NCBI GenBank assembly: GCA_041485695.1
Contig: JBGPJZ010000001.1
Location: 129,316 to 193,315 of the forward strand
Length of the DNA stretch: 64,000 nucleotides
Direction of reading: 5' to 3'
From: Minisyncoccia bacterium
GTDB taxonomy: Bacteria; Patescibacteriota; Minisyncoccia; Phycocordibacterales; Phycocordibacteraceae
Shown: positions 1 through 64,000 of the stretch, piece by piece
How positions within the stretch are numbered: position 1 is the stretch's first letter
Layout: the number at the start of each line of letters is the position of its first letter
Notes under the pieces: model-generated
The model's database searches: none
What the model was told of the DNA's origin: nothing
Seen by the model: only the letters and a program-made list of their open reading frames with translations
Program-made: the position numbers and the translations under genes

Positions 1-985
1 GCGCGTAGAGGATACCTTCGCCCGATGCGGTCTCTATGAATTGGCTTGCAAAGGTAATGGTTTTTGCTTCAGTATCCCGGATTAGAGGTTCGGGCGAGAC
101 CCAATCAATAACTCCCTTCCCGTAGTCGTAGATGAAAAGGCCAACTGAGAATGTGCGATAGCGGATATTCGCGCCCTCCATCACGCTTGCCTCGCGGCCG
201 TTCATTATGCCGAGCCGTTTATCTTTACCGATATCGATGAAGGAGGGTGGCAATAATGGGCCAGGGGATGCGTGTTCAGCAATCCAAGAAATCTTGTGGT
301 CAGCAGGGTGGAAGACGATATCGCCAAGCTCCCACGGCTGAGCCATATCTCTTACGATTGCCGTCCGCACAACAGAAAAGGACGTCTCGCCGGCATACCG
401 GCTGGTCTCGTAGAAGTCATCTTTGCGTCGATCGCCTGACTCGACGAGATTCAGCCGCACGCCGTCCCGATTTACGGGTGCGAGAGAAGCTTCTTTCGCT
501 TTATGACTCACATATTCGTGCTTACTAGCGGTAATCGCAGGTTCAGTCATCGTAAGAGAATCAAGGCCGGTACCTTGAGCGTGTCCAAGCGAGATGAGCG
601 AGTGAGCCTTAGAGCGGTCCTTACTGATGAGCGCAATTGTGAAGTAGAGGTGCGTCAAACCGGTTTTTTCGTCTATCCAGATATCGGGGTCTTCAAGCCC
701 GATGTAATCCCACAGTTCGCCCCCGAGCTTCTCTATCAGTCCACTTTCACCGTCGATCTTCAGTGGCTCGGTAATCCTGAACTTCTCGAGCGTATCACCT
801 GTGACTTTGTAGAGAACGCTCCGGTCGACATTCCCACGGATGCCTATCTCACCGTTGCGGCTCATGATACAGCGCAGCACGCCCTCGCGATTCTGTTTCG
901 CAGGGTTGAGAGTGAGCGCCATCATGTACGCGAATTTCTCGCTTGCCTCGATTACTTTGCCGGCGTGTTGAGTATAAGGACTCAT
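1..985 (-). CDS. GH130/DUF377-family glycosidase (beta-mannoside phosphorylase-like), N-terminal part; continues beyond window start
   Basis: My own minus-strand translation from the ATG at 985 (MSPYTQHAGKVIEASEKF...GEGILYA) reads open to position 1. It is paralogous in style to the adjacent GH130-like ORF. The plus-strand ORF 503..1531 is antisense with a low-complexity product. Confidence 0.55.
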   Translation of the reverse strand, partial: MSPYTQHAGKVIEASEKFAYMMALTLNPAKQNREGVLRCIMSRNGEIGIRGNVDRSVLYKVTGDTLEKFRITEPLKIDGESGLIEKLGGELWDYIGLEDPDIWIDEKTGLTHLYFTIALISKDRSKAHSLISLGHAQGTGLDSLTMTEPAITASKHEYVSHKAKEASLAPVNRDGVRLNLVESGDRRKDDFYETSRYAGETSFSVVRTAIVRDMAQPWELGDIVFHPADHKISWIAEHASPGPLLPPSFIDIGKDKRLGIMNGREASVMEGANIRYRTFSVGLFIYDYGKGVIDWVSPEPLIRDTEAKTITFASQFIETASGEGILYA

Positions 986-988
986 GCG

Positions 989-2143
989 TTACGGAGCGAC
1001 GAGCGGTTCGGGCTCGAGGTCGGCATCTTTGCCCTTGAGGAGGGAGTCGACGAGTCTCTCGAGGTGGGCGGTCGCGACGCAGATGACCTTATCAGCGCCC
1101 CCGTAGTAGAGGTAGAGGTGGTCGCCTTGGATAGTCGCGCCGCAGGCGTAGACGATGCCTGGCTTGCCGGTATTTTCATAGTGAAAATCAGGCTCAAGCA
1201 CGGGCGCGTGCGCCCGTGCGATGATTTTTGTCGGGTCATCAAGGTCAAGCAGCATCGCACCCACCTTATACTTTTGCCATTCTTTGGCGTCGTTCGCTTG
1301 GTAAAATACGAGCCAGCCGCGGCTCGTCTTCAAGGGCGGGGGGCCGGCGCTCCGCACATGGACGTGCCACGCGATAGGTTTGTCGGGCACCTTCTGCGGG
1401 TCGGGACTCACGAATTGCCGCTCGCGCATAGTGCTCAAGTCATCGACGTACTCGATGCGCACCCGATCGTCGGTGTCGCCGATGATGCTGTGGAGAACGG
1501 CAAATTTTCCCCGCATCTTTTCGGGGAATAAGACCCAGTTCTTATCGCGGCCGCTGTGCGAGAGGACGTACGGCCCTTCCCATTTATAAAAACGCTTGGC
1601 GAGGAAGTCTTCTTCAGATATCGAGATGACCGCGACCCTAAGCGCCCAATTCTCGAACATATTAAATGTCACGTAGACTCTCCCTTCGATGAGAACCATG
1701 CGCGGGTCCTCGCACCCGCCCCAGCTACCGCCCGAGCCATACATCACGGGGCTGTAGCGGCGCAAGTGGTTCGGCAGGGAGGAGGAAGTGACCGCTACGT
1801 AGACCGGGTAGGGCAAGCGTTCGTCAAAAGCGATACCGTCTGGCGAGGAAGCATACCCGAGCCGCGAAACACCGTCGTGGCCGATAGCACGGTAGATAAG
1901 ATGCGTGCGGCCGGCCACGATGGCCGCCGCAGGGTTGAAGACCGCCTCAGTCTGCCACAGATGCTTGTCCGGCCTGATAATGGGGTTACCGAGAGAGCGT
2001 GCGAGCTTAACGCCCGTAACGCGGCGGACTACCTCGACGACGGTTCGTCGAAATGGCCGTGAAAAAGCGGCGCCAAGGATGCAACCGACAACGAAGAGTG
2101 AAAGGAGGAGGGCGAGCCAGTTAACGATGAACAAGAAAGTCAT
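989..2143 (-). CDS. GH130/DUF377-family glycosidase with N-terminal transmembrane anchor
   Basis: 384-aa ORF with an N-terminal hydrophobic helix followed by a DUF377/GH130-like core (NPIIRPD...GCEDPRMVLIEGRVYVTF...YYGGAD). Confidence 0.6.
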   Translation of the reverse strand: MTFLFIVNWLALLLSLFVVGCILGAAFSRPFRRTVVEVVRRVTGVKLARSLGNPIIRPDKHLWQTEAVFNPAAAIVAGRTHLIYRAIGHDGVSRLGYASSPDGIAFDERLPYPVYVAVTSSSLPNHLRRYSPVMYGSGGSWGGCEDPRMVLIEGRVYVTFNMFENWALRVAVISISEEDFLAKRFYKWEGPYVLSHSGRDKNWVLFPEKMRGKFAVLHSIIGDTDDRVRIEYVDDLSTMRERQFVSPDPQKVPDKPIAWHVHVRSAGPPPLKTSRGWLVFYQANDAKEWQKYKVGAMLLDLDDPTKIIARAHAPVLEPDFHYENTGKPGIVYACGATIQGDHLYLYYGGADKVICVATAHLERLVDSLLKGKDADLEPEPLVAP

Positions 2144-2155
2144 GAATCAGCAGAT

Positions 2156-2533
2156 TCACCCTGAGCTTTGCGAAGTGGGTGCCGCACGGCCAAAGTCGTC
2201 TTCAACCCGTACGATGTCGTTCTCGTCAAAATCGCCCACGGCAATTTCGAGCACCCAGATGCCCTCGGGCCCGGAGGTCAAGCGATGGAGGGTCCCGGCC
2301 GGTATTTCGAATTCGCTCCCCGCCTTCGCCTCCTTCTCTTCATCGCCGACTTGCGCAGAGCCGCTCCCGGTGAGGACATGCCAGAATTCATTACGCTTCG
2401 CGTGCTTTTGCAGAGAAAGGCGCTGGCCCGGCTTGACGTAGACCATCTTCACCGTTGACGCCTCGTTCAGCGTGAAGCGAAGGAACGAACCCCACGGTCT
2501 GTCCTCATGGTCGCGATGAGTAAGGAGCGCCAT
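2156..2533 (-). CDS. cupin-domain protein (mannose-6-phosphate isomerase type II C-terminal cupin-like)
   Basis: 125 aa with RPWGSF...GQRLSLQKH..RNEFWHV..G motifs typical of the ManC-type cupin. Confidence 0.6.
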   Translation of the reverse strand: MALLTHRDHEDRPWGSFLRFTLNEASTVKMVYVKPGQRLSLQKHAKRNEFWHVLTGSGSAQVGDEEKEAKAGSEFEIPAGTLHRLTSGPEGIWVLEIAVGDFDENDIVRVEDDFGRAAPTSQSSG

Positions 2534-2550
2534 TACTCATAAGATAACAT

Positions 2551-3360
2551 CTACCGGATAAAAAAGAAGAAGAAGACCACAGCCAAGAGGATGCGGTAGA
2601 TGCCGAAGTTCGTGAGCGCACGATTTTCATTAATATAGCGGAGTAAGAAGCGCATTGCGAATATCGCGATGATGAAAGCCGTGATAAAGCCGATGGCGAG
2701 AAGCCCGAACTCCGTGCCCGTTATCTGCGAACTCGTTTTAAGGAGGTCGTAGCCCGATGCTGCGAGCAAGGTCGGCACCGCAAGCAAGAACGAGAATTTG
2801 ACGATGGTCTGTCGTGGCACCCCGAGGTAGAGGCCGCCGAGAATCGTAGCAGCGCTCCGCGAGATGCCCGGGACAAGGGCGAGCGCCTGCATAAGGCCGA
2901 TGAGAGCCGCCTGAAAGTAGGAAATGTCATCAACTGGCTCCTCGGGAGCCGGTGCGAAATCGAGCACCTCGAAAAGGATAAGGAAGAGACCGCCTAGGAA
3001 AAGCGCAACGAGTACCACCCAGACGTTGCCGATGAGGTAAGCCTTCACGAAGTGGTAGAGCGTAAGCCCGATGATGCCGGTGGGGATAAAGGCCACGGCA
3101 AGCTTTTTCAACAATACCCAGTCGAAGAAGGAGCGAAAGTAAAGCGCAACCACAGCCGAGATGGAGCCCAATTGGATGACGATCTCGAATGTCTTTATGA
3201 AGTCAGTCTGCGTGATGTTAAGCAAGGAGCTCGCAAGGATAAGGTGCCCGGTCGAAGAGATGGGCAAGAATTCGGTCGCGCCCTCGACGATGCCGAGGAT
3301 AATCGCGTCAAACGGGGTCATGCGGACAGCGTAGCACAAGCCGATTAGACCTATTGACAA
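2551..3360 (-). CDS. uppP: undecaprenyl-diphosphate phosphatase
   Basis: 269-aa polytopic membrane protein; GATEFLPISSTGHL motif characteristic of UppP/BacA. Confidence 0.9.
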   Translation of the reverse strand: MSIGLIGLCYAVRMTPFDAIILGIVEGATEFLPISSTGHLILASSLLNITQTDFIKTFEIVIQLGSISAVVALYFRSFFDWVLLKKLAVAFIPTGIIGLTLYHFVKAYLIGNVWVVLVALFLGGLFLILFEVLDFAPAPEEPVDDISYFQAALIGLMQALALVPGISRSAATILGGLYLGVPRQTIVKFSFLLAVPTLLAASGYDLLKTSSQITGTEFGLLAIGFITAFIIAIFAMRFLLRYINENRALTNFGIYRILLAVVFFFFFIR

Positions 3361-3382
3361 AGAAATGTCAATGTGTTAGTAT
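3354..3382 (+). promoter_or_regulatory. sigma70-like promoter (TTGACA-17-TAGTAT) upstream of the 3D-domain gene
   Basis: ttgacaaagaaatgtcaatgtgttagtat; 17-nt spacer. Confidence 0.4.
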
Positions 3383-3442
3383 GTGAATTAACGAGGTATT
3401 TACTGGCTGTTTTAAAGAGCTGGTAGATGCCCGTTTTCATTA

Positions 3443-3988
3443 ATGTCTACATTCATATTAGGCGGCCTCATGGCTTTTTTCATCTTGACCGGCTCGGCCG
3501 GCCACGCCTCTGCACCCGAATTCCCGACCTACACCACGTCGGTGACGGGCTATAACGCCGTAGCCGCCCAGACTGACGGCGATCCTTCGACGACTGCGAG
3601 CGGCGCTCTCTCCAACACGGCTGTCGTCGCTGCGCGTTCGCGCGACCTCGCCGATGAGCTCCCCTTCGGTACGGTCATCGCAATCGAGCCCTCGACCGAG
3701 CGCTCCGATACCTGCGGCCTCGATTTTGTCGGCCCCAAGGTCGGCTACCGCGTCATCGCCGACACCATGAATGCCCGTATCACGAACACGGTTGACGTGC
3801 TTTTCGCCACCGATAACACGTTCACGGTGGGTGGCAAAGCGGTCAACGCCGCTCGCGCCTTGGGCTCCTGTAAAGACGTGACGATTCGCGTCGTGGGCCA
3901 CATCGACATCTCGAAGCCCTCGAACCTCCCGAAATCGCAGACGGCGCTCGCCGCCATGGTCGGCGCCTCGGGCCTTGCAGTTAAATAA
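3443..3988 (+). CDS. secreted 3D-domain protein (MltA/YabE-type cell-wall-associated domain)
   Basis: Signal-peptide-like N-terminus; TGYN..QTDGDPSTTASG motif of the 3D domain. Confidence 0.55.
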   Translation: MSTFILGGLMAFFILTGSAGHASAPEFPTYTTSVTGYNAVAAQTDGDPSTTASGALSNTAVVAARSRDLADELPFGTVIAIEPSTERSDTCGLDFVGPKVGYRVIADTMNARITNTVDVLFATDNTFTVGGKAVNAARALGSCKDVTIRVVGHIDISKPSNLPKSQTALAAMVGASGLAVK

Positions 3989-3997
3989 TCTTTGAAA

Positions 3998-4037
3998 ACA
4001 AACCGCCCCGGCTCTACGCCGGGGCGGTTTGTTTTAT
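3998..4037 (+). terminator. rho-independent terminator
   Basis: aaaccgccccggc-tctacg-ccggggcggttt hairpin followed by gtttt. Confidence 0.7.
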
Positions 4038-4057
4038 GCTATCGTGCATGAACTCCT

Positions 4058-5188
4058 ATGAAAGTCGCGCTCTTTACGGACACATTCGTCCCCCAAGTAA
4101 ATGGGGTTGCAAATGCCGTAGAGCAAACGGCCATCTCACTTTCACAGTTCGGCCATACAGTGCGTGTTTACGCTGTCTCAAAGGATGCTCAAGCGTTGAA
4201 CAAACGTGCGCAAGGGCACTATAGTGTTTTTACTTTCCCTTCAATCCCCGCCATGGTCTACCGTGGCCTGCGTGCGACTCTCCCGCTAGGGATGGCTCTG
4301 CGTGATGTACGGACCTTTGCTCCTGACATTATTCATACGCATACGCCCTTTGGTGCCGGCTGGGAGGCTGTCCGCGCTGCACGCAAACTCGGTATACCGC
4401 TCGTAGGTACGCACCATACTTTTTTTGACCACTACTTGAAGCACGTCGGCCTTGATTTTAGTTTGATGCGTAAGGCAACGTGGAGACTTACGGTCGGATA
4501 CTATAACCGTACCCTTGCAGTCATAAGCCCGACCCGCTCACTTATGGAGGAGATGGTCAAGCACGGTCTTGCTACACCGACCTACCTTATCCCAAACACC
4601 GTTGATACTGCCTGGTTCAACCCACCTATCGAAGCGGCAGAAACTCAAAAACCAGTGATTCTCTACCTTGGCCGCTTAAGCTATGAGAAAAGCGTTGACG
4701 ACGTTCTTCGCGCTTTCGCGCTTATCCGCACGCAGGTTCCCGCGACGCTCTTAATCGTGGGTGACGGCCCAGAACGGGCGTCGCTTGAACACCTTGCGAG
4801 CGAGCTCGGCATCAAGGAGGCAGTACGCTTTACTGGGTTCCTCCATGGCGAAGAACTCGTGCGCGCTCTCCAGAGCGCGTTGCTCTTCATGAGCGCAAGC
4901 AAGAGCGAGAATATGCCGCTTTCAGTACTCGAAGCTATGGCGGTTGGACTCCCGATCGTCGTCGTCGATTCGCTTGGTATGAGCGAATTACTGCGCCCAG
5001 GAGAGAACGCGACCTTGACCCTCCCAGGCAAGCCGGGAGAGCTTGCCGAGGCCGCGCTCGCGCTTATCGCTGATGAGCCGCGACGTGTGCGCTACGCGCA
5101 CGCGTCGCGCGAACACGCTCTGTCATTTAGCCCCGAGGCTGTTATCGAACGCCTCCTTGAAGTGTACGAACGTGCGCGCCGCGCTTAG
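4058..5188 (+). CDS. glycosyltransferase family 4
   Basis: 376 aa; N-terminal MKVALFTDTFVPQVNGVA and C-terminal E-x7-E region typical of GT4 (PimA/MshA-like). Confidence 0.8.
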   Translation: MKVALFTDTFVPQVNGVANAVEQTAISLSQFGHTVRVYAVSKDAQALNKRAQGHYSVFTFPSIPAMVYRGLRATLPLGMALRDVRTFAPDIIHTHTPFGAGWEAVRAARKLGIPLVGTHHTFFDHYLKHVGLDFSLMRKATWRLTVGYYNRTLAVISPTRSLMEEMVKHGLATPTYLIPNTVDTAWFNPPIEAAETQKPVILYLGRLSYEKSVDDVLRAFALIRTQVPATLLIVGDGPERASLEHLASELGIKEAVRFTGFLHGEELVRALQSALLFMSASKSENMPLSVLEAMAVGLPIVVVDSLGMSELLRPGENATLTLPGKPGELAEAALALIADEPRRVRYAHASREHALSFSPEAVIERLLEVYERARRA

Positions 5189-5916
5189 CGGATTACCTTC
5201 CACTCCTTGCTCATCGAGCGGCCGCGTAGCTTGACCGAGATCCCATTGCCGATCCATGTAGCGAGCAAGCGCGGCCAGCCTATCGCGTGGGCGCGCCGTC
5301 CGGTCTGGAGGACGGCGAGAGAGGCCTCGAAACGCGTCCTGCCTACTCGCGAGAGGCGGATGAACATGTCCATATCTTCAGACGCCACGATGCGTTCGTC
5401 ATATCCCCCGAGCTTTTCAAACACCGGTGCAGGTATCATCTGGAATTCTCCCGGGGCATTGGGGCTTCGGAACACGTTATTCGTGACTCGGTTGTACGTA
5501 TTGAATAAAGCCGAGAAAAACCAATCAGCAAAGGTCCGGTACTCAGGGAGCACGTTCAAGGTTACGATAAGGCCGACGAGCCGCGGATTTTCCGTAAAGC
5601 GCGCTACAGCCCGTGTGAAGAAAGCGTCTGTCTCTGGGATGAAGATGTCGCCGTCAATGAATACGAGATACATGCCATGCGCTGCTTTTGCGCCAGCATT
5701 CTTGCCGGCGGCGATAGTCCCGCGCACAGGGCTCGCATGCTCGACTACGACGTCAGCGTAACGGCGGGCGATAGCGACGGTTTGGTCGGTGGAGCCGCCG
5801 TCAGAGACAACGATTTCGTGCGGCAAGGTGAGAGCACCTTTCAGAGCCGAGAGCGTACGGTCGAGGATCTTTTCTTCATTTAACGTCGGTATGACGATAG
5901 AGATAAGAGGCTTCAT
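5185..5916 (-). CDS. glycosyltransferase family 2
   Basis: ISIVIPTLNEE...SDGGSTD...DGD GT2 signature; 4-nt overlap with the upstream DedA gene. Confidence 0.8.
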   Translation of the reverse strand: MKPLISIVIPTLNEEKILDRTLSALKGALTLPHEIVVSDGGSTDQTVAIARRYADVVVEHASPVRGTIAAGKNAGAKAAHGMYLVFIDGDIFIPETDAFFTRAVARFTENPRLVGLIVTLNVLPEYRTFADWFFSALFNTYNRVTNNVFRSPNAPGEFQMIPAPVFEKLGGYDERIVASEDMDMFIRLSRVGRTRFEASLAVLQTGRRAHAIGWPRLLATWIGNGISVKLRGRSMSKEWKVIR

Positions 5917-6497
5917 AAAGAGGAGAAGCGCTTCCGCAGATAGCGATTTACACCGCGGAGCGCGAAGAAAGCGCTGATGAGTAGCGCCACAAGGAGGACA
6001 TCACGAAGACCTGTGTTTATCGCAAGGTACGCATTGCCGAAGAAGTAGCCGACGGCCATAAGGAGCCCCGTCCAGATAAAACCGCCAAGAATATTGATGA
6101 GCGCATATTTGCGAAAGGGGGTATGTGCAGCGCCTGCTGCCATCAGGGTCGCGAGCGCGAAGCCGAAGCCCATGGTGATTTTCGAGATAAAGAGAATCTT
6201 TATGCTGTACTTGCGAAACAACCTCTCGAACCGATCGATGTCAGCGAGGCTTACTGATAAGAAGTAGCCGAACCGCTCGAGAAGGGAGCGGGCGCCATAG
6301 CGGCCGATACCGTACCAAAGGATGTCCCCGACAAAGTCCCCCGCCATAAGGAGAAAGTAGGTGGGGATAAGTTCGAGGCCGCCCAGCCGTACGATAAAGC
6401 CGCAAAAGAGCATGACCACAGGCCCTTCGATAATGGTGAGGGGGAGGAGTACCCAGTAGCGGTACGCGAGTATCCACATGAGGGACGCTTCGAGCAT
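5913..6497 (-). CDS. DedA/SNARE-associated family membrane protein
   Basis: 194-aa membrane protein with DedA-like core (GPVVMLFCGF...GDFVGDILWYGIGRYG). Confidence 0.75.
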   Translation of the reverse strand: MLEASLMWILAYRYWVLLPLTIIEGPVVMLFCGFIVRLGGLELIPTYFLLMAGDFVGDILWYGIGRYGARSLLERFGYFLSVSLADIDRFERLFRKYSIKILFISKITMGFGFALATLMAAGAAHTPFRKYALINILGGFIWTGLLMAVGYFFGNAYLAINTGLRDVLLVALLISAFFALRGVNRYLRKRFSSL

Positions 6498-6574
6498 TAG
6501 GGCAAAGTATACTATGAGGTACGGCCGGTCGAGCCGGTATTCATCTCTAACGTCTCATCTACTTTCTCTCAACT

Positions 6575-6841
6575 ATGAAAGGAATGCACATGGTCGCCTT
6601 CGCCCTTACGATTATCGGCGGCTTGAACTGGGGTCTCGTCGGCCTCGGATGGCTCGTAGGCGGCGGCGCGAACTGGAATGTCGTGAGCGGGATCGCAAGC
6701 TACATCGGCGGCATGCCGGTCGAGGGCATTATCTATATCCTCGTCGGCCTCTCTGCGCTTTGGCTCGCTATCATGCACAAGAAGGACTGCAAGTGGTGCT
6801 CTGGAGCGATGGGCGGTTCAGGCGCGAGCCCGATGATGTAA
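6575..6841 (+). CDS. DUF378-family small membrane protein
   Basis: 88 aa; ALTIIGGLNWGLVGL motif of DUF378. Confidence 0.7.
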   Translation: MKGMHMVAFALTIIGGLNWGLVGLGWLVGGGANWNVVSGIASYIGGMPVEGIIYILVGLSALWLAIMHKKDCKWCSGAMGGSGASPMM

Positions 6842-6860
6842 TCGGTTCGACGTTTTTTGT

Positions 6861-6897
6861 GAAGCGAAGCGCCCCCCTCGGGGGCGCTTCGCGCTTG
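6861..6897. other. GC-rich hairpin (possible terminator, no clear U-tract)
   Basis: gaagcgaagcgcccccc-tcg-gggggcgcttcgcgcttg inverted repeat after the DUF378 gene. Confidence 0.3.
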
Positions 6898-6937
6898 CCC
6901 GTGCGATAACCCGCGGGCGCCCAGGTATACTGGCCGT

Positions 6938-7600
6938 ATGCGCGAGACCTTCGGGCTTACGAAACGGGAGCTTTTCGTATTGAAGCGCCTCACGACCCCT
7001 ATCAAGATTCAGGACTTTCTCGACTCATTGCCGTTCAATTTCGAGGAGAAAGGCGAGACGCACATGTCGCCCCGGCGCGCGCTCCGCGCGCGCCGGGCCA
7101 ACTGCATCGAAGGCGCCCTCCTCGCGGCGCTTGCGCTCGCGCGTAACGGCGAGAAGCCCCTCCTCATGGACTTTCGCGCACGGCCGCACGACGACGACCA
7201 CGTCGTCGCGCTCTACCGGCGCAACGGCTACTGGGGTCTCCTGAGCAAGACCAACCACGCGACCATCCGTTTCCGCGACCCAGTCTATAAGACCTTGCGC
7301 GAACTCGCGCGCTCGTACTTTCACGAGTGGTTCTTGAATACGACGGGGGAGAAGACTTTAGAAAGCTATTCCGATCCGCTCGACCTCTCAAAAGTAAAGA
7401 AAAACTGGATTACAGACGAAGCCGACCTCTGGTGGCTTGATGCAAAGCTGGACGCCCTCCCGCACCATAAACTTGTCCCGAAAGGGAATCGGCGGTACCT
7501 ACGCAAGGCCGACCCGATGGAGCTTAAGGCAGGTCGCTTAACAGAGTGGGCCCCTTCGAAGGGACTCAGGGCGGGCAAGGGCGGCAAACGGGCGAGGTAA
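6938..7600 (+). CDS. hypothetical protein; possible papain/transglutaminase-like fold (Cys...His)
   Basis: 220-aa ORF; RRANCIEGALLAALAL then DDDHVVALYRRNGYWG resembles Cys/His catalytic arrangement of transglutaminase-like enzymes. Weak assignment. Confidence 0.4.
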   Translation: MRETFGLTKRELFVLKRLTTPIKIQDFLDSLPFNFEEKGETHMSPRRALRARRANCIEGALLAALALARNGEKPLLMDFRARPHDDDHVVALYRRNGYWGLLSKTNHATIRFRDPVYKTLRELARSYFHEWFLNTTGEKTLESYSDPLDLSKVKKNWITDEADLWWLDAKLDALPHHKLVPKGNRRYLRKADPMELKAGRLTEWAPSKGLRAGKGGKRAR

Positions 7601-7627
7601 GAGGTGCGTGATACATTATAGATACGC

Positions 7628-8164
7628 ATGTATCAGTTGCCTCTATCGGTCACCATCGCCATTGCGGTGCTTACCATTTTTCTATCTCTCACGGTAGGAC
7701 TCAAGTACGCGATTCATAGTAACTTTGTCCGAACACGTCTCACCATGACGCTTTTCTTCGTCTTCATCGTGTTTACCCTGACCATCTCGTTCTGGAATCA
7801 CGCGCTTGCGACGTTGCCCTATACGATTCCCTCGGGAGTCGTCGGCGTGGTCATAGGCTACGTGCTTGGCGTGCAGACTGAAAGGCGAAAGCTCTCGATG
7901 CAAGGCATGGCGCATTACATGGAACACTTCGCGCATATACATATTCATGACATTCGCTCCCTTACCTGGTGGAGTTTTATCAACTTCTACTCTGTAATGG
8001 GTGCGCTCTTGCTTATTAATCTCGTCGGCCTATCAAACGTCATCTTCGAGGGTACCGAGCTTTGGGCAGTCACAACGAGCGTCTTTGGAGCATTCCTCAT
8101 CGGCACCATCGTCCCGTACCTCTTCCACCTCTGGAGCATCCGCGCGACTTCCCAAGCGGCTTAG
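7628..8164 (+). CDS. hypothetical polytopic membrane protein
   Basis: 178 aa with 4-5 hydrophobic segments; convergent with cyoE. Confidence 0.4.
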   Translation: MYQLPLSVTIAIAVLTIFLSLTVGLKYAIHSNFVRTRLTMTLFFVFIVFTLTISFWNHALATLPYTIPSGVVGVVIGYVLGVQTERRKLSMQGMAHYMEHFAHIHIHDIRSLTWWSFINFYSVMGALLLINLVGLSNVIFEGTELWAVTTSVFGAFLIGTIVPYLFHLWSIRATSQAA

Positions 8165-9027
8165 GAGATAGAGAGTGCGATAGAAAGAGCGAGGATGACA
8201 AGGAGGGAGCAGAGAAAAGTCTGTCTGGCCCATTTTGCATCGTCGTGGGTCCAAAAGGCCGCGAGGGCGTAGCGAAGCCAAATAATCGAAAAAAGGCTCA
8301 CAATAAGTACGTACAGGTGATTTATGGTATGCACGACAGGGAGGGCGAGGCACGCGAGCGCGAAGACGACTATGTACGCGATAATCGCCAGCTTCGTCAC
8401 TCGAAGGCCTTTTACGAGCGGCATCACGGGGATGTGCGCGTTGGCGTATTCGTCTTTGCGGTAGATGGCGATAGAGAAGAAATGCGCCATCTGCCAGCAA
8501 CAGAGGATGAGAAAAAGTACGAGTGCCGTTGCATCAAGAGAATTGGTTACTGCGACGTAACCAACAACGGGCGGCACAGCTCCTGCAAGAGCGCCAAGAT
8601 GGCTCGCGTACATCGTCTTGCGCTTCAAGGGACTATAAACGAGCACGTATACAGCGAATCCAAAAAGTGCAACCTCGAGCGTTAAGAGACTGGTATACAG
8701 GAGAAGTATTTTAACGCCCACGATGCCAAGAAAGGTCCCAAAGATAAGGGCATTTCGCGGCGCTATCTGCCCGGTGGGGAGCGCTCGATTTTTTGTGCGC
8801 TCCATCAGAGCGTCAATGTCGCGGTCGATATAATTGTTAAACACTGCAGCGCTCCCGACGATAAAAGAGAGGCCGATGAGCATCGCTACGAAGATCCACC
8901 AGTTCACAGTGCCTTCGGAGGCAAGGAAGAAGCCCGCGGCAGCGGTGAGCGCGTTGCCGTAGATGATGCCCGGCTTCGTGAGCTGGTAGTAGAGCTTACT
9001 CAAGTTGGTTTTGCGGGGCAGGGACAT
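8161..9027 (-). CDS. cyoE: protoheme IX farnesyltransferase (heme O synthase)
   Basis: 288 aa; NNYIDRDIDALMERTKNRALP UbiA-family motif; last gene of the cyo operon. Confidence 0.9.
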   Translation of the reverse strand: MSLPRKTNLSKLYYQLTKPGIIYGNALTAAAGFFLASEGTVNWWIFVAMLIGLSFIVGSAAVFNNYIDRDIDALMERTKNRALPTGQIAPRNALIFGTFLGIVGVKILLLYTSLLTLEVALFGFAVYVLVYSPLKRKTMYASHLGALAGAVPPVVGYVAVTNSLDATALVLFLILCCWQMAHFFSIAIYRKDEYANAHIPVMPLVKGLRVTKLAIIAYIVVFALACLALPVVHTINHLYVLIVSLFSIIWLRYALAAFWTHDDAKWARQTFLCSLLVILALSIALSIS

Positions 9028-9331
9028 CGTTCAAGAATTCTTGCGGCATCGCGTGCTGCGATTGCAAATTGTTCATAATCCAGAGCGTACCGCCGACGAC
9101 GATACCCACGACGATGAGCGCGAATGCAAAGAGGGTGAGATTGCTACTAGGGCTCTTTCCTTGACCGAGGTGTAAGAAAAAGACCAATTGAACAATGAGT
9201 TGGCACAGCGCGAGCACCACAAACGCTACGGAGATAAGGGGATATGCGGGTATGACCCATAGAAGCCCGGCAGCTGCGAGCGTGAGCAGCGCCGAGAGCA
9301 CGTATCCGACGATGTAGTTCAGGGTGGTCAT
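8996..9331 (-). CDS. cyoD: cytochrome bo3 quinol oxidase subunit IV
   Basis: 111 aa, three TM helices, CyoD-like; sits between subunit III and cyoE. Confidence 0.75.
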   Translation of the reverse strand: MTTLNYIVGYVLSALLTLAAAGLLWVIPAYPLISVAFVVLALCQLIVQLVFFLHLGQGKSPSSNLTLFAFALIVVGIVVGGTLWIMNNLQSQHAMPQEFLNDVPAPQNQLE

Positions 9332-9900
9332 AGCGAGATGAAGCCGAAAAGGTAGACGAACGTGAAGATGAAGATCCAGATGATGTCAAGAAAGTGCCAG
9401 AAGAGAGCCAAGCACATAAGCTTTCGCGTGGTGCCCGGCGTGATGCCTTTGCGAGCGATGTGCGCCATGAGGACGAGCATCCAGAGCGCGCCAAGCGCGA
9501 TATGAGCTCCGTGCGTACCGACCAAGGTAAAGAAGGATGAGAGGAAGGCGCTCCCGCCGGGGCCATGACCCTCAAGAATGAGTTGCCGAAACTCGCTAAG
9601 TTCCATTATGAGGAAGGAGAGGCCTAAGAGGAGTGTGGCCACGAGTGCCGTAAGAGTAAGATTTTTCTTGTGATGACGCGCAGCGAGGAGAGCGAGCCCG
9701 CACGTAAAACTCGAGGTCAAAAGAAGGAGCGTTTCGGTAAGCACGAAGGGGAGAGAAAAAAGGTCTTCAGCCCTTGGCCCGTCAAAGGTCGCGATGTGCA
9801 AGACGGCATACGTAGCGAAGAGGCTGGCGAACAAGACGCAGTCGCTCATCAGGTAGACCCAGAAGCCAAACGTTACTTTTTCTTGAGTGTGTTCGGTCAT
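9328..9900 (-). CDS. cyoC: cytochrome bo3 quinol oxidase subunit III
   Basis: 190 aa; CyoC-like helices ([23 protein letters not shown]...). Confidence 0.85.
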
Positions 9901-11822
9901 GTTAGTTGTTCTTTCGGCACTACGTACTCGATATCGTCATCAAACGAACGAATGATGATGCCAAGAGCAACACCAATGAGCCCCACGATCGCGAGCCACC
10001 ACAGTTGCCAGATCATCCCGAAACCAAAGAGGAAGCTCGCGCCGGCTATGATAAGACCCATGGCGGTATTTTTCGGCATCACGATGTCTTCGACCTCATG
10101 CGCCGCTGTGTGGGGAGCCTGTTTTTGCATCCAAAAAGCGTCCCGCCCGTGTACCTGCGGTATAGTCCTGAAGTTGTAAAAAGGCACGGGGGTCGCGGTC
10201 GACCACTCAAGCGTGCGGCCGCCCCAGGGGTCGCCACCCGCAACGTGCTTTTTCCTCTGCCAGACGCTCACGATAATCTGTAGCGCTTGCAAGCATACGG
10301 CGAGCGCAATGATGCAGGCGCCAACTGCAGCGACGACCAAGAGAGAGTGCCACCCGCTCGCGATGTCGACATAGTCAAGACGCCTCGTCATGCCCATAAG
10401 GCCGAGCGCATAGAGCGGGATAAATGCCGTCACGAACCCGACGATCCAGCACCAAAACGCGTAGGCGCCGATTTTCTCGTTTAGCGTGAAGCCCATGAAC
10501 TTGGGGAACCAGTAGGTAAGCCCGGCAAAAAAGCCGAAGAGGACGCCGCCGATAATCATATTGTGAAAGTGTGCGACCAAAAACAGGCTGTTATGGAGCT
10601 GGAAGTCTACGCCAGGCACTGACATGAGGACTCCCGTCATGCCGCCGATGGTGAACGTGACTAAAAACCCCATGAACCACAGCATCGGGGTTGCAAAGAT
10701 GATGCGCCCGCGAAACATGGTGAAGAGCCAATTGAATATCTTGACGCCAGTGGGGATGGATATGAGCATCGTCATGATGCCGAAAAAGGCGTTGACGTCC
10801 GCCCCCGCGCCCATGGTAAAGAAGTGGTGCAGCCACACGACGAATGAAAGAAGGACGATGAGCATGGTCGCCACGACCATGGAGGTGTAGCCGAACAATC
10901 TCTTTTGCGCGAACACCGGTACGATTTCAGAAAAGACGCCGAACGCGGGCAAGATAAGGATGTACACCTCGGGGTGGCCCCATGCCCAGATAAGGTTGAC
11001 ATAAAGCATTGCGCTGCCGCCGAGGTCGGTAGTGAAAAAGTGCATGTCGAGGAGGCGGTCCAAGGAGAGCATTGCGAGGGTAGCCGTGAGGATGGGGAAG
11101 GCAAAGATAACGAGGAGCATAGAGCCGAGCGCGGTCCAGACGAAAATCGGCATGCGCATCAAGGTCATGCCGGGCGCCCGCATCTTGATGATTGTCGCAA
11201 TAAAATTAACGCCCGAGAGCAAGGTGCCGACCCCCGCTATTTGCAGCGCCCAGATGTAGTAATCGACTCCCACTCCGGGACTGTATGCGAGCTCGGAGAG
11301 GGGAGGGTAGGCGAGCCAGCCGGTCGCTGCGAATTCGCCGAGGACCAGCGAGAGGTTCACGAGAGTAGCCCCGGCAATCGTAAGCCAAAAACTTAGCGAG
11401 TTGAGAAAGGGGTAGGCCACATCCCTGGCTCCGATCTGGAGCGGGACGACGAGGTTCACGAGGCCGAACATAAAGGGCATCGCCACGAAAAAGATCATAA
11501 TCACACCATGGGCGCTAAAGATCTGCGCGAAATGGTCTGGCGTCAAGAAGCCGACCTGGTCTCCGACCGCAAGCGCTTGCTGGCCGCGCATCATCAAGGC
11601 GTCGATGCCTCCGCGCAGAAGCATGACAAACGAGAGGATGATGTACATCGCTCCGATCTTCTTGTGGTCTACCGAGGTAAGCCACTCGCTCCAAAGCCAC
11701 TTCCAGCGTTTAAAGTAAAAGAGCAAACCGACGGCGGCGAGGCCTCCCATGACGACGCTTAATTGACCGAAGGTTTCGATCGGCCCGTGTATAAGCGCGT
11801 CCAGTGTTAGTTTTCCAAACAT
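9897..11822 (-). CDS. cyoB: heme-copper oxidase subunit I (cytochrome bo3 quinol oxidase subunit I)
   Basis: 641 aa; [17 protein letters not shown] and HH..MIIGG ligand motifs of subunit I. Confidence 0.95.
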
Positions 11823-11824
11823 AG

Positions 11825-12766
11825 TTACATTCCGGGCATGCCCATAGAGGGCCCGCCCGAACGATCGCCCGCCTGAATGACAGAGTCGGGCAGGGAGTCG
11901 TCCGGTCGGGCGGGCGCCATGAATTTCATCAGAATTGTATCGTAGAGGGTATCTGCTACGTTCCCATAGTATGCCGGTGGGTTCGCCTGGCTCGGCTTTG
12001 CGAGTGCGTCATAGGCATGTAGAGTGAGCGATTCCGATGATTGCCGCACCGACTCGACCCAGGCATCAAAATCACTCCCTGAAACAGCTTCTGCAGTGAA
12101 GTTCATCTGCGCGAACCCGTCCCCGCTATAATTTGCCGATCGCCCAGCGAAGGTACCCGTATGGTCGGCGACGAGATTGAGTTCAGTCGACATGCCGGTC
12201 ATTGCGTAAATCTGGCCACCGAGTTCCGGGATCCAGAACGAGTTCATAGGGGCGTCAGCGGTGATAAGAAACTGTATGGGCCGGTTAACGGGGAAGCGCA
12301 CGCTCTGTACGGCGGCTATATGCTGCTCGGGGTAGATGAACAGCCACTTCCACGAGAGAGCCACCACCTCTATCGTAAGCGGCGGCGCCGCTATGGCAAG
12401 CGCTTTGTGCGGATCAAGGGCGTGGGTGCTGCTCCAGGTAATCGCGCTTAGCACGAGCACGATTTCAATCGGGATCGCCCACCACACGAGTTCGCTCATA
12501 GCACCATGCTCCCAGTTGGGGCTATAGACCGCGCGCGTATTGCTTCTCCGATACCACCACGCAAAGAAGAAGGCCAAGCCGAATACGGCGATGGCGACAA
12601 TTAGCATGAGGGAGACGACGTTTGTAATAAGCGTCAGCTCCTCCTTTGCCAGGAGCCCTTTCGGGGCAAGGATGGCAATAGTATGGCCCTGCATTAAAAA
12701 TACGATGAGGCCCAAAATACACGCGCACGCACTAAGGGAAATCGCTAAAACATGGACGGGCTTCAT
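11825..12766 (-). CDS. cyoA: quinol oxidase subunit II (no CuA site)
   Basis: 313 aa; [50 protein letters not shown] aligns with E. coli CyoA and lacks the CuA Cys/His ligands, so quinol oxidase rather than cytochrome c oxidase. Confidence 0.85.
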
Positions 12767-12813
12767 AGCGATAGAGGTACCTGTAGTATAGCGCGTGATA
12801 GTATGGGAGGCAT

Positions 12814-13287
12814 ATGGATCAACCGATGGGTGAGCAGATTAGGAGAGATGCGATTGCGTTTTTACAAAAGAATACCGCAGGAGCGCTCGCCACCGTCGGG
12901 AGCGACGGGAGCCCGCACGTACGGCTGGTGTATTACTCGTGCAATGACTCGTTCGAGATTTATTTCATGACCAAGCGGGATAGCCGCAAGGTCGAGGATA
13001 TCGCCGGTAACCCGCGGGCGGCCTTCACGATCTCTTCGCAAGAGGTGCCGCAGACGCTCCAGATAGAAGGCACGGCCTCTCTTGTAGACATACCTGCGGA
13101 GCCCGATGCCGTCTTAAACGCGCTCTTCGAACGCCTCGCTTCGAACAAGCACTTTACCGCGCCCATCACCAAGATGGGCGACAGCGAGCTTCTCCTGTAC
13201 AAGATAGCTCCCCTGTGGATACGCTGGGGCGACTTCGCCTTTGCGCAAAAAGGCCCGACCGGCATCTTTATCGAGATTGCCGGATAG
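12814..13287 (+). CDS. pyridoxamine 5'-phosphate oxidase-like FMN-binding protein (general stress protein 26 family)
   Basis: 157 aa; GALATVGSDGSPHVRLVYY split-barrel PNPOx signature; GGGAGG RBS. Confidence 0.7.
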   Translation: MDQPMGEQIRRDAIAFLQKNTAGALATVGSDGSPHVRLVYYSCNDSFEIYFMTKRDSRKVEDIAGNPRAAFTISSQEVPQTLQIEGTASLVDIPAEPDAVLNALFERLASNKHFTAPITKMGDSELLLYKIAPLWIRWGDFAFAQKGPTGIFIEIAG

Positions 13288-13300
13288 CCTGCGAAGAAGA

Positions 13301-15217
13301 ATGGAGCATCCTCCCACCGATAAGCCCCTCGAAAGTTCTCAGGACAGGCACGCGGGACACCATACGGAGGATTTTTTGAAGAAGTTCTGGGTGGTGTTTG
13401 TCCTCACCATCCCGATTGTCCTCTACTCCGATTTGCCGCAGGCGTTTTTCTCGTGGGTCGCGCCTGCATTCCCGGGGTCAGGGTACCTTGAGCTCGTACT
13501 AGGGAGCGTCGTCTTTTTCTATGGTGGATTAGTTTTCCTTACAGGCGCGGTGCGTGAGCTGCGGGCACGCCTGCCCGGCATGATGACCTTGATTGCGCTT
13601 GCGATTACTGTCGCATATCTCTACAGCGTCGGGTCACTCTTGTTTGGGAACGGGATGACGCTCTTTTGGGAGCTTTCGACCCTGATTGCAGTGATGCTTA
13701 TCGGCCACTGGGTTGAAATGCGGGCGGTTCAAAGTGCGAAGGGTGCTTTGCAAGAACTAGCAAAACTATTGCCAGACACAGCGGAAGTAATACGAGATGG
13801 AAAAATCATAGCCACGCCACTAAGCGGACTGCAAAACGGCGACATCGTTTTGGTACGTCCGGGCGGGAAGATCCCGGCTGACGGTACCGTGGTCGAAGGA
13901 GACTCCGAAGCAGATGAATCGCTTATTACGGGCGAATCTCGGCCTGTTGCTAAAGCCGTCGGCGCTCTCGTCATCGCAGGATCAATCGATGGCGATGGCA
14001 GCTTACAAATTAGAGTAGAAAAAATCGGCAAAGACACCTTTCTTGCGGGCGTCATGCGGCTCGTAGCTGAAGCTGAAGCCTCGAAGTCGCGCTTGCAGCT
14101 CCTCTCTGATCGCGCCGCATTCTATTTGACCATTCTTGCGGTGGGTGCGGGCGGCATCACCTTTATTGCGTGGCTCTTTGTCGGACAGAGTTTTGGTTTT
14201 GCCATCGAACGGCTTGTCGCAGTCCTCGTTATCGCATGCCCGCACGCGCTTGGGCTTGCGATACCGCTCGTTGCGTCTATTTCGACTACGATGGCAGCCA
14301 CAAACGGCTTCTTCGTGAAGCGCCGCCTCGCCCTCGAGGCGGCGCGCAGTATCAGCACCGTTTTGTTTGATAAAACAGGGACGCTTACGCAGGGCGCTTT
14401 TTCTGTAACGTCATTTACCTCGCCCGAAACTCTCGGATTTGCCGCTGCCGTCGAGCGTCATTCAGAGCACCCTATCGGTAAAGCGATCGTAGAAGAGGCA
14501 CATAAACGAGGTCTTGCGATACCCGAAGCGACACATTTCAAACGCCTCCCCGGGGTCGGCGCGGAGGCACTCGTGAATGGGAAAAAAGTATTCGTCGGGC
14601 ACCGCGGTGGGGTAGACACCCGCGTGGAGCTCGATGGTACTCTTGTGGGCCACGTCTCACTTGCTGACACTCCTCGACCGGAAGCAAAAGAGGCAGTCGA
14701 TATGCTCAAACGCATGGGACTCACCGTGGTCATGATTACGGGTGATTCCGACGAAGTAGCTTCGCAGGTAGCAAAAGAGCTGGGGATAGGGGAGTACTTT
14801 GCGCGCGTACGGCCAGAGGAGAAATCCCAAAAGGTGAAACTCCTCCAAAGCAAGGGAGAAAAGGTCGCAATGGTGGGGGACGGGGTTAATGACGCGCCCG
14901 CACTTAGCCAGGCCGACCTCGGTATCGCGATAGGGGCGGGTACGAATGTCGCCATCGAATCGGCGGGCATCATCCTTGTTAAAAATGACCCGCGCGACAT
15001 TCCAAAAATAATAAAGCTCTCGCGTTTGACGTATTCAAAAATGCTACAGAACCTTTTTTGGGCTACAGGGTACAACATTGTGGCGCTCCCGGTAGCCGCC
15101 GGCGCGCTTGCGGCCTACGGCATCGTGCTTCAACCGGCGTTTGCCGCGATCTTCATGTCGCTCTCAACCGTTATCGTCGCCGTGAACGCCTCCTTGTTGC
15201 GAGGCGCTAGGTTATAA
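13301..15217 (+). CDS. P1B-type heavy-metal (copper) transporting ATPase, CPH motif
   Basis: CPHALG, DKTGTLT, GDGVNDAP motifs; His-rich N-terminus (HAGHHTED). Start moved to ATG 13301 (the ORF from 13241 overlaps the upstream gene). Confidence 0.9.
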   Translation: MEHPPTDKPLESSQDRHAGHHTEDFLKKFWVVFVLTIPIVLYSDLPQAFFSWVAPAFPGSGYLELVLGSVVFFYGGLVFLTGAVRELRARLPGMMTLIALAITVAYLYSVGSLLFGNGMTLFWELSTLIAVMLIGHWVEMRAVQSAKGALQELAKLLPDTAEVIRDGKIIATPLSGLQNGDIVLVRPGGKIPADGTVVEGDSEADESLITGESRPVAKAVGALVIAGSIDGDGSLQIRVEKIGKDTFLAGVMRLVAEAEASKSRLQLLSDRAAFYLTILAVGAGGITFIAWLFVGQSFGFAIERLVAVLVIACPHALGLAIPLVASISTTMAATNGFFVKRRLALEAARSISTVLFDKTGTLTQGAFSVTSFTSPETLGFAAAVERHSEHPIGKAIVEEAHKRGLAIPEATHFKRLPGVGAEALVNGKKVFVGHRGGVDTRVELDGTLVGHVSLADTPRPEAKEAVDMLKRMGLTVVMITGDSDEVASQVAKELGIGEYFARVRPEEKSQKVKLLQSKGEKVAMVGDGVNDAPALSQADLGIAIGAGTNVAIESAGIILVKNDPRDIPKIIKLSRLTYSKMLQNLFWATGYNIVALPVAAGALAAYGIVLQPAFAAIFMSLSTVIVAVNASLLRGARL

Positions 15218-15227
15218 AAACGTCGAA

Positions 15228-15455
15228 CTATGCTGGGCGGGCGCGGAGCCAATCCATCACCTTTTTGCGGTGGACGTCGAGTGACCATGCGCCGGTCGCT
15301 TTAAAGAGGTTCGTATGAGCGGTCTCAAACTCTTCTAGGAGCGCGGCCGATGCGCGGGGGAAGGTAAGCGGAAGATTCTCGTTGTAGAGCTTTAAAAACT
15401 CTATGAGCGAGCGTGACATCTCGCTTCGCGCCCTATCAAGATCCGGCGTTCTCAT
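15228..15455 (-). CDS. hypothetical small protein (75 aa), probably leaderless transcript
   Basis: ORF begins 8 nt downstream of a TATACT -10 box. Confidence 0.35.
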   Translation of the reverse strand: MRTPDLDRARSEMSRSLIEFLKLYNENLPLTFPRASAALLEEFETAHTNLFKATGAWSLDVHRKKVMDWLRARPA

Positions 15456-15463
15456 TGCTTTCT

Positions 15464-15492
15464 AGTATACCATAAACCCCCAAAATTGTCAG
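15464..15492 (-). promoter_or_regulatory. sigma70-like promoter (CTGACA-17-TATACT) for the 15228..15455 gene
   Basis: Minus-strand reading gctgacaattttgggggtttatggtatact. Confidence 0.45.
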
Positions 15493-15511
15493 CTCCTCCG
15501 AATAGACTGCG

Positions 15512-15799
15512 CTAGTTCGTCATCGCTCCCGTTTCCTCCTTCAGTTTGTTTTCAGTCATTTGCTTAACATTTTGTGCCGCTTTAATAGCGTTCAAATCCC
15601 GTTGAACCGTAGCGGGCGTGTCCATGGGGAATGCGCCCGTACCTCCGGTGCCGACACTTTTATTGTTAGTTGAAAATAGGTCCATCCGCCAGGTAAGAAA
15701 CGCGATAAGGAGACAGGTAATCAACAGTGCCAAGAGCCCGACGTATCCGCCCGACGTACTCCGGTTCATAGGTGCATAAAGTGTACCCCGACGGGTCAA
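15512..15799 (-). CDS. hypothetical small membrane-anchored protein
   Basis: 95-aa ORF with one hydrophobic helix. Confidence 0.3.
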   Translation of the reverse strand: MTRRGTLYAPMNRSTSGGYVGLLALLITCLLIAFLTWRMDLFSTNNKSVGTGGTGAFPMDTPATVQRDLNAIKAAQNVKQMTENKLKEETGAMTN

Positions 15800-15875
15800 G
15801 GGACGTTCTCTTAGCCATAGCCCGCCCTACGGGCGAGGCGGATCTGGGCAGTATGAAATTTGATAGGATAATCGC

Positions 15876-16127
15876 ATGGCTCACAAAGAACTCGCCGGCG
15901 GCGTGGTACACAAGATGCCAGCAGATTTGCGAAAGGCCCTGATTTCGACTCCGGCGGCGCGAGCGGCCTGGGAGGATATCACCCCGCTCGCACGCAACGA
16001 GTGGCTTTGCTGGATTACCTCCGGCAAAAAAGTAGAGACGCGGAGCGTCCGCATCAAGAAGGCGCTCTCAAAGCTTCGGGGCGGAATGCGCCGGCCTTGC
16101 TGTTGGGCCGGCTGCCCTCATCGTTGA
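15876..16127 (+). CDS. YdeI/OmpD-associated (OmdA) domain protein
   Basis: 83 aa; AARAAWEDITPLARNEWLCWITSGKKVETRSVRIKKAL matches the OmdA C-terminal consensus. Confidence 0.5.
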   Translation: MAHKELAGGVVHKMPADLRKALISTPAARAAWEDITPLARNEWLCWITSGKKVETRSVRIKKALSKLRGGMRRPCCWAGCPHR

Positions 16128-16140
16128 TTCGAACCCATGT

Positions 16141-16186
16141 ATAAAAAAGAAAAGCCGCCTCCAACGACTTTTCGTTAGGGGCGGCG
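16141..16186 (-). terminator. rho-independent terminator for the 16197..16514 gene
   Basis: Minus strand: cgccgcccctaacgaaaagtcgttggaggcggc hairpin then ttttcttttttat. Confidence 0.6.
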
Positions 16187-16196
16187 AGGGTTGAGC

Positions 16197-16514
16197 TCAG
16201 GCCTTCTTTTTGGGCAGACGGCGGCAGATTCCATCCCAAATTTGCTTCCGTTCTTCCGCTGTAAAAGGCCTATGCAGCTCCAGACCGTATCCCGCCTGTT
16301 CATCATCGGTTCGGTCGTAGTGGACGTAAGTCTGCTCACTAAAGACGACCTGTGTTTTCTTCATATCCCCCATCTCTTCGACGAGAGCCGTCAGTGCCCA
16401 TTCAAGTTGCGAATGGGCCGAAGCTCCCTTGCCACGCCCAACAAGATAGATGCACTCAACAACATTCCTTGGATTCCGCCTCTCATAGACGGACAAAGAA
16501 AAGGTGACAGTCAT
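16197..16514 (-). CDS. hypothetical small protein (105 aa)
   Basis: Start moved to internal ATG 16514 (MTVTFSLSV...), which has a GGGAGG RBS and lies downstream of the mapped promoter. The ORF-track start at 16607 would be upstream of the promoter. Confidence 0.45.
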   Translation of the reverse strand: MTVTFSLSVYERRNPRNVVECIYLVGRGKGASAHSQLEWALTALVEEMGDMKKTQVVFSEQTYVHYDRTDDEQAGYGLELHRPFTAEERKQIWDGICRRLPKKKA

Positions 16515-16550
16515 GGTGGCCTCCCGTGGCGCTAGAATGAACGTGTTTAA

Positions 16551-16625
16551 CGAGCTCGAAGACTCGTTGCTGTTTCTATATATAGCACACCATATAAATA
16601 CTGTCAACCTCTGCTCCGCCGGATA
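16551..16625 (-). repeat. promoter/leader cassette copy A (~75 bp): tRNA-3'-end-like segment + TTGACA-17-TATATA + conserved leader start
   Basis: ~75% identical to 17101..17176. Shared blocks are gctccgc, ctgtcaa, tatata and gactcg..gctg..tttc. Confidence 0.55.
16577..16607 (-). promoter_or_regulatory. sigma70-like promoter TTGACA-17-TATATA (copy A)
   Basis: Minus strand: ttgacagtatttatatggtgtgctatata. Confidence 0.5.
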
Positions 16626-16701
16626 GAAAACGTTCGAACCTGTTTGGTATAGAAATCAAAAGCCCCGCACCAAATTGTGCGGGGCTCGTGGCTCAACTCG
16701 T

Positions 16702-17055
16702 CTACCATCCCTTCATCCAGAAACCCTGCTGCTGACCGAAGGGCGTGATGTAACACATCACTTTTGCCGTCGGGAAATGCCTGCTCACCGCTTCGCCGAG
16801 CTGCTTTGCAAGCGTCGCGCGAACCTCGTCGGTTCGTTCGGGCATTTCCCAGAGTTCGGCGACCTCGATAGCAATTTCGGTTCCGAGACCGTAGTTCATC
16901 ATATCTTTTGGGAAAAGAGTAAGGATGTCCCCCTCATCTTTCAAACCAAGTTCCTTGACACTTACTGCGGCTCTAACGATTTCTTGATGAACCTCGCGAA
17001 GTTTTTCCTCAGTGAGATTGTTGGGGAGGCACCAAACCTTGATCATCGGCATCAT
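16702..17055 (-). CDS. tautomerase-superfamily-like small protein (tandem beta-alpha-beta halves), hypothetical
   Basis: 117 aa starting MMPMIKVW; two ~55-aa halves resemble fused 4-oxalocrotonate-tautomerase-like units. GAAGGA RBS. Weak assignment. Confidence 0.4.
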   Translation of the reverse strand: MMPMIKVWCLPNNLTEEKLREVHQEIVRAAVSVKELGLKDEGDILTLFPKDMMNYGLGTEIAIEVAELWEMPERTDEVRATLAKQLGEAVSRHFPTAKVMCYITPFGQQQGFWMKGW

Positions 17056-17100
17056 CCAAGCGTCCTTCGGCGCGATAGCGATAGATTGAAAGGGAACAAT

Positions 17101-17176
17101 TGAGCTTAATGACTCGGTACTGCTTTCTTATATATCACGATACAGTATAACTGTCAAATCTAGCTCCGCGGGTAAG
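17101..17176 (-). repeat. promoter/leader cassette copy B; begins with a 14-nt near-exact copy of the tRNA 3' end (gctccgcgggta[a/g]g)
   Basis: 17163..17176 gctccgcgggtaag versus tRNA 3' end 17246..17259 gctccgcgggtagg (13/14). Remainder ~75% identical to copy A. Confidence 0.55.
17129..17157 (-). promoter_or_regulatory. sigma70-like promoter TTGACA-17-TATATA (copy B)
   Basis: Minus strand: ttgacagttatactgtatcgtgatatata. Confidence 0.5.
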
Positions 17177-17202
17177 TAAGCTTGCCCGCGTTCTCCTCGT
17201 TC

Positions 17203-17236
17203 AAAAACAAAAAGCCCTTTCAAGGCTTTTTGTTTT
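17203..17236. terminator. bidirectional rho-independent terminator (downstream of the intron-containing tRNA)
   Basis: aaaaagcc-ctttcaa-ggcttttt flanked by A/T runs on both sides. Confidence 0.6.
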
Positions 17237-17244
17237 ACTCACTC

Positions 17245-17539
17245 GGCTCCGCGGGTAGGAGTCGAACCTACAACCAACTCCTTACATCGATCCTTACGTT
17301 TCCGAAAGGGATGGACTATATCATCACCGGATCTCGGTGCGAGGAGCTTCCAATCTCGACAGTACGTCGGAACTGTACTCCCGTTAGGGATAGTCTCTGA
17401 ACCTTTCCTGTTTTTACAGGACTTGGCTGCTGATTACCCGACAAGGGCTTCCAGCAATTCACCTCGTTATTCGACTCGGATTCCTCCGAGAAGCTGCGTT
17501 AAGCCACAGGGAGCTGCTCTACCATTGAGCTACCGCGGA
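17245..17539 (-). tRNA. tRNA gene interrupted by a group I intron; mature tRNA most parsimoniously tRNA-Asn(GUU)
   Basis: Hand-folded. 5' exon 17506..17539 gives acceptor stem, D-arm GCUC-AAUGGUA-GAGC, anticodon stem GCUCC and loop start CUGU. 3' exon 17245..17284 gives UAA, GGAGU, variable UGGUU, T-arm GUAGG-UUCGACU-CCUAC, acceptor CCGCGGA, discriminator G and CC. Joined anticodon loop is CU-GUU-AA. 5' exon ends in U that can pair with G of the intron GCAG (P1); intron ends in omega-G. Confidence 0.75.
17285..17505 (-). mobile_element. group I self-splicing intron (~221 nt, no internal ORF) in the tRNA anticodon loop
   Basis: Contains recognisable group I core elements: P (GAAUUGCUGGAAG), Q (AAUCAGCAGC), R (GGUUCAGAGACUA) and S (AUGAUAUAGUCC), with P7 GACUA/UAGUC pairing and terminal G. 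Confidence 0.75.
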
Positions 17540-17617
17540 ATGTCTCGAACGTATCGATTATACACATAGCTTTCTTATTGAAACAAGTGCATTAACACAC
17601 AGTGTTATGCTGTATGT

Positions 17618-17971
17618 ATGATGCGATCATGTAAGAGGCATGGGGTCACGAAATATTTCATGCGCACCGAAGGGTGGTATCGATGCGGGAAATGCGCGTC
17701 GGAAGCTGTCATTGAAAATCGGCGGCGGAAAAAGACAAAACTTGTGGAGAAGTTCGGTGGCAAGTGTACTATATGCGGATACAATAAATACGTTGGAGCT
17801 CTTGATTTTCATCACACGAGTCCTAAGACAAAGAAGTTTGCTCTAAGTGTTAAAGGACTGTCGTATTCATGGAGCTCAATTCTCGAGGAAGCAAAAAAAG
17901 TGCACATTAGTATGCAAGAATTGTCATGCCGAGATTGAAGCGGGTATTACTAATCTCTCCGTCAAAAATTA
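17618..17971 (+). pseudogene. free-standing HNH homing-endonuclease-like gene, interrupted by a frameshift in an A7 run (17893..17899)
   Basis: Frame 1 (17618..17938) encodes the zinc-ribbon plus CTICGY...ALDFHHTSP HNH core and then stops. Removing one A joins ...CTLVCKNCHAEIEAGITNLSVKN (the N..LC..CH HNH tail) ending at the TAA at 17969..17971. GC ~45%, clearly below the window average. Confidence 0.6.
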
Positions 17972-17975
17972 AAAT

Positions 17976-18353
17976 ATGATTGAACACATCTCTGTGCCGG
18001 TGAAGAATGCGAAGAAGGCGAAGAAGTTCTACGCCGCGGCCCTGAAGCCGCTTGGCTACAAGCTCAAGTATGAGTGGGGTCCCTCCGCCGCGGGCTTCAT
18101 GGAGGGCGGGCATACGAGCTTCATCATCATGGGCAGGAAGCGCCCGCAAAAGACGCACGTCGCTTTCCACGCGAAAAGCAAGAAGGCCGTGCAGGGTTTT
18201 TACAAAGCGGCGATGAAGGCCGGTGCGAAGGACAACGGCGCGCCCGGTTTCCGCACGGACTACGGGCCGACCTACTACGCGGCCTTCGTCTATGACCCCG
18301 ACGGCCACAACGTCGAGGCGTGTTATTTCGGCGCTCGCGCTCCAGGGATGTAG
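17976..18353 (+). CDS. glyoxalase/bleomycin-resistance/VOC-family protein
   Basis: 125 aa; VOC fold motifs (HISVPVKN..., FVYDPDGHNVE). Confidence 0.7.
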   Translation: MIEHISVPVKNAKKAKKFYAAALKPLGYKLKYEWGPSAAGFMEGGHTSFIIMGRKRPQKTHVAFHAKSKKAVQGFYKAAMKAGAKDNGAPGFRTDYGPTYYAAFVYDPDGHNVEACYFGARAPGM

Positions 18354-19171
18354 TCAGTCTCGCTCTTGCCTTCAGGCACGACGCGTTCGATGACGAACAC
18401 GCCGTGCTCGTATCGCGCTTTCGTCACTTTGATGCGTCCGCCAGCTGGCGGAGCCGTAAAAAAATAGACACCAGGCCACTCGGCATACGCTCGATATTTA
18501 TTCCAATTCTCTCGCGCCGGGGCGCCAAGCTCGAGGAGGCCGTCTTCTTTTTTGATTTTGCCTGCTCGCGTGGCGGCCGTATGGTCTTGAGGTATTGGGG
18601 TAATTTCGCCTTGCTCAAAAGAATGGAGGAGATTCACGAGGAGAGACGCCCCAGTCGCGATAAGTCTGGGCTTTAACTCTTTAGAGGTTTCGTTACTGCC
18701 TATCGGTACCTCTTCTTGCGCAAGGATATCGCCGGCATCCATCTCAAATGCCATCTGCTGGATAGTGACACCGGTAACCTTCTCGCCCTTTAAGAGCGCG
18801 GTCTCGACAGGGGAGGCACCGCGATACTTCGGGAGGAGGGAATAGTGCACGTTCACCGCGCCCAGGGGGAAGGCGTCAATTAAGGCTTGGGGGAAGATTT
18901 TGCCGTAAGCGACCACGATTGCGTACGCGCATCCGTATTGTTGGATGCTCGCGATAGCGGCCGCATCGAGCTTCTCCGGCGTCAGCACCGGGATGCCTTT
19001 TTCAAGCGCGAGCGCCTTTGTCTCTGATGACGTCATGACGTGGCCGCGCCCGCGAGGTGCATCTGGGTTCGTGATGACAAGCGAGGGCACGAAGCCGTGC
19101 TCGATCAATTTCGCGAGCGTGTCGCGCGCGACGTACGGCGTGCCGAAAAAAGCGAACTTACGCGGGTTCAT
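18323..19171 (-). CDS. fmt: methionyl-tRNA formyltransferase
   Basis: 282 aa; formyltransferase N-domain (FFGTP...LVITNPDAPRGRG); downstream of def. Confidence 0.9.
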   Translation of the reverse strand: MNPRKFAFFGTPYVARDTLAKLIEHGFVPSLVITNPDAPRGRGHVMTSSETKALALEKGIPVLTPEKLDAAAIASIQQYGCAYAIVVAYGKIFPQALIDAFPLGAVNVHYSLLPKYRGASPVETALLKGEKVTGVTIQQMAFEMDAGDILAQEEVPIGSNETSKELKPRLIATGASLLVNLLHSFEQGEITPIPQDHTAATRAGKIKKEDGLLELGAPARENWNKYRAYAEWPGVYFFTAPPAGGRIKVTKARYEHGVFVIERVVPEGKSETDYIPGARAPK

Positions 19172-19694
19172 TTTTGTGCGAAAGTTCTAACAGGTTCGTC
19201 GCGTGGTCGGTAAACAAAATGCCGTTTAAGTGGTCGACTTCATGCTGGAAGATTTGCGCCAAGAGGCCGCTCGCGCCGCGCTCGAACTTTGAGCCGTCGG
19301 GGCGCCGAGCGCGCACGGTCGCGCGTTCTGCCCGCTTCGTAGTGCCGTACATCCCGCGCACCGAAAGGCACCCCTCATCTGATTCTTGCTTCTTGCGGGA
19401 GCGGCGGATGATTTCGGGATTAATATACACGTCAACCTGAGCCGGCCGCTCGGGCGGCTTCTCACCCTCTTTCACGTGCGGCGGCGGGAGGGTGCGGTCG
19501 ATACGCACGATGAAGAGGCGCCACGAGACGTCGACTTGGGGCGCAGCGAGCGCAACCCCGTCTGGCTCTGCATCCAGGGCTTCGGCCATATCGGCGACCA
19601 AACGAAAAAGCTCGGCAGAGCCGAAGAGCTTTTCAGGGACGGCCTTCGCCTCCTTGCGGAGTACGGGGTCGCCATCTTGGACGATTGTTTTCAT
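19158..19694 (-). CDS. def: peptide deformylase
   Basis: 178 aa; GCLS and QHEVDHLNG motifs. Confidence 0.9.
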   Translation of the reverse strand: MKTIVQDGDPVLRKEAKAVPEKLFGSAELFRLVADMAEALDAEPDGVALAAPQVDVSWRLFIVRIDRTLPPPHVKEGEKPPERPAQVDVYINPEIIRRSRKKQESDEGCLSVRGMYGTTKRAERATVRARRPDGSKFERGASGLLAQIFQHEVDHLNGILFTDHATNLLELSHKNEPA

Positions 19695-19713
19695 GCGAAT
19701 GTAGGAAGACTAT

Positions 19714-19745
19714 AACAAAAAAACGCCCCATCAGAGATGGAGCGC
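19714..19745 (-). terminator. strong rho-independent terminator
   Basis: Minus strand: cgctccatc-tct-gatggggcg (9-bp stem) followed by ttttttt. Confidence 0.7.
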
Positions 19746-19878
19746 GCTTACTGGAAAAACCAATGAAAGAGCGGGGAGCGAGCCGCATTGAACCGACCGT
19801 CACGAGGGGGGCCGAAAGTTGGTCAGAACCGCGGCTCGCTCATACCCATAGCAACAGTAAGCCAAGCCGGCTTTTTTG

Positions 19879-20154
19879 TCAAGACCTGTCTAGGTGCTTC
19901 TTCGGGTCGACCTCCCACCAGAATTTCTTGCTGAAGTTCTTCGCCCTGCTGCAGATGCTCTGGAGATAGTAGAGGTCAGCGGTCGGTACACCCTCTAAGA
20001 TACGCCCCATGCGGCCCATGGTGACGGGCACGAGGCCGTCACGCTTTCGGGAGTAATTCAGATGCCGTACGAAAAAGCGCATCAGCTCGCCCCGCTCGGT
20101 CTTGCGGGTCTTGACTCGCTTGATTTCTGGGAGGATCTCACCGATGCGCTTCAT
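19879..20154 (-). CDS. hypothetical small basic protein (91 aa), co-transcribed downstream of murA
   Basis: Its start codon overlaps the murA stop (ATGA). Confidence 0.4.
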   Translation of the reverse strand: MKRIGEILPEIKRVKTRKTERGELMRFFVRHLNYSRKRDGLVPVTMGRMGRILEGVPTADLYYLQSICSRAKNFSKKFWWEVDPKKHLDRS

Positions 20155-21467
20155 GAAGCTCCTGTTTCTCGTATCGAGGCGCCGAGCGCGGTCAAGCGTT
20201 CAGTCAACCCTTCGTAGCCGCGGTTGATTGTATAGACATTGTGCAAGGTCGAGGTGCCTTCGGCGGCAAGCATCGCGGCGACCAGCATCGCGCCGATGCG
20301 CAACACTGGCGGGCAGGTCACTTCAGCCGCTTTGAAACGCGTGGGGCCCGTAATCGAGATGCGGTGCGGGTCATGGAGGAGCACTGTGGCGCCGAGGCGC
20401 TCAAGTTCAGTGTAGTAAATCACGCGTTTGTCGTAGACCCAGTCGTGGAGCATGGTCGTCCCAGCGGCCTGCGTTGCAATGACCGCGAAAAAGGGGATGT
20501 TATCCATATTAAGGCCAGGATAGGGGCGCGGATGTATGCTCTCGGGGAAGGCAACGAGTTTCGAGGCGTGTATGACAAGGTCGGCAAGCCGGGTTATGCC
20601 ATTTTCAGAAAACCCGATATCGGTGCGCTCAAACACTAAACCCATCTTTTCGAGAATCGTGAGTTCGATCTCGAGAAAGGCGATAGGTACTCGACGTATC
20701 GTTATCGCCGACTGCGTCGTAATGGCGCTTGCGATGAAAAACATGCTGTCAATCGGATCTTCAGCAACACTGTAGGAGACATCGGTATTGATAGCAGTAT
20801 TGCCCGTCACCGTGAGTGTCGTAGAGCCAATGCCTTCAATCGACACTCCGAGTTTTTGTAAAAAGCCGCAGAGCTCTTGCACCTGATAATTTGCAGAGGC
20901 GTATTTAATAACACTGGTGCCCGCTATGCCTGCAGCAGCTAAGAGCGCGTTTTCAGTCCCGGTATCGCTTGATTCAAAAAGTATGACTTCGGCAGGTTTG
21001 AGCGTCTCGTGCGTCACGTGGTAGTGGTCGGTTAACGCCTCGATAGAAACACCAAAACGCTCGAGTGCGAAAAGATGCGGGCGCACCGTGCGTGTGCCCA
21101 AACTACAACCGCCTGACTGCGGGATATCAAACGTGCGTGCATGATGGAGCAAGGGACCAATGAAAAGGAGGATGCTGCGAGTTTTTTCAGCCGCGGCGCG
21201 GTCAATTGCGTCGAGCTTTAATTCTTTTGGTGGCGTGATTACGACCCTGTGATCTTCGCGCTCTACCGTTACGCCCATTGAGCGCAGTACTTCTATCAGC
21301 CGGTTCACCTCCTCGATCTTTGGCACATGCTCGAGGGTGGTCGTACCTCGGTTGACGAGGGCGGCCGCAAGGAGGGCGACCGCGCCGTTTTTAGAGCGGG
21401 AGGTCGTAACCGTGCCCGAGAGAGGCTTCCCCCCTTCGACCACGAAGCTCAAGCCTTCTTGCTTCAT
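20151..21467 (-). CDS. murA: UDP-N-acetylglucosamine 1-carboxyvinyltransferase
   Basis: MurA homology starts at MKQEGLSFVVEGGKPLSGTVTTSRSKNGAVALLAAAL (ATG 21467). The ORF extends to 21707 but that 80-aa extension overlaps the mreB start and is not MurA-like. Confidence 0.85.
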   Translation of the reverse strand: MKQEGLSFVVEGGKPLSGTVTTSRSKNGAVALLAAALVNRGTTTLEHVPKIEEVNRLIEVLRSMGVTVEREDHRVVITPPKELKLDAIDRAAAEKTRSILLFIGPLLHHARTFDIPQSGGCSLGTRTVRPHLFALERFGVSIEALTDHYHVTHETLKPAEVILFESSDTGTENALLAAAGIAGTSVIKYASANYQVQELCGFLQKLGVSIEGIGSTTLTVTGNTAINTDVSYSVAEDPIDSMFFIASAITTQSAITIRRVPIAFLEIELTILEKMGLVFERTDIGFSENGITRLADLVIHASKLVAFPESIHPRPYPGLNMDNIPFFAVIATQAAGTTMLHDWVYDKRVIYYTELERLGATVLLHDPHRISITGPTRFKAAEVTCPPVLRIGAMLVAAMLAAEGTSTLHNVYTINRGYEGLTERLTALGASIRETGAS

Positions 21468-21492
21468 GCTCTGTAGGGTATCATGTTCGACG

Positions 21493-22503
21493 ATGGCATT
21501 CTTTTCTCCAAAACTCGGGATCGATTTAGGGACGACCAACGTGCTTGTGTTCGTACCCGGGAAGGGTGTGGTGCTGAACGAGCCTTCGGTGGTCGCCGTT
21601 TCCGCGAGCAATAATAAGGTACTCGCGATAGGAGAGGAGGCAAAGAAGATGATTGGCCGTACGCCAGACGACATCATCGCGTATCGGCCGATGAAAGACG
21701 GCGTCATCGCCGACTACCGCGTGACCGAGGCTATGCTCCGTTACTTTATGCGTAAGGCCCTCGGGTGGAGCCCCTTCAAGCCGACCGTGCTCGTCTCGGT
21801 GCCCGCAGGCGTAACTTCGACCGAGAAGCGCGCAGTGATTGAAGCAGCGATGAAAGCGGGGGCAAAAAACGCGTACGTCGTGAAGGAGCCGATCTTGGCC
21901 GCTATCGGCGCTGGCATCCCGATTCACGAGCCGATGGGGCGCATGGTCGCCGATATCGGCGGCGGCACCATCGACGTTGCGGTGATTTCCTTAGGCGGCA
22001 TCGTCGCCTCCACTTCAGTCAAGTGCGCGGGCAACCGACTTGATAGGGCGATTATCGATTATATAAAAAAACAGCATAACCTCGCGATAGGCGACAAGAC
22101 CGCTGAAGAGGTCAAAATTAAAGTGGGCGCCGCAGTACCCATTACCCAAGAGCTCACGATGCCGGTCAAAGGCCGCGACCTCCTCTCGGGCCTCCCACGC
22201 ACGGTTGACTTGGCGACCAATGAAATCGTACAGGCGATGGGGCGCGAGCTCCGCGAGATGACGCAGGCGATACGCAAAGTCCTCCAAGAAACGCCGCCGG
22301 AACTCGCAAGCGACATCATCGACAACGGCATCATCCTCACCGGCGGCTCCTCACAGCTCCGGCAGATGCCCGAGCTCGTGTTTCGCCGTACCGGCGTCGT
22401 GGCGAAGCTCGCAACCGACCCGTACTACTGCGTCGCGCGCGGCACCGGCGTCGCCCTCAAACATTTGAGCACATACCAACGAAGCATCCTCGCCAAGCGT
22501 TAA
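21493..22503 (+). CDS. mreB: rod shape-determining protein MreB (paralog 1)
   Basis: MAFFSPKLGIDLGTTN actin-fold N-terminus. Start placed at ATG 21493, not the ORF-track 21337. Confidence 0.9.
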   Translation: MAFFSPKLGIDLGTTNVLVFVPGKGVVLNEPSVVAVSASNNKVLAIGEEAKKMIGRTPDDIIAYRPMKDGVIADYRVTEAMLRYFMRKALGWSPFKPTVLVSVPAGVTSTEKRAVIEAAMKAGAKNAYVVKEPILAAIGAGIPIHEPMGRMVADIGGGTIDVAVISLGGIVASTSVKCAGNRLDRAIIDYIKKQHNLAIGDKTAEEVKIKVGAAVPITQELTMPVKGRDLLSGLPRTVDLATNEIVQAMGRELREMTQAIRKVLQETPPELASDIIDNGIILTGGSSQLRQMPELVFRRTGVVAKLATDPYYCVARGTGVALKHLSTYQRSILAKR

Positions 22504-22506
22504 TTG

Positions 22507-22544
22507 AAAAGGGCTCCGCGCGAAAGCGACGGAGCCCTTTTAAA
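22507..22544. terminator. bidirectional rho-independent terminator
   Basis: aagggctccg-cgcgaaagcgac-ggagccctt followed by ttaaat. Confidence 0.6.
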
Positions 22545-22554
22545 TGGCGGAATG

Positions 22555-22998
22555 CTAGGAACCGAACCAATTGAACAAACGAAGTACATCGAGAGGGTTG
22601 GAGGTTCGATATTCGAGCCCGAACCCGCTACGGCCATGCGGCGACGGGTCCTTCCCGAGGTAGAAGTTGAAGTTGCGGCCGAAGGGCGTACCGACGACGA
22701 TTGCGGAGTGCTCGACGCCAAGACCCATTGTGTTGGTGATACCGAGACCTCGTGCGAGCGATTGTCCGAAATTGCTTACGGATGCGGGCGGGCGACTTGC
22801 CGGCTGGTACAACTCTGTAATCCACACGTCATTCGGTCGGATGGTGAGCGACCATCCGAGCGTGAGTGGAGGCATTGGGACGTAGATGTCTTCGGCAAAT
22901 GCCTGTGCGGGAATGAGGGCAAAAAGGAACAAAAAGGGCAGCTGCGCATATTTTCCTCCCAATATGGGCAAATCATCAATTGACTGGCCTCGCGGCAT
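22555..22998 (-). CDS. hypothetical secreted protein with signal peptide
   Basis: 147 aa; LPFLFLFALIPAQAFA signal-like N-terminus. Preferred over the overlapping plus-strand ORF 22504..22983, which is Arg/Cys-rich. Confidence 0.4.
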   Translation of the reverse strand: MPRGQSIDDLPILGGKYAQLPFLFLFALIPAQAFAEDIYVPMPPLTLGWSLTIRPNDVWITELYQPASRPPASVSNFGQSLARGLGITNTMGLGVEHSAIVVGTPFGRNFNFYLGKDPSPHGRSGFGLEYRTSNPLDVLRLFNWFGS

Positions 22999-23053
22999 CT
23001 TCGCTCTTTTTGACCCGCTGTCAACCTCCTCTGGTGCGTATTACACTGTAGGC

Positions 23054-23731
23054 ATGACGCACCACGCGTATGTGATAGCGGGGGAGAGCGACGCGGGTAT
23101 CCAGACTGCGCTTAAGACTATTAAGAAAGAGCTTGGAATGACCGCGCTCGCGAACCCGGATGTCATCGTGCAGCGCTATGGACTCCTTGCGGTTGAGGAT
23201 GTACGGAGGATCATCGCGCTTGCACAACAGAGCCCGATTGGAGGTGACCATAAAGCGCTCATCATCGCTGCTTCGCGCATCTACCACGAAGCGCAGAACG
23301 CACTCCTGAAGCTTTTTGAGGAACCGCCTCAAGGGACCGTGCTTTTTTTAATAATCCCCGAGCTTGGCCAGCTGTTACCGACGCTTCGCTCCCGGGTCGC
23401 GGTACTCCAATCTAGTGAAGTTGGGGGGAGCGGACTCACGGAATCCGTCGCTGATTTTCTGCATGCGAGCCGAGAAGGGCGGAGCGCGATAATCAAGAAA
23501 CTCACGAGCGGCACTGACGAAGAAGAGCGTCGCGCGCTCCGCGAGGAGGCTCTTGCTCTCGTAAACGGCATCGAGCAAGCAGCGTACCGACAGTGGGGCA
23601 GGGAGCCATCGACTACGGCGCTCCTGGCCGACATCTCAATCCTACGAGGCTACCTCTACGACCGTTCAGCACCGGTGAAGATGATTCTTGAACACCTCGC
23701 TTTGACAATCTCGAAAGGGCTTGCTAAATGA
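23054..23731 (+). CDS. holB: DNA polymerase III delta-prime-like clamp-loader subunit (short form)
   Basis: ALLKLFEEPPQGTVLFLII...LPTLRSRV motif. Start at internal ATG 23054. Confidence 0.65.
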   Translation: MTHHAYVIAGESDAGIQTALKTIKKELGMTALANPDVIVQRYGLLAVEDVRRIIALAQQSPIGGDHKALIIAASRIYHEAQNALLKLFEEPPQGTVLFLIIPELGQLLPTLRSRVAVLQSSEVGGSGLTESVADFLHASREGRSAIIKKLTSGTDEEERRALREEALALVNGIEQAAYRQWGREPSTTALLADISILRGYLYDRSAPVKMILEHLALTISKGLAK

Positions 23732-23803
23732 TTTTTACGGTAGTATAGTCGCCCCAGGTGAGGGTGCAGCCCTCTAACTTGAACATCCAACAGGGAGGGC
23801 CAC

Positions 23804-24394
23804 ATGGCCTTACGAAAGTGTTCGGTGGGGATCGCTCTCGCATTCCTCGCTACCACGCTTGCCGGGTGCGCGGCGTTTGACCCGTATGAGGGGGTGCCTT
23901 ACGGTTCCTACAAGTTTGGCAACTCTCCGTTTACGTTGGCAGACCTTAGGGCGCAAGACGCCGCCGAGAAAGGTTGCTATCGGTGGGCCGATGAAACGAA
24001 CCCATCGGATGCGAGAATGATGCGCGCCTTCTTCGCGAACGGCTTCGCAAGCGGCGGTATCGGCGGCGGAGCAGGCACGGCGGCGGCTGAAGTGATCGTC
24101 GGCGTTTCTCTTACTGCTACGAGCGTTGCTGCGGGAGCTGCTTCATACGCCCTCGCCGCAGGATTCGTCAACGCGGGAAGCGGCCACATTTACCGGACGG
24201 TTCTCGTCCATGAAGACATACGGTATTGCAAAATGGCCGCGGCGTATGGCTTTCACTTCTTTGCTCCAAGCGACGTCGAAAAGCTGCGGCGCGGCGAAAT
24301 TAAGGAGATTCCCGTCGCAGAGCTCCCCGACAGCGTCCTCAAAGAGGCGCAGGCTGTGATTGGCGCTTTAGTTCCGCATCCGCCGGCACCCTGA
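23804..24394 (+). CDS. hypothetical lipoprotein with Gly/Ala-rich region
   Basis: Lipobox LAGCAAF after a signal peptide. Confidence 0.5.
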   Translation: MALRKCSVGIALAFLATTLAGCAAFDPYEGVPYGSYKFGNSPFTLADLRAQDAAEKGCYRWADETNPSDARMMRAFFANGFASGGIGGGAGTAAAEVIVGVSLTATSVAAGAASYALAAGFVNAGSGHIYRTVLVHEDIRYCKMAAAYGFHFFAPSDVEKLRRGEIKEIPVAELPDSVLKEAQAVIGALVPHPPAP

Positions 24395-24418
24395 TCCTTC
24401 GCACATACGAAACGAAGA

Positions 24419-24458
24419 ACCGGGCGAATCGCAACTGCGATTCGCCCGGTGTTTTGTT
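24419..24458 (+). terminator. rho-independent terminator (or attenuator) immediately upstream of frr
   Basis: accgggcgaatcgc-aact-gcgattcgcccggt followed by gttttgtt. The frr ATG follows 12 nt later with no SD. Confidence 0.6.
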
Positions 24459-24469
24459 ATACTGCCCTC

Positions 24470-25021
24470 ATGTCCTACGATTTTTCAAAACTGAAGCAAA
24501 AGATTAAAGATAGCGAGGAGTGGCTTGCAAGCGAATTTACCGGAGTGCGTACCGGCCGTGCGACTCCGACCTTGCTCGATAGCGTAAAGCCCGAGGCCTA
24601 CGGTGTCCGAACCCCGCTTACCCAGCTCGCATCGGTGTCGGTTGAAGACGCCCGCACGCTCCGCGTCATCCCCTGGGACAAGTCCTTGGTAAAGGCGGTC
24701 GAGAAGGGGATCGTCGAGGCAGACCTCGGGGTCGGCACTTCGGTAGACGATATGGGGCTCCGGATAAGCTTCCCTGAACTCACCGCCGAACGGCGCACCG
24801 CACTCAAGAAAATCGCAGGCGAGAAGCTCGAACACACCAAGGTAACCCTCCGCTCGCATCGCACCGACGCCATCCATGAAATCGAAGCGGCAGAGAAAGC
24901 CGGCGGGATGGGTAAGGATGAGGTGGCACGTCTCAAAAGCGAAGTACAAAAACTCATCGACACCGGGAACGAGGCGCTCGAGAAACTCGGCGAAAAGAAA
25001 GACCTTGAAATAGCGTCATGA
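24470..25021 (+). CDS. frr: ribosome recycling factor
   Basis: RRF homology from MSYDFSKLKQKIKDSEEW...VRTGRA. Confidence 0.9.
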   Translation: MSYDFSKLKQKIKDSEEWLASEFTGVRTGRATPTLLDSVKPEAYGVRTPLTQLASVSVEDARTLRVIPWDKSLVKAVEKGIVEADLGVGTSVDDMGLRISFPELTAERRTALKKIAGEKLEHTKVTLRSHRTDAIHEIEAAEKAGGMGKDEVARLKSEVQKLIDTGNEALEKLGEKKDLEIAS

Positions 25022-25821
25022 CGATTTTGGTTTTTATACTTGTTCTCGTGGTGCTCATCATTGTGCATGAGTTCGGGCATTTTGTGGTGGCAAAGCTCTC
25101 TGGCATGCGTGTTGATGAATTTGGCCTTGGCTACCCGCCGCGTGCAGCAACGATTGCGCAGGTGGGAGAGACCCGCTACACGCTCAACTGGATACCGTTC
25201 GGCGGCTTCGTAAAGATTTTTGGCGAAAACCCGCCTCCTCACGGAATCGGGCAAGCGGCAGATCCGCGCGCATTTAGCGCCCGGCCTCGCATACTGCAAG
25301 CCCTCGTGCTTCTCGCAGGCATCGCGATGAATCTCGTTCTCGCGTGGCTTATTTTCACGAGCATCCTCATGACGCCGCACTGGATTTCTGATCACGAATT
25401 CATAGGCGCCTTGCCGCTCGGCACGGCTCTCGTGCAAGGCGTCGAAGTGACCGCTCGTGTGACTGGCGCGATAGCGCTTGGGCTTGCGCACTTTTTCGTC
25501 GGGCTTTTTACCTTTTCAGCCGATCTCTCGCAGGTGACTGGGCCAATAGGCATTGCGGGCGCGGTCGGCACGGCGTCAGCACTCGGGTGGCAATCCCTCC
25601 TGTCACTCGTGGCTCTCATTTCAATCAATCTCGCGCTCATCAACCTCATCCCCATCCCGGCTCTCGACGGCGGGCGGCTTCTCTTTGTGCTTATCGAGAC
25701 AATCATTCGCCGCCCAATCAAGCCGAGCGTCGCTCAAACCGTCAATACGGCAGGCTTCGCCTTCCTCATCCTCCTCATGCTCGTCGTGACCTTCCATGAC
25801 GTTTACCGCCTTATGGCCTAG
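25018..25821 (+). CDS. M50-family site-2 protease (RseP-like, no PDZ domain)
   Basis: HEFGHF zinc motif in the first TM helix; 267 aa. Confidence 0.8.
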   Translation: MTILVFILVLVVLIIVHEFGHFVVAKLSGMRVDEFGLGYPPRAATIAQVGETRYTLNWIPFGGFVKIFGENPPPHGIGQAADPRAFSARPRILQALVLLAGIAMNLVLAWLIFTSILMTPHWISDHEFIGALPLGTALVQGVEVTARVTGAIALGLAHFFVGLFTFSADLSQVTGPIGIAGAVGTASALGWQSLLSLVALISINLALINLIPIPALDGGRLLFVLIETIIRRPIKPSVAQTVNTAGFAFLILLMLVVTFHDVYRLMA

Positions 25822-25838
25822 AGGTATACTCTAGGCCT

Positions 25839-27083
25839 ATGCGGCAGACACAGCTCTTCACGAAAACGAGACGCGAGGCGCCTGCGGATGAAGTCGCCAC
25901 AAACGCGCGACTCCTTATCCGCGCCGGATACGTACATAAAGAGATGGCAGGCGTCTACGATTTCCTCCCGCTCGGGTTATTAGTGCTTGAAAAGATAAAA
26001 GCGATTGTTCGGGAAGAAATGAACGCGATCGGCGGGCAAGAGATGATCATGTCGACGCTTCAGCGCAAAGAGTTGTGGGAGGTGACGGATCGTTGGGATG
26101 ATGACAAGGTCGACGTGTGGTTCAAATCGAAGCTCAAAAATAGCGTTGACGTGGGTTTCGGGTGGTCGCATGAGGAGCCGATTACCGACATGATGAAGCA
26201 GTTCATCGGCAGCTATCGAGACGTGCCGGTCTACGTCTACCAGTTCCAGACCAAACTTCGGAATGAGCTCCGAGCCAAGTCCGGCATCATGCGCGGCCGC
26301 GAATTCGTGATGAAGGATATGTACTCCTACAGCAGGGACGAGGCGAGCCACAAGGCCTTTTACGACTCGGCGATATCAGCGTACTTGCGGGTTTTTGAGC
26401 GCACTGGGCTCGGCGAGCGCACCTTCTTGACCTTCGCCTCTGGCGGCGCATTCACCGAGTTCAGCCATGAATTCCAAACAGTGTCTGACGTAGGCGAGGA
26501 CGTCATCTACCTCCATCGCGAAAAGAAGATCGCGATAAACAAAGAGGTGCTCACCACAAAGGTCGTCGAGGAGCTCGGGGTGAAGCGTAGCGATTTAGAA
26601 GAGGTGAAAGCGGTCGAAGTCGGAAACATCTTTAATTTTGGCGATGTGAAATCAAAGCAGCTCGGGCTCTCCTATAAAGATGAGCATGGGGTGGAGCAGC
26701 CGGTCATTCTCGGTTCCTATGGCATTGGCATCACGCGTCTCATGGGCACCATCGTCGAGGTTATGGCCGACGAGAAGGGGATTGTCTGGCCAGAGAGCAT
26801 TGCGCCCTTTACGTACCATCTTGTTTCTCTCGGGCAAAAGGGCGACGGAGCAGGCAGGATGGCTGATGAGCTTTATGATGCAATGACGAAGGAGGGGATG
26901 AGTGTCTTGTATGACGACCGCGACCTTCGGGCCGGAGAGAAATTTGCCGATAGCGATTTGATCGGCATCCCGTGGCGAATCGTTGTAGGTAAAGAAGCTG
27001 TAGCAAGCGGGCGGTTCGAGGTCGTGAACCGGGCAACGGGCGGGGTACAGCATCTCGGCGAGCGCGAAATACTCGCGCTCTAG
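25839..27083 (+). CDS. proS: prolyl-tRNA synthetase (short form without editing insertion)
   Basis: 414 aa; class II core and C-terminal anticodon-binding domain. Confidence 0.85.
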   Translation: MRQTQLFTKTRREAPADEVATNARLLIRAGYVHKEMAGVYDFLPLGLLVLEKIKAIVREEMNAIGGQEMIMSTLQRKELWEVTDRWDDDKVDVWFKSKLKNSVDVGFGWSHEEPITDMMKQFIGSYRDVPVYVYQFQTKLRNELRAKSGIMRGREFVMKDMYSYSRDEASHKAFYDSAISAYLRVFERTGLGERTFLTFASGGAFTEFSHEFQTVSDVGEDVIYLHREKKIAINKEVLTTKVVEELGVKRSDLEEVKAVEVGNIFNFGDVKSKQLGLSYKDEHGVEQPVILGSYGIGITRLMGTIVEVMADEKGIVWPESIAPFTYHLVSLGQKGDGAGRMADELYDAMTKEGMSVLYDDRDLRAGEKFADSDLIGIPWRIVVGKEAVASGRFEVVNRATGGVQHLGEREILAL

Positions 27084-27086
27084 CCT

Positions 27087-28139
27087 ATGGCTCGGTTCTC
27101 GAAAAATTCGTTTTTCTCTTCAGACATCGGCATCGACCTGGGGACGTCTAACTCCCTTGTCTATGTTCGCGGCAAGGGCATTATCATCAATGAGCCCTCG
27201 GTGGTTGCCGTGAACGATAAAACGGGGCAGGTAGTGGCAATCGGCAAAGAAGCTAAAGTCATGCTTGGTAAGACACCTCCGCATATTCGTACCGTACAGC
27301 CCTTGTCTCATGGCGTTATCTCAGACTTCGAGGTGACCGAGGAACTCCTTACGTATCTTATAAACAAGGCTCATGGCGGCCGAGCGCGGCTCTTCGGCCC
27401 GAGGGTCGTCGTCGGCGTGCCTACGGGCGTCACGAACGTGCAGAGCCGGGCAGTACGCGATGCCGTACGGAATGCCGGTGCGCGAGAGGTGTATATACTT
27501 GAAGAACCGATTGCCGGGGCTATCGGTGCGAAGCTCCCGGTGCATGAGGCAGTGGGGACCATGGTGCTTGATATCGGCGCGGGCACCACCGACATCGCCG
27601 TCATCGCGCTCTCCGGCGCTGTCGCCTCAAAAAGCTCGCAGGTTGCCGGCGACCGGTTTAACGAGAATATCGTTGAGTTCGTGCGTAGCGAATTCAAGCT
27701 CGGTATCGGGGATCGCACCGCTGAAGATGTGAAAATTGCAATCGGCGCTGTCGTCTCCTTGCCGGAACCGCTCTCAAAAAGCGTGCGCGGTCGCGACCTC
27801 GCAACGGGCTTGCCACGCGAGGTCATGCTGACGGACACCCACATTCGCGAGGCCTTAGCGCCCTCACTCGACGCTTTGATGGACGCCATGAAAGACGTGA
27901 TCGAACGCACACCGCCCGAACTCCTCTCTGACGTCCTGGAGCGCGGGGTAACGGTGTTCGGCGGCGGCGCTTTGCTTCGCGGCCTGCCCCAGCTCCTTTC
28001 CAAGATGCTCGGCGTCCCGGTACGGGTCGCGCCCGATCCTTTGACCGCGGTCGTTCGCGGCGCAGGAGTCGCTACTGAAGACCCCGAGACGTATTCGGAT
28101 TTTTTCCTCGATGAAGAAGATATTGTTTCAGAGACGTAG
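27087..28139 (+). CDS. mreB: rod shape-determining protein MreB (paralog 2, in the mreBCD-mrdA operon)
   Basis: GIDLGTSNSLVYV...; followed by mreC and mreD. Confidence 0.9.
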   Translation: MARFSKNSFFSSDIGIDLGTSNSLVYVRGKGIIINEPSVVAVNDKTGQVVAIGKEAKVMLGKTPPHIRTVQPLSHGVISDFEVTEELLTYLINKAHGGRARLFGPRVVVGVPTGVTNVQSRAVRDAVRNAGAREVYILEEPIAGAIGAKLPVHEAVGTMVLDIGAGTTDIAVIALSGAVASKSSQVAGDRFNENIVEFVRSEFKLGIGDRTAEDVKIAIGAVVSLPEPLSKSVRGRDLATGLPREVMLTDTHIREALAPSLDALMDAMKDVIERTPPELLSDVLERGVTVFGGGALLRGLPQLLSKMLGVPVRVAPDPLTAVVRGAGVATEDPETYSDFFLDEEDIVSET

Positions 28140-28896
28140 TAACGCGATCCTCTCCCCCTCGGGCGTTTCTTTGGGAGCTTTTTTGATTCTCCTCGCCCTC
28201 CTGGTCGCGGGTCTCCGGTTCATATTCCCGGGCATGTTCATCGCCATCACCGCACCCGTATTTCACGCCGGCTCCGCCGTTACCGCTTTTGCAACAGATG
28301 TGCGCGCCTCGTTTGCTAATGCCGCCGCCCTCATGAGCGAGCGCGATAATCTCCGCTCTCAAAATGAGGCCTTGATGAACGAGAATCTCGCTCTTACGGC
28401 CAGGGTGAGTGACCTCGCAGTGCTCCTTGGTGAAGCACCCGTTGCCCCGCAAGGCATCGTTGCCGGCATCTTGTCACGGCCGCCCGAAACGGCCTATGAC
28501 ACGCTTATCCTCGGGGCCGGGAGTACCTCTGGCGTCTCTTCGGGTATGCGCGTGCTTGCGCAAGGCGGAGTACCGATCGGGACCGTTGACAGCGTTACCG
28601 CTTCATCCGCCCGCGTAACGCTGTACTCATCTCCTGGCCGCGCCCTCGCTGCGTGGGTAGGGAAGACGCGTATCCCTCTAACGCTCTCAGGGGCAGGCGG
28701 CGGCGTGTTCCTAGCCGCGGCTCCCAAAGCTGCCGGCATTGTCGCGGGCGATATCGTCTATGTCGCAGGCGGCGGCGCCGAACCGATTGGTCGCGTACGT
28801 GCCGTCCGCACGAACGCCTCTTCTCCTTCCGCAACGCTTCTCATCGCGCCTACCGTAAATCTCTTTTCCGTAGTATGGGTCACTCTCGTCCCGTAG
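28111..28896 (+). CDS. mreC: rod shape-determining protein MreC
   Basis: N-terminal TM helix, coiled-coil (RDNLRSQNEALMNENLAL) then beta-rich domain. Confidence 0.75.
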   Translation: MKKILFQRRSNAILSPSGVSLGAFLILLALLVAGLRFIFPGMFIAITAPVFHAGSAVTAFATDVRASFANAAALMSERDNLRSQNEALMNENLALTARVSDLAVLLGEAPVAPQGIVAGILSRPPETAYDTLILGAGSTSGVSSGMRVLAQGGVPIGTVDSVTASSARVTLYSSPGRALAAWVGKTRIPLTLSGAGGGVFLAAAPKAAGIVAGDIVYVAGGGAEPIGRVRAVRTNASSPSATLLIAPTVNLFSVVWVTLVP

Positions 28897-29147
28897 CTCG
28901 CGCGATGCTCGTCATAGCGGCGCTTCTTTCGCCATTCCTTTTCCCGCTCCCGTTTACAGCTCTGCTCGCACTTCTCGGCGCCGTCGTTTCGGCATGGGTA
29001 CCGCTTGTCGTCGGCGTCATAATCGACGCTCTCTATTGGAGCCGAGAGGCATACGCCTTCCCTTTGTGGACCTTATTCGGCGCCGCTGTGACGCTCACCG
29101 CATTTTTCGTGCATCGCTTCGTTGAAACGAGTATTATGCGCGGATGA
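28875..29147 (+). CDS. mreD: MreD-like small membrane protein (short)
   Basis: Position between mreC and PBP2; 2-3 TM helices. Start taken as ATG 28875 or 28905. Confidence 0.45.
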   Translation: MGHSRPVARAMLVIAALLSPFLFPLPFTALLALLGAVVSAWVPLVVGVIIDALYWSREAYAFPLWTLFGAAVTLTAFFVHRFVETSIMRG

Positions 29148-30817
29148 CGTGGTGGTGGCGGAAAGGGCGGCAGGATCCGGAGATTGCCCCGGACGAAATC
29201 TTTCTAGACGCAGCGAACTCTCCTTCGTTTGACCGCGCTCGTTTTGAAGGGAGGCTCGAACGTCCCCTGGGAAATGCTCCGTTCGCGCTGTTTTCGAGCG
29301 CGCTCGGGCTCGTGTTCCTTATCTTGATTGGCCAAGTATGGAATTTGCAGATTCGACTAGGGTCCGTATACGCCGCGCAGAGCGAACGCAACTCGCTCTC
29401 ATCCAAAGTGCTGTTTGCTAACCGCGGAATCATTACCGACGTACAAGGTACGGTGCTTGTGACTAATGAAGCGACTCCGGAGGGCGGTGTTACGCGTGTC
29501 TATGAGACGCCGGGCATGGGCTCGATTGTAGGGTATGTCTCGTATCCTAAAAAAGACTCGAGTGGCAACTATTACGATACTGACATTACGGGTTTAGCCG
29601 GCGTCGAGTCATACTTCAATACCGCTCTCGCCGGCAAAAATGGCACCGTGCTGGTTGAGAGAAATGCGCTCGGAGACGTGGAGTCGCAAGGAGTCGTCAC
29701 TCCGCCCGTCAATGGCACTGATCTCTCGCTCTCTGTCGATAGCCGCGCACAAAAGGCCTTTTATGAATCCGTTCGCGGTCTTGCCGACACCGTGCCCTTT
29801 CTGGGCGGCGCAGGGGTGCTGATGGACGTCGATACGGGCGCAATACGCGCCTTGGTGTCGTACCCTGAATACGACCCAAACGTGCTTTCAAGCGGCGGGC
29901 CCGCCGACGTCATCGCAGGATACGGCGCGAGCTCTCGTAAGCCGTATCTCGATCGCGCCGTCGCCGGCCTCTATACGCCCGGCTCGATCGTGAAGCCACT
30001 TGAAGCGACCGGAGCTCTCACTGACGGCGTCATCACTCCCGACCTCACCATCAACGACACCGGCTCGATTTCAGTGCCCAACCCGTATGACTTAGCTCAC
30101 CCCTCTGTCTTTCTCGATTGGAAGGCGCTTGGCGTAGAAGATCTTCGTCGCGCAATCGCTTTTTCATCCGACGTGTACTTTTACATGGTTGGCGGGGGCT
30201 ATGGGGGGCAAAAAGGGCTTGGCATCGAGCGGCTCGCATACTGGTACCGCGCCTTCGGTCTCACGAGCCCGACCGGCATCGAGCTCCCGAATGAGTCTTC
30301 GGGCTTCGTGCCGACTCCGAGCTGGAAACAAGAAACGTATGATGAAATCTGGCGCATCGGCGACACCTACCACACCGCGATCGGGCAGTACGCCATGCAG
30401 GTGACGCCTATCGAGATAGCGCGCGCGTTTGCGGCTATCGCAAATGGCGGCAAGTTTGTGCAGCCGAGCCTCAAAAAAGACGCTCCACTTATCGGCGAGT
30501 CGCTTGCCGTTTCAGGAGATGCGCTTCAAGTAGTGCGTGAAGGGATGCGTCGCGGAGTAGAGGAGGGTACCTCAATCGGCCTTTCTTCACTCGATTCGTT
30601 CGTGCATATCGCCGGCAAGACCGGTACGGCGCAAACCGGCGTTCATAATGAATATTACAACTCGTGGGCTGTCGGCTTCTTCCCCTACGAGCATCCGAAG
30701 TACGTCTATGTGGTCGTTATGGAGAAAGGCCCCGCAGGGAACCCGACTGGCGGTGTCTATGTCATCAATCAATTCTTAACCAAATTGCATCAAGTCGCAC
30801 CAGAATATTTTCAGTAG
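29144..30817 (+). CDS. mrdA: penicillin-binding protein 2 (elongasome transpeptidase)
   Basis: 557 aa; SxxK (TPGSIVKP), SxD and KTGTA motifs; follows mreBCD. Confidence 0.85.
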   Translation: MTWWWRKGRQDPEIAPDEIFLDAANSPSFDRARFEGRLERPLGNAPFALFSSALGLVFLILIGQVWNLQIRLGSVYAAQSERNSLSSKVLFANRGIITDVQGTVLVTNEATPEGGVTRVYETPGMGSIVGYVSYPKKDSSGNYYDTDITGLAGVESYFNTALAGKNGTVLVERNALGDVESQGVVTPPVNGTDLSLSVDSRAQKAFYESVRGLADTVPFLGGAGVLMDVDTGAIRALVSYPEYDPNVLSSGGPADVIAGYGASSRKPYLDRAVAGLYTPGSIVKPLEATGALTDGVITPDLTINDTGSISVPNPYDLAHPSVFLDWKALGVEDLRRAIAFSSDVYFYMVGGGYGGQKGLGIERLAYWYRAFGLTSPTGIELPNESSGFVPTPSWKQETYDEIWRIGDTYHTAIGQYAMQVTPIEIARAFAAIANGGKFVQPSLKKDAPLIGESLAVSGDALQVVREGMRRGVEEGTSIGLSSLDSFVHIAGKTGTAQTGVHNEYYNSWAVGFFPYEHPKYVYVVVMEKGPAGNPTGGVYVINQFLTKLHQVAPEYFQ

Positions 30818-30890
30818 CCAGCAAGTCGGACTTGCTGGCGGACTACGCTTCGAGTACAATGACGCCGACTAATAATCTCCAACTCGCACC

Positions 30891-31367
30891 ATGACCGATA
30901 TCGATAAAGAAACAATGCTTTCGCAGGAAAAGTTCGATGAGATGGCTAAAGAGCTGGAGCATTTGAAGACGGTCCGCCGCACCGAAATCGCGAAGAATCT
31001 CGAATACGCCCGATCTCTCGGCGACCTCTCTGAAAACGCAGAGTATCAAGAGGCGCGCGACCTCCAAGCGGCGACCGAGGAGCGCGTCCGCAAACTCGAG
31101 GAAATCTTGAAAACCGCGAAGATTGTCACGGACGGCAAAAAAAAGAATGAAGTCAGTTTCAGCTCGAAAGTAGCAATCAAAAAAGAGGGGAGTGATGATG
31201 CGCACGAATACACCATCGTCGGGAGCGAAGAGGCTGATATGCGAGAACATAAGCTTTCGCATGTCTCCCCGTTAGGCGCGGCACTTATGGGCAAGAAAAA
31301 GGGCGACACCTTCAGTTTTGATACGCCGAACGGCAAGCAGACCTACACTATAGAAAAAGTAGCGTGA
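30891..31367 (+). CDS. greA: transcription elongation factor GreA
   Basis: 158 aa; coiled-coil N-domain with SENAEY motif and FKBP-like C-domain. Confidence 0.9.
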   Translation: MTDIDKETMLSQEKFDEMAKELEHLKTVRRTEIAKNLEYARSLGDLSENAEYQEARDLQAATEERVRKLEEILKTAKIVTDGKKKNEVSFSSKVAIKKEGSDDAHEYTIVGSEEADMREHKLSHVSPLGAALMGKKKGDTFSFDTPNGKQTYTIEKVA

Positions 31368-31411
31368 CGTCGCACCAATCTATTGGTGTGACGTCGTGAT
31401 ACGATAGGTTC

Positions 31412-32977
31412 ATGTTTTGGGCAGATAGGATTGGAGAGGAGATACGCAGTACGAGGAAGCCGAAAGACGGCAAAGCGTTCGTCGTGCGCGATGAAAAGAC
31501 GATGTCTGGGCGCGTGCATATCGGCTCGATGCGCGGCGTTGCGATACACGGGCTCGTTTCAGAAGTGCTGAACGAATATGGATTGGCGAACGTTTACACA
31601 TATGAATTGAATGATTTCGACCCGTTCGACACGGTGCCGGCGTATCTCGACCAAGAAGAGTTCAAACCGCACCTGGGCAAGCCACTCTATCTCGTGCCGT
31701 CTCCCGAGCCCGGGTCGCACAACTATGCCGAATACTTCGGGGATGAGTTCAAACGAGTGCACCAGAAGGCAGGATTTACGCCCCAGTACTACCGCACCAC
31801 CGAGCTCTACAAGAGCGGCGCCATGGACCCGTTCATTAAGCTCGCGCTCGAGCGCGCTGCCGACATCCGGCGCATCTTGAAAGAGATTTCTGGCTCGGAA
31901 AAGGACGAATCGTGGCTCCCGGTTTCGGTTACCTGCGAGAATTGCGGCAGAATGATGACGACCCGTGCGCACGACTTTGACGGCAGTACCGTCGCTTATA
32001 CCTGCAACCACAGCCCCGACGGCATGCAGTCGTGCGGGCATCTCGGCCGCGTAAGCCCGTTTAAGGGCGGGAGTAAACTATTTTGGAAGGTGGATTGGGC
32101 GGCGAAGTGGGCTGCGGTGGGCGTCGACATCGAGGGCGGCGGCAAAGACCACTCGACCAAGGGCGGGGCGCGCGACGTGGCGAACCACATCGCGAAAGAG
32201 ATTTTTAATAGTACGCCACCCTACGATATCCCCTATGAATTCTTCTTGGTCGGCGGGGCGAAGATGTCTTCGTCGAAAGGGCGGGGGAGTAGCGCCAAAG
32301 AGATGGCAGAACTGTTTACACCGCAAGTACTGCGACTCATCTTGATAGGCAAAGATATCAAGGAGCAGATCAATGTCGACCCTGCGGGCGACTCGGTAGC
32401 GCGCACCTATGATTGGTATGACGACTTGGCCGATGGAGTCCGAGAGGGCAAGAGCGACGATTACGCACGGCTCTACGCGCTCTGCCAGTTGCCCGCGGAG
32501 CGGGCAGAGCTCGCCATACCCTGGCAGATGCGCTTTCGCGATGTCGCATTCATCGTGCAGATGCCGCACCTCGATTTGAAGACCGAGGCACAAAAAGCAA
32601 AGGGTGCCGATTTGACCGACGATGAAGCGGTCGCGCTCCTGGAGCGCGCGGGGTATGCCAAGTTTTGGCTCTCCACCTATGCTCCTGCAGATTTCCGCTA
32701 TGAACTCCAACAAACACTGCCAAGCAGCACTCTTTCAGACACGCAAAAGAAAGCGCTCGCTTCGCTCGCGCAGTATATGGAGCAAGAACGCACAGGCGAA
32801 GACATTCACGCGCGGCTCCACGAGCTCAAGAGCGAAGTTCCCATCGCTCCCGCAGAACTTTTCAAGGCAATCTACGGCATTTTCTTAAACCGCACCTCTG
32901 GCCCTAAAGCCGGCTGGTTCCTCCCCGTCCTCCCTCGCGACTTTGTCCTCCAGCGCCTCCGCGAAGCCTCACAATAA
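31412..32977 (+). CDS. lysK: class I lysyl-tRNA synthetase (archaeal/LysK type)
   Basis: 521 aa; HIGSMRG (HIGH-like) and KMSSSKG (KMSKS) motifs; no class II motifs. Confidence 0.85.
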   Translation: MFWADRIGEEIRSTRKPKDGKAFVVRDEKTMSGRVHIGSMRGVAIHGLVSEVLNEYGLANVYTYELNDFDPFDTVPAYLDQEEFKPHLGKPLYLVPSPEPGSHNYAEYFGDEFKRVHQKAGFTPQYYRTTELYKSGAMDPFIKLALERAADIRRILKEISGSEKDESWLPVSVTCENCGRMMTTRAHDFDGSTVAYTCNHSPDGMQSCGHLGRVSPFKGGSKLFWKVDWAAKWAAVGVDIEGGGKDHSTKGGARDVANHIAKEIFNSTPPYDIPYEFFLVGGAKMSSSKGRGSSAKEMAELFTPQVLRLILIGKDIKEQINVDPAGDSVARTYDWYDDLADGVREGKSDDYARLYALCQLPAERAELAIPWQMRFRDVAFIVQMPHLDLKTEAQKAKGADLTDDEAVALLERAGYAKFWLSTYAPADFRYELQQTLPSSTLSDTQKKALASLAQYMEQERTGEDIHARLHELKSEVPIAPAELFKAIYGIFLNRTSGPKAGWFLPVLPRDFVLQRLREASQ

Positions 32978-32998
32978 CAATAATTGAGAAGAGGATAG

Positions 32999-33031
32999 AA
33001 CGGCGGCACCCTGTGCCGCCGTTGCCTTTTA
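32999..33031 (+). terminator. rho-independent terminator after lysK
   Basis: aacggcggcac-cctgt-gtgccgccgtt followed by gcctttt. Confidence 0.65.
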
Positions 33032-33170
33032 AGCCTTAGCGGGCTTTCACCTTGGTTTCAGGGGGTGGGGATAACTATAGGGTGGTGGGAGAAAGTGGCA
33101 TATACTGCTTTACTAGGTAGTGAAGTGGGAAACAGAGTCATGGCCGTTTCACACGCACGCCTGTCGACCT

Positions 33171-33581
33171 ATGTTTTTAGGAGAATATATTCATACTTTT
33201 GATCCGAAGAATCGGATTTCGATTCCCTCCAAATTTCGGAAGGATCTCGGCCGCGTGGTAGTTATTACCCGCGGCCTTGATCATTGCTTATATGTCTACG
33301 CGCGAAAAGCGTGGGAAAAAGAGGCGGCTACCTACGCCCTTCGCGCGAGCGGGAGCGCCGGCGAGCGCCGTCTTGCGCGGCTTTTTCTGGCCGGTTCTTT
33401 TGAAGCAGAGGTTGACGGAGCCGGACGCATTCTCGTCCCGGACAATTTGAAAAAGTTCGCAGGGATTGGTGAAAAAGCAGTAATTGCGGGTGTTGCTGGC
33501 CGGGTCGAGATTTGGGATGAAGACGCCTGGAAGAAATACACGGAGTCGATTGAACGTGAGGCCGAAACCCTCGCCAATTAA
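33171..33581 (+). CDS. mraZ: transcriptional regulator MraZ
   Basis: MFLGEYIHTFDPKNRISIPSKFR; two SpoVT/AbrB-like repeats; first gene of the dcw cluster. Confidence 0.85.
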   Translation: MFLGEYIHTFDPKNRISIPSKFRKDLGRVVVITRGLDHCLYVYARKAWEKEAATYALRASGSAGERRLARLFLAGSFEAEVDGAGRILVPDNLKKFAGIGEKAVIAGVAGRVEIWDEDAWKKYTESIEREAETLAN

Positions 33582-33585
33582 CGCT

Positions 33586-34527
33586 ATGGAACAAGAATCA
33601 CTGCATGAAAGCGTCTTGGTGGAGGAGGTGATGGCCGAGCTTGCCGTCAAGCCGACTGATGTCGTCGTTGACGCGACCCTCGGCGGGGCGGGGCATTTTG
33701 CGCGGCTCCTTGGCTTGCTCGGCGCCGACGGCGTCTTGGTGGGGCTTGATGCTGACCCCGAAGCAGTCGAGCGAGCACGAGCGGTAGTGGCTGCTGATAG
33801 CCGTACCAATCGTCCCGTCATTCATTTGGTGAACGATAACTTCCGCAATTTAACCAGTGTTATTAATCGACTCGGCATCTCTCACATCAACAAAGCTCTT
33901 TTTGATTTGGGCTGGAGCGGGTACCAGCTCGCCACGCCAAGGGGATTTTCTTTTCAAAAAGACGAACCTTTGCTCATGACCTATGGGGAGGGAGGGAGAA
34001 GTGCGGCAGAGGTCGTAAACAGCGCCTCCGAGCCGGAGCTCGTCGACATGCTCTACTCGTACGGCGAGGAGCGCTTTGCACGCAGCATCGCACGCGCGAT
34101 CATCGCGAAGCGCACGAAGAACCGCATCCTGTCAACTAAAGACTTGGTCGAGGCTGTTCTTCGCGGTACGCCGGCGTGGTACCAGCACCGCAAGATTCAT
34201 GCCGCGACCAAAACGTTTCAAGCGCTCCGGATAGCAGCGAACGATGAGTTGAACGCCCTTCGCGAGGGGCTCGCAGCGGCGCTCGCGCGCCTAGCACCCG
34301 AAGGGAGGCTCGCCGTCATCACTTTTCATAGTATCGAAGATCGTATCGTGAAGAGCGCCTTTCGTGATGCCGCGTACGCAGGGCAAGGTCTTGCTTCGAA
34401 AAAGCCCTTGACGCCCTCTCCTGCAGAGCTCGCAAAGAACCGGCGCGCGCGAAGCGCGAAGCTCCGCATCTTTGAGAGTAACGCTTCTCGCCTTTCTGCC
34501 CCCGTCTCCACCCTTACCTATGCTTAA
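33586..34527 (+). CDS. rsmH: 16S rRNA (cytosine1402-N4)-methyltransferase
   Basis: VDATLGGAGH SAM motif. Start at ATG 33586, directly after the mraZ stop. Confidence 0.9.
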   Translation: MEQESLHESVLVEEVMAELAVKPTDVVVDATLGGAGHFARLLGLLGADGVLVGLDADPEAVERARAVVAADSRTNRPVIHLVNDNFRNLTSVINRLGISHINKALFDLGWSGYQLATPRGFSFQKDEPLLMTYGEGGRSAAEVVNSASEPELVDMLYSYGEERFARSIARAIIAKRTKNRILSTKDLVEAVLRGTPAWYQHRKIHAATKTFQALRIAANDELNALREGLAAALARLAPEGRLAVITFHSIEDRIVKSAFRDAAYAGQGLASKKPLTPSPAELAKNRRARSAKLRIFESNASRLSAPVSTLTYA

Positions 34528-34816
34528 AATCTCTAGCGGCCGAATCAAGGTACTCTCGCTCCTTCTCGGGGTGAATGCCTTGCTCGCGCTTAGCTATATC
34601 GCCGTGATTGCGGTCGTGATGAGCTACGCAGCGCTCCACGTCGAATTTGCCCAAGAGGTACGGAGCGACGAAGCAGCTGTGGCGGCCTTGGAGTCATCAT
34701 ATCTCGCCTCTCTTTCGACTATGACCGGCATGGATTACCGAGCTCTCGGGTACACGAGGCCTCTGGCAAAGGTTTTTGTTACGGGCAGCGCGCCAACGGC
34801 TCTTAATACCCGCTAA
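34520..34816 (+). CDS. FtsL-like small division membrane protein (by position)
   Basis: One TM helix plus short coiled-coil, located between rsmH and ftsI. Confidence 0.45.
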   Translation: MLKISSGRIKVLSLLLGVNALLALSYIAVIAVVMSYAALHVEFAQEVRSDEAAVAALESSYLASLSTMTGMDYRALGYTRPLAKVFVTGSAPTALNTR

Positions 34817-34819
34817 GCT

Positions 34820-36553
34820 ATGCGGGCGGCATTTCGATTCAGATTGCGCCTCGTCTTGGTCGGCGTGCTGCTTCTCGCCCTCCTCATCTTCGTCCGGCTT
34901 TATTTTGTCCAGATCGTGCATGGTAGCGACTATTCCCTCAAGGCCGATCGCCAGTATGTCTCAAGCGGGAGCGCTCTCTTTGACCGCGGCTCAATCTACT
35001 TTACGCGTAAGGATGGGGCGCTTGTTTCAGCTGCGACCTTGGCAACCGGCTTTGTCGTTGCGATAAACCCGAAGCTTATCCGAGACCCTGAGAGCACCTA
35101 CCAGGCGATTGCGAGAGTAGCCTCGAGCACCGACTACGACGCTTTCCTCAAAGCAACCCGCAATACCCAGGCGGTCTATGTCGAAGTTGCGCACCACTTG
35201 TCTCTCGCGGCCGGTAAAACGCTCGCGGGAGAGAAGGTCGCTGGCGTCACGGTGCTTCGCGAGCGGTGGCGCATCTACCCGGGCGGCGACCTTGCCCCGC
35301 AGACTATCGGGACAGTCGGCCTCTCATCTGACGATAACGTCCTCAAAGGGCGCACGGGCATTGAGGCGCGCTACGACGAGAGCCTCTCACGCGGCGGCGA
35401 CGGGCTCTACCGCAATTTCTTCGCTGAACTGTTTGCAAAAATTGGCAACGCACTTGTCGATGCGCGCGCCGCGAGAGAGGGCGATGTCGTTACCACCCTT
35501 GAGCCCGAGGTCGAGACGCGCCTTGTGAGCGACCTCGCAAAGGTGAATGCTACATACAGCAGCAAAGAAACGGCCGGCATCATCATGGATCCTCATACCG
35601 GCGCGATTATCGCCATTGCGAGTTATCCCACCTATGACGCGAATGATTACTCCGACCAGCCGATAGGCGTACTCACGAACCCTATGGTGAGCCATGTCTA
35701 TGAATTCGGCTCAATCATGAAGCCTCTCACTATGGCATCTGCGCTTGATGCGGGAGTCGTTACGCCCCAGACAACCTACAATGACACTGGCTGTATCACG
35801 CTCGATACCTCGAAAATCTGCAATTACGACCACAAGGCGCGTGGCGTGATACCCATCCAGCAGATCCTCTCGCAGTCGCTCAATATCGGCGCGGCCTATC
35901 TGGCCGGGCAGCTTGGCCCCGACCGTTTTCGCTCCTACTTCGAGAATCTCGGGTTCAGCGATAAGACGGGCATCGACCTGCCGGCTGAAACGTCCGGGCT
36001 CACGAACAACTTGAAGAGCCCGCGGCAAATCGAATACGCAACGGCAGCCTTTGGCCAAGGTATTGCCATAACACCGCTCGAGATGCTCAAGGCGCTCGGC
36101 GCGCTCGCAAACGGCGGAGCAACAGTACGGCCGCACATCGCGAGCGCCATCAAGCTTGACTCGGGTGTGACAAGGACAATCGACTGGAGCGGCGCGAACC
36201 AAGTCTTCTCTCCTGAATCGGCGCGAGAGGTGAGCGAGATGCTTACCTCCGTCGTCGACCACAACCTTTCGCACGGCACGCTTGCGATACCGAGCCTCTC
36301 GGTAGCGGCCAAAACGGGCACGGCACAGCTCACCGACATGAACGGGGGGTACTACCAAGACCGCTACTTCCACTCCTTTTTCGGGTACTTCCCCTCCTAC
36401 GCTCCCCGGTTTATCATCCTCCTCTACACGAACGACCCGCAGGGTGTAGAGTACGCCTCCGAGACCTTAACCTCGACCTTCATGGATTTAGTCCACTTTT
36501 TAGCCGACTACTATGACCTGCCCCCCGATCGGGCAGCCGTAACCGCACTATGA
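34820..36553 (+). CDS. ftsI: penicillin-binding protein (FtsI/PBP3-like division transpeptidase)
   Basis: 577 aa; SxxK (GSIMKPLT), SQSLN and KTGTAQ motifs. Confidence 0.85.
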   Translation: MRAAFRFRLRLVLVGVLLLALLIFVRLYFVQIVHGSDYSLKADRQYVSSGSALFDRGSIYFTRKDGALVSAATLATGFVVAINPKLIRDPESTYQAIARVASSTDYDAFLKATRNTQAVYVEVAHHLSLAAGKTLAGEKVAGVTVLRERWRIYPGGDLAPQTIGTVGLSSDDNVLKGRTGIEARYDESLSRGGDGLYRNFFAELFAKIGNALVDARAAREGDVVTTLEPEVETRLVSDLAKVNATYSSKETAGIIMDPHTGAIIAIASYPTYDANDYSDQPIGVLTNPMVSHVYEFGSIMKPLTMASALDAGVVTPQTTYNDTGCITLDTSKICNYDHKARGVIPIQQILSQSLNIGAAYLAGQLGPDRFRSYFENLGFSDKTGIDLPAETSGLTNNLKSPRQIEYATAAFGQGIAITPLEMLKALGALANGGATVRPHIASAIKLDSGVTRTIDWSGANQVFSPESAREVSEMLTSVVDHNLSHGTLAIPSLSVAAKTGTAQLTDMNGGYYQDRYFHSFFGYFPSYAPRFIILLYTNDPQGVEYASETLTSTFMDLVHFLADYYDLPPDRAAVTAL

Positions 36554-37827
36554 GGAATATCGCACGCGAACTCGTTGCTGGCATCGTGGCGATTTTCGCG
36601 CGCATCGTCGTCCGCAAATACCAGCCGAAAATCGTCATGGTGACCGGCTCGGTCGGCAAGACCTCGACCAAAGATGCGCTTGCGGCGGTGCTTCGGGCTC
36701 GCTATTACCTCCGTGCAAGCGAGAAGAGCTACAATACCGAGTTCGGCGTGCCGTTCACCATCTTCGGCGTCAAGAACCCATGGCACAACCCGCTACGGTG
36801 GCTCTCGGTATTTAAGGAGGCCTTTGCGCTCATCTTTTTACCTAATCATTACCCGAACTTATTAGTGCTTGAGGTCGGTGCCGACCGGCCGGGCGATTTG
36901 CATCGCATACTTGAAATAGCAACGCCCGACGCCGTTGTCGTGACCTGCCTCCCCGACATTCCCGTCCATGTCGAGGCCTACGCGTCTCCCGAAGCGGTAC
37001 GCGAAGAAGAGTTCTCGCCTGCATACGCGCTCGCGGCGGGCGCGCCTTTGGTCATCGCCGCAGACGATGAGCACGCGCTCATCATGGCCAAGCGTATCCC
37101 GGCAGAGCTGTATACGTTCGGTGTCGGAGAGGCGACGGTAGCTATACACCATGCTGATTTTTATAGTGAAGAAGGACGCGTTGCTGGCATGCAGGCTGAA
37201 ATTACAACGCCAAAGGGCAAGGGCGCGCTTGTCGTCAAGGGCTCAGTGGGGGAGCAGCAGCTACTCCCGGCCGCGGCCGCGCTTGCGGTCGCGCTTACGC
37301 TTGGCGTCGAGCTTGGCGAAGCGCTAGTAGCTCTTAAGGCCTACGAGCCGCCGCCAGGACGCGGATGTGTCTTTGCGGGCGTTAACGGGGCTGTCGTCAT
37401 AGATGACTCGTACAATTCGTCGCCTGCGGCAGTCGAGGAGGCCCTGAAAACGTTGAAAGCATTCCCGATTGCGAAGCCTGCCCGACCTGGTGAGGGCGGG
37501 CGTCGCATCGCAGTGCTTGGAGACATGCTTGAGCTCGGGCGTTACTCGGTGGTTGAGCATCGAAGAGTAGGGGAGCTCGCACGCGCAGTTGCGGACATCG
37601 TGGTAACGGTCGGGATACGCGCACGCGCATTTGGCGGCACGCACGCATATGACGATGCGCGTAGCGCGGCGGGAGCGCTCCCTGCTCTCCTAGAGCCAGG
37701 AGACGTCGTTTTAATAAAGGGCTCCCAATCAATCCGGACCGAACGCATCGTCGAGGCTCTGCTTGCCGACCACGCCGATATCTCAAGACTCGTTCGCCAA
37801 GAGAAGGAGTGGAAAAATCTTTCCTGA
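36550..37827 (+). CDS. murF: Mur ligase, probable UDP-MurNAc-tripeptide:D-Ala-D-Ala ligase
   Basis: 425 aa; VTGSVGKTSTKD P-loop; only Mur ligase in this dcw cluster. Confidence 0.75.
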   Translation: MRNIARELVAGIVAIFARIVVRKYQPKIVMVTGSVGKTSTKDALAAVLRARYYLRASEKSYNTEFGVPFTIFGVKNPWHNPLRWLSVFKEAFALIFLPNHYPNLLVLEVGADRPGDLHRILEIATPDAVVVTCLPDIPVHVEAYASPEAVREEEFSPAYALAAGAPLVIAADDEHALIMAKRIPAELYTFGVGEATVAIHHADFYSEEGRVAGMQAEITTPKGKGALVVKGSVGEQQLLPAAAALAVALTLGVELGEALVALKAYEPPPGRGCVFAGVNGAVVIDDSYNSSPAAVEEALKTLKAFPIAKPARPGEGGRRIAVLGDMLELGRYSVVEHRRVGELARAVADIVVTVGIRARAFGGTHAYDDARSAAGALPALLEPGDVVLIKGSQSIRTERIVEALLADHADISRLVRQEKEWKNLS

Positions 37828-37894
37828 TGGTGTAGATTCGTACAGGAAACACAGTCCTGTGTTTCAGTATCATTCCTGTTAGGGGAGGCATGTC

Positions 37895-38209
37895 GTGTCA
37901 TCGCGTTCAAATCTAAAGAGGAAGCTCAAGCATCAAAAAGCGAACGGCTTTATCGGACTCGGTCTTCATTTGGCATCAAAACCGGGGTATCAACTAAAAG
38001 TATTGCCACAGCTCGTGCATGACGAGGAAGATCGGCAACGCAAAATCGAGGAAATGGACATCGCCATCAATCGCTGGGTTGTCCTCAAGGGAGAAGCAAT
38101 CCGACGTAAAGTAATCGGTATAAGGGCGGATTACCGCCTTGAACTTCAGGGGTTTTCAACGTTAACGTGTCCATATGACGTACGTGCGGTCTACGAGACC
38201 GCACGGTGA
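37895..38209 (+). CDS. hypothetical protein (104 aa)
   Basis: ORF only; no recognisable motif. Confidence 0.3.
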   Translation: MSSRSNLKRKLKHQKANGFIGLGLHLASKPGYQLKVLPQLVHDEEDRQRKIEEMDIAINRWVVLKGEAIRRKVIGIRADYRLELQGFSTLTCPYDVRAVYETAR

Positions 38210-38262
38210 GTTGAGGGGGGCGGGCGCTTGCTTGGCAGGCGCGCCGCTTCTTTTTATTTATG

Positions 38263-38334
38263 TGACCCTACCGGGAATCGAACCCGGATTTAAGCCTTGA
38301 GAAGGCTCCGTCCTAACCGTTAGACGATAGGGCC
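38263..38334 (-). tRNA. tRNA-Glu (anticodon CUC)
   Basis: Hand-folded cloverleaf: acceptor GGCCCUA/UAGGGUC, D-arm GUCU-AACGGUUA-GGAC, anticodon arm GAGCC-UUCUCAA-GGCUU, T-arm CCGGG-UUCGAUU-CCCGG, discriminator A. CCA not encoded. Confidence 0.8.
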
Positions 38335-38420
38335 TGAGTAGTTTTTATAACAGAGATACGTGAAAAGTTGAAGCCGCCGGCGCGCAGAGCGCCAGCGGCT
38401 TACAGGTGCACAATCGGTTG

Positions 38421-38681
38421 CTAATCTTTCGGTTTGGGCGGTCTCCCCGGCCCGCGCCTCGCGACCATCTTCGCCTTCCTCGCCTTCGCCTTTTTGCGCC
38501 CTTTTCGACGGCGTCTTTTGGGCTGGCTACTCGGCGGGCCGAAAGTCTCGCGTGCCGCTAGATTCAAAAGAACCGATACATTCTTTCGCATGAATTGGAG
38601 GCCGATCCTGGTGGCCATTTCTTCGATGTCTTTCACCGTAGCGGCCAGATTTTGGGGTGCAGGTGCTTTCGATCTTGCCAT
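38421..38681 (-). CDS. hypothetical small basic protein with AT-hook-like C-terminal tail
   Basis: 86 aa; C-terminus KRRRRKGRKKAKARKAKMVARRGPGRPPKPKD. Coding status uncertain. Confidence 0.3.
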   Translation of the reverse strand: MARSKAPAPQNLAATVKDIEEMATRIGLQFMRKNVSVLLNLAARETFGPPSSQPKRRRRKGRKKAKARKAKMVARRGPGRPPKPKD

Positions 38682-38870
38682 TCATTCCTCACTTTCGGTT
38701 GTTCGGGAAGGGCTCTCAAAGAGCGCCATCGATATTTATACTCTCTATATTCAGAATGTCAAACAGCGTGACCCCGACTCGATTTCTATCCCCATATTTT
38801 GACAGGAAGCCTTGCGCGATTCGCGAGAGGCCGTATAGTTGCCCCCATTGTCTATAAAATATCTTGAGAG

Positions 38871-39263
38871 ATGAACGACGATACGAAATTACGAGAAGAG
38901 TACGAGGCGCGGGATGCATGGGGCCTCGTCTCCTCAATCGACTTGCATAATTGCAACCCCGAGACCATACGCGATGCTGAAAAGATAAAGCAGTTCGTGT
39001 ACGAACTATGCGAGAAAATCGGCATGAAGCGCTTCGGCGAGTGCGTCGTCGTCAACTTCGGCGAGGACGAGCGCGTGGCGGGCTACTCGATGACCCAACT
39101 TATCGAGACCTCGCTTATTTCTGCGCACTTCGCCAACGCGACGAATGTCACCTACCTCGACGTCTTCTCCTGCAAGTTCTATAGCCCTACGGTAGCGGCC
39201 GACTTCGCGAAGGAGTTCTTCGGCGCCTCCGACTACGCTCTCGCGGTAGCGCTCCGCAAATAG
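38871..39263 (+). CDS. speH: S-adenosylmethionine decarboxylase proenzyme-family protein (small pyruvoyl-dependent type)
   Basis: 130 aa with the AdoMetDC-like fold pattern and the ETSLISAHF region at the expected self-processing site. Confidence 0.7.
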   Translation: MNDDTKLREEYEARDAWGLVSSIDLHNCNPETIRDAEKIKQFVYELCEKIGMKRFGECVVVNFGEDERVAGYSMTQLIETSLISAHFANATNVTYLDVFSCKFYSPTVAADFAKEFFGASDYALAVALRK

Positions 39264-39304
39264 AGAAGGGCGGGACGCGTGTGTTACGCATCCCGCCCGT
39301 TAGA

Positions 39305-39583
39305 TTAGAATTGAAGCTCGAATTGGCGTTTCTTTCTCACTTCTTTGTCCTTGCGTGCCTTTCGTTTTGCTCGTGTCGCGACACTTTTGTCTGACCATGC
39401 TTTACGAGTGTAGCTTACGAGCTCGTCAGGCAGAGTAATCAAGTTGGTTGAGGCAAGAAATTCTGTTGCGAGGCCGAGTAGCTCCTTGTTCGTATACCGA
39501 GGAGGGTCTCGAGAGTAACGCCGATTATTTTTCAACCAGCGCGTGAAGAGATCGGCCTGGTCCTTTTCTGTAAGACTGGTCAA
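39305..39583 (-). CDS. hypothetical protein with Lys/Arg-rich C-terminal tail
   Basis: Second gene of a contiguous two-gene unit; no gap to the upstream ORF. Confidence 0.4.
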   Translation of the reverse strand: MTSLTEKDQADLFTRWLKNNRRYSRDPPRYTNKELLGLATEFLASTNLITLPDELVSYTRKAWSDKSVATRAKRKARKDKEVRKKRQFELQF

Positions 39584-39859
39584 CTACGCCTCCGCCGGTT
39601 GCGGGTTGAGGATTTCGGTCGCGCGTTCGAGCGCCCTGTTGACGCCGGAGCCTCCGATGCGTCGCCGAATATACATCTCAGGGTCGCCTCCTCTGCTCAT
39701 CGGCGCCTCCCACGCTGAAACCCTGGTTTTGCCCTCTCGGGTCTTTGCGTAGGTGATGGCGCAACCGTGGCCCACGTCAAGTACGACACTGTTACGGGAC
39801 TGTTCAAGAACTGGAAACATCTGCTTTGCTCCCTCTGCTGGATTCCGTTCTAAACTCAT
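39584..39859 (-). CDS. hypothetical protein (91 aa)
   Basis: First gene of the two-gene unit; no recognisable family. Confidence 0.4.
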   Translation of the reverse strand: MSLERNPAEGAKQMFPVLEQSRNSVVLDVGHGCAITYAKTREGKTRVSAWEAPMSRGGDPEMYIRRRIGGSGVNRALERATEILNPQPAEA

Positions 39860-39873
39860 AATACCACAAAAGG

Positions 39874-40329
39874 TTAGACAAGCAAGCTATCCACAACGGC
39901 CTTCACGTCGCCCCCGTCGGCCTTGCCCTTGAGCTCCTTCATTAGGGTGCCGGTAAACTTTCCCGCATCGGCTTTGCTTGAGACACCCATCTCGGCCATC
40001 TTGGCTTTCGCAATCGCCATAATCTCATCGCGGCTCATCATTGAGGGCATCAAGGCCTCGATAATCGCGAGCTCAAGCTTCTCGGGCTCTACCAAATCAT
40101 TCCTGCTCGCTTTCTCAAATTGCTCGATAGAATCCTTGCGCTGGTTCGCCGCACGCTTTAAAACCGCCCCCGCCTCTTCATCAGTCAAAAATTCATCCGG
40201 TTTGCGCTTCTTCGCCACCACTTCGTTCGTCATTGCGGTCACCAGTGAGCGTAGGGTGCGTAATTTCACCTCGTCATGCGCCCGGAGCGCGTCCGGTATC
40301 GCGGCTTTTAAAGATTCGTGTATAGACAT
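39874..40329 (-). CDS. yqeY: GatB/YqeY-domain protein
   Basis: 151 aa; helical YqeY pattern. Confidence 0.75.
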   Translation of the reverse strand: MSIHESLKAAIPDALRAHDEVKLRTLRSLVTAMTNEVVAKKRKPDEFLTDEEAGAVLKRAANQRKDSIEQFEKASRNDLVEPEKLELAIIEALMPSMMSRDEIMAIAKAKMAEMGVSSKADAGKFTGTLMKELKGKADGGDVKAVVDSLLV

Positions 40330-40573
40330 TTCTTGAGCTTACCATACCCCTTGCATATGGGACGGATGAGGAGTATATTTCCATCAGAACTTGCATCTCA
40401 GGTAGTCCCGGGATTTTTTACGAGACACTAGCTGTTAAAGTCCGCACCCCGTAAGAGGTGACAATGGACGACGACACGACCTCTGTGAAATACTCTCGGG
40501 CTAACTCTTCTCCACATCCCGATGTGAGGGTTTTTGAGTTACCGGAGACAAGTTCTAATAACTTTATACGGTT

Positions 40574-41638
40574 ATGACTATAACCATTTTGGGCGTGTCA
40601 ATAATAGTTCTTCTTATTCTTAATGGGATAGGACTATGGTTCCTTTTCGGCCGACAGAAGGAAGGGTCTGGTGGTGAGAATGGCCAGCTTCTTCTCTTGC
40701 AACAGCAGATGCAGGAGCTCACGCGTACCCTTGACGCACGCGTGTCTGAGTCGACGCGCACAATGCAGGAGAGTGCACATCGCCAAGCAGCTGAGTCTAA
40801 TCGGATCGTGAAAGATGTAACCGAACGTCTTACCAAGCTTGATGAAACCAATCGTCAGGTGGTCTCGTTCGCGGACCAATTGCAGCATCTTCAGGATGTT
40901 CTACAGAACCCTAAACAGCGCGGTATCTTGGGTGAGTATTTCCTCGAGACTGTGCTTCAGAACGTATTGCCGCCAGGTTCTTATCAAATGCAGTACCCGT
41001 TCAAGAATGGGGAAATCGTTGTAGATGCAGTCGTGTTTGTGAAAGATCGAGTCATCCCCATCGATTCGAAATTTTCTCTTGAAAACTATAATCGAGCTGT
41101 TGAAGCACGCGAGCCTGCCGAACGTGAACGATACGAAAAGGCGTTCAAACAAGACCTTAAGAATCGTATCGATGAAACGGCGAAATACGTCTTGCCGGAA
41201 GAAAACACAATGGAATTTGCATTCATGTTCATTCCGTCGGAAGGTATTTACTACGATCTCCTTATCAACCAGGTTGGCGCTATGAAAACCAACACTCGCG
41301 ACCTTATTGAGTATGCCTTCAGTAAGAAGGTGATTATCGTCTCGCCGACCTCATTTCTTGCTTACCTCCAAACGGTGATGCAGGGACTCAAAGCACTTCA
41401 GATAGAGGAGCAAGCACAAGAGATTAGAAAACAGGTTGGTGATTTGTCCCGCCATATAGCGAGCACCAACGAGTATTATCGAAAGATGGGAATAGCATTA
41501 GGTACCGTCACCTCTCACTACAATGCTGGCTATAAAGAGCTTGCCAAGATAGATAAGGACGTTTATCGCATTGCTGATGTTAAAGTCGGCGTTGAGCCAA
41601 ATCTTCTGGATAAGCCATCTGCAGGGGAGTTGGAATAA
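40574..41638 (+). CDS. rmuC: DNA recombination protein RmuC
   Basis: N-terminal TM helix, long coiled-coil and RmuC nuclease-like C-domain. GC ~47-48%, well below neighbouring genes. Confidence 0.85.
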   Translation: MTITILGVSIIVLLILNGIGLWFLFGRQKEGSGGENGQLLLLQQQMQELTRTLDARVSESTRTMQESAHRQAAESNRIVKDVTERLTKLDETNRQVVSFADQLQHLQDVLQNPKQRGILGEYFLETVLQNVLPPGSYQMQYPFKNGEIVVDAVVFVKDRVIPIDSKFSLENYNRAVEAREPAERERYEKAFKQDLKNRIDETAKYVLPEENTMEFAFMFIPSEGIYYDLLINQVGAMKTNTRDLIEYAFSKKVIIVSPTSFLAYLQTVMQGLKALQIEEQAQEIRKQVGDLSRHIASTNEYYRKMGIALGTVTSHYNAGYKELAKIDKDVYRIADVKVGVEPNLLDKPSAGELE

Positions 41639-41654
41639 TAGATTCCATAAAACC

Positions 41655-41691
41655 AAACAAGGCTGTGGAGAAACCCCGCGGCCTTGTTTTT
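41655..41691 (+). terminator. rho-independent terminator after rmuC
   Basis: aaacaaggc-(loop)-gccttgttt followed by tt. Confidence 0.55.
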
Positions 41692-41718
41692 GACCATTGA
41701 AAAATTTCTGGTAGAGTG
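41690..41718 (+). promoter_or_regulatory. sigma70-like promoter (TTGACC-16/17-TAGAGT)
   Basis: ttgaccattgaaaaatttctggtagagtg; GAGGT RBS before ATG 41746. Confidence 0.4.
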
Positions 41719-41745
41719 CAGGCAGAGATCTTGTGAGGTAAGCAG

Positions 41746-42309
41746 ATGGCAGAAGAAACACCGACTGAAGTCGAGCGCGAGGCGCTCGAGGCACTCTACG
41801 ATGCCGCCCGAAAGGAGCTCGCCCTTGGGCATAGCATCGACCCCTTAGACCCGCTTGATAAGCGCAAGACCCTCAATCACTTCTATCACCTCGTCTGCAA
41901 GAAGAAGCTCCCAGTAGACCGAGTGATTGCAGAGCTACAAAGGGTTCAGGCCGAACACAAGCACGAGGGCCACTATGTTATGACCTACAAGGTCGAGAAG
42001 GCCTCCGTGAATGTCTTCGTCGGCCTCGGTATTGTGGTGACGGTCTTCGTGCTCTATCTCGCCGTCGCAACCCACCACGTGAAGCCGCCCCTCGGCCCAC
42101 GTGACTGGTTGCCGGGCGAGCGCCAAGCGTGTATTCGTTATAGGGGCCAGGATGCCTATGCGTATCTCCCATCGAGCCCCCTGTCTCAAATACAAAACGA
42201 ACTTCGGGACAAATTCTTTCAACTTGATCGGGGGAACGAGGACCCCCAATTCACCCCCCTGATCATTAAGGACAGCGACCGAGAATGGTCGAAATGCCCG
42301 AAGGCCTAA
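41746..42309 (+). CDS. hypothetical membrane-anchored protein
   Basis: 187 aa with one central TM helix. Confidence 0.4.
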   Translation: MAEETPTEVEREALEALYDAARKELALGHSIDPLDPLDKRKTLNHFYHLVCKKKLPVDRVIAELQRVQAEHKHEGHYVMTYKVEKASVNVFVGLGIVVTVFVLYLAVATHHVKPPLGPRDWLPGERQACIRYRGQDAYAYLPSSPLSQIQNELRDKFFQLDRGNEDPQFTPLIIKDSDREWSKCPKA

Positions 42310-42312
42310 CTC

Positions 42313-42348
42313 CACCGTCCGACCTGCTCGGACGGTGGTTTGCTTTTT
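42313..42348 (+). terminator. rho-independent terminator
   Basis: ccaccgtccga-cctgc-tcggacggtgg followed by tttgcttttt. Confidence 0.7.
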
Positions 42349-42376
42349 AGCCCGTAGATGCTAGAGTATAGACATT

Positions 42377-42715
42377 ATGGAAATGGCGGTTATCAAGACC
42401 GGAGGCAAGCAATACGTCGTCCAGAAGGGCGACTCTATTTTCATTGAAAAGCTATCCAATATTTCGCCTGCTGGCAAAGTAGATCTCAAAGCGGGAGACA
42501 AGGTAGTTTTCACCGAGGTACTGTTGGTCGACAACGGCTCGGATACGACGATCGGCGCCCCCACTATCAAAGGCGCCGAGGTGAAGGGGACGGTAGAAGA
42601 ACTCGGCAAAGCTAAGAAGATTGATGTAGTGAAGTACAAGGCCAAGAGCCGTTACTACAAGCGCCGCGGACATCGCCAGCCATTCCTTAAAGTCAAAATC
42701 GATAGTATTTCATAA
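42377..42715 (+). CDS. rplU: 50S ribosomal protein L21
   Basis: MEMAVIKTGGKQYVVQKGD... Confidence 0.95.
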   Translation: MEMAVIKTGGKQYVVQKGDSIFIEKLSNISPAGKVDLKAGDKVVFTEVLLVDNGSDTTIGAPTIKGAEVKGTVEELGKAKKIDVVKYKAKSRYYKRRGHRQPFLKVKIDSIS

Positions 42716-44040
42716 TGCAAATCGGGCGTTGGAATCATCAATCAGGCGGGGGCTCTTCAAGCGGGCACCCACGGAACGGGGGTAAGCCTTCGCAGTTTTC
42801 GCGTGGCAGAGGACATGCTCACCCGGGGCCCACGCGCTTCGGTGGCGCTGGCGGGTATCGTGGTGGCTATCGCGGTGGTGGTGGAAGTCGTGGGGGAGGG
42901 AATCGTGGCGGATTCGGTGGCTCTTTTGGCAAGACCGAGGCGGACCTTACCAAGCTCATCAATAAGGCGGAGATAACCGAAAAGGTGGAGCATTTCGTAC
43001 CCGAGCACCAGTTCATCGATTTTCAGATCGATGAACGGCTTAAGAAGAATATCGTCGCGAAGGGCTACAGCCTACCGACGCCGATTCAAGACCGCGCGAT
43101 TCCGCATATTCTCCGAGGTGAAGATGTCGTTGGCCTTGCAGAGACGGGCACCGGTAAGACGGCAGCCTTCCTCGTTCCGCTTATCGACAAGATTCTTAAC
43201 AATCTTGATGAGCGAGTACTCGTGATGGCGCCGACCCGCGAGCTCGCGGTGCAAATCGAGCGCGAGCTCGCGGGCTTTGCGAAGGGCCTCGGCTTTCGCG
43301 GCATGGTCGCGGTTGGCGGTGCCTCTATCAGCCCGCAGATCGTACAGCTGCGCCACAACCCTTCGTTTGTCATTGGCACGCCGGGCCGACTCAAAGACCT
43401 TATGGAGCGACGCGCGCTTGACCTCTCTGGCTTCGGCACCGTCGTCCTTGATGAAGCCGACCGCATGCTCGATATGGGCTTTATCGATGATATGCGGTTT
43501 ATCTTGAGCAAGATGCGCGCTGAGCGCCACACGCTCTTTTTCTCAGCCACCCTCTCGAGGGATATCGAGAAGCTTATCGGCGACTTTTTAAAGAGCCCTG
43601 CACGCATTTCAGTGAAGACTCGTGACACGCCGAAGAATGTTGACCAGGATGTCGTCCGCATCCCGCGCGGCAAAGACAAATTCGACGTACTCGTTGAACT
43701 GCTCAAGACTCCTGACTTTACCCGCGTGCTCATCTTCGGGCGCACCAAGCACGGGGTGGAGAAGCTCGCGAAGTTGCTCTCGCGCTCGCATATCCACGCG
43801 GAGTCTATCCACGGCAATAAAAGCCACAATGCCCGCCAACGCGCGCTCCAAGACTTTAAAGCAGGAAAGGTGCAGGCTCTTGTCGCAACCGACGTCGCGG
43901 CGCGCGGCCTTGATATCCCGGCTGTCTCGCACGTCATCAACTACGACCTTCCCTCGACCTACGAAGACTATATTCACCGCATCGGCCGCACCGGCAGGGC
44001 GGACATGAAAGGGAAGGCGCTTACCTTCGTACAGGCTTAA
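42715..44040 (+). CDS. DEAD-box ATP-dependent RNA helicase with N-terminal Gly/Arg-rich (RGG) extension
   Basis: Q-motif, AETGTGKT, DEAD, SAT and HRIGRTGR motifs. Residues 1-80 are GGYRGGYRGGGGSRGGGNRGGFGG-type low complexity. Its ATG overlaps the rplU stop (TAATG). Confidence 0.9.
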   Translation: MQIGRWNHQSGGGSSSGHPRNGGKPSQFSRGRGHAHPGPTRFGGAGGYRGGYRGGGGSRGGGNRGGFGGSFGKTEADLTKLINKAEITEKVEHFVPEHQFIDFQIDERLKKNIVAKGYSLPTPIQDRAIPHILRGEDVVGLAETGTGKTAAFLVPLIDKILNNLDERVLVMAPTRELAVQIERELAGFAKGLGFRGMVAVGGASISPQIVQLRHNPSFVIGTPGRLKDLMERRALDLSGFGTVVLDEADRMLDMGFIDDMRFILSKMRAERHTLFFSATLSRDIEKLIGDFLKSPARISVKTRDTPKNVDQDVVRIPRGKDKFDVLVELLKTPDFTRVLIFGRTKHGVEKLAKLLSRSHIHAESIHGNKSHNARQRALQDFKAGKVQALVATDVAARGLDIPAVSHVINYDLPSTYEDYIHRIGRTGRADMKGKALTFVQA

Positions 44041-44060
44041 CTAGGCCATATTTTGCCCTA

Positions 44061-44089
44061 TTGACAATATCAGCGCTTGGGAGTATAAT
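44061..44089 (+). promoter_or_regulatory. consensus sigma70 promoter TTGACA-17-TATAAT
   Basis: ttgacaatatcagcgcttgggagtataat; AGGAGG RBS then ATG 44151. Confidence 0.6.
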
Positions 44090-44150
44090 TTTAAGCAGGT
44101 AGAACATACCGCTGCTTTAGGTTGGTTCATCTCACAGATAGGAGGCTCGC

Positions 44151-44483
44151 ATGACGTTCAATCTTCTTGCAGCAATCTGGTGTTTCGGGAGCATGTTTTT
44201 TTCTCTCGTTGCCGGAATCGTCTTCGCATGGCGTCCTCGTCGCCCAAGCCGCGACCGTCGCCAACGCCAGCTTGGATTATTGATAGGACTCGTCCCGCTC
44301 GTGCTCGGCTTCAGCTTCGCTCTGGCGTTACGTCTCGTCATGGGATTCGACTGGCTGCTTGACTTCGCCATCGGCTCAATGCCTCTCATACTTGCCCTGC
44401 CGGCTGCTATGATTACCGACTGGTGCTTTGGGGGCCACTTGTTCAGCGAAAAGCCGACTCTCGGAGTAACCGGCAAACACTAA
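44151..44483 (+). CDS. hypothetical small membrane protein (110 aa)
   Basis: Three hydrophobic helices; driven by the consensus promoter. Confidence 0.5.
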   Translation: MTFNLLAAIWCFGSMFFSLVAGIVFAWRPRRPSRDRRQRQLGLLIGLVPLVLGFSFALALRLVMGFDWLLDFAIGSMPLILALPAAMITDWCFGGHLFSEKPTLGVTGKH

Positions 44484-44501
44484 GGGCTTGGGGAGGGACA
44501 T

Positions 44502-44600
44502 ATGTTCAGTATGATTCATGCATACTTGACACCGGTCGTCGAAGCAGTGCTTGCGATTGGGTGCCTTGGTGCCTTGGTATTCGTAAGGCGCTTTCGATAA
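44502..44600 (+). CDS. putative 32-aa hydrophobic peptide (MFSMIHAYLTPVVEAVLAIGCLGALVFVRRFR)
   Basis: GGGGAGGG RBS 5 nt upstream; single TM helix plus basic C-terminus. Below the ORF-track cutoff, found by manual translation. Confidence 0.35.
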   Translation: MFSMIHAYLTPVVEAVLAIGCLGALVFVRRFR

Positions 44601-44620
44601 TTCGCACCCACGACACAACA

Positions 44621-44655
44621 AGGACCGCTTCAGGAAACTGAAGCGGTCCTTTTCA
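44621..44655 (+). terminator. rho-independent terminator (12-bp stem)
   Basis: aggaccgcttcag-gaaa-ctgaagcggtcct followed by tttt. Confidence 0.7.
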
Positions 44656-45255
44656 CGTCTCCTTGCGGTTCGTGAGCGCGGCGCGCAAGGTCTCGGCGTC
44701 GGAGTACTCAAGCTCGCTGCCGGTAGCAAGGCCGCGGCCAAGCGCGGAGACCCGTACCTTTTCACGATAAGGCCGAATGAGTTCGCGCACACGGTCTGCT
44801 GTATGCTCGCCCTCGGAGGTCGCCGAGCAGGCCAGCACGATCTCTTTGAGCCCGTTCTTGAATCGTTTTTCAACGACACGTATCAAATCTTTCTCGCGTA
44901 TCGCCCCCTTGCCTGAAAGGGTCAGGACGCCTCCCAAAACGAAGTAGCGGCCTTTATACGTACCCGCACGCTCGATTGCCGCCAAGTCCTGGTCTTTTTC
45001 AACGATCATGAGGAGTCCGTCGTCTCGCGAGGTGTCGGCGCACTGTTTACATACGGGGCCGCTGCCGTTCGCATAGCGCATGCACTCCGGGCATTGGCGC
45101 ACGTCTTTACCGAGCGCGGTTAAGAGCTCGGCAAGCGCCATGCGCTCGGAGGCTGGAGCCGATAACAGGTAATACACGAAGCGCTTTCCCTGACGCGGCC
45201 CTATCCCGGGTAGCCGAGCGAATGCTTGCGAGAGATCTTCGATGCGGTCAGCCAT
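44653..45255 (-). CDS. recR: recombination protein RecR
   Basis: HhH N-terminus (RLPGIGPRQGKR), C4 zinc finger and Toprim domain. Confidence 0.95.
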   Translation of the reverse strand: MADRIEDLSQAFARLPGIGPRQGKRFVYYLLSAPASERMALAELLTALGKDVRQCPECMRYANGSGPVCKQCADTSRDDGLLMIVEKDQDLAAIERAGTYKGRYFVLGGVLTLSGKGAIREKDLIRVVEKRFKNGLKEIVLACSATSEGEHTADRVRELIRPYREKVRVSALGRGLATGSELEYSDAETLRAALTNRKET

Positions 45256-45258
45256 GTC

Positions 45259-46614
45259 TTAAAACGCTCGCTCGAAGTCGCCGTACCCGGCTTTATCGAC
45301 CGGCATGAAGGTCGCCCGCTTCTCATCAAAATAAAGCTCAACATGGCCGGTGGGACCGTTGCGATGCTTCTCGATGAGAATCTCGGCAATGTTCGGCTTA
45401 GCACTCTCAGGGTTGCGCTTGTCATCGCGGTGGATGAACATGACCACGTCCGCATCTTGCTCGATAGAGCCCGAATCACGGAGGTCGGAGAGGCGAGGCT
45501 TGCCGCCGCGCTGCTCGACGGCGCGCGAGAGCTGCGAGAGTGCTAACACGGGGACCTCGAGTTCGCGAGCTAGTGATTTAAGCGACCGCGAGATCTCGGT
45601 TACTTGCTGCACGAGGGAGTCAGAGGCCTTGGTCGAGGTGGGTGCCATGAGCTGGAGGTAGTCGACCACGATGAGCCCTATGCCCTTTTCGCGCTTCAAA
45701 CGCCGCGCCACGGCCCTCATCGAGAGGATGTTGTTGCCTGGCTTGTCGTCGATGTAGATGGGCGCCTTGGAAAGGGTCTCCAAGGCATCCCGAATCTTCG
45801 CGAAGTCCTCTTCAGCACGGATAGCTCCGGTACGGATATTCCAGGCATTTACGTATGACTCCGCGGCAAGCATGCGGTCGACGAGCTGCTCCGAGCTCAT
45901 TTCAAGGGAAAAGATGCCGACTGGCACGTTGTAGCGCACGGCTGCGTTCCGTGCGATATCAAGCGCAAGAGAGGTCTTACCCATCGAAGGCCGTGCGGCG
46001 AGTATGACGAGGTCAGACTTATGGAGGCCGGAGAGCAGGGTATCGAGATCATGAAAACCGGTCGGTACTCCGCGAATGCCGCCCTCTTTTTTTGAAAGCG
46101 TCTCGAGGCGGTCCCACGCGTCATGAAGCTTGTCGGCGATAGCGACAAATTTATGCGCCGCAATCGCATTCCCGATGGCATAGATTTTCTTTTCGGCCTC
46201 GTCGAGGACCTCGTGCGTGTCGCGCGCCTCATCGTAGGCCGTTTCAGTGATTTCATACGAAGTGTCTATCAAAGAGCGCAAGATGTGTTTTTTCGAGACG
46301 AGATCCGCATATGAAGTGAAATTACCGGGGGAGGGGGCAGAGCCTGCAAGCTCTGCAAGGTAGCTCCGCCCGCCGGCGCGCTCCAACGTCCCTTGATTCT
46401 GCAGTCGTTCAGAGAGTGTCAGCTGGTCAATCGGTTCGCCGCGTGTCGAAAGCTCGCGCATCGCTTCATAAATGATGCGATGCTTCTCGGCATAGAACGA
46501 GTCCGGCTGGATGAGGTCGCCGACATCGTGGATAGCATCTGGCTTAAGGAGGAGCGCGCCGAGGAGCGCCCGTTCGGAATCAAGACTTTGAGGAGGAACT
46601 CGATCGGCAGCCAT
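45259..46614 (-). CDS. dnaB: replicative DNA helicase DnaB
   Basis: 451 aa; N-terminal DnaB domain plus RecA-like core with Walker A GxxxGKT. Confidence 0.95.
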   Translation of the reverse strand: MAADRVPPQSLDSERALLGALLLKPDAIHDVGDLIQPDSFYAEKHRIIYEAMRELSTRGEPIDQLTLSERLQNQGTLERAGGRSYLAELAGSAPSPGNFTSYADLVSKKHILRSLIDTSYEITETAYDEARDTHEVLDEAEKKIYAIGNAIAAHKFVAIADKLHDAWDRLETLSKKEGGIRGVPTGFHDLDTLLSGLHKSDLVILAARPSMGKTSLALDIARNAAVRYNVPVGIFSLEMSSEQLVDRMLAAESYVNAWNIRTGAIRAEEDFAKIRDALETLSKAPIYIDDKPGNNILSMRAVARRLKREKGIGLIVVDYLQLMAPTSTKASDSLVQQVTEISRSLKSLARELEVPVLALSQLSRAVEQRGGKPRLSDLRDSGSIEQDADVVMFIHRDDKRNPESAKPNIAEILIEKHRNGPTGHVELYFDEKRATFMPVDKAGYGDFERAF

Positions 46615-46629
46615 GAGGCTGATTTTCCC

Positions 46630-48093
46630 TTAATCGGCGCGCCGGGTCAATACGGGGCCCTTGGCCCCGTCGTCCACATGATATCCACTCTTCGCAATAT
46701 CCTCGCGTAGGCGGTCAGCCGTCTTAAAATCTCGCGCTTTGCGCGCAGCCTCTCTCTCTTTCACCAATCCCCGAACTGCATCGGACACGTCATCTGTCTC
46801 GAGCGGAGCTATCGCTGCCGGAGGGTCAACAAGAGAGAGGCCGAGCTGCCTGTCTGCGCTTTCAAACAGGCCCCATTTCTGCTCTACAGTAAGGTCTTCG
46901 TTCTTTATAGCCTCCCAGAGTATGCCTATCGCCTGGGGCGTGGAGAGGTCATCGCGCATGGCAGCGATGAATCGATCGAGCTCGGCAGAACGCTGCGTTT
47001 TCCCCTCTGATTCCTCTTTCAACCCACGTGCATGACGCCACAAGCGGAGAAGAGCCTCGCTTGCCGCAGCAATTGCGTTGTCGGAGTAGGAGAGTTGGGT
47101 GCGATAGTGTGCCTGGAGGAAGAAATAGCGGAGTACGAGCGGGTGATAGCCCTTCGCCACGATGTCCGGGAGATAGACCACGTTCCCGGTCGACTTTGAA
47201 ACCTTCTCTCCCTGCATAGTGAGAAAGGCGTTATGCATCCAGTAACGCACGAAGGTGCGGCCGTTCGCTGCCTCTGATTGGGCGATCTCGTCATTGTGGT
47301 GGATGGAGGCCAAGTCCTCGCCTCCAGTGTGGATGTCGATCTCAATCCCGAGGAGCGCGCGCGACATTGCTGAACATTCGAGGTGCCAGCCCGGGTTACC
47401 ACGCCCCCAAGGCGAGTCCCATTGTTGGAGATCGTGCGGTTTTGCTGTGCGCCAGAGAGCGAAGTCGCTCGGGTGCCGCTTGCCAGCTACAGGCGCTACG
47501 CGCGCGATGGCGCTCTCTTTAATGTCAGCGCCGTGCCGATTGCCGAGCGCTCCGTACGTAGGGAATTTGCTCGTGTCAAAGTAAAGCCCCTCGGGGGTGC
47601 GGTAGGCGAACCCCTTTTCTTCAAGCGTCTTCGCTAGCGCTATCTGTTCTTTGATGTATTCGGTCGCACGGGGGAAGAGGATGTGCTCGATATCGACGTT
47701 GAGGTCGTCAAGGTCTTCGATGAACAGTTTCGCATATCGTGACGCAATCTCGCCCGGTGATTTTTTCTCATGACCGGCGCCAACGTTCATTTTGTCTTCA
47801 CCCTCATCGCCATCTCCGACCAGGTGGCCGACGTCGGTAATGTTGATGACCCGGCGCACGCGATAGCCAGCACTAAGCAATACGCGCGCAATAGTATCTG
47901 AAAAGACTGCCGGGCGCAGATTCCCGATATGCTGCTGGCTGTAGACGGTCGGCCCGCAGGAGTACATCGAGACTTCGCCGGGCTTCAGCGGTACGAAAAG
48001 CTCCTTATTGCTGCTTAAGGTGTTGTGAAAGAAGATGCGCGCCACCGCTCCAGCGCCGGGCTTGTTACTGAAAAGACTCGTGAACCATCCCAT
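46630..48093 (-). CDS. cysS: cysteinyl-tRNA synthetase
   Basis: HIGN and KMSKS (VSKSTGN) motifs. ORF track extends to 48126; start uncertain by ~10 codons. Confidence 0.9.
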   Translation of the reverse strand: MGWFTSLFSNKPGAGAVARIFFHNTLSSNKELFVPLKPGEVSMYSCGPTVYSQQHIGNLRPAVFSDTIARVLLSAGYRVRRVINITDVGHLVGDGDEGEDKMNVGAGHEKKSPGEIASRYAKLFIEDLDDLNVDIEHILFPRATEYIKEQIALAKTLEEKGFAYRTPEGLYFDTSKFPTYGALGNRHGADIKESAIARVAPVAGKRHPSDFALWRTAKPHDLQQWDSPWGRGNPGWHLECSAMSRALLGIEIDIHTGGEDLASIHHNDEIAQSEAANGRTFVRYWMHNAFLTMQGEKVSKSTGNVVYLPDIVAKGYHPLVLRYFFLQAHYRTQLSYSDNAIAAASEALLRLWRHARGLKEESEGKTQRSAELDRFIAAMRDDLSTPQAIGILWEAIKNEDLTVEQKWGLFESADRQLGLSLVDPPAAIAPLETDDVSDAVRGLVKEREAARKARDFKTADRLREDIAKSGYHVDDGAKGPVLTRRAD

Positions 48094-48100
48094 ACCAGGC

Positions 48101-49018
48101 CTAGAGCCAACGTTTGCGGGCGACAAAGAGCGCGACGATGCCCGAGACGCACAGCATGATACCGACGACTATCCAGAAAGCGTGGGGATTCCGCATAAAC
48201 GGCACGTCGGCGACGTTCATTTCGAAAACATTGGCGATAAGCCCGAGCGGCAAGACGATGAAGCTGATGACCGTCAAGGTCTTCATGATCTCGTTCTGGC
48301 TCGCGGTCAACAGCGACATGTTGCTCTCACGAAGTTCGGTAGCAATCGATCGCAAGGTCGCGATTGTGTGCCCCGTCTGCGCATGCTGGCCGAGAATCCG
48401 TTCCACCCTCGTCTTGAACGAGGAGCCGAATACGCCCTTGCGCATAAGCTCATCGAGGAAGAGCTTAAGAGGGTCCTCCTCGGCAGCAATCGAAGCCTCG
48501 AGATGGAGGAACTCGCGGCTGATTTCAGAGATTGCGCGTATCGCTTCGCGCTCATTGCCTGCGAACATGTCGTGCTCGACCCGCTCTAAGCGCTTACCTG
48601 CATGCGACCCCTCAAGGCGGATGTTCCCAAAGAGGTGGTTGAGGATGAGTTCCAATAAAGCGTCCGCTCCGACTCTTGCATGGCCGTCAATAAGCGCCCC
48701 GGCTTCGAGAAGCTTGCGAAGCTCGTGAACCGGAACGACCACTTCATAGCGTACGGTAAGCACGAAGTGCGCCCCGACGACGAAATCAACCTCCTGTTCG
48801 GCCGGCCGGCCGTCAAGTACCGCCGCAGAAGGGAAGTGGAGCACCAAGAGCGCCGCTGACTCTTCGTAAAGTACGACCGGGAGCGGGGAAGGGGAGATGA
48901 GCTCATCAAGGATGCGTCCGCCAAACCCGAGCTCGCGAGCCACATCGCGCACCTCATCGGCCGTAGGGTTCTCAAGGTCTATCCACTGGCCGTTACTCTC
49001 GCCAAAACGAAATACCAT
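48101..49018 (-). CDS. corA: CorA-family Mg2+/Co2+ transporter with variant loop motif (EMN instead of GMN)
   Basis: Two C-terminal TM helices; loop ANVFEMNVADVPFM aligns to AGIYGMNFEYMPEL. Confidence 0.8.
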   Translation of the reverse strand: MVFRFGESNGQWIDLENPTADEVRDVARELGFGGRILDELISPSPLPVVLYEESAALLVLHFPSAAVLDGRPAEQEVDFVVGAHFVLTVRYEVVVPVHELRKLLEAGALIDGHARVGADALLELILNHLFGNIRLEGSHAGKRLERVEHDMFAGNEREAIRAISEISREFLHLEASIAAEEDPLKLFLDELMRKGVFGSSFKTRVERILGQHAQTGHTIATLRSIATELRESNMSLLTASQNEIMKTLTVISFIVLPLGLIANVFEMNVADVPFMRNPHAFWIVVGIMLCVSGIVALFVARKRWL

Positions 49019-49074
49019 GTGAAAAGCATACCACGCGTGGTGCAGGTACCTATCGTGATGCTATACTGCCCGCA

Positions 49075-50301
49075 ATGGATTCAGGCCTCACTAGGCGGGC
49101 TGCGGTAGCGGCGCTCATCGCCGTTGTTTCATTTGGGGGAGGGTTCCTTGCGGGCGGCAGCGGGAGTAGCGCAAGCATTGTCTCGCACTTGCCGCTCCTC
49201 GGAGACGGCCTTGATGCGACTCCATCCTCTACCGATCTCGGCGATTTTTGGAAGGCATGGAACGCACTCTCAAGCGACTTCGTGGAAACGCATGCCTCGA
49301 CGACATTGCCGGGAGAGAAAGACAAGCTGTGGGGGGCGATTAGCGGCCTCGCGGCGTCCTACAAAGACCCGTACACCGTCTTCTTCCCGCCTGTGGAATC
49401 GAAAAAATTTCAAGAGAACATCCAAGGTAATTTCGGCGGTATCGGCATTGAAATCGATACCAAGGACGGGATTTTGACCGTCATTGCTCCCTTAAAGGGG
49501 ACTCCCGCCGAAGCTGCTGGTATCAAAGCAGGAGACGCTATCGTGGCGATTGACGGCAAGCCGACCGATAGCATCACGGTTGAGGCGGCGGTGAATCAGA
49601 TTCGCGGCCCTGTGGGTACGTCAGTCACGCTCACCCTGTCTCGCGCGAAGAAAGCTTTCGACGTCAAGGTTGAGCGGGCCACCATACAGGTGCCGGAGAT
49701 TGATGACGGATTGGATGTAGCAAGCAGCGTGTATCATATCGCCCTGTTTGAGTTCACCTCGACCTCGGCGGACCTCTTTACTCAAGCCTTTGAACGTTTT
49801 AAGAAGTCGGGCTCCCACCTCCTTGTCATTGATGTGCGTGGCAACCCGGGCGGGTACCTCGAATCCGCGGTCGAGATTGCGAGCCACTTCCTCCCCAAGG
49901 GTACGACCATCGTGACTGAAGACCATCGCGGCAAGGCTGAGAATGAGGTCCATCGGAGCCTCGGAGACAACGATGTCCCAAGTGGGACGAAAGTCGTCGT
50001 GCTTATCGACCAAGGTTCAGCCTCTGCCTCTGAGATTCTTGCGGGCGCCCTCCAAGATAACGGGGTTGCAAAGCTCATTGGCATGCGTTCATTCGGCAAA
50101 GGCTCGGTGCAGCAGTTAATCCAGATCGGCGAAGGGTCTTTGAAAGTTACGGTCGCACGCTGGCTTACGCCATCGGGCACATCTATAGCAGACGGCGGAT
50201 TGACTCCGGATATCAAAGTCGACCGCACCATCGACGATTTCAACGCAAAGAAAGACCCTCAAATGGACCGCGCTAAAGAGTTTTTGACGACGGGTAAATA
50301 A
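49075..50301 (+). CDS. ctpA: S41-family C-terminal processing peptidase
   Basis: PDZ domain (GIKAGDAIVAIDGKP) plus S41 core (IDVRGNPGGYL, catalytic Ser/Lys). Confidence 0.85.
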   Translation: MDSGLTRRAAVAALIAVVSFGGGFLAGGSGSSASIVSHLPLLGDGLDATPSSTDLGDFWKAWNALSSDFVETHASTTLPGEKDKLWGAISGLAASYKDPYTVFFPPVESKKFQENIQGNFGGIGIEIDTKDGILTVIAPLKGTPAEAAGIKAGDAIVAIDGKPTDSITVEAAVNQIRGPVGTSVTLTLSRAKKAFDVKVERATIQVPEIDDGLDVASSVYHIALFEFTSTSADLFTQAFERFKKSGSHLLVIDVRGNPGGYLESAVEIASHFLPKGTTIVTEDHRGKAENEVHRSLGDNDVPSGTKVVVLIDQGSASASEILAGALQDNGVAKLIGMRSFGKGSVQQLIQIGEGSLKVTVARWLTPSGTSIADGGLTPDIKVDRTIDDFNAKKDPQMDRAKEFLTTGK

Positions 50302-50320
50302 GCGTGTATGATAGGTTCAC

Positions 50321-50764
50321 ATGAAAGTTGTAATGCTGAAAGATGTGAAGGGCGTGGGGCGCGCCCATGACACCATCGACGCCTCTGATGGGTACGCGCT
50401 TAACTTCTTGATACCACGCAAATATGCCGTCTCAGCGACTCCAGCCGCGCTCAAATCTGCCGATGAGCGCAAGAAAAAAGTGAATCTTGACCACGAGCTA
50501 CAACTCAAACTAGTTGCTCAAAATATCGCCACCTTGGCTGATGCGCGCATCGTCATTAAGATGAAGGTCAATGAAAAGGGCCATTTGTACGACGCAGTCG
50601 GTGCACCCGAAATAAGTCTAGCGGCTAAGAGGGAAGCGGGCGTCGATTTGCCGGAAGAGGCCATCAAGCTCGAGAAGCCGATCAAAGAACTCGGCACCTT
50701 TGAGGTTCCCGTCTCTGCCGGAGAGAATTTCGGCAAATTCTCCATCATCATCGAAGCCGAGTGA
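50321..50764 (+). CDS. rplI: 50S ribosomal protein L9
   Basis: MKVVMLKDVKGVGRAHDTIDASDGYALNFLIPRKYA... Confidence 0.9.
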   Translation: MKVVMLKDVKGVGRAHDTIDASDGYALNFLIPRKYAVSATPAALKSADERKKKVNLDHELQLKLVAQNIATLADARIVIKMKVNEKGHLYDAVGAPEISLAAKREAGVDLPEEAIKLEKPIKELGTFEVPVSAGENFGKFSIIIEAE

Positions 50765-50807
50765 CTTTTTGACTCTCTTCTCTAATTCGCGCGAATAGGC
50801 GAATAGT

Positions 50808-50836
50808 TTGACAGTTGGATTTTCTTGGAGTTTAAT
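50808..50836 (+). promoter_or_regulatory. sigma70-like promoter TTGACA-17-TTTAAT
   Basis: ttgacagttggattttcttggagtttaat; followed at 50873..50880 by a strong SD (AAGGAGGT) and GTG at 50887. Confidence 0.5.
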
Positions 50837-51027
50837 GGTGCTGGACGCATCTATCGCGTAAAAATATCAACGAAGGAGGTGACATCGTGAACATCAAAAC
50901 AGGGACAAGTGCCGGTCTCTTTTTTTTGTGATGATTGCCTTTGGGTTGGCGGCGGCTACTCCATGGGCTTTTGTTGCGAGATGGAGCAAGGTGCGCAAGC
51001 TTCCGAACGTAGTTTAAAAAATCAAAC

Positions 51028-51066
51028 AGCCCGCGCGGGAAACCGCGCGGGCTGAATCTTTTTTAA
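51028..51066. terminator. bidirectional rho-independent terminator (serves rpmA on the minus strand)
   Basis: cagcccgcgcgg-gaaa-ccgcgcgggctg with T-runs on both strands. Confidence 0.7.
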
Positions 51067-51335
51067 ACAACGCTTGCGATTTTTTTGGAGACAATGCGGC
51101 CATCGTAGCGCGTAAAGCGTTTGGAGCGGAAGGAGACTTTACCGGTAGCGATGGAGAAAAGCGTGTGGTCTTTGCCGACCTTCACGTTCTTGCCGGCCTC
51201 GATCTTGGTGCCGCGCTGACGGGCGATAATCATGCCGGGGCGGGCAGAGGCGCCGTCAGCGAGCTTAACCCCGAGATATTTCGGGTTTGAGTCGTTGAGG
51301 TTCTTTGCTGATCCGCCAGCTTTGGTTGATGCCAT
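51063..51335 (-). CDS. rpmA: 50S ribosomal protein L27
   Basis: [24 protein letters not shown]...RQRGT; not adjacent to rplU. Confidence 0.9.
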
Positions 51336-51354
51336 AGTGGTATAGTTTTACCCA

Positions 51355-51741
51355 ATGACTATAGCAGGGCTCATTGCTCGAGGCAAGACGTTCATAGAGG
51401 GCGCTCCGAGAGATCTTTTCGTCGTTTTGATACTGATTTTGTCGTGTTCCGCGAGCTTCGGCCTTGGCGTCTTGGCCGGCCGAGATTCGGGGGTAGGAGA
51501 GGGGAGCAGCTTCTCCATTTCTCAAATCCCCCTCGCTGCCGCTACGAACCCCGCAAGCATCGCTACGACGAGTATGCCGACGGGCGGCCAGGTCGTCGCT
51601 TCAAAAAACGGCACGAAATATTTTCTTCCCTGGTGCGGCGGTGCGAAACAGATTAGCGATGCAAACAAAATATGGTTTGCATCTAAAGAAGAGGCCGAAG
51701 CCAAGGGATATCAACCCGCTCTCAACTGCAAAGGGTTATAA
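51355..51741 (+). CDS. hypothetical membrane-anchored protein with small Cys-containing C-terminal domain
   Basis: N-terminal TM helix; C-terminal KYFLPWCGGAKQISDANKIWFASKEEAEAKGYQPALNC resembles a small Cys-bearing domain, family not identified. Confidence 0.4.
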   Translation: MTIAGLIARGKTFIEGAPRDLFVVLILILSCSASFGLGVLAGRDSGVGEGSSFSISQIPLAAATNPASIATTSMPTGGQVVASKNGTKYFLPWCGGAKQISDANKIWFASKEEAEAKGYQPALNCKGL

Positions 51742-51755
51742 TAGAGTGAACGGCT

Positions 51756-52472
51756 ATGAACGAATCATTACCTGAAGACCTTTCGCACGTCATTATCGAG
51801 GGTAGCAAGACCGTGCCGAACGAACGGCCGCTCTTGGTGTGCAAGCCGCACAAGATCGAATCGTGGCGTGTGTTCAAGATCATGTCGGAGTTCGTTGAAG
51901 GGTTCGACCTTATCCGCCGGTATGGCCTTGCCGCAAGCTTCTTCGGCACGGCACGCGCTTCGTTCGAGGACGTCGTCTATCAGCACGCGGCTGAGCTTGC
52001 CGGCCGGCTCTCGAAAAAAGGCTTCGCTATCATCACGGGCGGTGCCTCCGGCGTGATGCAAGCCGCGAACAAAGGGGCTTTTGAAGCAGGAGGAGCCTCG
52101 GTCGGCCTCAATATCGACCTCTCTAAAAGCCAAGGTTACAACCAGTACCTTACCGACAAGATCCAGTTTGAGCACTTCTTCGTCCGCAAGACCATGCTTA
52201 CGTATGCCTCCGAGGTCTACATCTATTTCCCGGGCGGATTCGGCACCCTGGACGAGTTTTTTGAAATCATCACCCTTATCCAGACTGAAAAGATCCGCAA
52301 GGTGCCGATTGTCCTCTTTGGTAGAGCCTACTGGACGCCTTTACTCGACTTTATAGAAAAAACGCTCTATGAGAAGCATAAGGCCATTGATAAGCAGGAC
52401 ATGAGCCTCTACGTGCTTGTAGACTCGGTAGACGAGGCCTATGACTACATCATCAAGAACGTGGAGTGTTAA
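51756..52472 (+). CDS. LOG-family protein (cytokinin riboside 5'-monophosphate phosphoribohydrolase / TIGR00730)
   Basis: GGASGVMQAANKGA and PGGFGTLDEFFE motifs. Confidence 0.85.
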   Translation: MNESLPEDLSHVIIEGSKTVPNERPLLVCKPHKIESWRVFKIMSEFVEGFDLIRRYGLAASFFGTARASFEDVVYQHAAELAGRLSKKGFAIITGGASGVMQAANKGAFEAGGASVGLNIDLSKSQGYNQYLTDKIQFEHFFVRKTMLTYASEVYIYFPGGFGTLDEFFEIITLIQTEKIRKVPIVLFGRAYWTPLLDFIEKTLYEKHKAIDKQDMSLYVLVDSVDEAYDYIIKNVEC

Positions 52473-52771
52473 GGGTTAAAGAATTAGTTTAGTGTATAGC
52501 GTCGTAAAAGATATATTGTGCGACTCTATTATAACCAGGGAGCTCGGCTGGCCAAGGCTGGTGTCACCTACCCTCTTTTTTATTTATGCGGGATGAAACT
52601 CGTGAGCCAATTCCAAAGCGATACGAGCACATGCCACAGATACGCGAAATTCTCCTGCCCTGCTGGGGAATTGACGATGGACTGAAGGGAAATGCCGAAA
52701 AAGGAGAGCGCTAGGACCCCTACCAGTATCCAAAAAATGAGTTTGAACATGGGGAAGACCTCCCTACTCTA

Positions 52772-54106
52772 TCATAGGTAGGAGAGCGGATTCAGGTACG
52801 CGTCCTTAGTCGCGACCGGCATCGTTGCATTCGCGCATGGGCTTAGAGCGGTACCGCGAAAGCCGCTTAAGACCATAATCTTGGTGCCCTCGCTTGCGTA
52901 CACGCCAAAGTGGAGGTGGGGCCCGGTCGCATAGCCAGTCATGCCCGAGAGGCCAATCACCTGCCCCGTCCCGACGCTTTCGCCTGCTGAGACATCGATT
53001 TCAGAGAGGTGCGCGTAGAGCGTCGCAAGGCCATCATGGTGGTCAATCATTACCCATTTGCCGAAGGAGTAGCATCCGCGCACGGCGTCCGTGTTGCCAG
53101 TACCGAGTACGGTGCCAGTAAGAGATGCCTCCACAGGCGTGCCGATCGGTGCCCCGATATCGATACCGTTGTGCCCTCCCCCGTTGTAGACCTGCGCATT
53201 GGCGGTGGCAAAAGGCGTATTGCCAAAGTATTGCGTAATACAAAAGACATTGCCGATAACTGATTTTCGCGCCGCGCAATTTTGCATGAAGCCGAGAGAA
53301 AAAGGCCAGGAGAGGAGCCCCGTACCGACCTTGGGCAAGGAGCCGGGATGCACGATAAGGTTCAACTGGCTCTGGAGGTTGAGGAGCTCTTGCTCGAATG
53401 AACGCTCGGCGGCCTGTTTTTGGGCAATGAGTTTTTGATAGGAGCCCTCTTGGTTCTTGGTGTCTGCAAGTAACTGCTGCTGCGCGGCCTTACTCGCGTC
53501 GACCGACTTTTTTTGGAGTGTCAAATCCTTTTGGAGAGAAACGAGTTTGTCTTTAGCCGCTGCCACCTCGTCGCGATTTACGGCGAGCTCCTCGCGAGCA
53601 GTGCGCAACTCGTCGATATCTTTCCCTAACGCGCGGTTGAATTGCTGCACTTCTTCAGTCGCCTGCCACGCCTCCGCTAATGTGCCCGCGGTAAGCATCC
53701 GGGCAACGAGAGGTTGGTCCTCGCTCTCTATAGCGCTGCGTAGGGCTTTAGCTATGGCCGCCTGGTTATCTGCAATCGTCGACTCTTTGTCGCCAATCGC
53801 AACTCCGAGCTGCTCTAGCTGCTGGTTCTGGAATGCGATGTTGTTTTGCGTAATCGCTATCTGCGCGGCAAGCTGCTTTTGCGAGAGGGCGAGAGCGTTG
53901 ATGGTCGACTGAAGCGTATTTTTCTGCTTGCCCAAGGTGTCAAGCTGCTTTTGATAGGCCGTTATTTCATCCTGGAGAGCCTTGATCTGGTCGTTGTGCT
54001 GGGTAATCTGGTTTTGGAGGTCTGAAGTGGACTGCGCGGATGCCGTAAGCGCACCGGCTCCAACGCTTATGAAAAACAACAAAGCAAAAGCCTGTACGCG
54101 AATCAT
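52772..54106 (-). CDS. M23-family peptidase with N-terminal coiled-coil (EnvC-like)
   Basis: Signal peptide, ~280-aa Q/L-rich coiled-coil, C-terminal LytM domain (HNGIDIGAPIGTPV...GPHLHFGVY). Confidence 0.85.
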   Translation of the reverse strand: MIRVQAFALLFFISVGAGALTASAQSTSDLQNQITQHNDQIKALQDEITAYQKQLDTLGKQKNTLQSTINALALSQKQLAAQIAITQNNIAFQNQQLEQLGVAIGDKESTIADNQAAIAKALRSAIESEDQPLVARMLTAGTLAEAWQATEEVQQFNRALGKDIDELRTAREELAVNRDEVAAAKDKLVSLQKDLTLQKKSVDASKAAQQQLLADTKNQEGSYQKLIAQKQAAERSFEQELLNLQSQLNLIVHPGSLPKVGTGLLSWPFSLGFMQNCAARKSVIGNVFCITQYFGNTPFATANAQVYNGGGHNGIDIGAPIGTPVEASLTGTVLGTGNTDAVRGCYSFGKWVMIDHHDGLATLYAHLSEIDVSAGESVGTGQVIGLSGMTGYATGPHLHFGVYASEGTKIMVLSGFRGTALSPCANATMPVATKDAYLNPLSYL

Positions 54107-55395
54107 CTATTCAGTATATCAAGGGCGCTGCGTATCCTCGCATTTGATTCGCTCTCACCGAGGATCGAGACGAGCGTAAAAGGGTCGGGTGAGCGCTCCT
54201 GGCCTGACAGGGCGTAGCGCAGAGGCCATAAAACGGCTGCCCTGCCCTCTTGGTCGGCGTAGGGCATAAGTCGTGCCTTCACCTCTTCCGGCGAGGCGTG
54301 ATCAGGTAGAAGGCCGATTAAATCAAGCGAATGCGTAAGATGCGTGGCGGTCTTTCCCGCTTCAGGCTCTTTTCGGAGCAGTGATTCCTTCTCCGGCACC
54401 GGCGTCTCAAAAAGGCAGCGGAGCTCGGTTGCGAGGAGTTCACGAGCCTCTTCAAACGTCTGTGCGCGTTCTTTAAGGAGCGGCACTGCGAGGAGCGCAC
54501 TCGGGTCAAGATCGCCGCGAGCAACAAACTCTTGGTCAGAAAGCTTGCGCATCCAATGCTGGTTCACCGAACGCAGTTTTACTTCGTCAAAAATCGCGCT
54601 GCCCTTGTGCACACGAGCGAGATCGAAGGCGGCAATCAGTTCTTCTTTACTCATGTACTCGCGCTCGTCGCCCGGGTTCCATCCTAGGAAGGCAAGGTAG
54701 TTGAGCATCGCTTCGGGGAGAACGCCCACGTCACGATACTCCGTAAGAGCCTTCGCTCCGCGACGCTTTGACAATTTTGTGCGGTCTGTGCCGAGGATGA
54801 GCGGGAGGTGCGCGTACGCGGGCGTCGAGAAGCCGAGCGCGCGCTGGATCAGGATTTGGCGCGGAGTGTTAGAGATATGGTCTTCACCGCGAATCACATG
54901 CGTCACGCCTTCGTCAGCGTCGTCTACGACGACCGCAAAGTGAAAGACGGGCTCATCAAGCGAGCGCGCGATGACAAAGTCATGAAGCTCGTCGACATCG
55001 ATTGAAATATTGCCGCGTATCACGTCGGCAAAGGTAACGACGCCGCCCGGGTTCTTAAAACGGATGACCTCTTCCCTTCCCCCCGGCTCTTTCGGAGCCT
55101 CCTTTGAGACATACGCGGTGCCTTCGCTGATAAGTTTCTCCAAAAGCTCGCGGTGCCTGCCTGCCTGCTCACTCTGCCTGAATTGTTTATCGGCAGGAAG
55201 CTCGAGCCACGAAAGCGCCTCGAGGATATTGTGCTCGTACTCGGGCTTAGAACGTTCGCGGTCGGTATCTTCAATACGCACAATGAACTCGCCGCCGTGA
55301 TGTTTCGCATACAGATACGCGAACACTGCGGTCCGGTAGTTACCAGCGTGCAAGAAGCCGGTTGGTGACGGGGCAAATCGGGTGACGACGCTCAT
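54103..55395 (-). CDS. gltX: glutamyl-tRNA synthetase (short form)
   Basis: PSPTGFLHAGNYRTA class I motif; KMSKS-like LSKR; 430 aa. Confidence 0.9.
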   Translation of the reverse strand: MSVVTRFAPSPTGFLHAGNYRTAVFAYLYAKHHGGEFIVRIEDTDRERSKPEYEHNILEALSWLELPADKQFRQSEQAGRHRELLEKLISEGTAYVSKEAPKEPGGREEVIRFKNPGGVVTFADVIRGNISIDVDELHDFVIARSLDEPVFHFAVVVDDADEGVTHVIRGEDHISNTPRQILIQRALGFSTPAYAHLPLILGTDRTKLSKRRGAKALTEYRDVGVLPEAMLNYLAFLGWNPGDEREYMSKEELIAAFDLARVHKGSAIFDEVKLRSVNQHWMRKLSDQEFVARGDLDPSALLAVPLLKERAQTFEEARELLATELRCLFETPVPEKESLLRKEPEAGKTATHLTHSLDLIGLLPDHASPEEVKARLMPYADQEGRAAVLWPLRYALSGQERSPDPFTLVSILGESESNARIRSALDILNR

Positions 55396-56531
55396 GATTC
55401 GTGAGAAAGCGCGATATCAAGCACCGCAGTCGCTAAAAGTTTCGCCGCGTCCGGGTCGGCAAACGTGGCGCCTCGCGCGCCCATGCTTTTTGCAAGCTCG
55501 GGATTGCCTGCGATACGCTTCGCTTCAGAGGCAAGCAGGTGCGGCGTGAGGTTGGCCTCCTCAAGCACCACTGCACCGCCCGTGCGCGCGAAGGCGTACG
55601 CATTGGTGCGCTGGTCATGGCTTACGGCTTCGGGTATCGGAATCAGTATCGCCGGCTTCTTCCATATCGAAATCTCCGTAATAGTGCCGCTCCCAGCGCG
55701 CGAGATTACGAGCGTAGCTACTCCGGCTGCCCTTCGGAGCGAAAGCGCTGAAAGGTAGGGGAACGGGTGATACCGCTCTTTGTAGGGGCTCTTTTCAAGG
55801 GCAACCTTAGCTAAGCCCGTTACTTCGGTATAGTTCCCCGTGCCAGTCTGGTGAATAATATTTCCCCACGCCACCATATCGGGGAGTGCGGATACCAAGG
55901 CTTCATTGATGCGTCGTGCTCCAAGGGAGCCCCCGAGAACGAGGATGGTCGGGATACCCGCCTCAAGCTTAAGCTCCTCGCGCGCACCCTCGGTCTCGGG
56001 GTGAAGCAACTCTTTGCGGACAGGGATGCCGGTGCGCGCGATCTTTCCCTGCACTTTCTTAGGGAAATAGTGCGCCGCCTCAGCGTATGAGATAGCGATG
56101 CGCTTCGCGAACCTCCCCGCAAGAAGGTTCGCGCGCCCGGGTTTCGCATCCGATTCATGAATCACCACCGGTATGCGAAAAATGCGTGCTGCGAACGTCA
56201 CTGGCACGCTGGCGTATCCTCCCTTTGAGACGATGACGTCAGGATAGAGGCGAAAGAGCGTTATCAAGGCGGCACAGAACCCCGTGAACGTCGCAAAAAG
56301 GTCAGTGACATTCGAGATGGAAAAGTACCGGCGCCACTTCCCTGCCGGGATGCGGACAAAGACAATCCCGTTTTCAAAAAGCGCTTCCGCATCGAACGGA
56401 TTAGGGCTAAAGAAATAAAGACGCGGGGCGACAAGGCGCTTCTCGCGCACGATATCTTGTATCGCTTCAGCAATCGCGATAAGCGGATAGAAATGCCCCC
56501 CGGTACCTCCTCCCGTAAACACGATGGTCAT
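55392..56531 (-). CDS. murG: undecaprenyldiphospho-muramoylpentapeptide beta-N-acetylglucosaminyltransferase
   Basis: GGTGGHFYP N-terminal motif; GT28 fold. Confidence 0.95.
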   Translation of the reverse strand: MTIVFTGGGTGGHFYPLIAIAEAIQDIVREKRLVAPRLYFFSPNPFDAEALFENGIVFVRIPAGKWRRYFSISNVTDLFATFTGFCAALITLFRLYPDVIVSKGGYASVPVTFAARIFRIPVVIHESDAKPGRANLLAGRFAKRIAISYAEAAHYFPKKVQGKIARTGIPVRKELLHPETEGAREELKLEAGIPTILVLGGSLGARRINEALVSALPDMVAWGNIIHQTGTGNYTEVTGLAKVALEKSPYKERYHPFPYLSALSLRRAAGVATLVISRAGSGTITEISIWKKPAILIPIPEAVSHDQRTNAYAFARTGGAVVLEEANLTPHLLASEAKRIAGNPELAKSMGARGATFADPDAAKLLATAVLDIALSHES

Positions 56532-56544
56532 ACGAAGAAGTATA

Positions 56545-57651
56545 TCAAGCAGGAGAGCTCTTGCGTTGCGATGCGACGTTTAAGATGAGGCCGCACTCCG
56601 CAAGGACAGCGAGGAGCGCCGTGCCCCCGTGCGAAACGAATGGCAAAGGGAGGCCGGTAAGCGGGATGACGCCAAGCATGGCGCCCATGTTTATGAACGC
56701 CTGCAAGACGAGCATGAAAGAGAATCCGAGCGCAACGAGGCCTCCGAACATCTCGCGCGACTCCCCTGCTATCACGATGCCGCGCGCAGCAAGTCCTACA
56801 AAAAGGCCGAGCAAGAGAAGTGAGCCGATAAAGCCAGTTTCCTCGGCAAAGACCGCGAAAACCGAGTCGCCGTCAGGCTCGGGGAGATAGTTGAACTTCT
56901 CGACGCTTTGCCCGAGCCCGCGGCCGAAAAGCCCGCCAGACCCCACTGCGATAAGTGACTGTTGTATTTGATAGCTCGAGTTAAGTGGGTCGGCGGCCGG
57001 GTTGATAAATGTCAGGACGCGTGAGAGCGCATAGGGCCGCACGATGATGACTGCGCCAAGAGCCACAAGGGCGAGCACGCCGACGATGGCGAGGTCGCGC
57101 CAGGGAGCGCCTGCGGCAAAGTACATGATGATCCCCGTGGCGCCGATGAGGAGCGTCGTTGAGGTATTGGGCTGCGCAAGGAGTATCGCCGCAGGCGCCC
57201 CAACAATCGCAAGAAAGGGCCCCAGACCTCGCTTGAAATCCTTCAGCTGGCGCGCTGCTATCGAAAGCCACCACGCGAGCATCAGGACGACGCCGATCTT
57301 GAGGAACTCTGCCGGCTGCACGGTGGTAAAGCCGAGGTCAATCCAGCGCGTTGCGCCATTGGCATGCTGTCCTATTCCGGGGATGAACACGATTGCGGTA
57401 AAAAAGATGGTAGCGCCGTAGATCCAGGGAGCATATTTCTTGATAACCGTGAGCGGGACGCTACGCATGGCAATCAAGGCGATGAATCCGAGGCCTAAGC
57501 CAAGGCCAGCCTGCACCAGGATATCGCGCGAGACAGAGACGTTGTCGCGTGCCAAAAGGCCAAGGGCGGCTGAAGAGAATATCGCAAAACCGCCGAGCGC
57601 AAGCGCAAGCGCTATCGTGAGAAAGAGGCGATCGCCGGAGAATATGCGCAT
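56545..57651 (-). CDS. ftsW: SEDS-family peptidoglycan glycosyltransferase (FtsW/RodA)
   Basis: 368 aa, 10 TM; sits in the murG-ftsW-mraY arrangement. Confidence 0.9.
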   Translation of the reverse strand: MRIFSGDRLFLTIALALALGGFAIFSSAALGLLARDNVSVSRDILVQAGLGLGLGFIALIAMRSVPLTVIKKYAPWIYGATIFFTAIVFIPGIGQHANGATRWIDLGFTTVQPAEFLKIGVVLMLAWWLSIAARQLKDFKRGLGPFLAIVGAPAAILLAQPNTSTTLLIGATGIIMYFAAGAPWRDLAIVGVLALVALGAVIIVRPYALSRVLTFINPAADPLNSSYQIQQSLIAVGSGGLFGRGLGQSVEKFNYLPEPDGDSVFAVFAEETGFIGSLLLLGLFVGLAARGIVIAGESREMFGGLVALGFSFMLVLQAFINMGAMLGVIPLTGLPLPFVSHGGTALLAVLAECGLILNVASQRKSSPA

Positions 57652-57652
57652 A

Positions 57653-58729
57653 TCATTTCAAGAGAGCGACCGTCATGCCGGCAATCGCACATACTGCGGA
57701 GAGGACCCAGTACCGCATCGTGACCTTGTAGGGCGGCCAACCGAGAGCCTCGAAATGGTGATGCAGGGGAGCGATACGAAAAAGCTTCTTTCCCCAGATC
57801 TTTTTTGACGCGATTTGCAAGATATTCGATGCAACCGTTGCAAAAAGGGGCAGCGCAATGATGGGAAGCGCTACAAGACCGTACCCTTCCCCCAAAGTGT
57901 CGGTCATGAAGGCCACGACAGCGAGGGTAAGCGTCAGCCCCATGGTGCCTGTCTCCGTCATCCAGAACCTGGCGGGCGGGATGTTAAACCAAAGGAAAGC
58001 GAGAATCGCCCCGACAAGCGTCGTGCAAAATGCTGCCAGGTTCAACTGCTGCTGAAAAAAAGCGATGCCCGCATATGACGCAAACATCGAGGCGAAGACG
58101 CCGCCAGCCAAGCCATCAATGCCGTCGATAACGCCGCCTGCATAGAGCCCGAGAGAAACGAGGATGAAGAGCGGAATGACGAACCACCCAAGCGTGAGGA
58201 CACCGTCGAGCGGGATGCCGATACCGGTGACTTCAAGCTTGTCGTAAAACCACCAGCCGATAAAGAGCGATAGTATGAAGATGATAAGGAGTCGCACCGA
58301 AAGCCGGATGCCCCGCTCACCCAAGGGCTGAAGGTCAAGGAGGTCATTAACGAAGCCGACCAGTCCTCCGACGAGCAGGGTCACAAGCGGTATCCAGGTC
58401 TGGCTTCGAGAAAGGAAGTCGAGCCTCTCCGCTCCCGCAAAAAGATTGAAAGAGTGCAGGAGCCAAAGGCTGATGGTGACGATCGTCGTCGTCACCCAGA
58501 TTAAAAGTCCGCCCATGCGCGGCGTTGATGTCTCGGTACCGGCGTGAACGGTCGTACGAAGTTTCTCGAATTCAACCGCAGGAGTGCCATCAAATGCTGT
58601 TTTGCCGGAGCTCTTTTTCCATGCTTTATATGTGTAGAGGTAATGCGTTAATAAGGGCGCGAGGAGTATCCCGACGATAAACGAAAGCGTCGCAGGGATG
58701 AATATCTTGACGATGTCCGCGATGATCAT
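57653..58729 (-). CDS. mraY: phospho-N-acetylmuramoyl-pentapeptide transferase
   Basis: 358 aa polytopic; conserved D-D and NxxNxxDGIDGL-type motif (GVIDGIDGLAGG). Confidence 0.95.
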   Translation of the reverse strand: MIIADIVKIFIPATLSFIVGILLAPLLTHYLYTYKAWKKSSGKTAFDGTPAVEFEKLRTTVHAGTETSTPRMGGLLIWVTTTIVTISLWLLHSFNLFAGAERLDFLSRSQTWIPLVTLLVGGLVGFVNDLLDLQPLGERGIRLSVRLLIIFILSLFIGWWFYDKLEVTGIGIPLDGVLTLGWFVIPLFILVSLGLYAGGVIDGIDGLAGGVFASMFASYAGIAFFQQQLNLAAFCTTLVGAILAFLWFNIPPARFWMTETGTMGLTLTLAVVAFMTDTLGEGYGLVALPIIALPLFATVASNILQIASKKIWGKKLFRIAPLHHHFEALGWPPYKVTMRYWVLSAVCAIAGMTVALLK

Positions 58730-59670
58730 AGCGAGGCGATCCCCGCAAAGTGTGCCAGTGTTGCGGCGATGAGCACGGTCGCATCAGTAAAACGCGCCTC
58801 TTCAGTCGAGCCGAGCACGACAACGGCAATGGGGTGGTTGATACTTGCGTCAAATACGAGTGCCAGGTTGCCGCCGGCAAGGTCAGTGAAGCCCGTCTTT
58901 GAGAGGAGGAGTCTCGGGGCGTTTGCTACCGTCGGGTTGGTGTTAAGGATTTCGTAGTGCTTGCCGGCGGCTGTCGTAGCGCTCGCTTTTGGGAGCGTCG
59001 TGGCGAGCGCGATGTCGGGCGCGTCGTGAACGAGGGCTCCGGCCAAAAGCGCCATGTCGCGCGCCGAGCCGTACCCGCCGGAAATAAGGGCGGAGACGTC
59101 AAGACCGTTACCGTTGACCGCGTAGGTAGACGAGAGGCCGAGCTCAGCGGCTACGCCCGCGAGGACTGCGGGCGTCGAGGTCGCTTCCCGCTCCTCAATC
59201 GCCGAAATAATCGCGGAGGCTCCGTCATTAAGAGAGGCAGTGAGGGTGAGTCGCGCAAGATCATTGAATGCAAGCGTATCGCCAGCTTTGAACCGGTGCG
59301 GTGAGTCGACCGTCTCATCGACGGGAGTTATGATAATAGCCATGCCAGGCGCGAGCTCGCGTACGGCAGCCTCGATCGTAAGGAGCTTAGTAAGCGAAGC
59401 TAGAGGCAGTTGCGCGTCAGAGTTTTTTGCGTACAGGGTCTCACCAGTGACGAGGTCATAGACGATTGCCGCCCCAGCCGCGACGCTGACATCATGATAG
59501 GCGTCAGGCGCAGGAACCGCGGTTACGACGGCCGAAGCGCCTCCCGAGGGTGAACGAAGCGGGACAAAGAGAAGAAGCATCAAGACCGCAGAGCCGATGA
59601 GGAGCGCGATGCCCGCCTCGCGCATGAAGCGGGTGCGAGTTGCGAGCTGCCCGAGGTTTTCAGTATCCAT
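58726..59670 (-). CDS. D-alanyl-D-alanine carboxypeptidase (S11, PBP5/6-like)
   Basis: SxxK (ASLTKL), SxN (SLNDG) and KTG (KTGFTD) motifs. Start moved to internal ATG 59670 (MDTENLG), which abuts scpB. Confidence 0.75.
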   Translation of the reverse strand: MDTENLGQLATRTRFMREAGIALLIGSAVLMLLLFVPLRSPSGGASAVVTAVPAPDAYHDVSVAAGAAIVYDLVTGETLYAKNSDAQLPLASLTKLLTIEAAVRELAPGMAIIITPVDETVDSPHRFKAGDTLAFNDLARLTLTASLNDGASAIISAIEEREATSTPAVLAGVAAELGLSSTYAVNGNGLDVSALISGGYGSARDMALLAGALVHDAPDIALATTLPKASATTAAGKHYEILNTNPTVANAPRLLLSKTGFTDLAGGNLALVFDASINHPIAVVVLGSTEEARFTDATVLIAATLAHFAGIASL

Positions 59671-59672
59671 AA

Positions 59673-60218
59673 CTATGCTTCGGCATCGGTCTCTGACGTA
59701 GCGACAGCATCGGCCTCTCTCGAGAGTTCGGCATAGCGCGGCAGCTCTCTCGCAGCGCTCGCGCCAAGGTGCGCGAGCGCTTTGGTTGTCACGCGGTAGC
59801 GGATCTTGCGCCGGTCGCGTGCATCCTCCTCCCCTTCTATGAGCCCGCGCACGAGGAGCGTGCGCACCGAGGTTGATGAGTTGACGCCGCGTACCCAATC
59901 GATCTCGCTCCGGGTCGAGCCCTCGCGGTACGCAATGACCGCTAGGGCCTCGAGCCCTGCCTTGCCGAGGTCGCGGGAGAGCTCGCTCTCGCGGAGTTTT
60001 GTGACGATGTCTGCCGCCTCGGGTGAGGTCCGGAGTTCTACTTCCTTGCCATCATCGACAAGAGCTGTGCCGCGGCCTTGCAGCGCCTTCTCGAGAGCGG
60101 CAAGAGCAGTTGAAAGGTCCCTTTCGCCGATACCGAGGAGTTTCGCAAGCTCTTTCTTCTCCATTGGTTCTCCAGAGGCGAACAAGAGCGCCTCGAGGGC
60201 GGCGGGTGGGGTGAGCAT
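59673..60218 (-). CDS. scpB: segregation and condensation protein B
   Basis: Two winged-helix repeats (ALLFASGEPM..., AVIAYREGSTRSEI). Confidence 0.85.
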   Translation of the reverse strand: MLTPPAALEALLFASGEPMEKKELAKLLGIGERDLSTALAALEKALQGRGTALVDDGKEVELRTSPEAADIVTKLRESELSRDLGKAGLEALAVIAYREGSTRSEIDWVRGVNSSTSVRTLLVRGLIEGEEDARDRRKIRYRVTTKALAHLGASAARELPRYAELSREADAVATSETDAEA

Positions 60219-60299
60219 TACCTAAGAGTTTAGCTGTCCTTCCCCTCCTCTGCAACGCTCATGGCTGGGGATGCTGGCCGTAGCGCGGTATTTCGCCCG

Positions 60300-60722
60300 T
60301 TAGGAAAGGTGGGGGCGTAACAGGACGCCGCGAACGGTTTTGGTGGTGAAATAGACTGCAATCAGGAAAATAAGCGCGAGCGTTTCAGCATAGAGATAGG
60401 TCGTATCGAACACGTAACGAGTCAGGCGGTATTGCTCAATCGCATAGAGGCCGAAGATAATCGCCCCATAAATCGCTATGCCAGCGTTTACGAAATGTAT
60501 CCACTTTTGCGCTGGGTTCGCGATGCCGGCTGCTACCACCAAGATAACCGCGAATGTCACGATGCCGAGCATTGGGAGCGGGAGCAATGCCCCTGTCGTC
60601 TCGGCGATAAGCATGACGACCGCCGCAACGACAAAAAGGATGCGGACGGTGTCGCCGTGATAGTGCGCGACTTGCCGATGGCGCATCGGCCCGGCGGGGA
60701 GTTCACCGTTTTCGATAGGCAT
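60300..60722 (-). CDS. hypothetical membrane protein
   Basis: 140 aa with 3-4 hydrophobic helices. Confidence 0.4.
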   Translation of the reverse strand: MPIENGELPAGPMRHRQVAHYHGDTVRILFVVAAVVMLIAETTGALLPLPMLGIVTFAVILVVAAGIANPAQKWIHFVNAGIAIYGAIIFGLYAIEQYRLTRYVFDTTYLYAETLALIFLIAVYFTTKTVRGVLLRPHLS

Positions 60723-60739
60723 AGCAAAAGTATATCATC

Positions 60740-63271
<2,532 letters not shown>

Positions 63272-63273
63272 GG

Positions 63274-64000
63274 TTACTTCACGCGTTCGGTGAAGGCGTC
63301 GAGAGCCGCACGGAGCTTCTTTTCTCCTCCCTCCCCTATTTCACGGGTCGTACGAATGGCCTCGAGCGCATCCTTGCCCTCACGTAGCAAGAAGTCCTGC
63401 AATTTCTTTTCAGCGGCACTCGTTTGTTCAGGAGCAAATCGGTCGAAGTAGCCGTTCGTTGCGGCAAAGATGATGGCCGCCTCCATCTCAAACGGCAGCG
63501 GCTCCCCGCGGTTCTGCTTCAAGACCTCGGTCATACGGCGGCCGGCATCGATGCGCTTCTTGGTTTCGGCATCGAGGTCGCTCGAAAATTGCATGAAGGC
63601 CTCGAGCTCGCGAAATTGCGCGAGCTCGAGCTTGATCTTGCCCGAGACTTTTTTCATGGCCTTCGTCTGTGCAGAGGAGCCCACGCGAGAGACCGAGATG
63701 CCGACGTTAATCGCCGGTCGCTGGCCTTTGTTGAAGAGGTCGCTTTCGAGGAATATCTGTCCGTCGGTAATCGAGATGACGTTCGTAGGGATATAGGCGG
63801 AGACGTCGTTCTCTTGCGTCTCGATGATGGGGAGCGCGGTCAGCGAGCCCCCACCTTTCTCTTTAGAGAGCTTCGCTGCCCGCTCGAGGAGGCGTGAATG
63901 GAGATAAAAGATGTCGCCCGGGTATGCCTCGCGACCCGGCGGGCGGCGGAGCAAGAGGGACATCTGCCGATACGCGACAGCTTGTTTTGAAAGGTCATCG
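63274..64000 (-). CDS. atpA: F-type ATP synthase alpha subunit, C-terminal part (gene continues beyond window end)
   Basis: Matches the alpha C-terminal domain (...[24 protein letters not shown]...). Confidence 0.9.

Follow-up and report, generated by a model that had tools for sequence, protein, structure and literature searches.

Downstream of a tRNA-Asn(GUU) gene that is interrupted by an intron, the window (the whole 64,000-nt stretch of Minisyncoccia DNA that was analysed, hereafter 64 kb) contains two small genes on the minus strand, each preceded by its own promoter and leader and followed by its own intrinsic terminator. The features are listed below in the direction of transcription; L004 is a locus of Ca. 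Adlerbacteria MFD09222 (L004/L013), the closest relative, whose gene B product is 81% identical in amino acid sequence.

17506..17539, minus strand: tRNA-Asn(GUU) 5' exon, ending ...CTGT at position 35; 100% identical to L004 4824-4857 (intron-less tRNA-Asn)
17285..17505, minus strand: group I intron (Rfam RF00028, 77.7 bits, E 3e-19), 221 nt long, inserted between positions 35 and 36 of the anticodon loop
17246..17284, minus strand: tRNA-Asn 3' exon, last bases ...TACCCGCGGAGC, the 'T' site and array anchor; 97% identical to L004 4858-4896, matched by the T/J profile
17175..17245, minus strand: 71-nt insert, absent in the closest relative, with terminator hairpin arms at 17204-17216 and 17224-17236
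17163..17176, minus strand: relic B, a displaced tRNA-Asn 3' end, CTTACCCGCGGAGC, with a 12-nt exact direct repeat
17129..17157, minus strand: promoter B, TTGACAG-N12-GTGaTATATA (-35, 17-nt spacer, extended -10), an orthologue of the L004 gene B promoter
17056..17128, minus strand: leader B (5' UTR), with a predicted stem-loop at ~17102-17117, a TTCAATCTA box and an AAGGA ribosome-binding site
16702..17052, minus strand: gene B, 116 aa from Pro1, tautomerase-superfamily protein with two beta-alpha-beta units
16660..16687, minus strand: gene B intrinsic terminator, an 11-bp stem with 8 GC pairs, then a T-run
16613..16651, minus strand: J(A), a 39-nt mimic of the tRNA-Asn 3' part from T-loop to acceptor, TATACCAAACAGGTTCGAACGTTTTCTATCCGGCGGAGC (T/J profile E 1.6e-6)
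16579..16607, minus strand: promoter A, TTGACAG-N12-GTGcTATATA
16515..16578, minus strand: leader A (5' UTR), with a stem-loop at 16550-16567 (ACGAG/CTCGT), a TTCATTCTA box and a GGAGG ribosome-binding site
16197..16514, minus strand: gene A, 105 aa, alpha/beta
16149..16173, minus strand: gene A intrinsic terminator, conserved along with gene A in locus L005
16126..16143, minus strand: J3, the third junction, truncated (TATACATGGGTTCGAATC) and lying where the array ends distally; overlaps the OmdA stop codon by 2 nt

The products of genes A and B are unrelated, as held by a preliminary description of this DNA, given that BLASTP gave no alignment between them at E ≤ 100, and the possibility that they are diverged paralogues from a tandem gene duplication was rejected on the same result. 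Gene A matched no Pfam family. Gene B had been described as encoding a 117-aa tautomerase-like protein; the family assignment stands, but the start was moved to the second ATG (17052), which gives a 116-aa protein beginning with Pro1. The resulting MP.(I/V)(K/T)VWCLP start occurs in all but one of the 17 aligned family members (window protein and homologues). The AF2 model of gene B (pLDDT 90.5) has a topology of two beta-alpha-beta units, and Foldseek retrieved fused 4-OT, cis-CaaD, Cg10062 and MIF (probability 1.0; E 2e-6 to 4e-5 for fused 4-OT, cis-CaaD and MIF), while Pfam and NCBIfam searches gave only sub-threshold matches (Pfam Tautomerase, E 0.03). Judging from Pro1 and the modelled fold, the gene B product is a tautomerase-superfamily protein. 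A functional pair of A and B was also considered and discarded, since the gene B homologue in L007 adjoins a 105-aa gene that is unrelated to gene A. At the more distant homologues of A or B (L007, L009, L027, L028, L030 and L031) both the promoter-leader module and tRNA-Asn are absent; the module belongs to the locus and the clade, rather than to the genes.

The reported similarity between the segments upstream of the two genes is real. Local alignment of the intergenic regions 16515-16701 and 17056-17245 (minus strand) scored 45, compared with 16.0 ± 2.2 (maximum 31) for 500 shuffles and with 26 for the runner-up 190-nt tile anywhere in the window. Homology was therefore upheld, but not the figures of ~75 bp and ~75% first attached to it: the similarity covers ~100 nt (16528-16625 and 17078-17176, minus strand) with 69% global identity, and in both copies runs from GGAGC to ~15-20 nt before the start codon. 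An nhmmer search of the 64 kb with a two-copy profile found exactly two copies (E 1e-26 to 1e-27), every other match having E > 2. The TTGACA and TATATA elements separated by a 17-nt spacer were found in both copies as described, together with an extended -10 'TG' (GTGnTATATA), and each copy thus consists of TTGACAG, the 17-nt spacer, TGnTATATA and a leader with a stem-loop and the TTCATTCTA box. The stem-loop of leader A is also seen as a hairpin on the plus strand.

About 12 matches fall on bases of the promoter consensus (TTGACA, TG, TAnAnA), as would be expected if two strong sigma-70 promoters simply resembled each other and the 12-mer shared with the tRNA were fortuitous. Such a coincidence is nevertheless vanishingly improbable, given that the alignment score lies 13 sd above the shuffles with no other window segment near it, that the nhmmer E value is 1e-26, that the non-consensus parts are retained by homologues in other genomes and that the resemblance to the tRNA reaches p ≤ 0.0005. 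The module was also rejected as a general promoter type of this genome, because only four sites of the form TTGAC(A/T)..TATA(A/T)(A/T) occur in 64 kb, two of which are the homologous ones. A recent in-place duplication is not supported either, the two promoter-leader copies of the window being as distant from one another as from copies in other genomes, or more so; pairwise identities across genomes are 60-76%.

The position of the leader stem-loop is constant in 8 of 11 leaders, with stems that differ yet remain complementary (ACGAAC/GTTCGT, ACGAGT/ACTCGT, CGGA/TCCG and TTGGAG/CTCCAA); these hairpins were read from per-sequence folds, the MAFFT alignment being 1 nt out of register in some rows. 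Conservation between genomes extends to the box TTCATTCTA(A)C, and Rfam searches of leaders and junctions matched only the intron and tRNAs. Most likely the leader hairpin stabilises or regulates the mRNA, and the promoter-leader likely turns an imported gene into an autonomous, strongly expressed and insulated transcription unit. These properties could also be those of a selected cis-regulatory module, in which A, B and the other module genes would form one regulon, GGAGC or J, promoter, hairpin and box would be putative sites for a common regulator or RNA-binding factor, and the likeness to the tRNA would be incidental. The hairpins that vary in sequence while keeping their pairing, the conserved box, the rarity of this promoter type in the window and the cross-genome identities, which suggest long-term constraint, all agree with it. 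We still regard it as improbable, as it leaves unexplained the exact tRNA-end repeats, the 83-nt insertion, the J lineage behind terminators and the clustering at one tRNA that are presented below, and because distant homologues of genes A and B are found elsewhere without the module; moreover, it explains why the module is retained and not how it was copied, and so complements other explanations more than it competes with them.

The tRNA gene itself is intact once the intron is removed. The intron boundaries were set by alignment to the intron-less tRNA of L004, and the spliced sequence is recognised by ARAGORN as tRNA-Asn GTT; the same intron site is known in tRNA-Asn of Patescibacteria (bioRxiv 10.1101/2025.07.03.662931). 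The end of this tRNA-Asn reads ..CCGCGGAGC and the array begins at its last base. That the tRNA-like pieces derive from the tRNA-Asn 3' end was borne out, since in 2000 shuffles the alignment score of either copy was never reached. In copy B, for which a 13/14 match to the tRNA end had been noted, the 12-mer GCTCCGCGGGTA (17163-17174) repeats 17246-17257 at the end of the tRNA exactly.

A simpler state of the locus, predicted to exist in relatives, is found in MFD09222, where the gene B promoter directly adjoins the tRNA end: its intron-less tRNA-Asn ends ...CCTACCCGCGGAGC, TTGACAG follows 5 nt later, and both the 83-nt insertion and the gene A unit are missing. In L018/L023 another tRNA-Asn sequence is fused to the promoter in the same direct way, here before an unrelated 172-aa gene, and the offset of relic B from the -35 element equals that of the real tRNA end in L004 and L018. 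Because the last 12 nt of the L004 tRNA (4885-4896) align by blastn both to 17246-17257 and to 17163-17174, the window carries an 83-nt insertion, composed of the 71-nt insert and one copy of the repeat, with a 12-nt direct repeat. The hairpin of the insert is a perfect 13-nt inverted repeat followed by a T-run (fold z = -3.9). Arrival of the cassettes together with the intron/HNH element, which had been suggested, is contradicted by the intron-less tRNA-Asn of L004, L018 and L020, which have the same modules. Arrival with the HNH ORF was likewise rejected, as this HNH-like ORF is frameshifted and its match to Pfam HNH is no better than E 0.066; neither it nor the intron plays a part in the cassette system.

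The tRNA-like part of copy A had been taken for a diverged version of the copy B scar. Its likeness to the tRNA holds, but it is longer than claimed (CAGGTTCGAACGTTTTCTATCCGGCGGAGC, 16613-16642, corresponding to the T-loop through the acceptor 3' strand) and belongs to a separate conserved lineage, J. The first 18 nt of J(A) (TACCAAACAGGTTCGAAC) are identical in both J copies of L020 and have two mismatches in L019 and three in L018, and J lies behind cassette terminators in four other contigs (L018, L019, L020 and L022), two of which have tRNA-Asn in the fetched sequence. Since the J copies have the same indels relative to the tRNA across genomes, J is a propagated element and no decaying scar. 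J3, which was read directly from the sequence, aligns to the T-arm of tRNA-Asn with p about 0.0025. The homology between the window (16524-16139) and L005 (4991-5368), at 76% identity, ends exactly at J3. In L005 gene A keeps its ORF and terminator while its promoter-leader has no detectable homology, and therefore the promoter-leader is no fixed part of a gene's cassette.

The fullest array was found in L020, with four to five single-gene units, each having its own promoter and terminator. It starts with tRNA-Asn, a terminator, an 18-nt direct repeat relic with a canonical promoter-leader and gene 1, beyond which three further single-gene units follow, separated by terminator and J. Two of the L020 J copies are identical over 49 of 49 nt within unrelated flanks, and the identity of J2 and J4 stops at GGAGCAA. 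Similarly, L019 and L021, from different metagenome contigs, are identical from GGAGCAAAAC through the promoter into the leader (93% identity over the whole promoter-leader module), with unrelated sequence upstream and an unrelated gene downstream. The point at which modules cease to be identical is precisely GGAGC(AA), where the tRNA ends, and a second break lies ~15-25 nt ahead of the start codons. The constant GGAGC-N5 spacing among the metagenome matches was prescribed by the search pattern, and independent evidence comes only from the sequence beyond GGAGC and from the breakpoints. The same modules precede at least 10 unrelated genes on at least seven contigs. On the 518-kb contig of MFD09222 all three copies lie at most ~6.2 kb downstream of tRNA-Asn, and the copies are local, not dispersed. 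The cargo resembles flexible-genome content, given that eight of the nine cassette proteins in relatives, as well as gene A, have no Pfam family. Within the species, three loci from other samples (L001, L002 and L033) have the arrangement of the window at 99.8-100% identity, with no difference between empty and filled states among them; samples SRR35960035, JGI 3300052991 and 3300053057 carry this organism.

As originally described, the tRNA-like pieces bound small single-gene units. With moderate confidence, we interpret the feature as the short local end of an array of single-gene expression cassettes that is anchored at tRNA-Asn(GUU); the cassettes would have entered site-specifically, and their modules would then have been shuffled. 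Arrays of this type are specific to a Parcubacteria clade related to Ca. Adlerbacteria. Each unit would comprise a left joint, a promoter, a leader, one small gene and its own intrinsic terminator. Left joints would be of three kinds, namely T (the genuine 3' end of tRNA-Asn), the relic (a displaced copy of that end) and J (the conserved 39-nt mimic); the putative promoter is a near-consensus sigma-70 type with extended -10, and the predicted leader of ~65-75 nt contains a 5' stem-loop, the TTCATTCTA(A)C box and a Shine-Dalgarno sequence. We postulate that a recombinase encoded elsewhere inserts the units site-specifically at the 3' end of tRNA-Asn, through a crossover in or beside GCGGAGC that would leave the tRNA intact. 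Newer units would displace older ones distally, a tRNA-like joint being left each time, and the 83-nt terminator insert with its 12-nt direct repeat could be the footprint of one such event, involving a gene-less or deleted unit. Later on, joint, promoter-leader and ORF with terminator would have been reshuffled at short conserved boundaries.

The catalyst is hypothetical, because neither the 64-kb window nor the fetched loci yielded an integrase or other recombinase, in agreement with the lack of an integrase noted before. No tyrosine-recombinase motif was detected in ORFs of at least 120 aa from the window and the fetched loci, Pfam searches of 10 unassigned ORFs of the window gave no recombinase, and inspection of the sequences around GCGGAGC revealed no evident dyad symmetry of the kind that tyrosine-recombinase core sites typically show. 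In IMG/VR the J pattern had two chance matches and the promoter-leader pattern none, and proteins A and B had no relatives; nothing pointing to a phage or plasmid origin was found there. Also counting against site-specific entry, 83 nt is far below the size for a mobile element alone, and neither a polymorphism between empty and filled sites nor a circular junction was seen. The decoupling of promoter-leader and ORF is equally compatible with an integrase and with recombination at short boundary homologies, and the sharp identity edges at J could alternatively come from gene conversion confined to the homologous stretch.

A possible, though rather doubtful, alternative is that promoter and module propagated without a dedicated recombinase, the tRNA end, promoter and leader having been copied locally and then swapped among relatives through recombination, whether homologous, homeologous or illegitimate, between short stretches conserved at the module edges (left, GGAGC..TTGACAG; right, TTCTAAC..AGGAG; and the terminator T-run..TATACC), a process to which DNA uptake may contribute; the tRNA-like pieces would then be passengers of the first duplication. 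It would account for the window and fetched loci having no recombinase, for a promoter-leader with two sharp ends that was swapped independently of the ORF (L019 versus L021, window versus L005), and for the truncation point and indels common to all J copies, as if one ancestral copy had spread by duplication; homologous promoters before non-homologous genes are, moreover, described and common (PMC3488235). On the other hand, it poorly explains insertions between exact tRNA-end repeats of 12 nt in the window and 18 nt in L020, and leaves unexplained the breakpoints at the tRNA's last base in independent contigs, the uniform orientation with a regular format of one gene plus terminator, and the confinement of the copies to the tRNA-Asn flank.

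The view that the arrangement has no obvious described counterpart was overstated, as there are earlier descriptions of serial tRNA integration, of att-flanked remnants without an integrase and of mobile promoters; the unusual aspect is a cassette format that is miniature, regular and promoter-bearing. In the tycheposons of Prochlorococcus, newer elements push older ones deeper into the island, where partial tRNAs are scattered (bioRxiv 10.1101/2020.12.28.424599). As in such accretion of tRNA islands, an intact tRNA gene anchors the array by its 3' end, tRNA-3' direct repeats flank an insert (12 nt in the window, 18 nt in L020) with J at further boundaries, and, as in tycheposons, the cargo consists of flexible, uncharacterised genes in a small, streamlined genome. 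However, tycheposons are several kb long, whereas the units described here are of 0.1-0.6 kb with a single gene, have no integrase or replication module nearby and each carry the conserved promoter-leader; furthermore, J is an indel-bearing mimic common to genomes and no copy of the host tRNA end.

Integrons also form co-oriented stacks of small, mostly single-gene and uncharacterised units, with a recurring recombination-site-like element between units and a fixed primary site at one end. The cassettes of integrons typically lack promoters of their own and rely on a common Pc for expression, and a CALIN is an attC cluster without an integrase, for which intI is not required. The array resembles integrons and CALINs in this overall layout, but it differs from integrons in having no intI, in the TTGACAG-17-TATATA site and terminator that each unit has of its own, and in an anchor that is a tRNA end instead of attI; in contrast to integrons and CALINs, no attC architecture (R''/L''-L'/R', RYYYAAC/GTTRRRY cores) was seen by inspection. 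The only palindrome inside J is the 8-nt GTTCGAAC, and no R''/R' pair was found at its two ends by inspection. An attC-like folding of terminator plus J was considered and rejected, its outer stem being predicted in the window and, by inspection, unconserved in L020. A dedicated gene-capture platform of some Patescibacteria, integron-like but differently built, with the tRNA-Asn 3' end as primary site, J as cassette-borne site, a recombinase encoded elsewhere and a standard strong promoter, stem-loop leader and terminator that each captured gene would either enter or bring along, so as to be expressed immediately and independently, is an idea that we advance tentatively and consider unlikely.

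CIMEs are cis-mobilizable remnants that are bounded by att sites, lack an integrase and arise by accretion at a site of integration. The concept and the term appear in PMC5704250 and PMC7563491. Like CIMEs, the array has att-type direct repeats bounding segments that lack recombination genes of their own and that stand in tandem at one attachment site; unlike CIMEs, which are several kb long, derived from ICEs or IMEs and known in Firmicutes, it consists of miniature one-gene units that have a promoter-leader in common. Putative mobile promoters (PMPs; Matus-Garcia et al. 2012, PMC3488235), which have at least 80% identity over at least 50 nt, are defined as promoters of non-homologous genes with non-homologous upstream genes (PMC3488235). 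The module is likewise a homologous promoter region of 50-100 nt before non-homologous genes with non-homologous upstream neighbours, but the window pair, at 69%, is below the 80% threshold (L019 and L021 exceed it with 93%, though on separate metagenome contigs), and the module is tied to a tRNA end and a cassette array, whereas PMPs are generally dispersed. Phage morons are autonomous promoter-gene-terminator units between other genes. The units share this composition with morons, from which they differ in having no phage context (IMG/VR) and in their common promoter-leader and tRNA-like joints.

Members of the Candidate Phyla Radiation have tiny genomes with few recognisable mobile elements, and their gene acquisition is poorly understood. 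The locus illustrates how single accessory genes can be added beside one tRNA gene, and expressed there, in a compact and regular way, and stands out for tRNA-derived joints common to genomes, a reusable promoter-leader and precise module boundaries. If a recombinase were found, it would amount to a new cassette-capture system and to a portable expression module (promoter, stabilising hairpin and ribosome-binding-site context) for organisms without genetic tools. With its defined sequences, it is also a concrete test case for partial tRNA repeats without a nearby integrase.

Even if interpreted conservatively, the locus is a flexible-genome hotspot that has been conserved in this clade. It is flanked by def-fmt on one side and by a gene for a 95-aa membrane protein on the other, both in the window and in the distant L018. 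In L018 a J-type joint lies immediately ahead of the gene for the 95-aa membrane protein.

The window originates from a Parcubacteria (CPR) genome akin to Ca. Adlerbacteria, with the source proteins on a 197-kb NCBI contig; homologues carry the name 'Parcubacteria group bacterium', and the nearest genome is 'Candidatus Adlerbacteria bacterium MFD09222.bin.1.2' (MFD09222; L004, L013 and L015 among the loci fetched from relatives and metagenomes, which bear L numbers). Every relevant feature of the locus is on the minus strand, as follows:

17246-17539, minus: tRNA-Asn(GUU), split at anticodon-loop position 35/36 by a group I intron
17285-17505, minus: the group I intron, 221 nt (Rfam RF00028, 77.7 bits)
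between tRNA-Asn and repeat copy B, minus: terminator hairpin
between the terminator hairpin and gene B, minus: repeat copy B
16702-17052, minus: gene B
16660-16687, minus: gene B terminator
between the gene B terminator and gene A, minus: repeat copy A
16197-16514, minus: gene A
16149-16173, minus: gene A terminator
after the gene A terminator, at the array end: convergent OmdA-family gene

The preliminary description had reported a repeated promoter and leader ahead of the two genes, and the two copies are indeed homologous, over more than the extent first proposed. Local alignment of the two intergenic regions scored 45, against 16.0 +/- 2.2 for shuffles (maximum 31) and 26 for the best other tile in the whole window, and over the 64 kb a two-copy profile matched only the copies themselves (E 1e-26 to 1e-27; next match E 2.6). 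The homologous stretch runs for ~100 nt, from GGAGC to ~15-20 nt ahead of the start codons, with 69% global identity. Both copies contain GGAGC-N5-TTGACAG-N12-GTGnTATATA, that is, a -35 element, a 17-nt spacer and an extended -10, and from this consensus match we infer that they act as promoters; a simple promoter scanner listed neither site because it requires a T at position 6 of the -10 hexamer. Each promoter is followed by a short stem-loop, a TTCA(T/A)TCTA box and a Shine-Dalgarno sequence. The stem-loop occupies one shared position in 8 of 11 leaders, and since the stems differ in sequence but stay complementary, this argues for a putative structural function of the leader RNA, for instance in protecting the 5' end or binding a factor, and against a sequence-specific operator. 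Elsewhere in the window, near-consensus TTGACA..TATAA(A/T) sites occur just twice, at 38762 (-) and 44061 (+); one is upstream of the tRNA-Glu region and one before an unannotated stretch, and both are unrelated to this module.

Judged by alignment, the tRNA-like ends of both copies derive from tRNA-Asn, the tRNA score of each being reached by 0 of 2000 shuffles. Copy B opens with a displaced, exact 12-nt copy of the tRNA end (relic B; 17163-17174 = 17246-17257), and copy A with CAGGTTCGAACGTTTTCTATCCGGCGGAGC, whose alignment to the tRNA spans the T-loop and the 3' strands of T-stem and acceptor, interrupted by small insertions. Past the gene A terminator, right against the OmdA stop codon, there is a third tRNA-like piece, which is truncated (TATACATGGGTTCGAATC, 16126-16143). 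The opening of copy A belongs to a conserved 39-nt T-loop-to-acceptor mimic, here called J. Its first 18 nt (TACCAAACAGGTTCGAAC) are shared without change by window copy A and both L020 copies, with 2 mismatches in L019 and 3 in L018; in every case J directly follows a terminator T-run. Because all J copies carry identical indels when compared with the functional tRNA, they are one propagated lineage rather than scars left separately by the tRNA of each host. A profile of the tRNA-Asn and J ends, run over 161 kb (window plus loci), matched, apart from the tRNA-Asn ends and the J copies already known, a single further site, of J type, in L018 (8830-8855). The new site lies just upstream of the probable start of a 95-aa membrane-protein gene (L018 8817-9104; ..SGGYVGLL.LLIT..), which has a homologue just past the window array (15512-15799, minus), with no J-type mimic at the corresponding spot before it. 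In both the window and the distant L018 (66% nt identity in def-fmt), the variable stretch is flanked by def-fmt on one side and by this membrane-protein gene on the other.

The ancestral junction between tRNA and promoter is preserved in MFD09222 (L004/L013), in which gene B is 81% identical to that of the window and an intron-less tRNA-Asn runs gapless into the gene B promoter (...GTCCTACCCGCGGAGC-TTAAT-TTGACAG). In blastn comparisons, the last 12 nt of this tRNA match both the true tRNA end and relic B of the window, and homology continues through promoter, leader and gene B, ending at the stop codon. Given that one tRNA end aligns to two window sites, the window differs in having an 83-nt insertion, essentially a terminator, with 12 nt of the tRNA end on either side as a direct repeat. 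The gene A unit is whole in the window and absent from MFD09222 at this position. In L018/L023, whose tRNA-Asn sequence is clearly different, the tRNA end is likewise fused to the promoter, before an unrelated 172-aa gene. L004 also holds further tRNA-like fragments after an SDR gene (AGGTTCTAGACTCCCCTATCC and CCGCGTGGCGGAGCC, 6100-6210), which suggests that gene B and the SDR gene may form one older unit ended by a decayed relic.

Two collections were scanned with the pattern GGAGC-N5-TTGACAG-N12-GTG-N-TANATA. Among 185,579 species representatives, MFD09222 was the sole true match (two copies), alongside three chance matches, and the JGI metagenomes yielded seven loci, all true homologues by profile search (E 1e-14 to 1e-25). 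The constant GGAGC-N5 spacing of these matches is imposed by the pattern, and the independent evidence is the sequence beyond GGAGC together with the breakpoints. Profile search also revealed a third, diverged MFD09222 copy (L015 1587-1649). This copy precedes merely a ~29-codon ORF, and an 11-nt tandem duplication in its -35 region (GACAGGTAT TTGACAGGTAT; L015 1555-1600) shifts GGAGC from 5 to 16 nt upstream. All three MFD09222 copies lie no more than ~6.2 kb from the tRNA in a 518-kb contig; the copies are confined to the tRNA-Asn flank.

The clearest array is that of L020, in which tRNA-Asn is followed by a terminator, a ~150-nt palindromic element, a tRNA-end repeat unit and three more units. 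The first unit comprises an 18-nt direct repeat of the tRNA end, a canonical promoter-leader and a 72-aa gene, and each of the three later single-gene units closes with a terminator and then a J-type joint; two joints are TTTTTATACCAAACAGGTTCGAACATCCTCCACCCAGCGGAGC, one is degenerate and the last has decayed. The palindromic element (L020 3233-3384, minus; L021 1891-2040, minus) has the tRNA-Asn terminator on one side and the first promoter-leader on the other. In L020 it has a strong predicted fold (-68 kcal/mol, z = -5.8). Its 5' end (GCTCCGCGG) pairs with a tRNA-end relic at its 3' end, and its inner arms are unlike between the two loci and hairpin-forming in both. It had no Rfam match, and could be a small RNA, a MITE-like element or an inverted duplication. 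Directly adjoining the tRNA-relic region of L021 is a ~2.9 kb low-GC segment (2170-5050) bounded by ~120-nt inverted repeats (5050-4930, 2290-2170), one of which contains the contig end; either a foreign element has inserted here or the assembly is chimeric.

Comparison of units points to three module types, namely joint, promoter-leader, and ORF plus terminator, since identities break at set points. L019 and L021 are identical from GGAGCAAAAC through the promoter into the leader (93% over the module), with unrelated upstream sequence and downstream genes; the L020 joints J2 and J4 share 49 identical nt ending at GGAGCAA, with unrelated flanks on both sides; and L005, a diverged version of this architecture, matches the window at 76% identity across gene A and its terminator, from 10 nt ahead of the ATG as far as the J boundary, with no detectable homology between their promoter-leaders. 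One breakpoint thus falls exactly at the last tRNA bases, a second shortly ahead of the ribosome-binding site. Pairwise identity among promoter-leader copies is 60-76%, and because pairs drawn from different genomes are just as close as the window pair (69%), recent in-place duplication of that pair is ruled out.

Our main reading, held at about even confidence, is that site-specific recombination inserts units at the 3' end of tRNA-Asn. A crossover in or adjoining GCGGAGC would keep the tRNA intact, and the distal side would then show either the J of the incoming unit or the tRNA end that was displaced. Older units would move outward with later insertions, a process reported for Prochlorococcus, where elements integrate serially at tRNA genes (bioRxiv 10.1101/2020.12.28.424599). 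The integration scar originally proposed is partly supported, by the tRNA origin of the joints and by the tRNA-promoter junction in relatives; against our main reading, no recombinase and no within-species polymorphism of the array were found. No tyrosine-recombinase motif was detected in the window or fetched loci, nor any recombinase among the 10 unassigned window ORFs. This lack favors a serious rival, recombination at short conserved module boundaries without a recombinase, which we regard as somewhat unlikely. A pure regulon, in which the shared module is kept for regulation, accounts for its being kept, but for neither the repeats nor the clustering. A dedicated integron-like capture platform served by a trans-acting recombinase is a further, rather unlikely possibility.

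The array represents island accretion anchored at a tRNA: its cassettes are miniature, regularly built and promoter-bearing, and a conserved mimic of the tRNA 3' end serves as their boundary element. It is not an integron, as it lacks intI and attC architecture and its cassettes have their own promoters and terminators. Its likeness to tRNA-targeting integrative islands and to tycheposon-type accretion lies in the anchoring at a tRNA that stays intact and in the tRNA repeats, whether direct or partial, but it has neither an integrase nor kb-scale elements. Like CIMEs, its units are integrase-less and att-flanked, whereas scale, host and content differ. The idea of putative mobile promoters also fits, although the window pair falls below their threshold of at least 80% over at least 50 nt (PMC3488235). 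Phage morons are similarly autonomous transcription units; a search of IMG/VR for a phage link to the array found none.

The proteins encoded by genes A and B are unrelated to each other. Gene B encodes a tautomerase superfamily protein and starts at 17052, since 16 of 17 aligned family members begin with MP.(I/V)(K/T)VWCLP, with Pro1 conserved. Its AF2 model (pLDDT 90.5) has two beta-alpha-beta units and matches fused 4-OT, cis-CaaD, Cg10062 and MIF structures with probability 1.0. Family search assigned the 105-aa gene A product to no family; it has only five homologues besides itself, and its structure model, of moderate quality, gave no informative structural match. In L033, a strain or sample variant of the locus (99.8% identity overall), a 1-nt deletion at 743 (window ~16329) frameshifts gene A, reflecting either incipient gene loss or a sequencing error.

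The tRNA-Asn exon limits were set by alignment to an intron-less orthologue. ARAGORN recognized the spliced sequence as tRNA-Asn and missed the unspliced gene, because the group I intron interrupts it; such an intron at 35/36 of Patescibacteria tRNA-Asn(GUU) is already known (bioRxiv 10.1101/2025.07.03.662931). The earlier suggestion that the cassettes entered with the intron/HNH element is unsupported: the orthologous tRNA-Asn of L004, L018 and L020 lacks the intron, and since such relatives have cassettes, the intron is unrelated to them. Just upstream of the intron-bearing tRNA, outside the intron, is a Cys-rich HNH-like ORF (CxxC..HH..CxxCH; 17618-17972, plus), broken by a frameshift into 17618-17938 and 17847-17972. 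With the two pieces merged it matched Pfam HNH at E 0.066 only, and it may be a decayed free-standing homing endonuclease. A glyoxalase/VOC gene (17976-18353, plus) lies between fmt and the tRNA, on the strand opposite the latter; its MFD09222 orthologue (L015 6366-6746) is ~11 kb downstream of the tRNA, past the variable region and IS-like ORFs, and this shift suggests that a rearrangement, which may have been an inversion, had one of its ends at the tRNA-Asn locus.

Follow-up and report, generated by a model that had tools for sequence, protein, structure and literature searches.

Within the window (the whole 64,000-nt stretch of DNA analysed here), positions 17245-17539 hold a minus-strand tRNA gene split by a group I intron, with every element lying where the initial annotation, which left the strand unnamed, had placed it. 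The gene and its immediate flanks are arranged as follows.

17557..17586, minus strand: possible promoter, TTGTTT and TATAAT separated by 18 nt, read from the sequence, with 17 nt between it and the tRNA 5' end
17539..17506, minus strand: tRNA-Asn 5' exon, UCCGCGGUAGCUCAAUGGUAGAGCAGCUCCCUGU (from the sequence, and from ARAGORN on the spliced gene and in intron mode); 17506..17539 comprises the acceptor strand, the D arm, the 5' strand of the anticodon stem and C32 U33 G34 U35
17505..17285, minus strand: group I intron of 221 nt, with G1 at 17505 and omega-G at 17285, starting GGCUUAACGCAG and ending AUCGAUG
17284..17247, minus strand: tRNA-Asn 3' exon, UAAGGAGUUGGUUGUAGGUUCGACUCCUACCCGCGGAG (from the sequence and ARAGORN); 17247..17284 comprises U36 A37 A38, the 3' strand of the anticodon stem, the variable loop, the T arm, the acceptor strand and the discriminator G73 (17247)
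17196..17236, minus strand: hairpin resembling an intrinsic terminator, 10 nt after the tRNA and followed by a T-rich tail

The discriminator is followed by CC (17246-17245) and then by G, so that the terminal A of the CCA end is not encoded. The downstream hairpin has perfect 13-nt inverted-repeat arms and folds as a 15-bp stem with a 3-nt loop (-19.9 kcal/mol); a consensus terminator scanner did not call a terminator at 17196..17236. Upstream, a promoter for the tRNA-Asn gene is possible, its TTGTTT-18-TATAAT letters being a weak consensus match that fell below the threshold of a promoter scanner. A 12-nt exact direct repeat (plus strand GCTCCGCGGGTA) lies at window 17163-17174 and 17246-17257. 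Read on the minus strand (UACCCGCGGAGC) it runs from the final base of the T stem through the 3' acceptor strand and the discriminator of the tRNA to one C, and its second copy lies 83 nt downstream, so that the terminator hairpin lies between the two copies; to judge by its letters, the pair looks like a partial duplication or a small scar of att type. Three short direct repeats had also suggested a degenerate second tRNA-Asn at 17096-17174, which we rejected (local alignment score 26, against 23.4 ± 4.5 for shuffles), and neither ARAGORN nor Rfam found a tRNA in that interval.

The window belongs to a Patescibacteria genome of Paceibacteria type, because homologues of its QoxB (oxidase subunit I; 70-83% identity) come from Paceibacterota, Parcubacteria and Adlerbacteria, and those of its CysRS (63-75% identity) from Patescibacteria, Paceibacterota, Minisyncoccia and Kaiserbacteria; all of the named homologues of both proteins are Patescibacteria groups, bar a few labelled only 'bacterium'. 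The G+C content of the window is 56%, and the nearest identified genes are the following.

8161-12766, minus strand: complete quinol oxidase operon of cytochrome bo3 type, with subunits II, I, III and IV and a UbiA-family haem O synthase
13241-15217: P-type ATPase
18323-19694: def and fmt

Aminoacyl-tRNA synthetases, DnaB and AtpD lie further along the window, the tRNA-Asn gene being set among housekeeping genes. To our knowledge, Patescibacteria are usually described as a phylum without respiratory chains; the quinol oxidase is nevertheless established in this lineage, with 70-83% identical homologues in many Paceibacterota and Parcubacteria MAGs. No tRNA or intron was found within 10 kb of the QoxB relatives L122-L127. 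The lysyl-tRNA synthetase of the window (31412-32977) is of class I ('archaeal-type'; TIGR00467 331.8 bits, cut-off 147.55). The only other tRNA found in the window is a tRNA-Glu(CUC) at 38262-38334, and just beyond it, around an ORF at 40574-41638, a second local drop in G+C occurs (48.5% over window 40001-42000 versus about 56%).

In its default mode ARAGORN detected no tRNA at 17245-17539, and the Rfam tRNA model found no match there. Run in intron mode on the genomic sequence, or on the sequence minus 221 nt, ARAGORN returned tRNA-Asn(gtt), in intron mode together with a 221-nt intron, and the exons left after intron removal formed a canonical cloverleaf with the anticodon GUU; this bears out the initial proposals of a tRNA-Asn GUU and of a cloverleaf that appears only when 17285..17505 is removed. 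Since ARAGORN, when run on 13 x 14 alternative junctions, accepted nearly any of them and was uninformative on this point, the junction was set by group I rules. CUGU/...G/UAA (slashes mark the splice sites) is the sole junction at which the 5' splice site follows a U, the 3' splice site follows a G and the anticodon loop has 7 nt. The spliced loop reads CUGUUAA, and the intron separates U35 from U36, in agreement with the 35/36 site read in the initial annotation.

An alternative 3' splice site, G/UAAGGAUC at 17297, 12 nt upstream of the real one, was rejected, its use giving four of five stem pairs and leaving 12 extra bases. The heptamer GUAAGGA occurs twice on the minus strand, 12 nt apart (window 17291-17297 and 17279-17285), one copy making up the 3' side of the P9 stem and the other spanning the real 3' splice site (G/UAAGGA); the upstream copy mimics a 3' splice site, and its use does not restore a proper anticodon stem.

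The spliced exons were compared with 72 uninterrupted tRNAs in the retrieved loci, a set enriched in Asn by the search pattern, in which other isotypes were present and scored lower. The 15 nearest tRNAs were all Asn (76-83% identity), versus 72% identity to the best Asp and 69% to the best Thr in the same comparison, and the discriminator G73 matches that of the nearest uninterrupted tRNA-Asn genes. No other tRNA-Asn was found by ARAGORN or Rfam within the 64-kb window.

The intervening sequence, which had been proposed as a group I intron of about 221 nt, was recognised by the covariance model for group I introns (Rfam RF00028) with 77.7 bits (gathering score 50; E 4.9e-18, whole window), and the P, Q, R and S elements named in the initial annotation are all present exactly. 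A pattern scan of GTDB representative genomes yielded at least 15 true homologues, its other matches being mostly due to chance; the window's own species was not among the matches listed. The homologues come from Paceibacterota or Parcubacteria (L037, L103, L019), Saccharibacteria (L027, L021, L081, L071, L114), other Patescibacteria (L108, L085), an unclassified bacterium (L023), MAGs labelled Gammaproteobacteria (L022, L052, L059) and a cyanobacterium (Cyanobacteriota; L089). All 15 have CUGU in the exon and the G/UAA 3' junction, and their GCAG guide lies 5-35 nt inside the intron. A tighter pattern scan of metagenomes and viral contigs listed at least 126 loci, six of them on viral contigs, and the complete architecture was present in 102 of the 126 listed, with introns of 199-349 nt; the CUGU/...GCAG......G/UAA layout is therefore carried by at least 15 genome loci and at least 102 further viral or metagenome loci. 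The five closest metagenomic relatives among the matches listed are 76-81% identical to the window intron. The tRNA-Asn 35/36 intron family is abundant.

Unguided RNAalifold on a 16-sequence alignment found the anticodon stem, P1, P2, P3, P4, P5, P6/P6a, P8 and P9, with compensatory changes in 33 of 44 pairs. We then scored on the 16-gene alignment a full structure written by hand, which added the P7 pseudoknot and P7.1. In this structure 91.8% of the base-pair cells were paired, versus 34-44% when the 3' partners were slid by 1-3 columns, both sides had changed in 37 of 58 pairs, and none of 500 column shuffles reached the observed values on any measure. The anticodon stem covaries among the homologues. 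The elements of the intron, in transcript order and with their values in this alignment, are as follows.

17494..17497, minus strand: internal guide GCAG, pairing with exon CUGU (17509-17506) to form P1, with the U35-G wobble at the 5' splice site
17475..17490, minus strand: P2 hairpin, 6 bp with a GGAA (GNRA-type) loop; both-side changes in 6/6 pairs, 94.8% of cells paired
17462..17466, minus strand: P3 5' strand CGAGG, pairing with CCUCG at 17344-17340; 3/5 pairs compensatory, 98.6% paired, found also by RNAalifold
17460-17448, minus strand: element P, GAAUUGCUGGAAG, exact
17428..17456, minus strand: P4 (UGCUGG with UCAGCA) around the short P5 hairpin (17448-17436), corresponding to the P and Q elements
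17435-17426, minus strand: element Q, AAUCAGCAGC, exact
17401..17427, minus strand: P6 and P6a hairpin; P6a compensatory in 5/5 pairs
17403-17391, minus strand: element R, GGUUCAGAGACUA, exact
17391..17395, minus strand: P7 5' strand GACUA (the end of R), pairing with UAGUC at 17318-17314 (in S)
17379..17390, minus strand: P7.1 hairpin UCCC-UAAC-GGGA, between P7 and the P3 3' strand; 3/4 pairs compensatory in those homologues where it is present, and it folds alone
17351..17375, minus strand: P7.2 hairpin, from single-sequence folds
17325..17339, minus strand: P8 hairpin; 4/5 pairs compensatory, 97.1% paired
17324-17313, minus strand: element S, AUGAUAUAGUCC, exact
17292..17309, minus strand: P9 hairpin capped by a GAAA loop, with a 6-nt tail and omega-G after it; 6/7 pairs compensatory, 80.2% paired

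Since P1 and P7 vary hardly or not at all, their support comes from conservation. The four P1 pairs, U-G included, do not vary in any of the homologues represented at the columns concerned (13-16 of 16), the U partner of the wobble being the 3'-terminal base of the 5' exon, U35. P7 is almost unchanged across the 16 homologues (97.5% paired), and by comparison with the Tetrahymena R/S core we take its G-C pair to lie at the guanosine-binding site. The terminal omega-G at 17285 precedes UAA in all 16 homologues; it and the P1 pairing of CUGU with GCAG through a U-G wobble are as first described. P5, with 4 bp, is very short, shorter than in most relatives. A P10 pairing of 4 bp can be drawn in the window between intron CUUA and 3' exon UAAG; as a family feature we rejected it (mean 2.5 bp versus 2.2 bp with shuffled loops). 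The 221-nt intron has no room for a homing endonuclease ORF, its longest stop-free stretch being 73 codons. These results demonstrate the sequence, the fold and how it is conserved, the junction and the identity of the tRNA.

Between the P7 strand GACUA (17395-17391) and the P3 3' strand lies a 46-nt segment, 42 nt of which were scored as an insertion by Rfam; P7.1 and P7.2 fall in it. A hairpin at the place of P7.2 appears in single-sequence folds of the window intron and of the homologues L037, L108, L114, L103 and L021, and P7.2 was left out of the covariation scoring because the alignment is out of register there. Hairpins P7.1 and P7.2 between P7 and the P3 3' strand are a hallmark of subgroup IA, not of IC3. 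Together with the published classification of its relatives (25 of 28 introns at 35/36 were assigned to subgroup IA; PMC13011429), they point to a subgroup IA intron in the window.

The initial annotation regarded Asn at 35/36 as an unusual host and position, a view that is out of date, and its list of bacterial hosts, Leu(UAA), fMet, Ile(CAU) and Arg(CCU), holds for the picture before 2020; 21 types have been recognised since. The computational catalogue of Williams (2020; bioRxiv 10.1101/2020.01.27.920355), made with the tFind tool, brought the 4 types of bacterial tRNA intron known until then to 21, and Nakagawa et al. (2026, mSystems; PMC13011429) credit it with the type 'Asn.4Ug'. In 95 complete Patescibacteria genomes, the latter authors reported 35/36 introns in 15 tRNA-Asn and 3 tRNA-Asp genes; among 4,934 complete bacterial genomes 28 introns occupied this position, 19 of them in Patescibacteria, and most 35/36 introns were without a homing endonuclease (PMC13011429). 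The interrupted genes that they assayed were sole genomic copies, and in vitro with GTP the tRNA-Asn intron of GCA_016700035.1 and a tRNA-Asp intron spliced precisely at 35/36, whereas an omega G-to-C mutant was blocked and stalled at the intron-3' exon intermediate (PMC13011429).

The window intron shares with this class the host tRNA, the site CUGU/...G/UAA, the GCAG guide, the IA-type P7.1/P7.2 feature and the host phylum, in which such interrupted genes are common, and its 221 nt compare with 222-259 nt for published endonuclease-free 35/36 examples. Its identity to the six published 35/36 introns compared is 50-60%, with 58% to the validated tRNA-Asn intron of GCA_016700035.1 and 60% to a published Paceibacteria intron (GCA_016699245.1), in which the P7-P7.1 segment AGACUAUCCCUAACGGGAGUA is identical. 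It differs from the published members in coming from another genome and, unlike some of them, it has no homing endonuclease in the P1 loop. Its sequence had no match in the part of the supplementary tables of Nakagawa et al. that was accessible. Every defining feature of the Patescibacteria 35/36 class that could be tested is present at the window locus.

The resemblance to other group I introns is looser. With the classical tRNA introns, namely Leu(UAA) of cyanobacteria and plastids, fMet, Ile(CAU) of Azoarcus and Arg(CCU) of Agrobacterium, the window intron has in common a group I ribozyme of 200-250 nt in the anticodon loop, a P1 formed from loop bases, the U-G wobble and omega-G; the classical introns, however, lie at 33/34, 34/35 or 36/37 and belong to subgroup IC3, whereas the window intron lies at 35/36 and has P7.1/P7.2. 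The IC3 classical and the 35/36 introns form separate lineages in the published intron tree (PMC13011429). The best blastn matches within the phage collection (70-77% over the P3-P8 core) were to phage subgroup IA introns, such as the psbA intron of Synechococcus phage S-PM2; these interrupt protein-coding genes, and the likeness is limited to the catalytic core, with a different exon context and guide. The arrangement was catalogued in 2020 and its self-splicing was shown in 2026, and the window locus is one more example.

Taken together, the locus is very probably a minus-strand tRNA-Asn(GUU) gene from a Patescibacteria genome, split at U35/U36 by a 221-nt group I ribozyme of subgroup IA type. 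The gene would be transcribed as a single precursor ending at the hairpin terminator just downstream, in which the intron would fold into the P1-P9 core with the extra P7.1 and P7.2 hairpins. The guide GCAG would pair with exon CUGU, placing the U35-G wobble at the 5' splice site, and a free (exogenous) guanosine held in P7 would attack after U35. The terminal G (17285) would then occupy the guanosine site and the 3'-OH of U35 would attack after G17285, ligating U35 to U36 and restoring the loop CUGUUAA; end processing and completion of CCA would yield a functional tRNA-Asn. That the window intron is catalytic we infer from its homology to introns that self-splice in vitro, an argument that is strong because precise splicing at 35/36 has been shown for two members of this class; as identity to the validated intron is only 58%, activity would rest on the conserved structure.

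Many subgroup IA introns are assisted by proteins in vivo, as with phage and organellar group I introns, and the very short P5 of the window intron, together with the absence of peripheral stabilisers of the P5abc type, would fit a real intron that needs a host protein or chaperone for efficient splicing in vivo. We consider such a need unlikely, given that two relatives built on this compact plan needed only GTP to splice in vitro (PMC13011429) and that the GNRA loops of L2 and L9 can provide the customary tertiary contacts. A requirement of this kind would in any case overlap with the self-splicing tRNA-Asn gene proposed above and not exclude it.

A decaying pseudogene, in which a non-splicing intron sits in one copy of tRNA-Asn while a functional uninterrupted tRNA-Asn is encoded elsewhere in the genome, has a very small chance of being the correct explanation. 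The genome was inspected over 64 kb, which leaves space for a further copy, and the minimal P5 and weak P10 might be taken as signs of decay. Against this, every core element is intact, fits the family consensus and shows compensatory changes; the cloverleaf built from the exons is perfect and bears Asn identity features; the gene lies between a plausible promoter and a terminator; the window holds no second tRNA-Asn; and in the published Patescibacteria cases assayed the interrupted gene was the only copy (PMC13011429).

A tRNA-Thr(UGU) host, with the intron at 33/34 and its boundaries shifted by two bases, is a known miscall of such tRNA-Asn genes (7 of 15 by ARAGORN and 9 of 15 by tFind; PMC13011429 Table 1) and also has a U before its alternative 5' site, but we ruled it out as having practically no chance of being right, since the shifted intron ends in A (17287) and not in G, the P1 pairing of CUGU with GCAG is lost, the exons are 76-83% identical to tRNA-Asn versus at most 69% to any tRNA-Thr, and ARAGORN itself calls Asn here.

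For a self-splicing tRNA-Asn gene of this kind, the practical consequence is one of annotation: because default tRNA finders miss the gene, an annotation pipeline would report a genome without tRNA-Asn and its estimated completeness would be lowered, a problem with interrupted tRNA genes that Nakagawa et al. (2026) have documented (PMC13011429). The locus adds to an abundant family a Paceibacteria-type example with a minimal P5, and opens no new biological question. A wider significance seems improbable to us, be it splicing as an RNA-only gate on translation that ties the supply of tRNA-Asn to the guanine-nucleotide pool, an idea raised as speculation by Nakagawa et al. (PMC13011429), or exchange of the family between phages and Patescibacteria. 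If the former were true, and this were the sole tRNA-Asn in a reduced genome, the intron would be more than a tolerated passenger. The latter, if true, would proceed through exchange of tRNA genes with no homing endonuclease, contigs of large phages carrying the 35/36 type.

As the intron is without a homing endonuclease, vertical inheritance, or at most rare mobility, is probable. The same class of tRNA-Asn 35/36 intron occurs in contigs that are not labelled Patescibacteria (L022, L052, L059, L089); the introns of L022 and L052 (199 and 205 nt) are without P7.1/P7.2 and close in length to the phage-borne ones. These phage-borne copies may bear on the spread of this intron class. They lie in tRNA-Asn genes on IMG/VR contigs of 25-103 kb (L129:11300-11358, L130:9894-9952, L131:6944-7002 and L133:3186-3244), with introns of 206-207 nt and scattered tRNA genes on all four contigs. 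Comparison of L129 and L131 with PHROGs showed genes of large-phage type, with an amidoligase in both and, additionally in L129, GroEL, a PurZ-like enzyme and a tRNA nucleotidyltransferase.

Follow-up and report, generated by a model that had tools for sequence, protein, structure and literature searches.

Does a short, interrupted reading frame beside an intron-containing tRNA gene encode the endonuclease by which this intron spreads, and does it do so from a position outside the intron? The question is raised by a locus in the 64,000-nt stretch of Minisyncoccia DNA analysed here (the window), the features of which are collected in Table 1. According to the initial annotation, the open reading frame encodes a zinc ribbon and an HNH core and ends early, and the early end was confirmed by its reading frames as well as by the alignment of its protein family.

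Table 1. Features of the tRNA-Asn/HNH locus, in coordinates of the window.
Feature	Coordinates	Strand	Details	Basis
tRNA-Asn(GUU), single gene	17245..17539	-		ARAGORN, introns allowed
tRNA-Asn 3' exon	17245..17284	-	40 nt; begins UAAGGAGU; no CCA encoded	
ORF-less group I intron	17285..17505	-	221 nt; between anticodon nucleotides 35 and 36	
tRNA-Asn 5' exon	17506..17539	-	34 nt; ends ...CCCUGU	ARAGORN
Divergent spacer, tRNA 5' end to HNH ATG	17540..17617	.	78 nt	
HNH ORF as encoded	17618..17938	+	starts ATGATG; 106 aa	
HNH gene codons 1-94, original frame	17618..17899	+		family alignment and AF2 model
A7 homopolymer with one extra base (frameshift site)	17893..17899	+		
Out-of-frame tail of the shortened product	17900..17938	+	VHISMQELSCRD; TGA at 17936..17938	
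C-terminal HNH segment, +1 frame	17898..17972	+	(K)CTLVCKNCHAEIEAGITNLSVKN; TAA at 17970..17972	

As encoded, the gene yields a product that ends in ...EEAKKVHISMQELSCRD (also written ...SSILEEAKKVHISMQELSCRD) before the stop codon. Its first 94 codons contain the CxxH...CxxC zinc ribbon (C5, H8, C23, C26), a long helix, the first CxxC (C50, C53) and the histidine pair HH (H65, H66). Beyond the A7 run, the out-of-frame tail matches nothing in the family alignment. The sequence of the +1 frame is ...KKCTLVCKNCHAEIEAGITNLSVKN, with the conserved tail CTLVCKNCHAEIEAG, and holds the second CxxC and the metal-binding histidine (C99, C102 and H103 in the numbering of the repaired protein), all three of which are missing from the 106-aa product. 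Deleting one base from the run gives a 117-aa protein, and only then is the complete ligand set found in one frame; the joined frames can be aligned over their full length with the family consensus EAKKC[VI]LVCKNCHxEIEAG. The expected in-frame state at the run is GCA AAA AAG TGC or GCA AAA AAA TGC, and intact relatives show GCAAAAAAGTG (locus L014) or GCAAAAAAATG (L016, L019, L023, L040 and L046). In a sister genome, GCA_030651385.1 (L198), the run reads GCAGAAAAATGT vs. GCAAAAAAAGTGC in the window, which thus has exactly one extra base. The sister genome encodes an intact 117-aa ortholog (MDO8623999.1, 88% identity) in the same synteny, the gene order in both being tRNA-Asn with intron, HNH gene, glyoxalase, fmt, def, a 91-aa ORF and EPSP synthase; the truncated window product (P0001) falls into the same 90%-identity cluster as this ortholog. 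Within the window, the HNH gene is single-copy. Comparison of the sequences therefore confirms that the two frames are one ancestral ORF, split at the A-run. The conserved tail had been correctly assigned to another frame following the A7 at 17893..17899, with its TAA placed one nucleotide too early (17969..17971 instead of 17970..17972), and the expectation that relatives carry the fused frame was borne out by the intact syntenic ortholog and by the family alignment.

The single-base insertion would remove the second zinc-binding CxxC and the metal-binding histidine and, for this reason, the main translation product of the window copy should be inactive. For the time before the insertion, substitution patterns point to a functional gene. 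Between the window gene, repaired, and its sister ortholog, dN/dS is 0.04 (dS 1.65), the neighbouring glyoxalase gene having 0.08. Past the shift, the two genomes differ over 24 codons by 2 non-synonymous and 9 synonymous substitutions (dN/dS 0.03); with so few non-synonymous changes, the +1 frame would have been translated for essentially all of the time since divergence. Likewise, the 51 genes of the window type, i.e., those with the zinc ribbon, have a median pS of 0.89, which is saturated, a pN of 0.20 and a median dN/dS of 0.08 (43 pairs with finite dS). By these estimates, the HNH gene is under strong purifying selection (dN/dS 0.04–0.08), from which it follows that the frameshift is either very recent or a sequencing error. 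The gene had been described initially as possibly decaying. This holds for one very young lesion and for nothing further, as decay beyond the frameshift is ruled out by the low dN/dS both overall and downstream of the shift. The lesion itself would accordingly be very young, artefactual, or bypassed.

An artefact would mean that the gene is intact in the organism and encodes a functional 117-aa HNH endonuclease, the extra A being an error of sequencing or consensus building in a homopolymer. The lesion is indeed a single base in such a run and no other defect is present, the downstream codons are as constrained as the rest, and the sister gene is intact. Furthermore, an independent additional A occurs at the same run in L050, a metagenome-assembled genome of 7x coverage (A8 where A7 is in frame), as would be seen at an error-prone site. 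Against this, the identical A7 was recovered in three assemblies from different pipelines (NCBI MAG, JGI 3300053058, Logan SRR29604912), though the reads are possibly common to all of them, and the contigs are short, which suggests short reads, and in such data an A7 seldom gives rise to consensus errors. We thus regard an error as somewhat unlikely and infer that the A7 is real in the cells. An error would concern the state of the gene and not its function, and is compatible with homing.

A bypass, on the other hand, would make the frameshift regulatory, either through transcriptional slippage or +1 ribosomal frameshifting, or through phase variation with A6 as the ON and A7 as the OFF state. 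Both +1 ribosomal slippage and the loss of one A from the mRNA would give the consensus ...EEAKKCTLV..., the downstream frame is fully conserved, and a run that is one A too long is found at the same codons in two independent genomes (the window and L050). In addition, tight down-regulation of free-standing endonucleases has been documented (PMC2330249). However, the shifted state is not conserved: the reading frame is intact in the sister gene and in >95% of about 60 window-type genes, many of which have a run broken by G or C. A stimulatory element was not identified, and an A7 is short for efficient slippage of RNA polymerase. Altogether, regulation by the frameshift appears very improbable. 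A third frameshifted copy, in L052, is interrupted at another site. The frameshift in the window is thus in itself ordinary, a very recent lesion or a sequencing error, and the importance of the locus lies in the pattern shown by the family.

The repaired protein matches 419 proteins from Patescibacteria metagenomes, nearly all of 112–120 aa (about 113 aa), with 60–79% identity; NCBI and JGI label such relatives “HNH endonuclease” or “McrA”. Among phage protein families, PHROG 2255, an HNH family, is matched with an E-value of 1e-26 over residues 1–115, i.e., across the break, and further HNH families (phrog_3106 with 9e-23, and 35854) bring the range for the three to 1e-26 to 4e-18. The Pfam profile PF01844, proposed as a check in the initial annotation, remained below threshold for the window protein (13.8 bits vs. 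a gathering score of 21.4) and was found at E ≤ 0.01 (best 6.9e-5) in 6 of the 19 relatives in the alignment. A PDB sequence search with the family profile gave no meaningful match. An AF2 model computed with the family alignment as input (pLDDT 92) consists of a three-stranded N-terminal zinc ribbon (strands within residues 2–23; C5, H8, C23, C26), a helix (24–45) and a beta-beta-alpha unit at 62–107 (strands 62–66 and 95–99, helix 100–107), in agreement with a beta-beta-alpha-metal fold. The best specific structural neighbours are nucleases of the HNH or EndoVII kind, namely Cap5, T4 endonuclease VII, Gme HNH, Cas9-HNH, IscB, McrA and ZRANB3; their scores are weak, as expected for a motif of 60 residues. 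C50, C53, H65 and H66 are invariant across the family, and C99, C102 and H103 nearly so. Judged from the alignment, these seven residues form the usual zinc-and-metal constellation. Consequently, the view that the gene encodes an HNH nuclease with an N-terminal zinc ribbon is supported, by the PHROG families, the Pfam matches of relatives, the model and its structural neighbours. As modelled, the protein resembles I-HmuI, I-PfoP3I, Gme HNH, T4 endonuclease VII and McrA in the beta-beta-alpha-metal core, the CxxC...CxxC zinc ligands and the conserved histidine, but it differs from this group in that sequence similarity is marginal and the canonical Asn position is occupied by an invariant Lys (K94). 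A function as an anti-phage defence nuclease was considered and rejected, given that PADLOC matches were marginal only (E about 0.006, 14 bits) and that the neighbouring genes encode glyoxalase, fmt and def.

The tRNA-Asn gene next to the endonuclease is missed by ARAGORN in a default run and was found only with introns allowed. Its intron, the only one in the 64-kb window, scores 77.7 bits against Rfam RF00028 (gathering score 50) and has no ORF of 30 aa or more on the intron strand. U is the last nucleotide of the 5' exon and G that of the intron, and in P1 CUGU is paired with GCAG. The junctions (...CCCUGU/GGCUUAACG...CGAUG/UAAGGAG) match the 35/36 tRNA-Asn(GUU) class of Nakagawa et al. (2026). 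Self-splicing has been shown for homologous introns of the same class (PMC13011429), the window intron being known here from its sequence. In comparison to the sister genome, the 5' exon is 100% and the spacer 83% identical, and compensatory changes are visible in the intron stems. The start codon of the HNH gene is 112 nt away from the intron insertion site; its divergent orientation and its distance to the tRNA 5' end are as described in the initial annotation. In the spacer, a TATAAT on the minus strand (17562..17557) is a candidate −10 box of the tRNA promoter; a consensus scan of the spacer for promoters and terminators yielded nothing above background. A second tRNA-Asn fragment, as present in L017, L041 and L050, is absent beside the window gene. 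A Logan contig (L002) ending exactly at the 5' splice site was considered as evidence of intron polymorphism and was rejected as non-diagnostic, since many Paceibacteria share an identical 5' exon while their introns differ, so that a de Bruijn graph would branch there anyway.

The same neighbourhood recurs across Patescibacteria. Scanning one genome per GTDB species resulted in 75 loci with an HNH homolog, and ARAGORN (introns allowed) found a tRNA adjoining nearly every one. These tRNAs are without exception tRNA-Asn(GUU), with the junction ...CUGU/...G/UAA..., many relatives being wrongly parsed by ARAGORN as Thr(UGU) at 33/34, as in Nakagawa et al. 2026 (PMC13011429). The GTDB-species loci and metagenome loci together made up 116 loci, which were classified from ARAGORN output, and in about 100 of them the HNH homolog is tied to tRNA-Asn in one of three configurations, namely divergently upstream as in the window, upstream in the same orientation, or, for a sister clade, within the intron. 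Genes of the window type are located 5' of an intron-containing tRNA-Asn, either divergently (47 loci, with a spacing of typically 72–88 nt) or just upstream on the same strand (6 loci), next to an intronless tRNA-Asn, again divergently (3 loci) or upstream on the same strand (3 loci), and once on the 3' side of tRNA-Asn. A second type, which has no ribbon, lies inside an intron of 460–670 nt at the same 35/36 site in 37 loci, immediately upstream of a short-intron tRNA-Asn in 3, and upstream of an intronless tRNA-Asn in 1. Most of the other loci are contig ends or distant homologs. Rfam confirms group I introns in a sample of the 116 loci. In a neighbour-joining tree, free-standing and intron-encoded proteins form sister clades, and the free-standing genes of L053, L064 and L074 are nested inside the intron-encoded clade. 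The initial picture of an endonuclease located beside the intron and not inside it is thus strongly supported by context, both by the linkage in about 100 of the 116 loci and by the sister clade inside the same intron at the same site.

Independently of the HNH gene, metagenome contigs were scanned for the junction between intron and 3' exon (G/TAAGGAG...). Among the 83 informative intron-containing tRNA-Asn loci obtained, an endonuclease is found inside the intron or beside it in 37 (22 inside; 15 flanking, of which 13 are divergent as in the window), 45 have no HNH gene within at least 500 nt, and one has a long intron without a match. HNH remnants were detected in 5 loci, L097, L113, L139 and L184 among them. 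In this sample, then, the endonuclease is frequent but patchy, with degenerate copies, and patchiness together with remnants is the kind of turnover that a homing-endonuclease cycle should produce. A patchy distribution, degenerate copies and incongruence between gene and host, all three being signs of mobility, were each found in the family.

The incongruence is a single, well-supported case within an otherwise host-like pattern. HNH identity correlates with fmt identity across loci (r=0.69), so that inheritance appears to be largely vertical. In fmt, def and tRNA exons, the hosts carrying L008 and L013 closely resemble the window clade, and both loci have an intronless tRNA-Asn, but their HNH proteins group (100/100) with a clade whose hosts have only 34–41% fmt identity. 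Judging from these trees, L008 and L013 represent at least one clear exception to vertical inheritance, most simply read as a horizontal replacement. Base composition follows the host as well. The low GC content pointed out initially is correct as a number (43.2% for 17618..17971, compared to 56.0% for the whole window and 54–57% for the 3-kb flanks), but foreignness is a weak conclusion to draw from it. Over 77 loci, the gene has a mean GC of 41% and the flanks have 48%; the gene is about 7 points lower in all lineages and tracks its host (r=0.73). Low GC is therefore a property of the family, and was rejected as a sign of recent transfer.

Such host-like behaviour may indicate that the HNH gene has been domesticated, i.e., that it serves a host function at the tRNA-Asn locus, for example in intron folding or splicing, repair or regulation, and is no longer mobile. 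Purifying selection is very strong over a synonymous divergence that is saturated, which is more than expected for a fixed selfish gene and keeps this possibility alive. Position and spacing are conserved as well, with 72–88 nt separating most of the divergent genes from the tRNA 5' end, GC tracks the host, congruence with fmt is partial, and the gene persists beside intronless tRNA-Asn. According to reviews, fixed endonucleases sometimes gain maturase roles (PMC3984707). However, protein is not required for the in vitro self-splicing of homologous ORF-less tRNA-Asn introns (PMC13011429). Moreover, 45 of the 83 intron-containing loci do without the gene, frameshifts and remnants occur, at least one horizontal replacement is clear, and phage relatives reside in tRNA arrays like known homing endonucleases. 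To our knowledge, maturase activity is known for LAGLIDADG enzymes and not for HNH enzymes. Overall, we consider domestication quite unlikely.

Phage relatives of the protein occur in 40 IMG/VR loci, with an identity of 36–53%. In 35 of these, which are situated in tRNA arrays, a tRNA is found at most 150 nt away (median gap 6 nt), and the four closest relatives adjoin tRNA-Asn. Among cultured phages, 397 records contain a match; the gene begins 17 nt past tRNA-Asn in Cronobacter phage CR3 and is surrounded by a tRNA array in the crAss-like phage DAC15. The homologs placed in this way in CR3, DAC15 and the 35 IMG/VR loci are 40–50% identical to the window protein. Free-standing homing endonucleases are known in phage tRNA clusters, namely F-TflI, F-TflII as well as F-TflIV of T5, and SegB of T4 (PMC2330249). 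Like these enzymes (HNH in T5, GIY-YIG in SegB), the window protein is encoded by a small free-standing gene adjoining tRNA genes. The T5 and SegB systems differ from the window in that no intron is involved and, in the case of SegB, in belonging to another nuclease family. A close kinship to the HNH genes of the T5 tRNA region was ruled out, the match between T5 hegA and the window protein being faint (E=0.006). Since members of the family also occur in phage tRNA arrays, HNH enzymes that home on tRNA genes may be a general class.

How a free-standing gene may serve an intron is known from phages. In collaborative or trans homing, which has been proposed as an origin of mobile introns, an ORF-less intron is accompanied by an adjacent endonuclease targeting the insertion site (PMC3984707). 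Examples are the psbA intron of cyanophage S-PM2 with F-CphI, the DNA-polymerase intron of phage PhiI with an HNH enzyme, and the nrdB intron of T4 with MobE (Zeng, Bonocora & Shub, 2009; Bonocora & Shub, 2009; PMC2790892; reviewed in PMC3984707). The locus in the window shares with these systems a group I intron that contains no ORF and is of a self-splicing class in a conserved gene and a free-standing endonuclease gene within about 100 nt. The differences are that the window is part of a Patescibacteria chromosome, that the target is a tRNA gene, that the copy is frameshifted, that insertion-site cleavage is putative here, and that the association in Patescibacteria spans a whole bacterial class under strong purifying selection.

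The introns themselves were described only recently. Nakagawa et al. (2026, mSystems) reported group I introns at position 35/36 of tRNA-Asn and tRNA-Asp in Patescibacteria which self-splice in vitro (PMC13011429). Endonucleases were searched for only inside introns >500 bp, and HNH genes were found in four such tRNA-Asn introns (PMC13011429). Because most tRNA introns were without an internal endonuclease gene, “limited autonomous mobility” was concluded (PMC13011429), and tRNA-Asn introns have accordingly been judged of limited mobility. Flanking endonuclease genes are not mentioned in their paper, in which the term “free-standing” has zero occurrences (PMC13011429), and our literature search revealed no other paper linking flanking HNH genes with tRNA-Asn introns. 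The intron-encoded HNH proteins of Nakagawa et al. share with the window the tRNA, the insertion site and the intron class, and they are 50–56% identical to the window protein over the HNH core, as members of the sister clade. In contrast to them, the window gene is encoded outside the intron and on the other strand, with an additional N-terminal zinc ribbon of roughly 28 aa. In introns described only in 2026, a homolog of the intron-encoded HNH enzyme is thus often located just outside the tRNA gene.

Based on these results, the window probably carries a free-standing HNH homing-endonuclease gene of a tRNA-associated family, paired with the ORF-less tRNA-Asn intron in an arrangement of collaborative or trans homing. 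The gene is adjacent to an intron-containing target, and the intron is a group I intron that contains no ORF, with U and G at its boundaries, as this arrangement implies. From here, we infer the cleavage specificity and homing itself. The N-terminal zinc ribbon of the 117-aa enzyme would bind DNA, and the CxxC...HH...CxxCH His-Me finger would act as the nuclease. The target would be a tRNA-Asn allele without intron (or without HNH gene) in incoming or resident homologous DNA, nicked or cut at the 35/36 insertion site or close to it. By recombinational repair from a donor possessing both intron and HNH gene, the two would then be co-converted. As the intron splits the target, the carrier would be immune.

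Some properties of the family fit homing less well. If the target were simply the uninterrupted anticodon loop, genomes with an intact HNH gene and an intronless tRNA-Asn should cut themselves. An HNH gene beside an intronless tRNA-Asn was found in 7 loci (the copy of L052 being frameshifted) and is apparently intact in the others; at L042, the anticodon arm is identical to that of the intron-containing sister L038. A rule by which intronless loci with HNH gene have a changed 31–39 base pair was tried and dropped: it holds in 5 of 7 loci, fails for L042 and L068, and the variant occurs together with an intron in L003, L004 and L007. More than half of the intron-containing loci of the reverse sample have no HNH gene. 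Saturated synonymous sites, a dN/dS of 0.04–0.08 and the correlation with fmt resemble a resident host gene. Target-like pseudo-sites flanking the gene, the footprint of “endonuclease invasion” according to Loizos, were not found beyond chance (best match with a mean of 13.0/28 mismatches vs. 12.9 in shuffled sequence).

The element is of a known kind, a free-standing homing endonuclease together with an ORF-less intron, but its setting in a bacterial chromosome, at a tRNA gene and throughout a phylum has not been reported previously. We tentatively put forward that HNH proteins encoded beside tRNA-Asn may be active endonucleases which target tRNA genes and mobilise ORF-less 35/36 introns in trans throughout Patescibacteria, a generalisation from comparative data that could well prove too wide. 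If the enzyme cuts intronless tRNA-Asn, this would be the first example of collaborative homing that is cellular and concerns a tRNA gene, and the family would provide compact site-specific nucleases (about 113 aa) with a predictable target. If the generalisation is true, the HNH genes beside intronless tRNA-Asn, beside intron-containing tRNA-Asn and inside the intron would represent a living series for the Bonocora-Shub model of intron assembly. It would also overturn the recent inference that tRNA-Asn introns are essentially immobile, and would explain the prevalence of these introns in a phylum of minimal genomes.

The group I intron in the window was compared with its counterpart in the syntenic sister genome (L198). 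Both tRNA-Asn exons are 100% identical between the two, and the intron hairpins at 17355-17368 and 17390-17400 of the window carry compensatory substitutions (CCTGTTTTTACAGG in the window versus CTCGCGATTGCGAG in the sister genome), a pattern of sequence change compatible with structural selection on a ribozyme. Rfam model RF00028 matches 17292-17569, compared with the true intron at 17285-17505; since its alignment runs past the 5′ splice site to cover the 5′ exon and part of the promoter spacer, the Rfam coordinates are unfit as intron boundaries here. Position 1 of a Logan contig bearing the same locus (SRR29604912, L002) coincides with the final nucleotide of the tRNA 5′ exon, so that the contig ends exactly at the 5′ splice site. 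This contig end is most likely a branch in the de Bruijn graph, produced by other community members having the same exon but different or no introns.

In three loci combining an intronless tRNA-Asn with an intact HNH gene (L008, L010, L013), the closing pair of the anticodon stem is G31-C39; it is C31-G39 in those relatives that have an intron and whose HNH proteins are most similar. G31-C39 might be a target variant resistant to cleavage, but L042 and L068 are exceptions to the pattern.

On one metagenome contig (L113), tRNA-Asn with an intron occurs twice, the two copies facing opposite ways approximately 1.2 kb apart, and upstream of one copy lies an HNH remnant comprising residues 8-45 only. 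In the closest relative from the genome collection (L003, 78% identity), the HNH match covers 113 residues at 3001-3339, but the stop-to-stop frame at 2950-3885 is open for 311 codons, far past the match, which could reflect a fusion to the downstream gene or loss of a stop codon.

In three loci in which HNH gene and tRNA diverge as in the window, 21-24 nt from the 3′ end of tRNA-Asn, comprising T-arm and acceptor strand, are duplicated immediately 3′ of the HNH stop. These copies may be the footprint of a former order with HNH upstream of the tRNA, or of a rearrangement; none follows the HNH stop in the window.

Separately, the final 14-26 nt of tRNA-Asn recur as direct repeats about 130-380 nt 3′ of the tRNA in seven loci, reminiscent of the att-like duplications that small integrated elements leave behind. 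Just 3′ of tRNA-Asn in the window (17205-17236), an A-run, a hairpin and a T-run are arranged symmetrically (AAAAAGCC...GGCTTTTT) and have the look of an intrinsic terminator working in both directions; the consensus scan did not pick it up. Seventy nucleotides further along, the 3′ strand of the tRNA acceptor is repeated as the 12-nt TACCCGCGGAGC (17163-17174).

Coordinates of tRNA-derived repeats, tRNA copies and candidate tRNA introns in the comparison loci
Feature	Locus	Positions	Strand	Remark
tRNA-Asn 3′-end direct repeat	L012	2474-2487		
tRNA-Asn 3′-end direct repeat	L023	1196-1213		
tRNA-Asn 3′-end direct repeat	L025	2426-2444		
tRNA-Asn 3′-end direct repeat	L032	2468-2482		
tRNA-Asn 3′-end direct repeat	L038	4245-4262		
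tRNA-Asn 3′-end direct repeat	L045	3791-3809		
tRNA-Asn 3′-end direct repeats, two	L072	3624-3642 and 3831-3856		
tRNA-Asn 3′-end copy	L017	3349-3370	HNH strand	divergent, as in window
tRNA-Asn 3′-end copy	L041	3344-3364	HNH strand	divergent, as in window
tRNA-Asn 3′-end copy	L050	911-934	HNH strand	divergent, as in window
Intron-containing tRNA-Asn	L113	11459-11724	+	
Intron-containing tRNA-Asn	L113	about 12900-13160	-	
Phage tRNA “intron”	L214	1150-1523		ARAGORN
Phage tRNA “introns”	L216	1021-1524 and 2728-3074		ARAGORN
Phage tRNA “intron”	L223	1257-1536		ARAGORN

Phage homologs of the window's HNH family (IMG/VR loci L199-L238; NC_017974.1, 145846-146292; NC_055832.1, 3402-3761) lie inside tRNA arrays. 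Near three of them, ARAGORN reported “introns” of 200-420 nt in tRNA-Lys and tRNA-Phe; these may be either parsing errors or genuine introns of phage tRNAs. Each phage subgroup adjoins a particular tRNA, namely Arg-UCU (14 loci), Ile-UAU (6) or, in the others, Asn, Asp, Met or Glu. These positions within tRNA arrays suggest a general family of homing endonucleases associated with tRNA genes.
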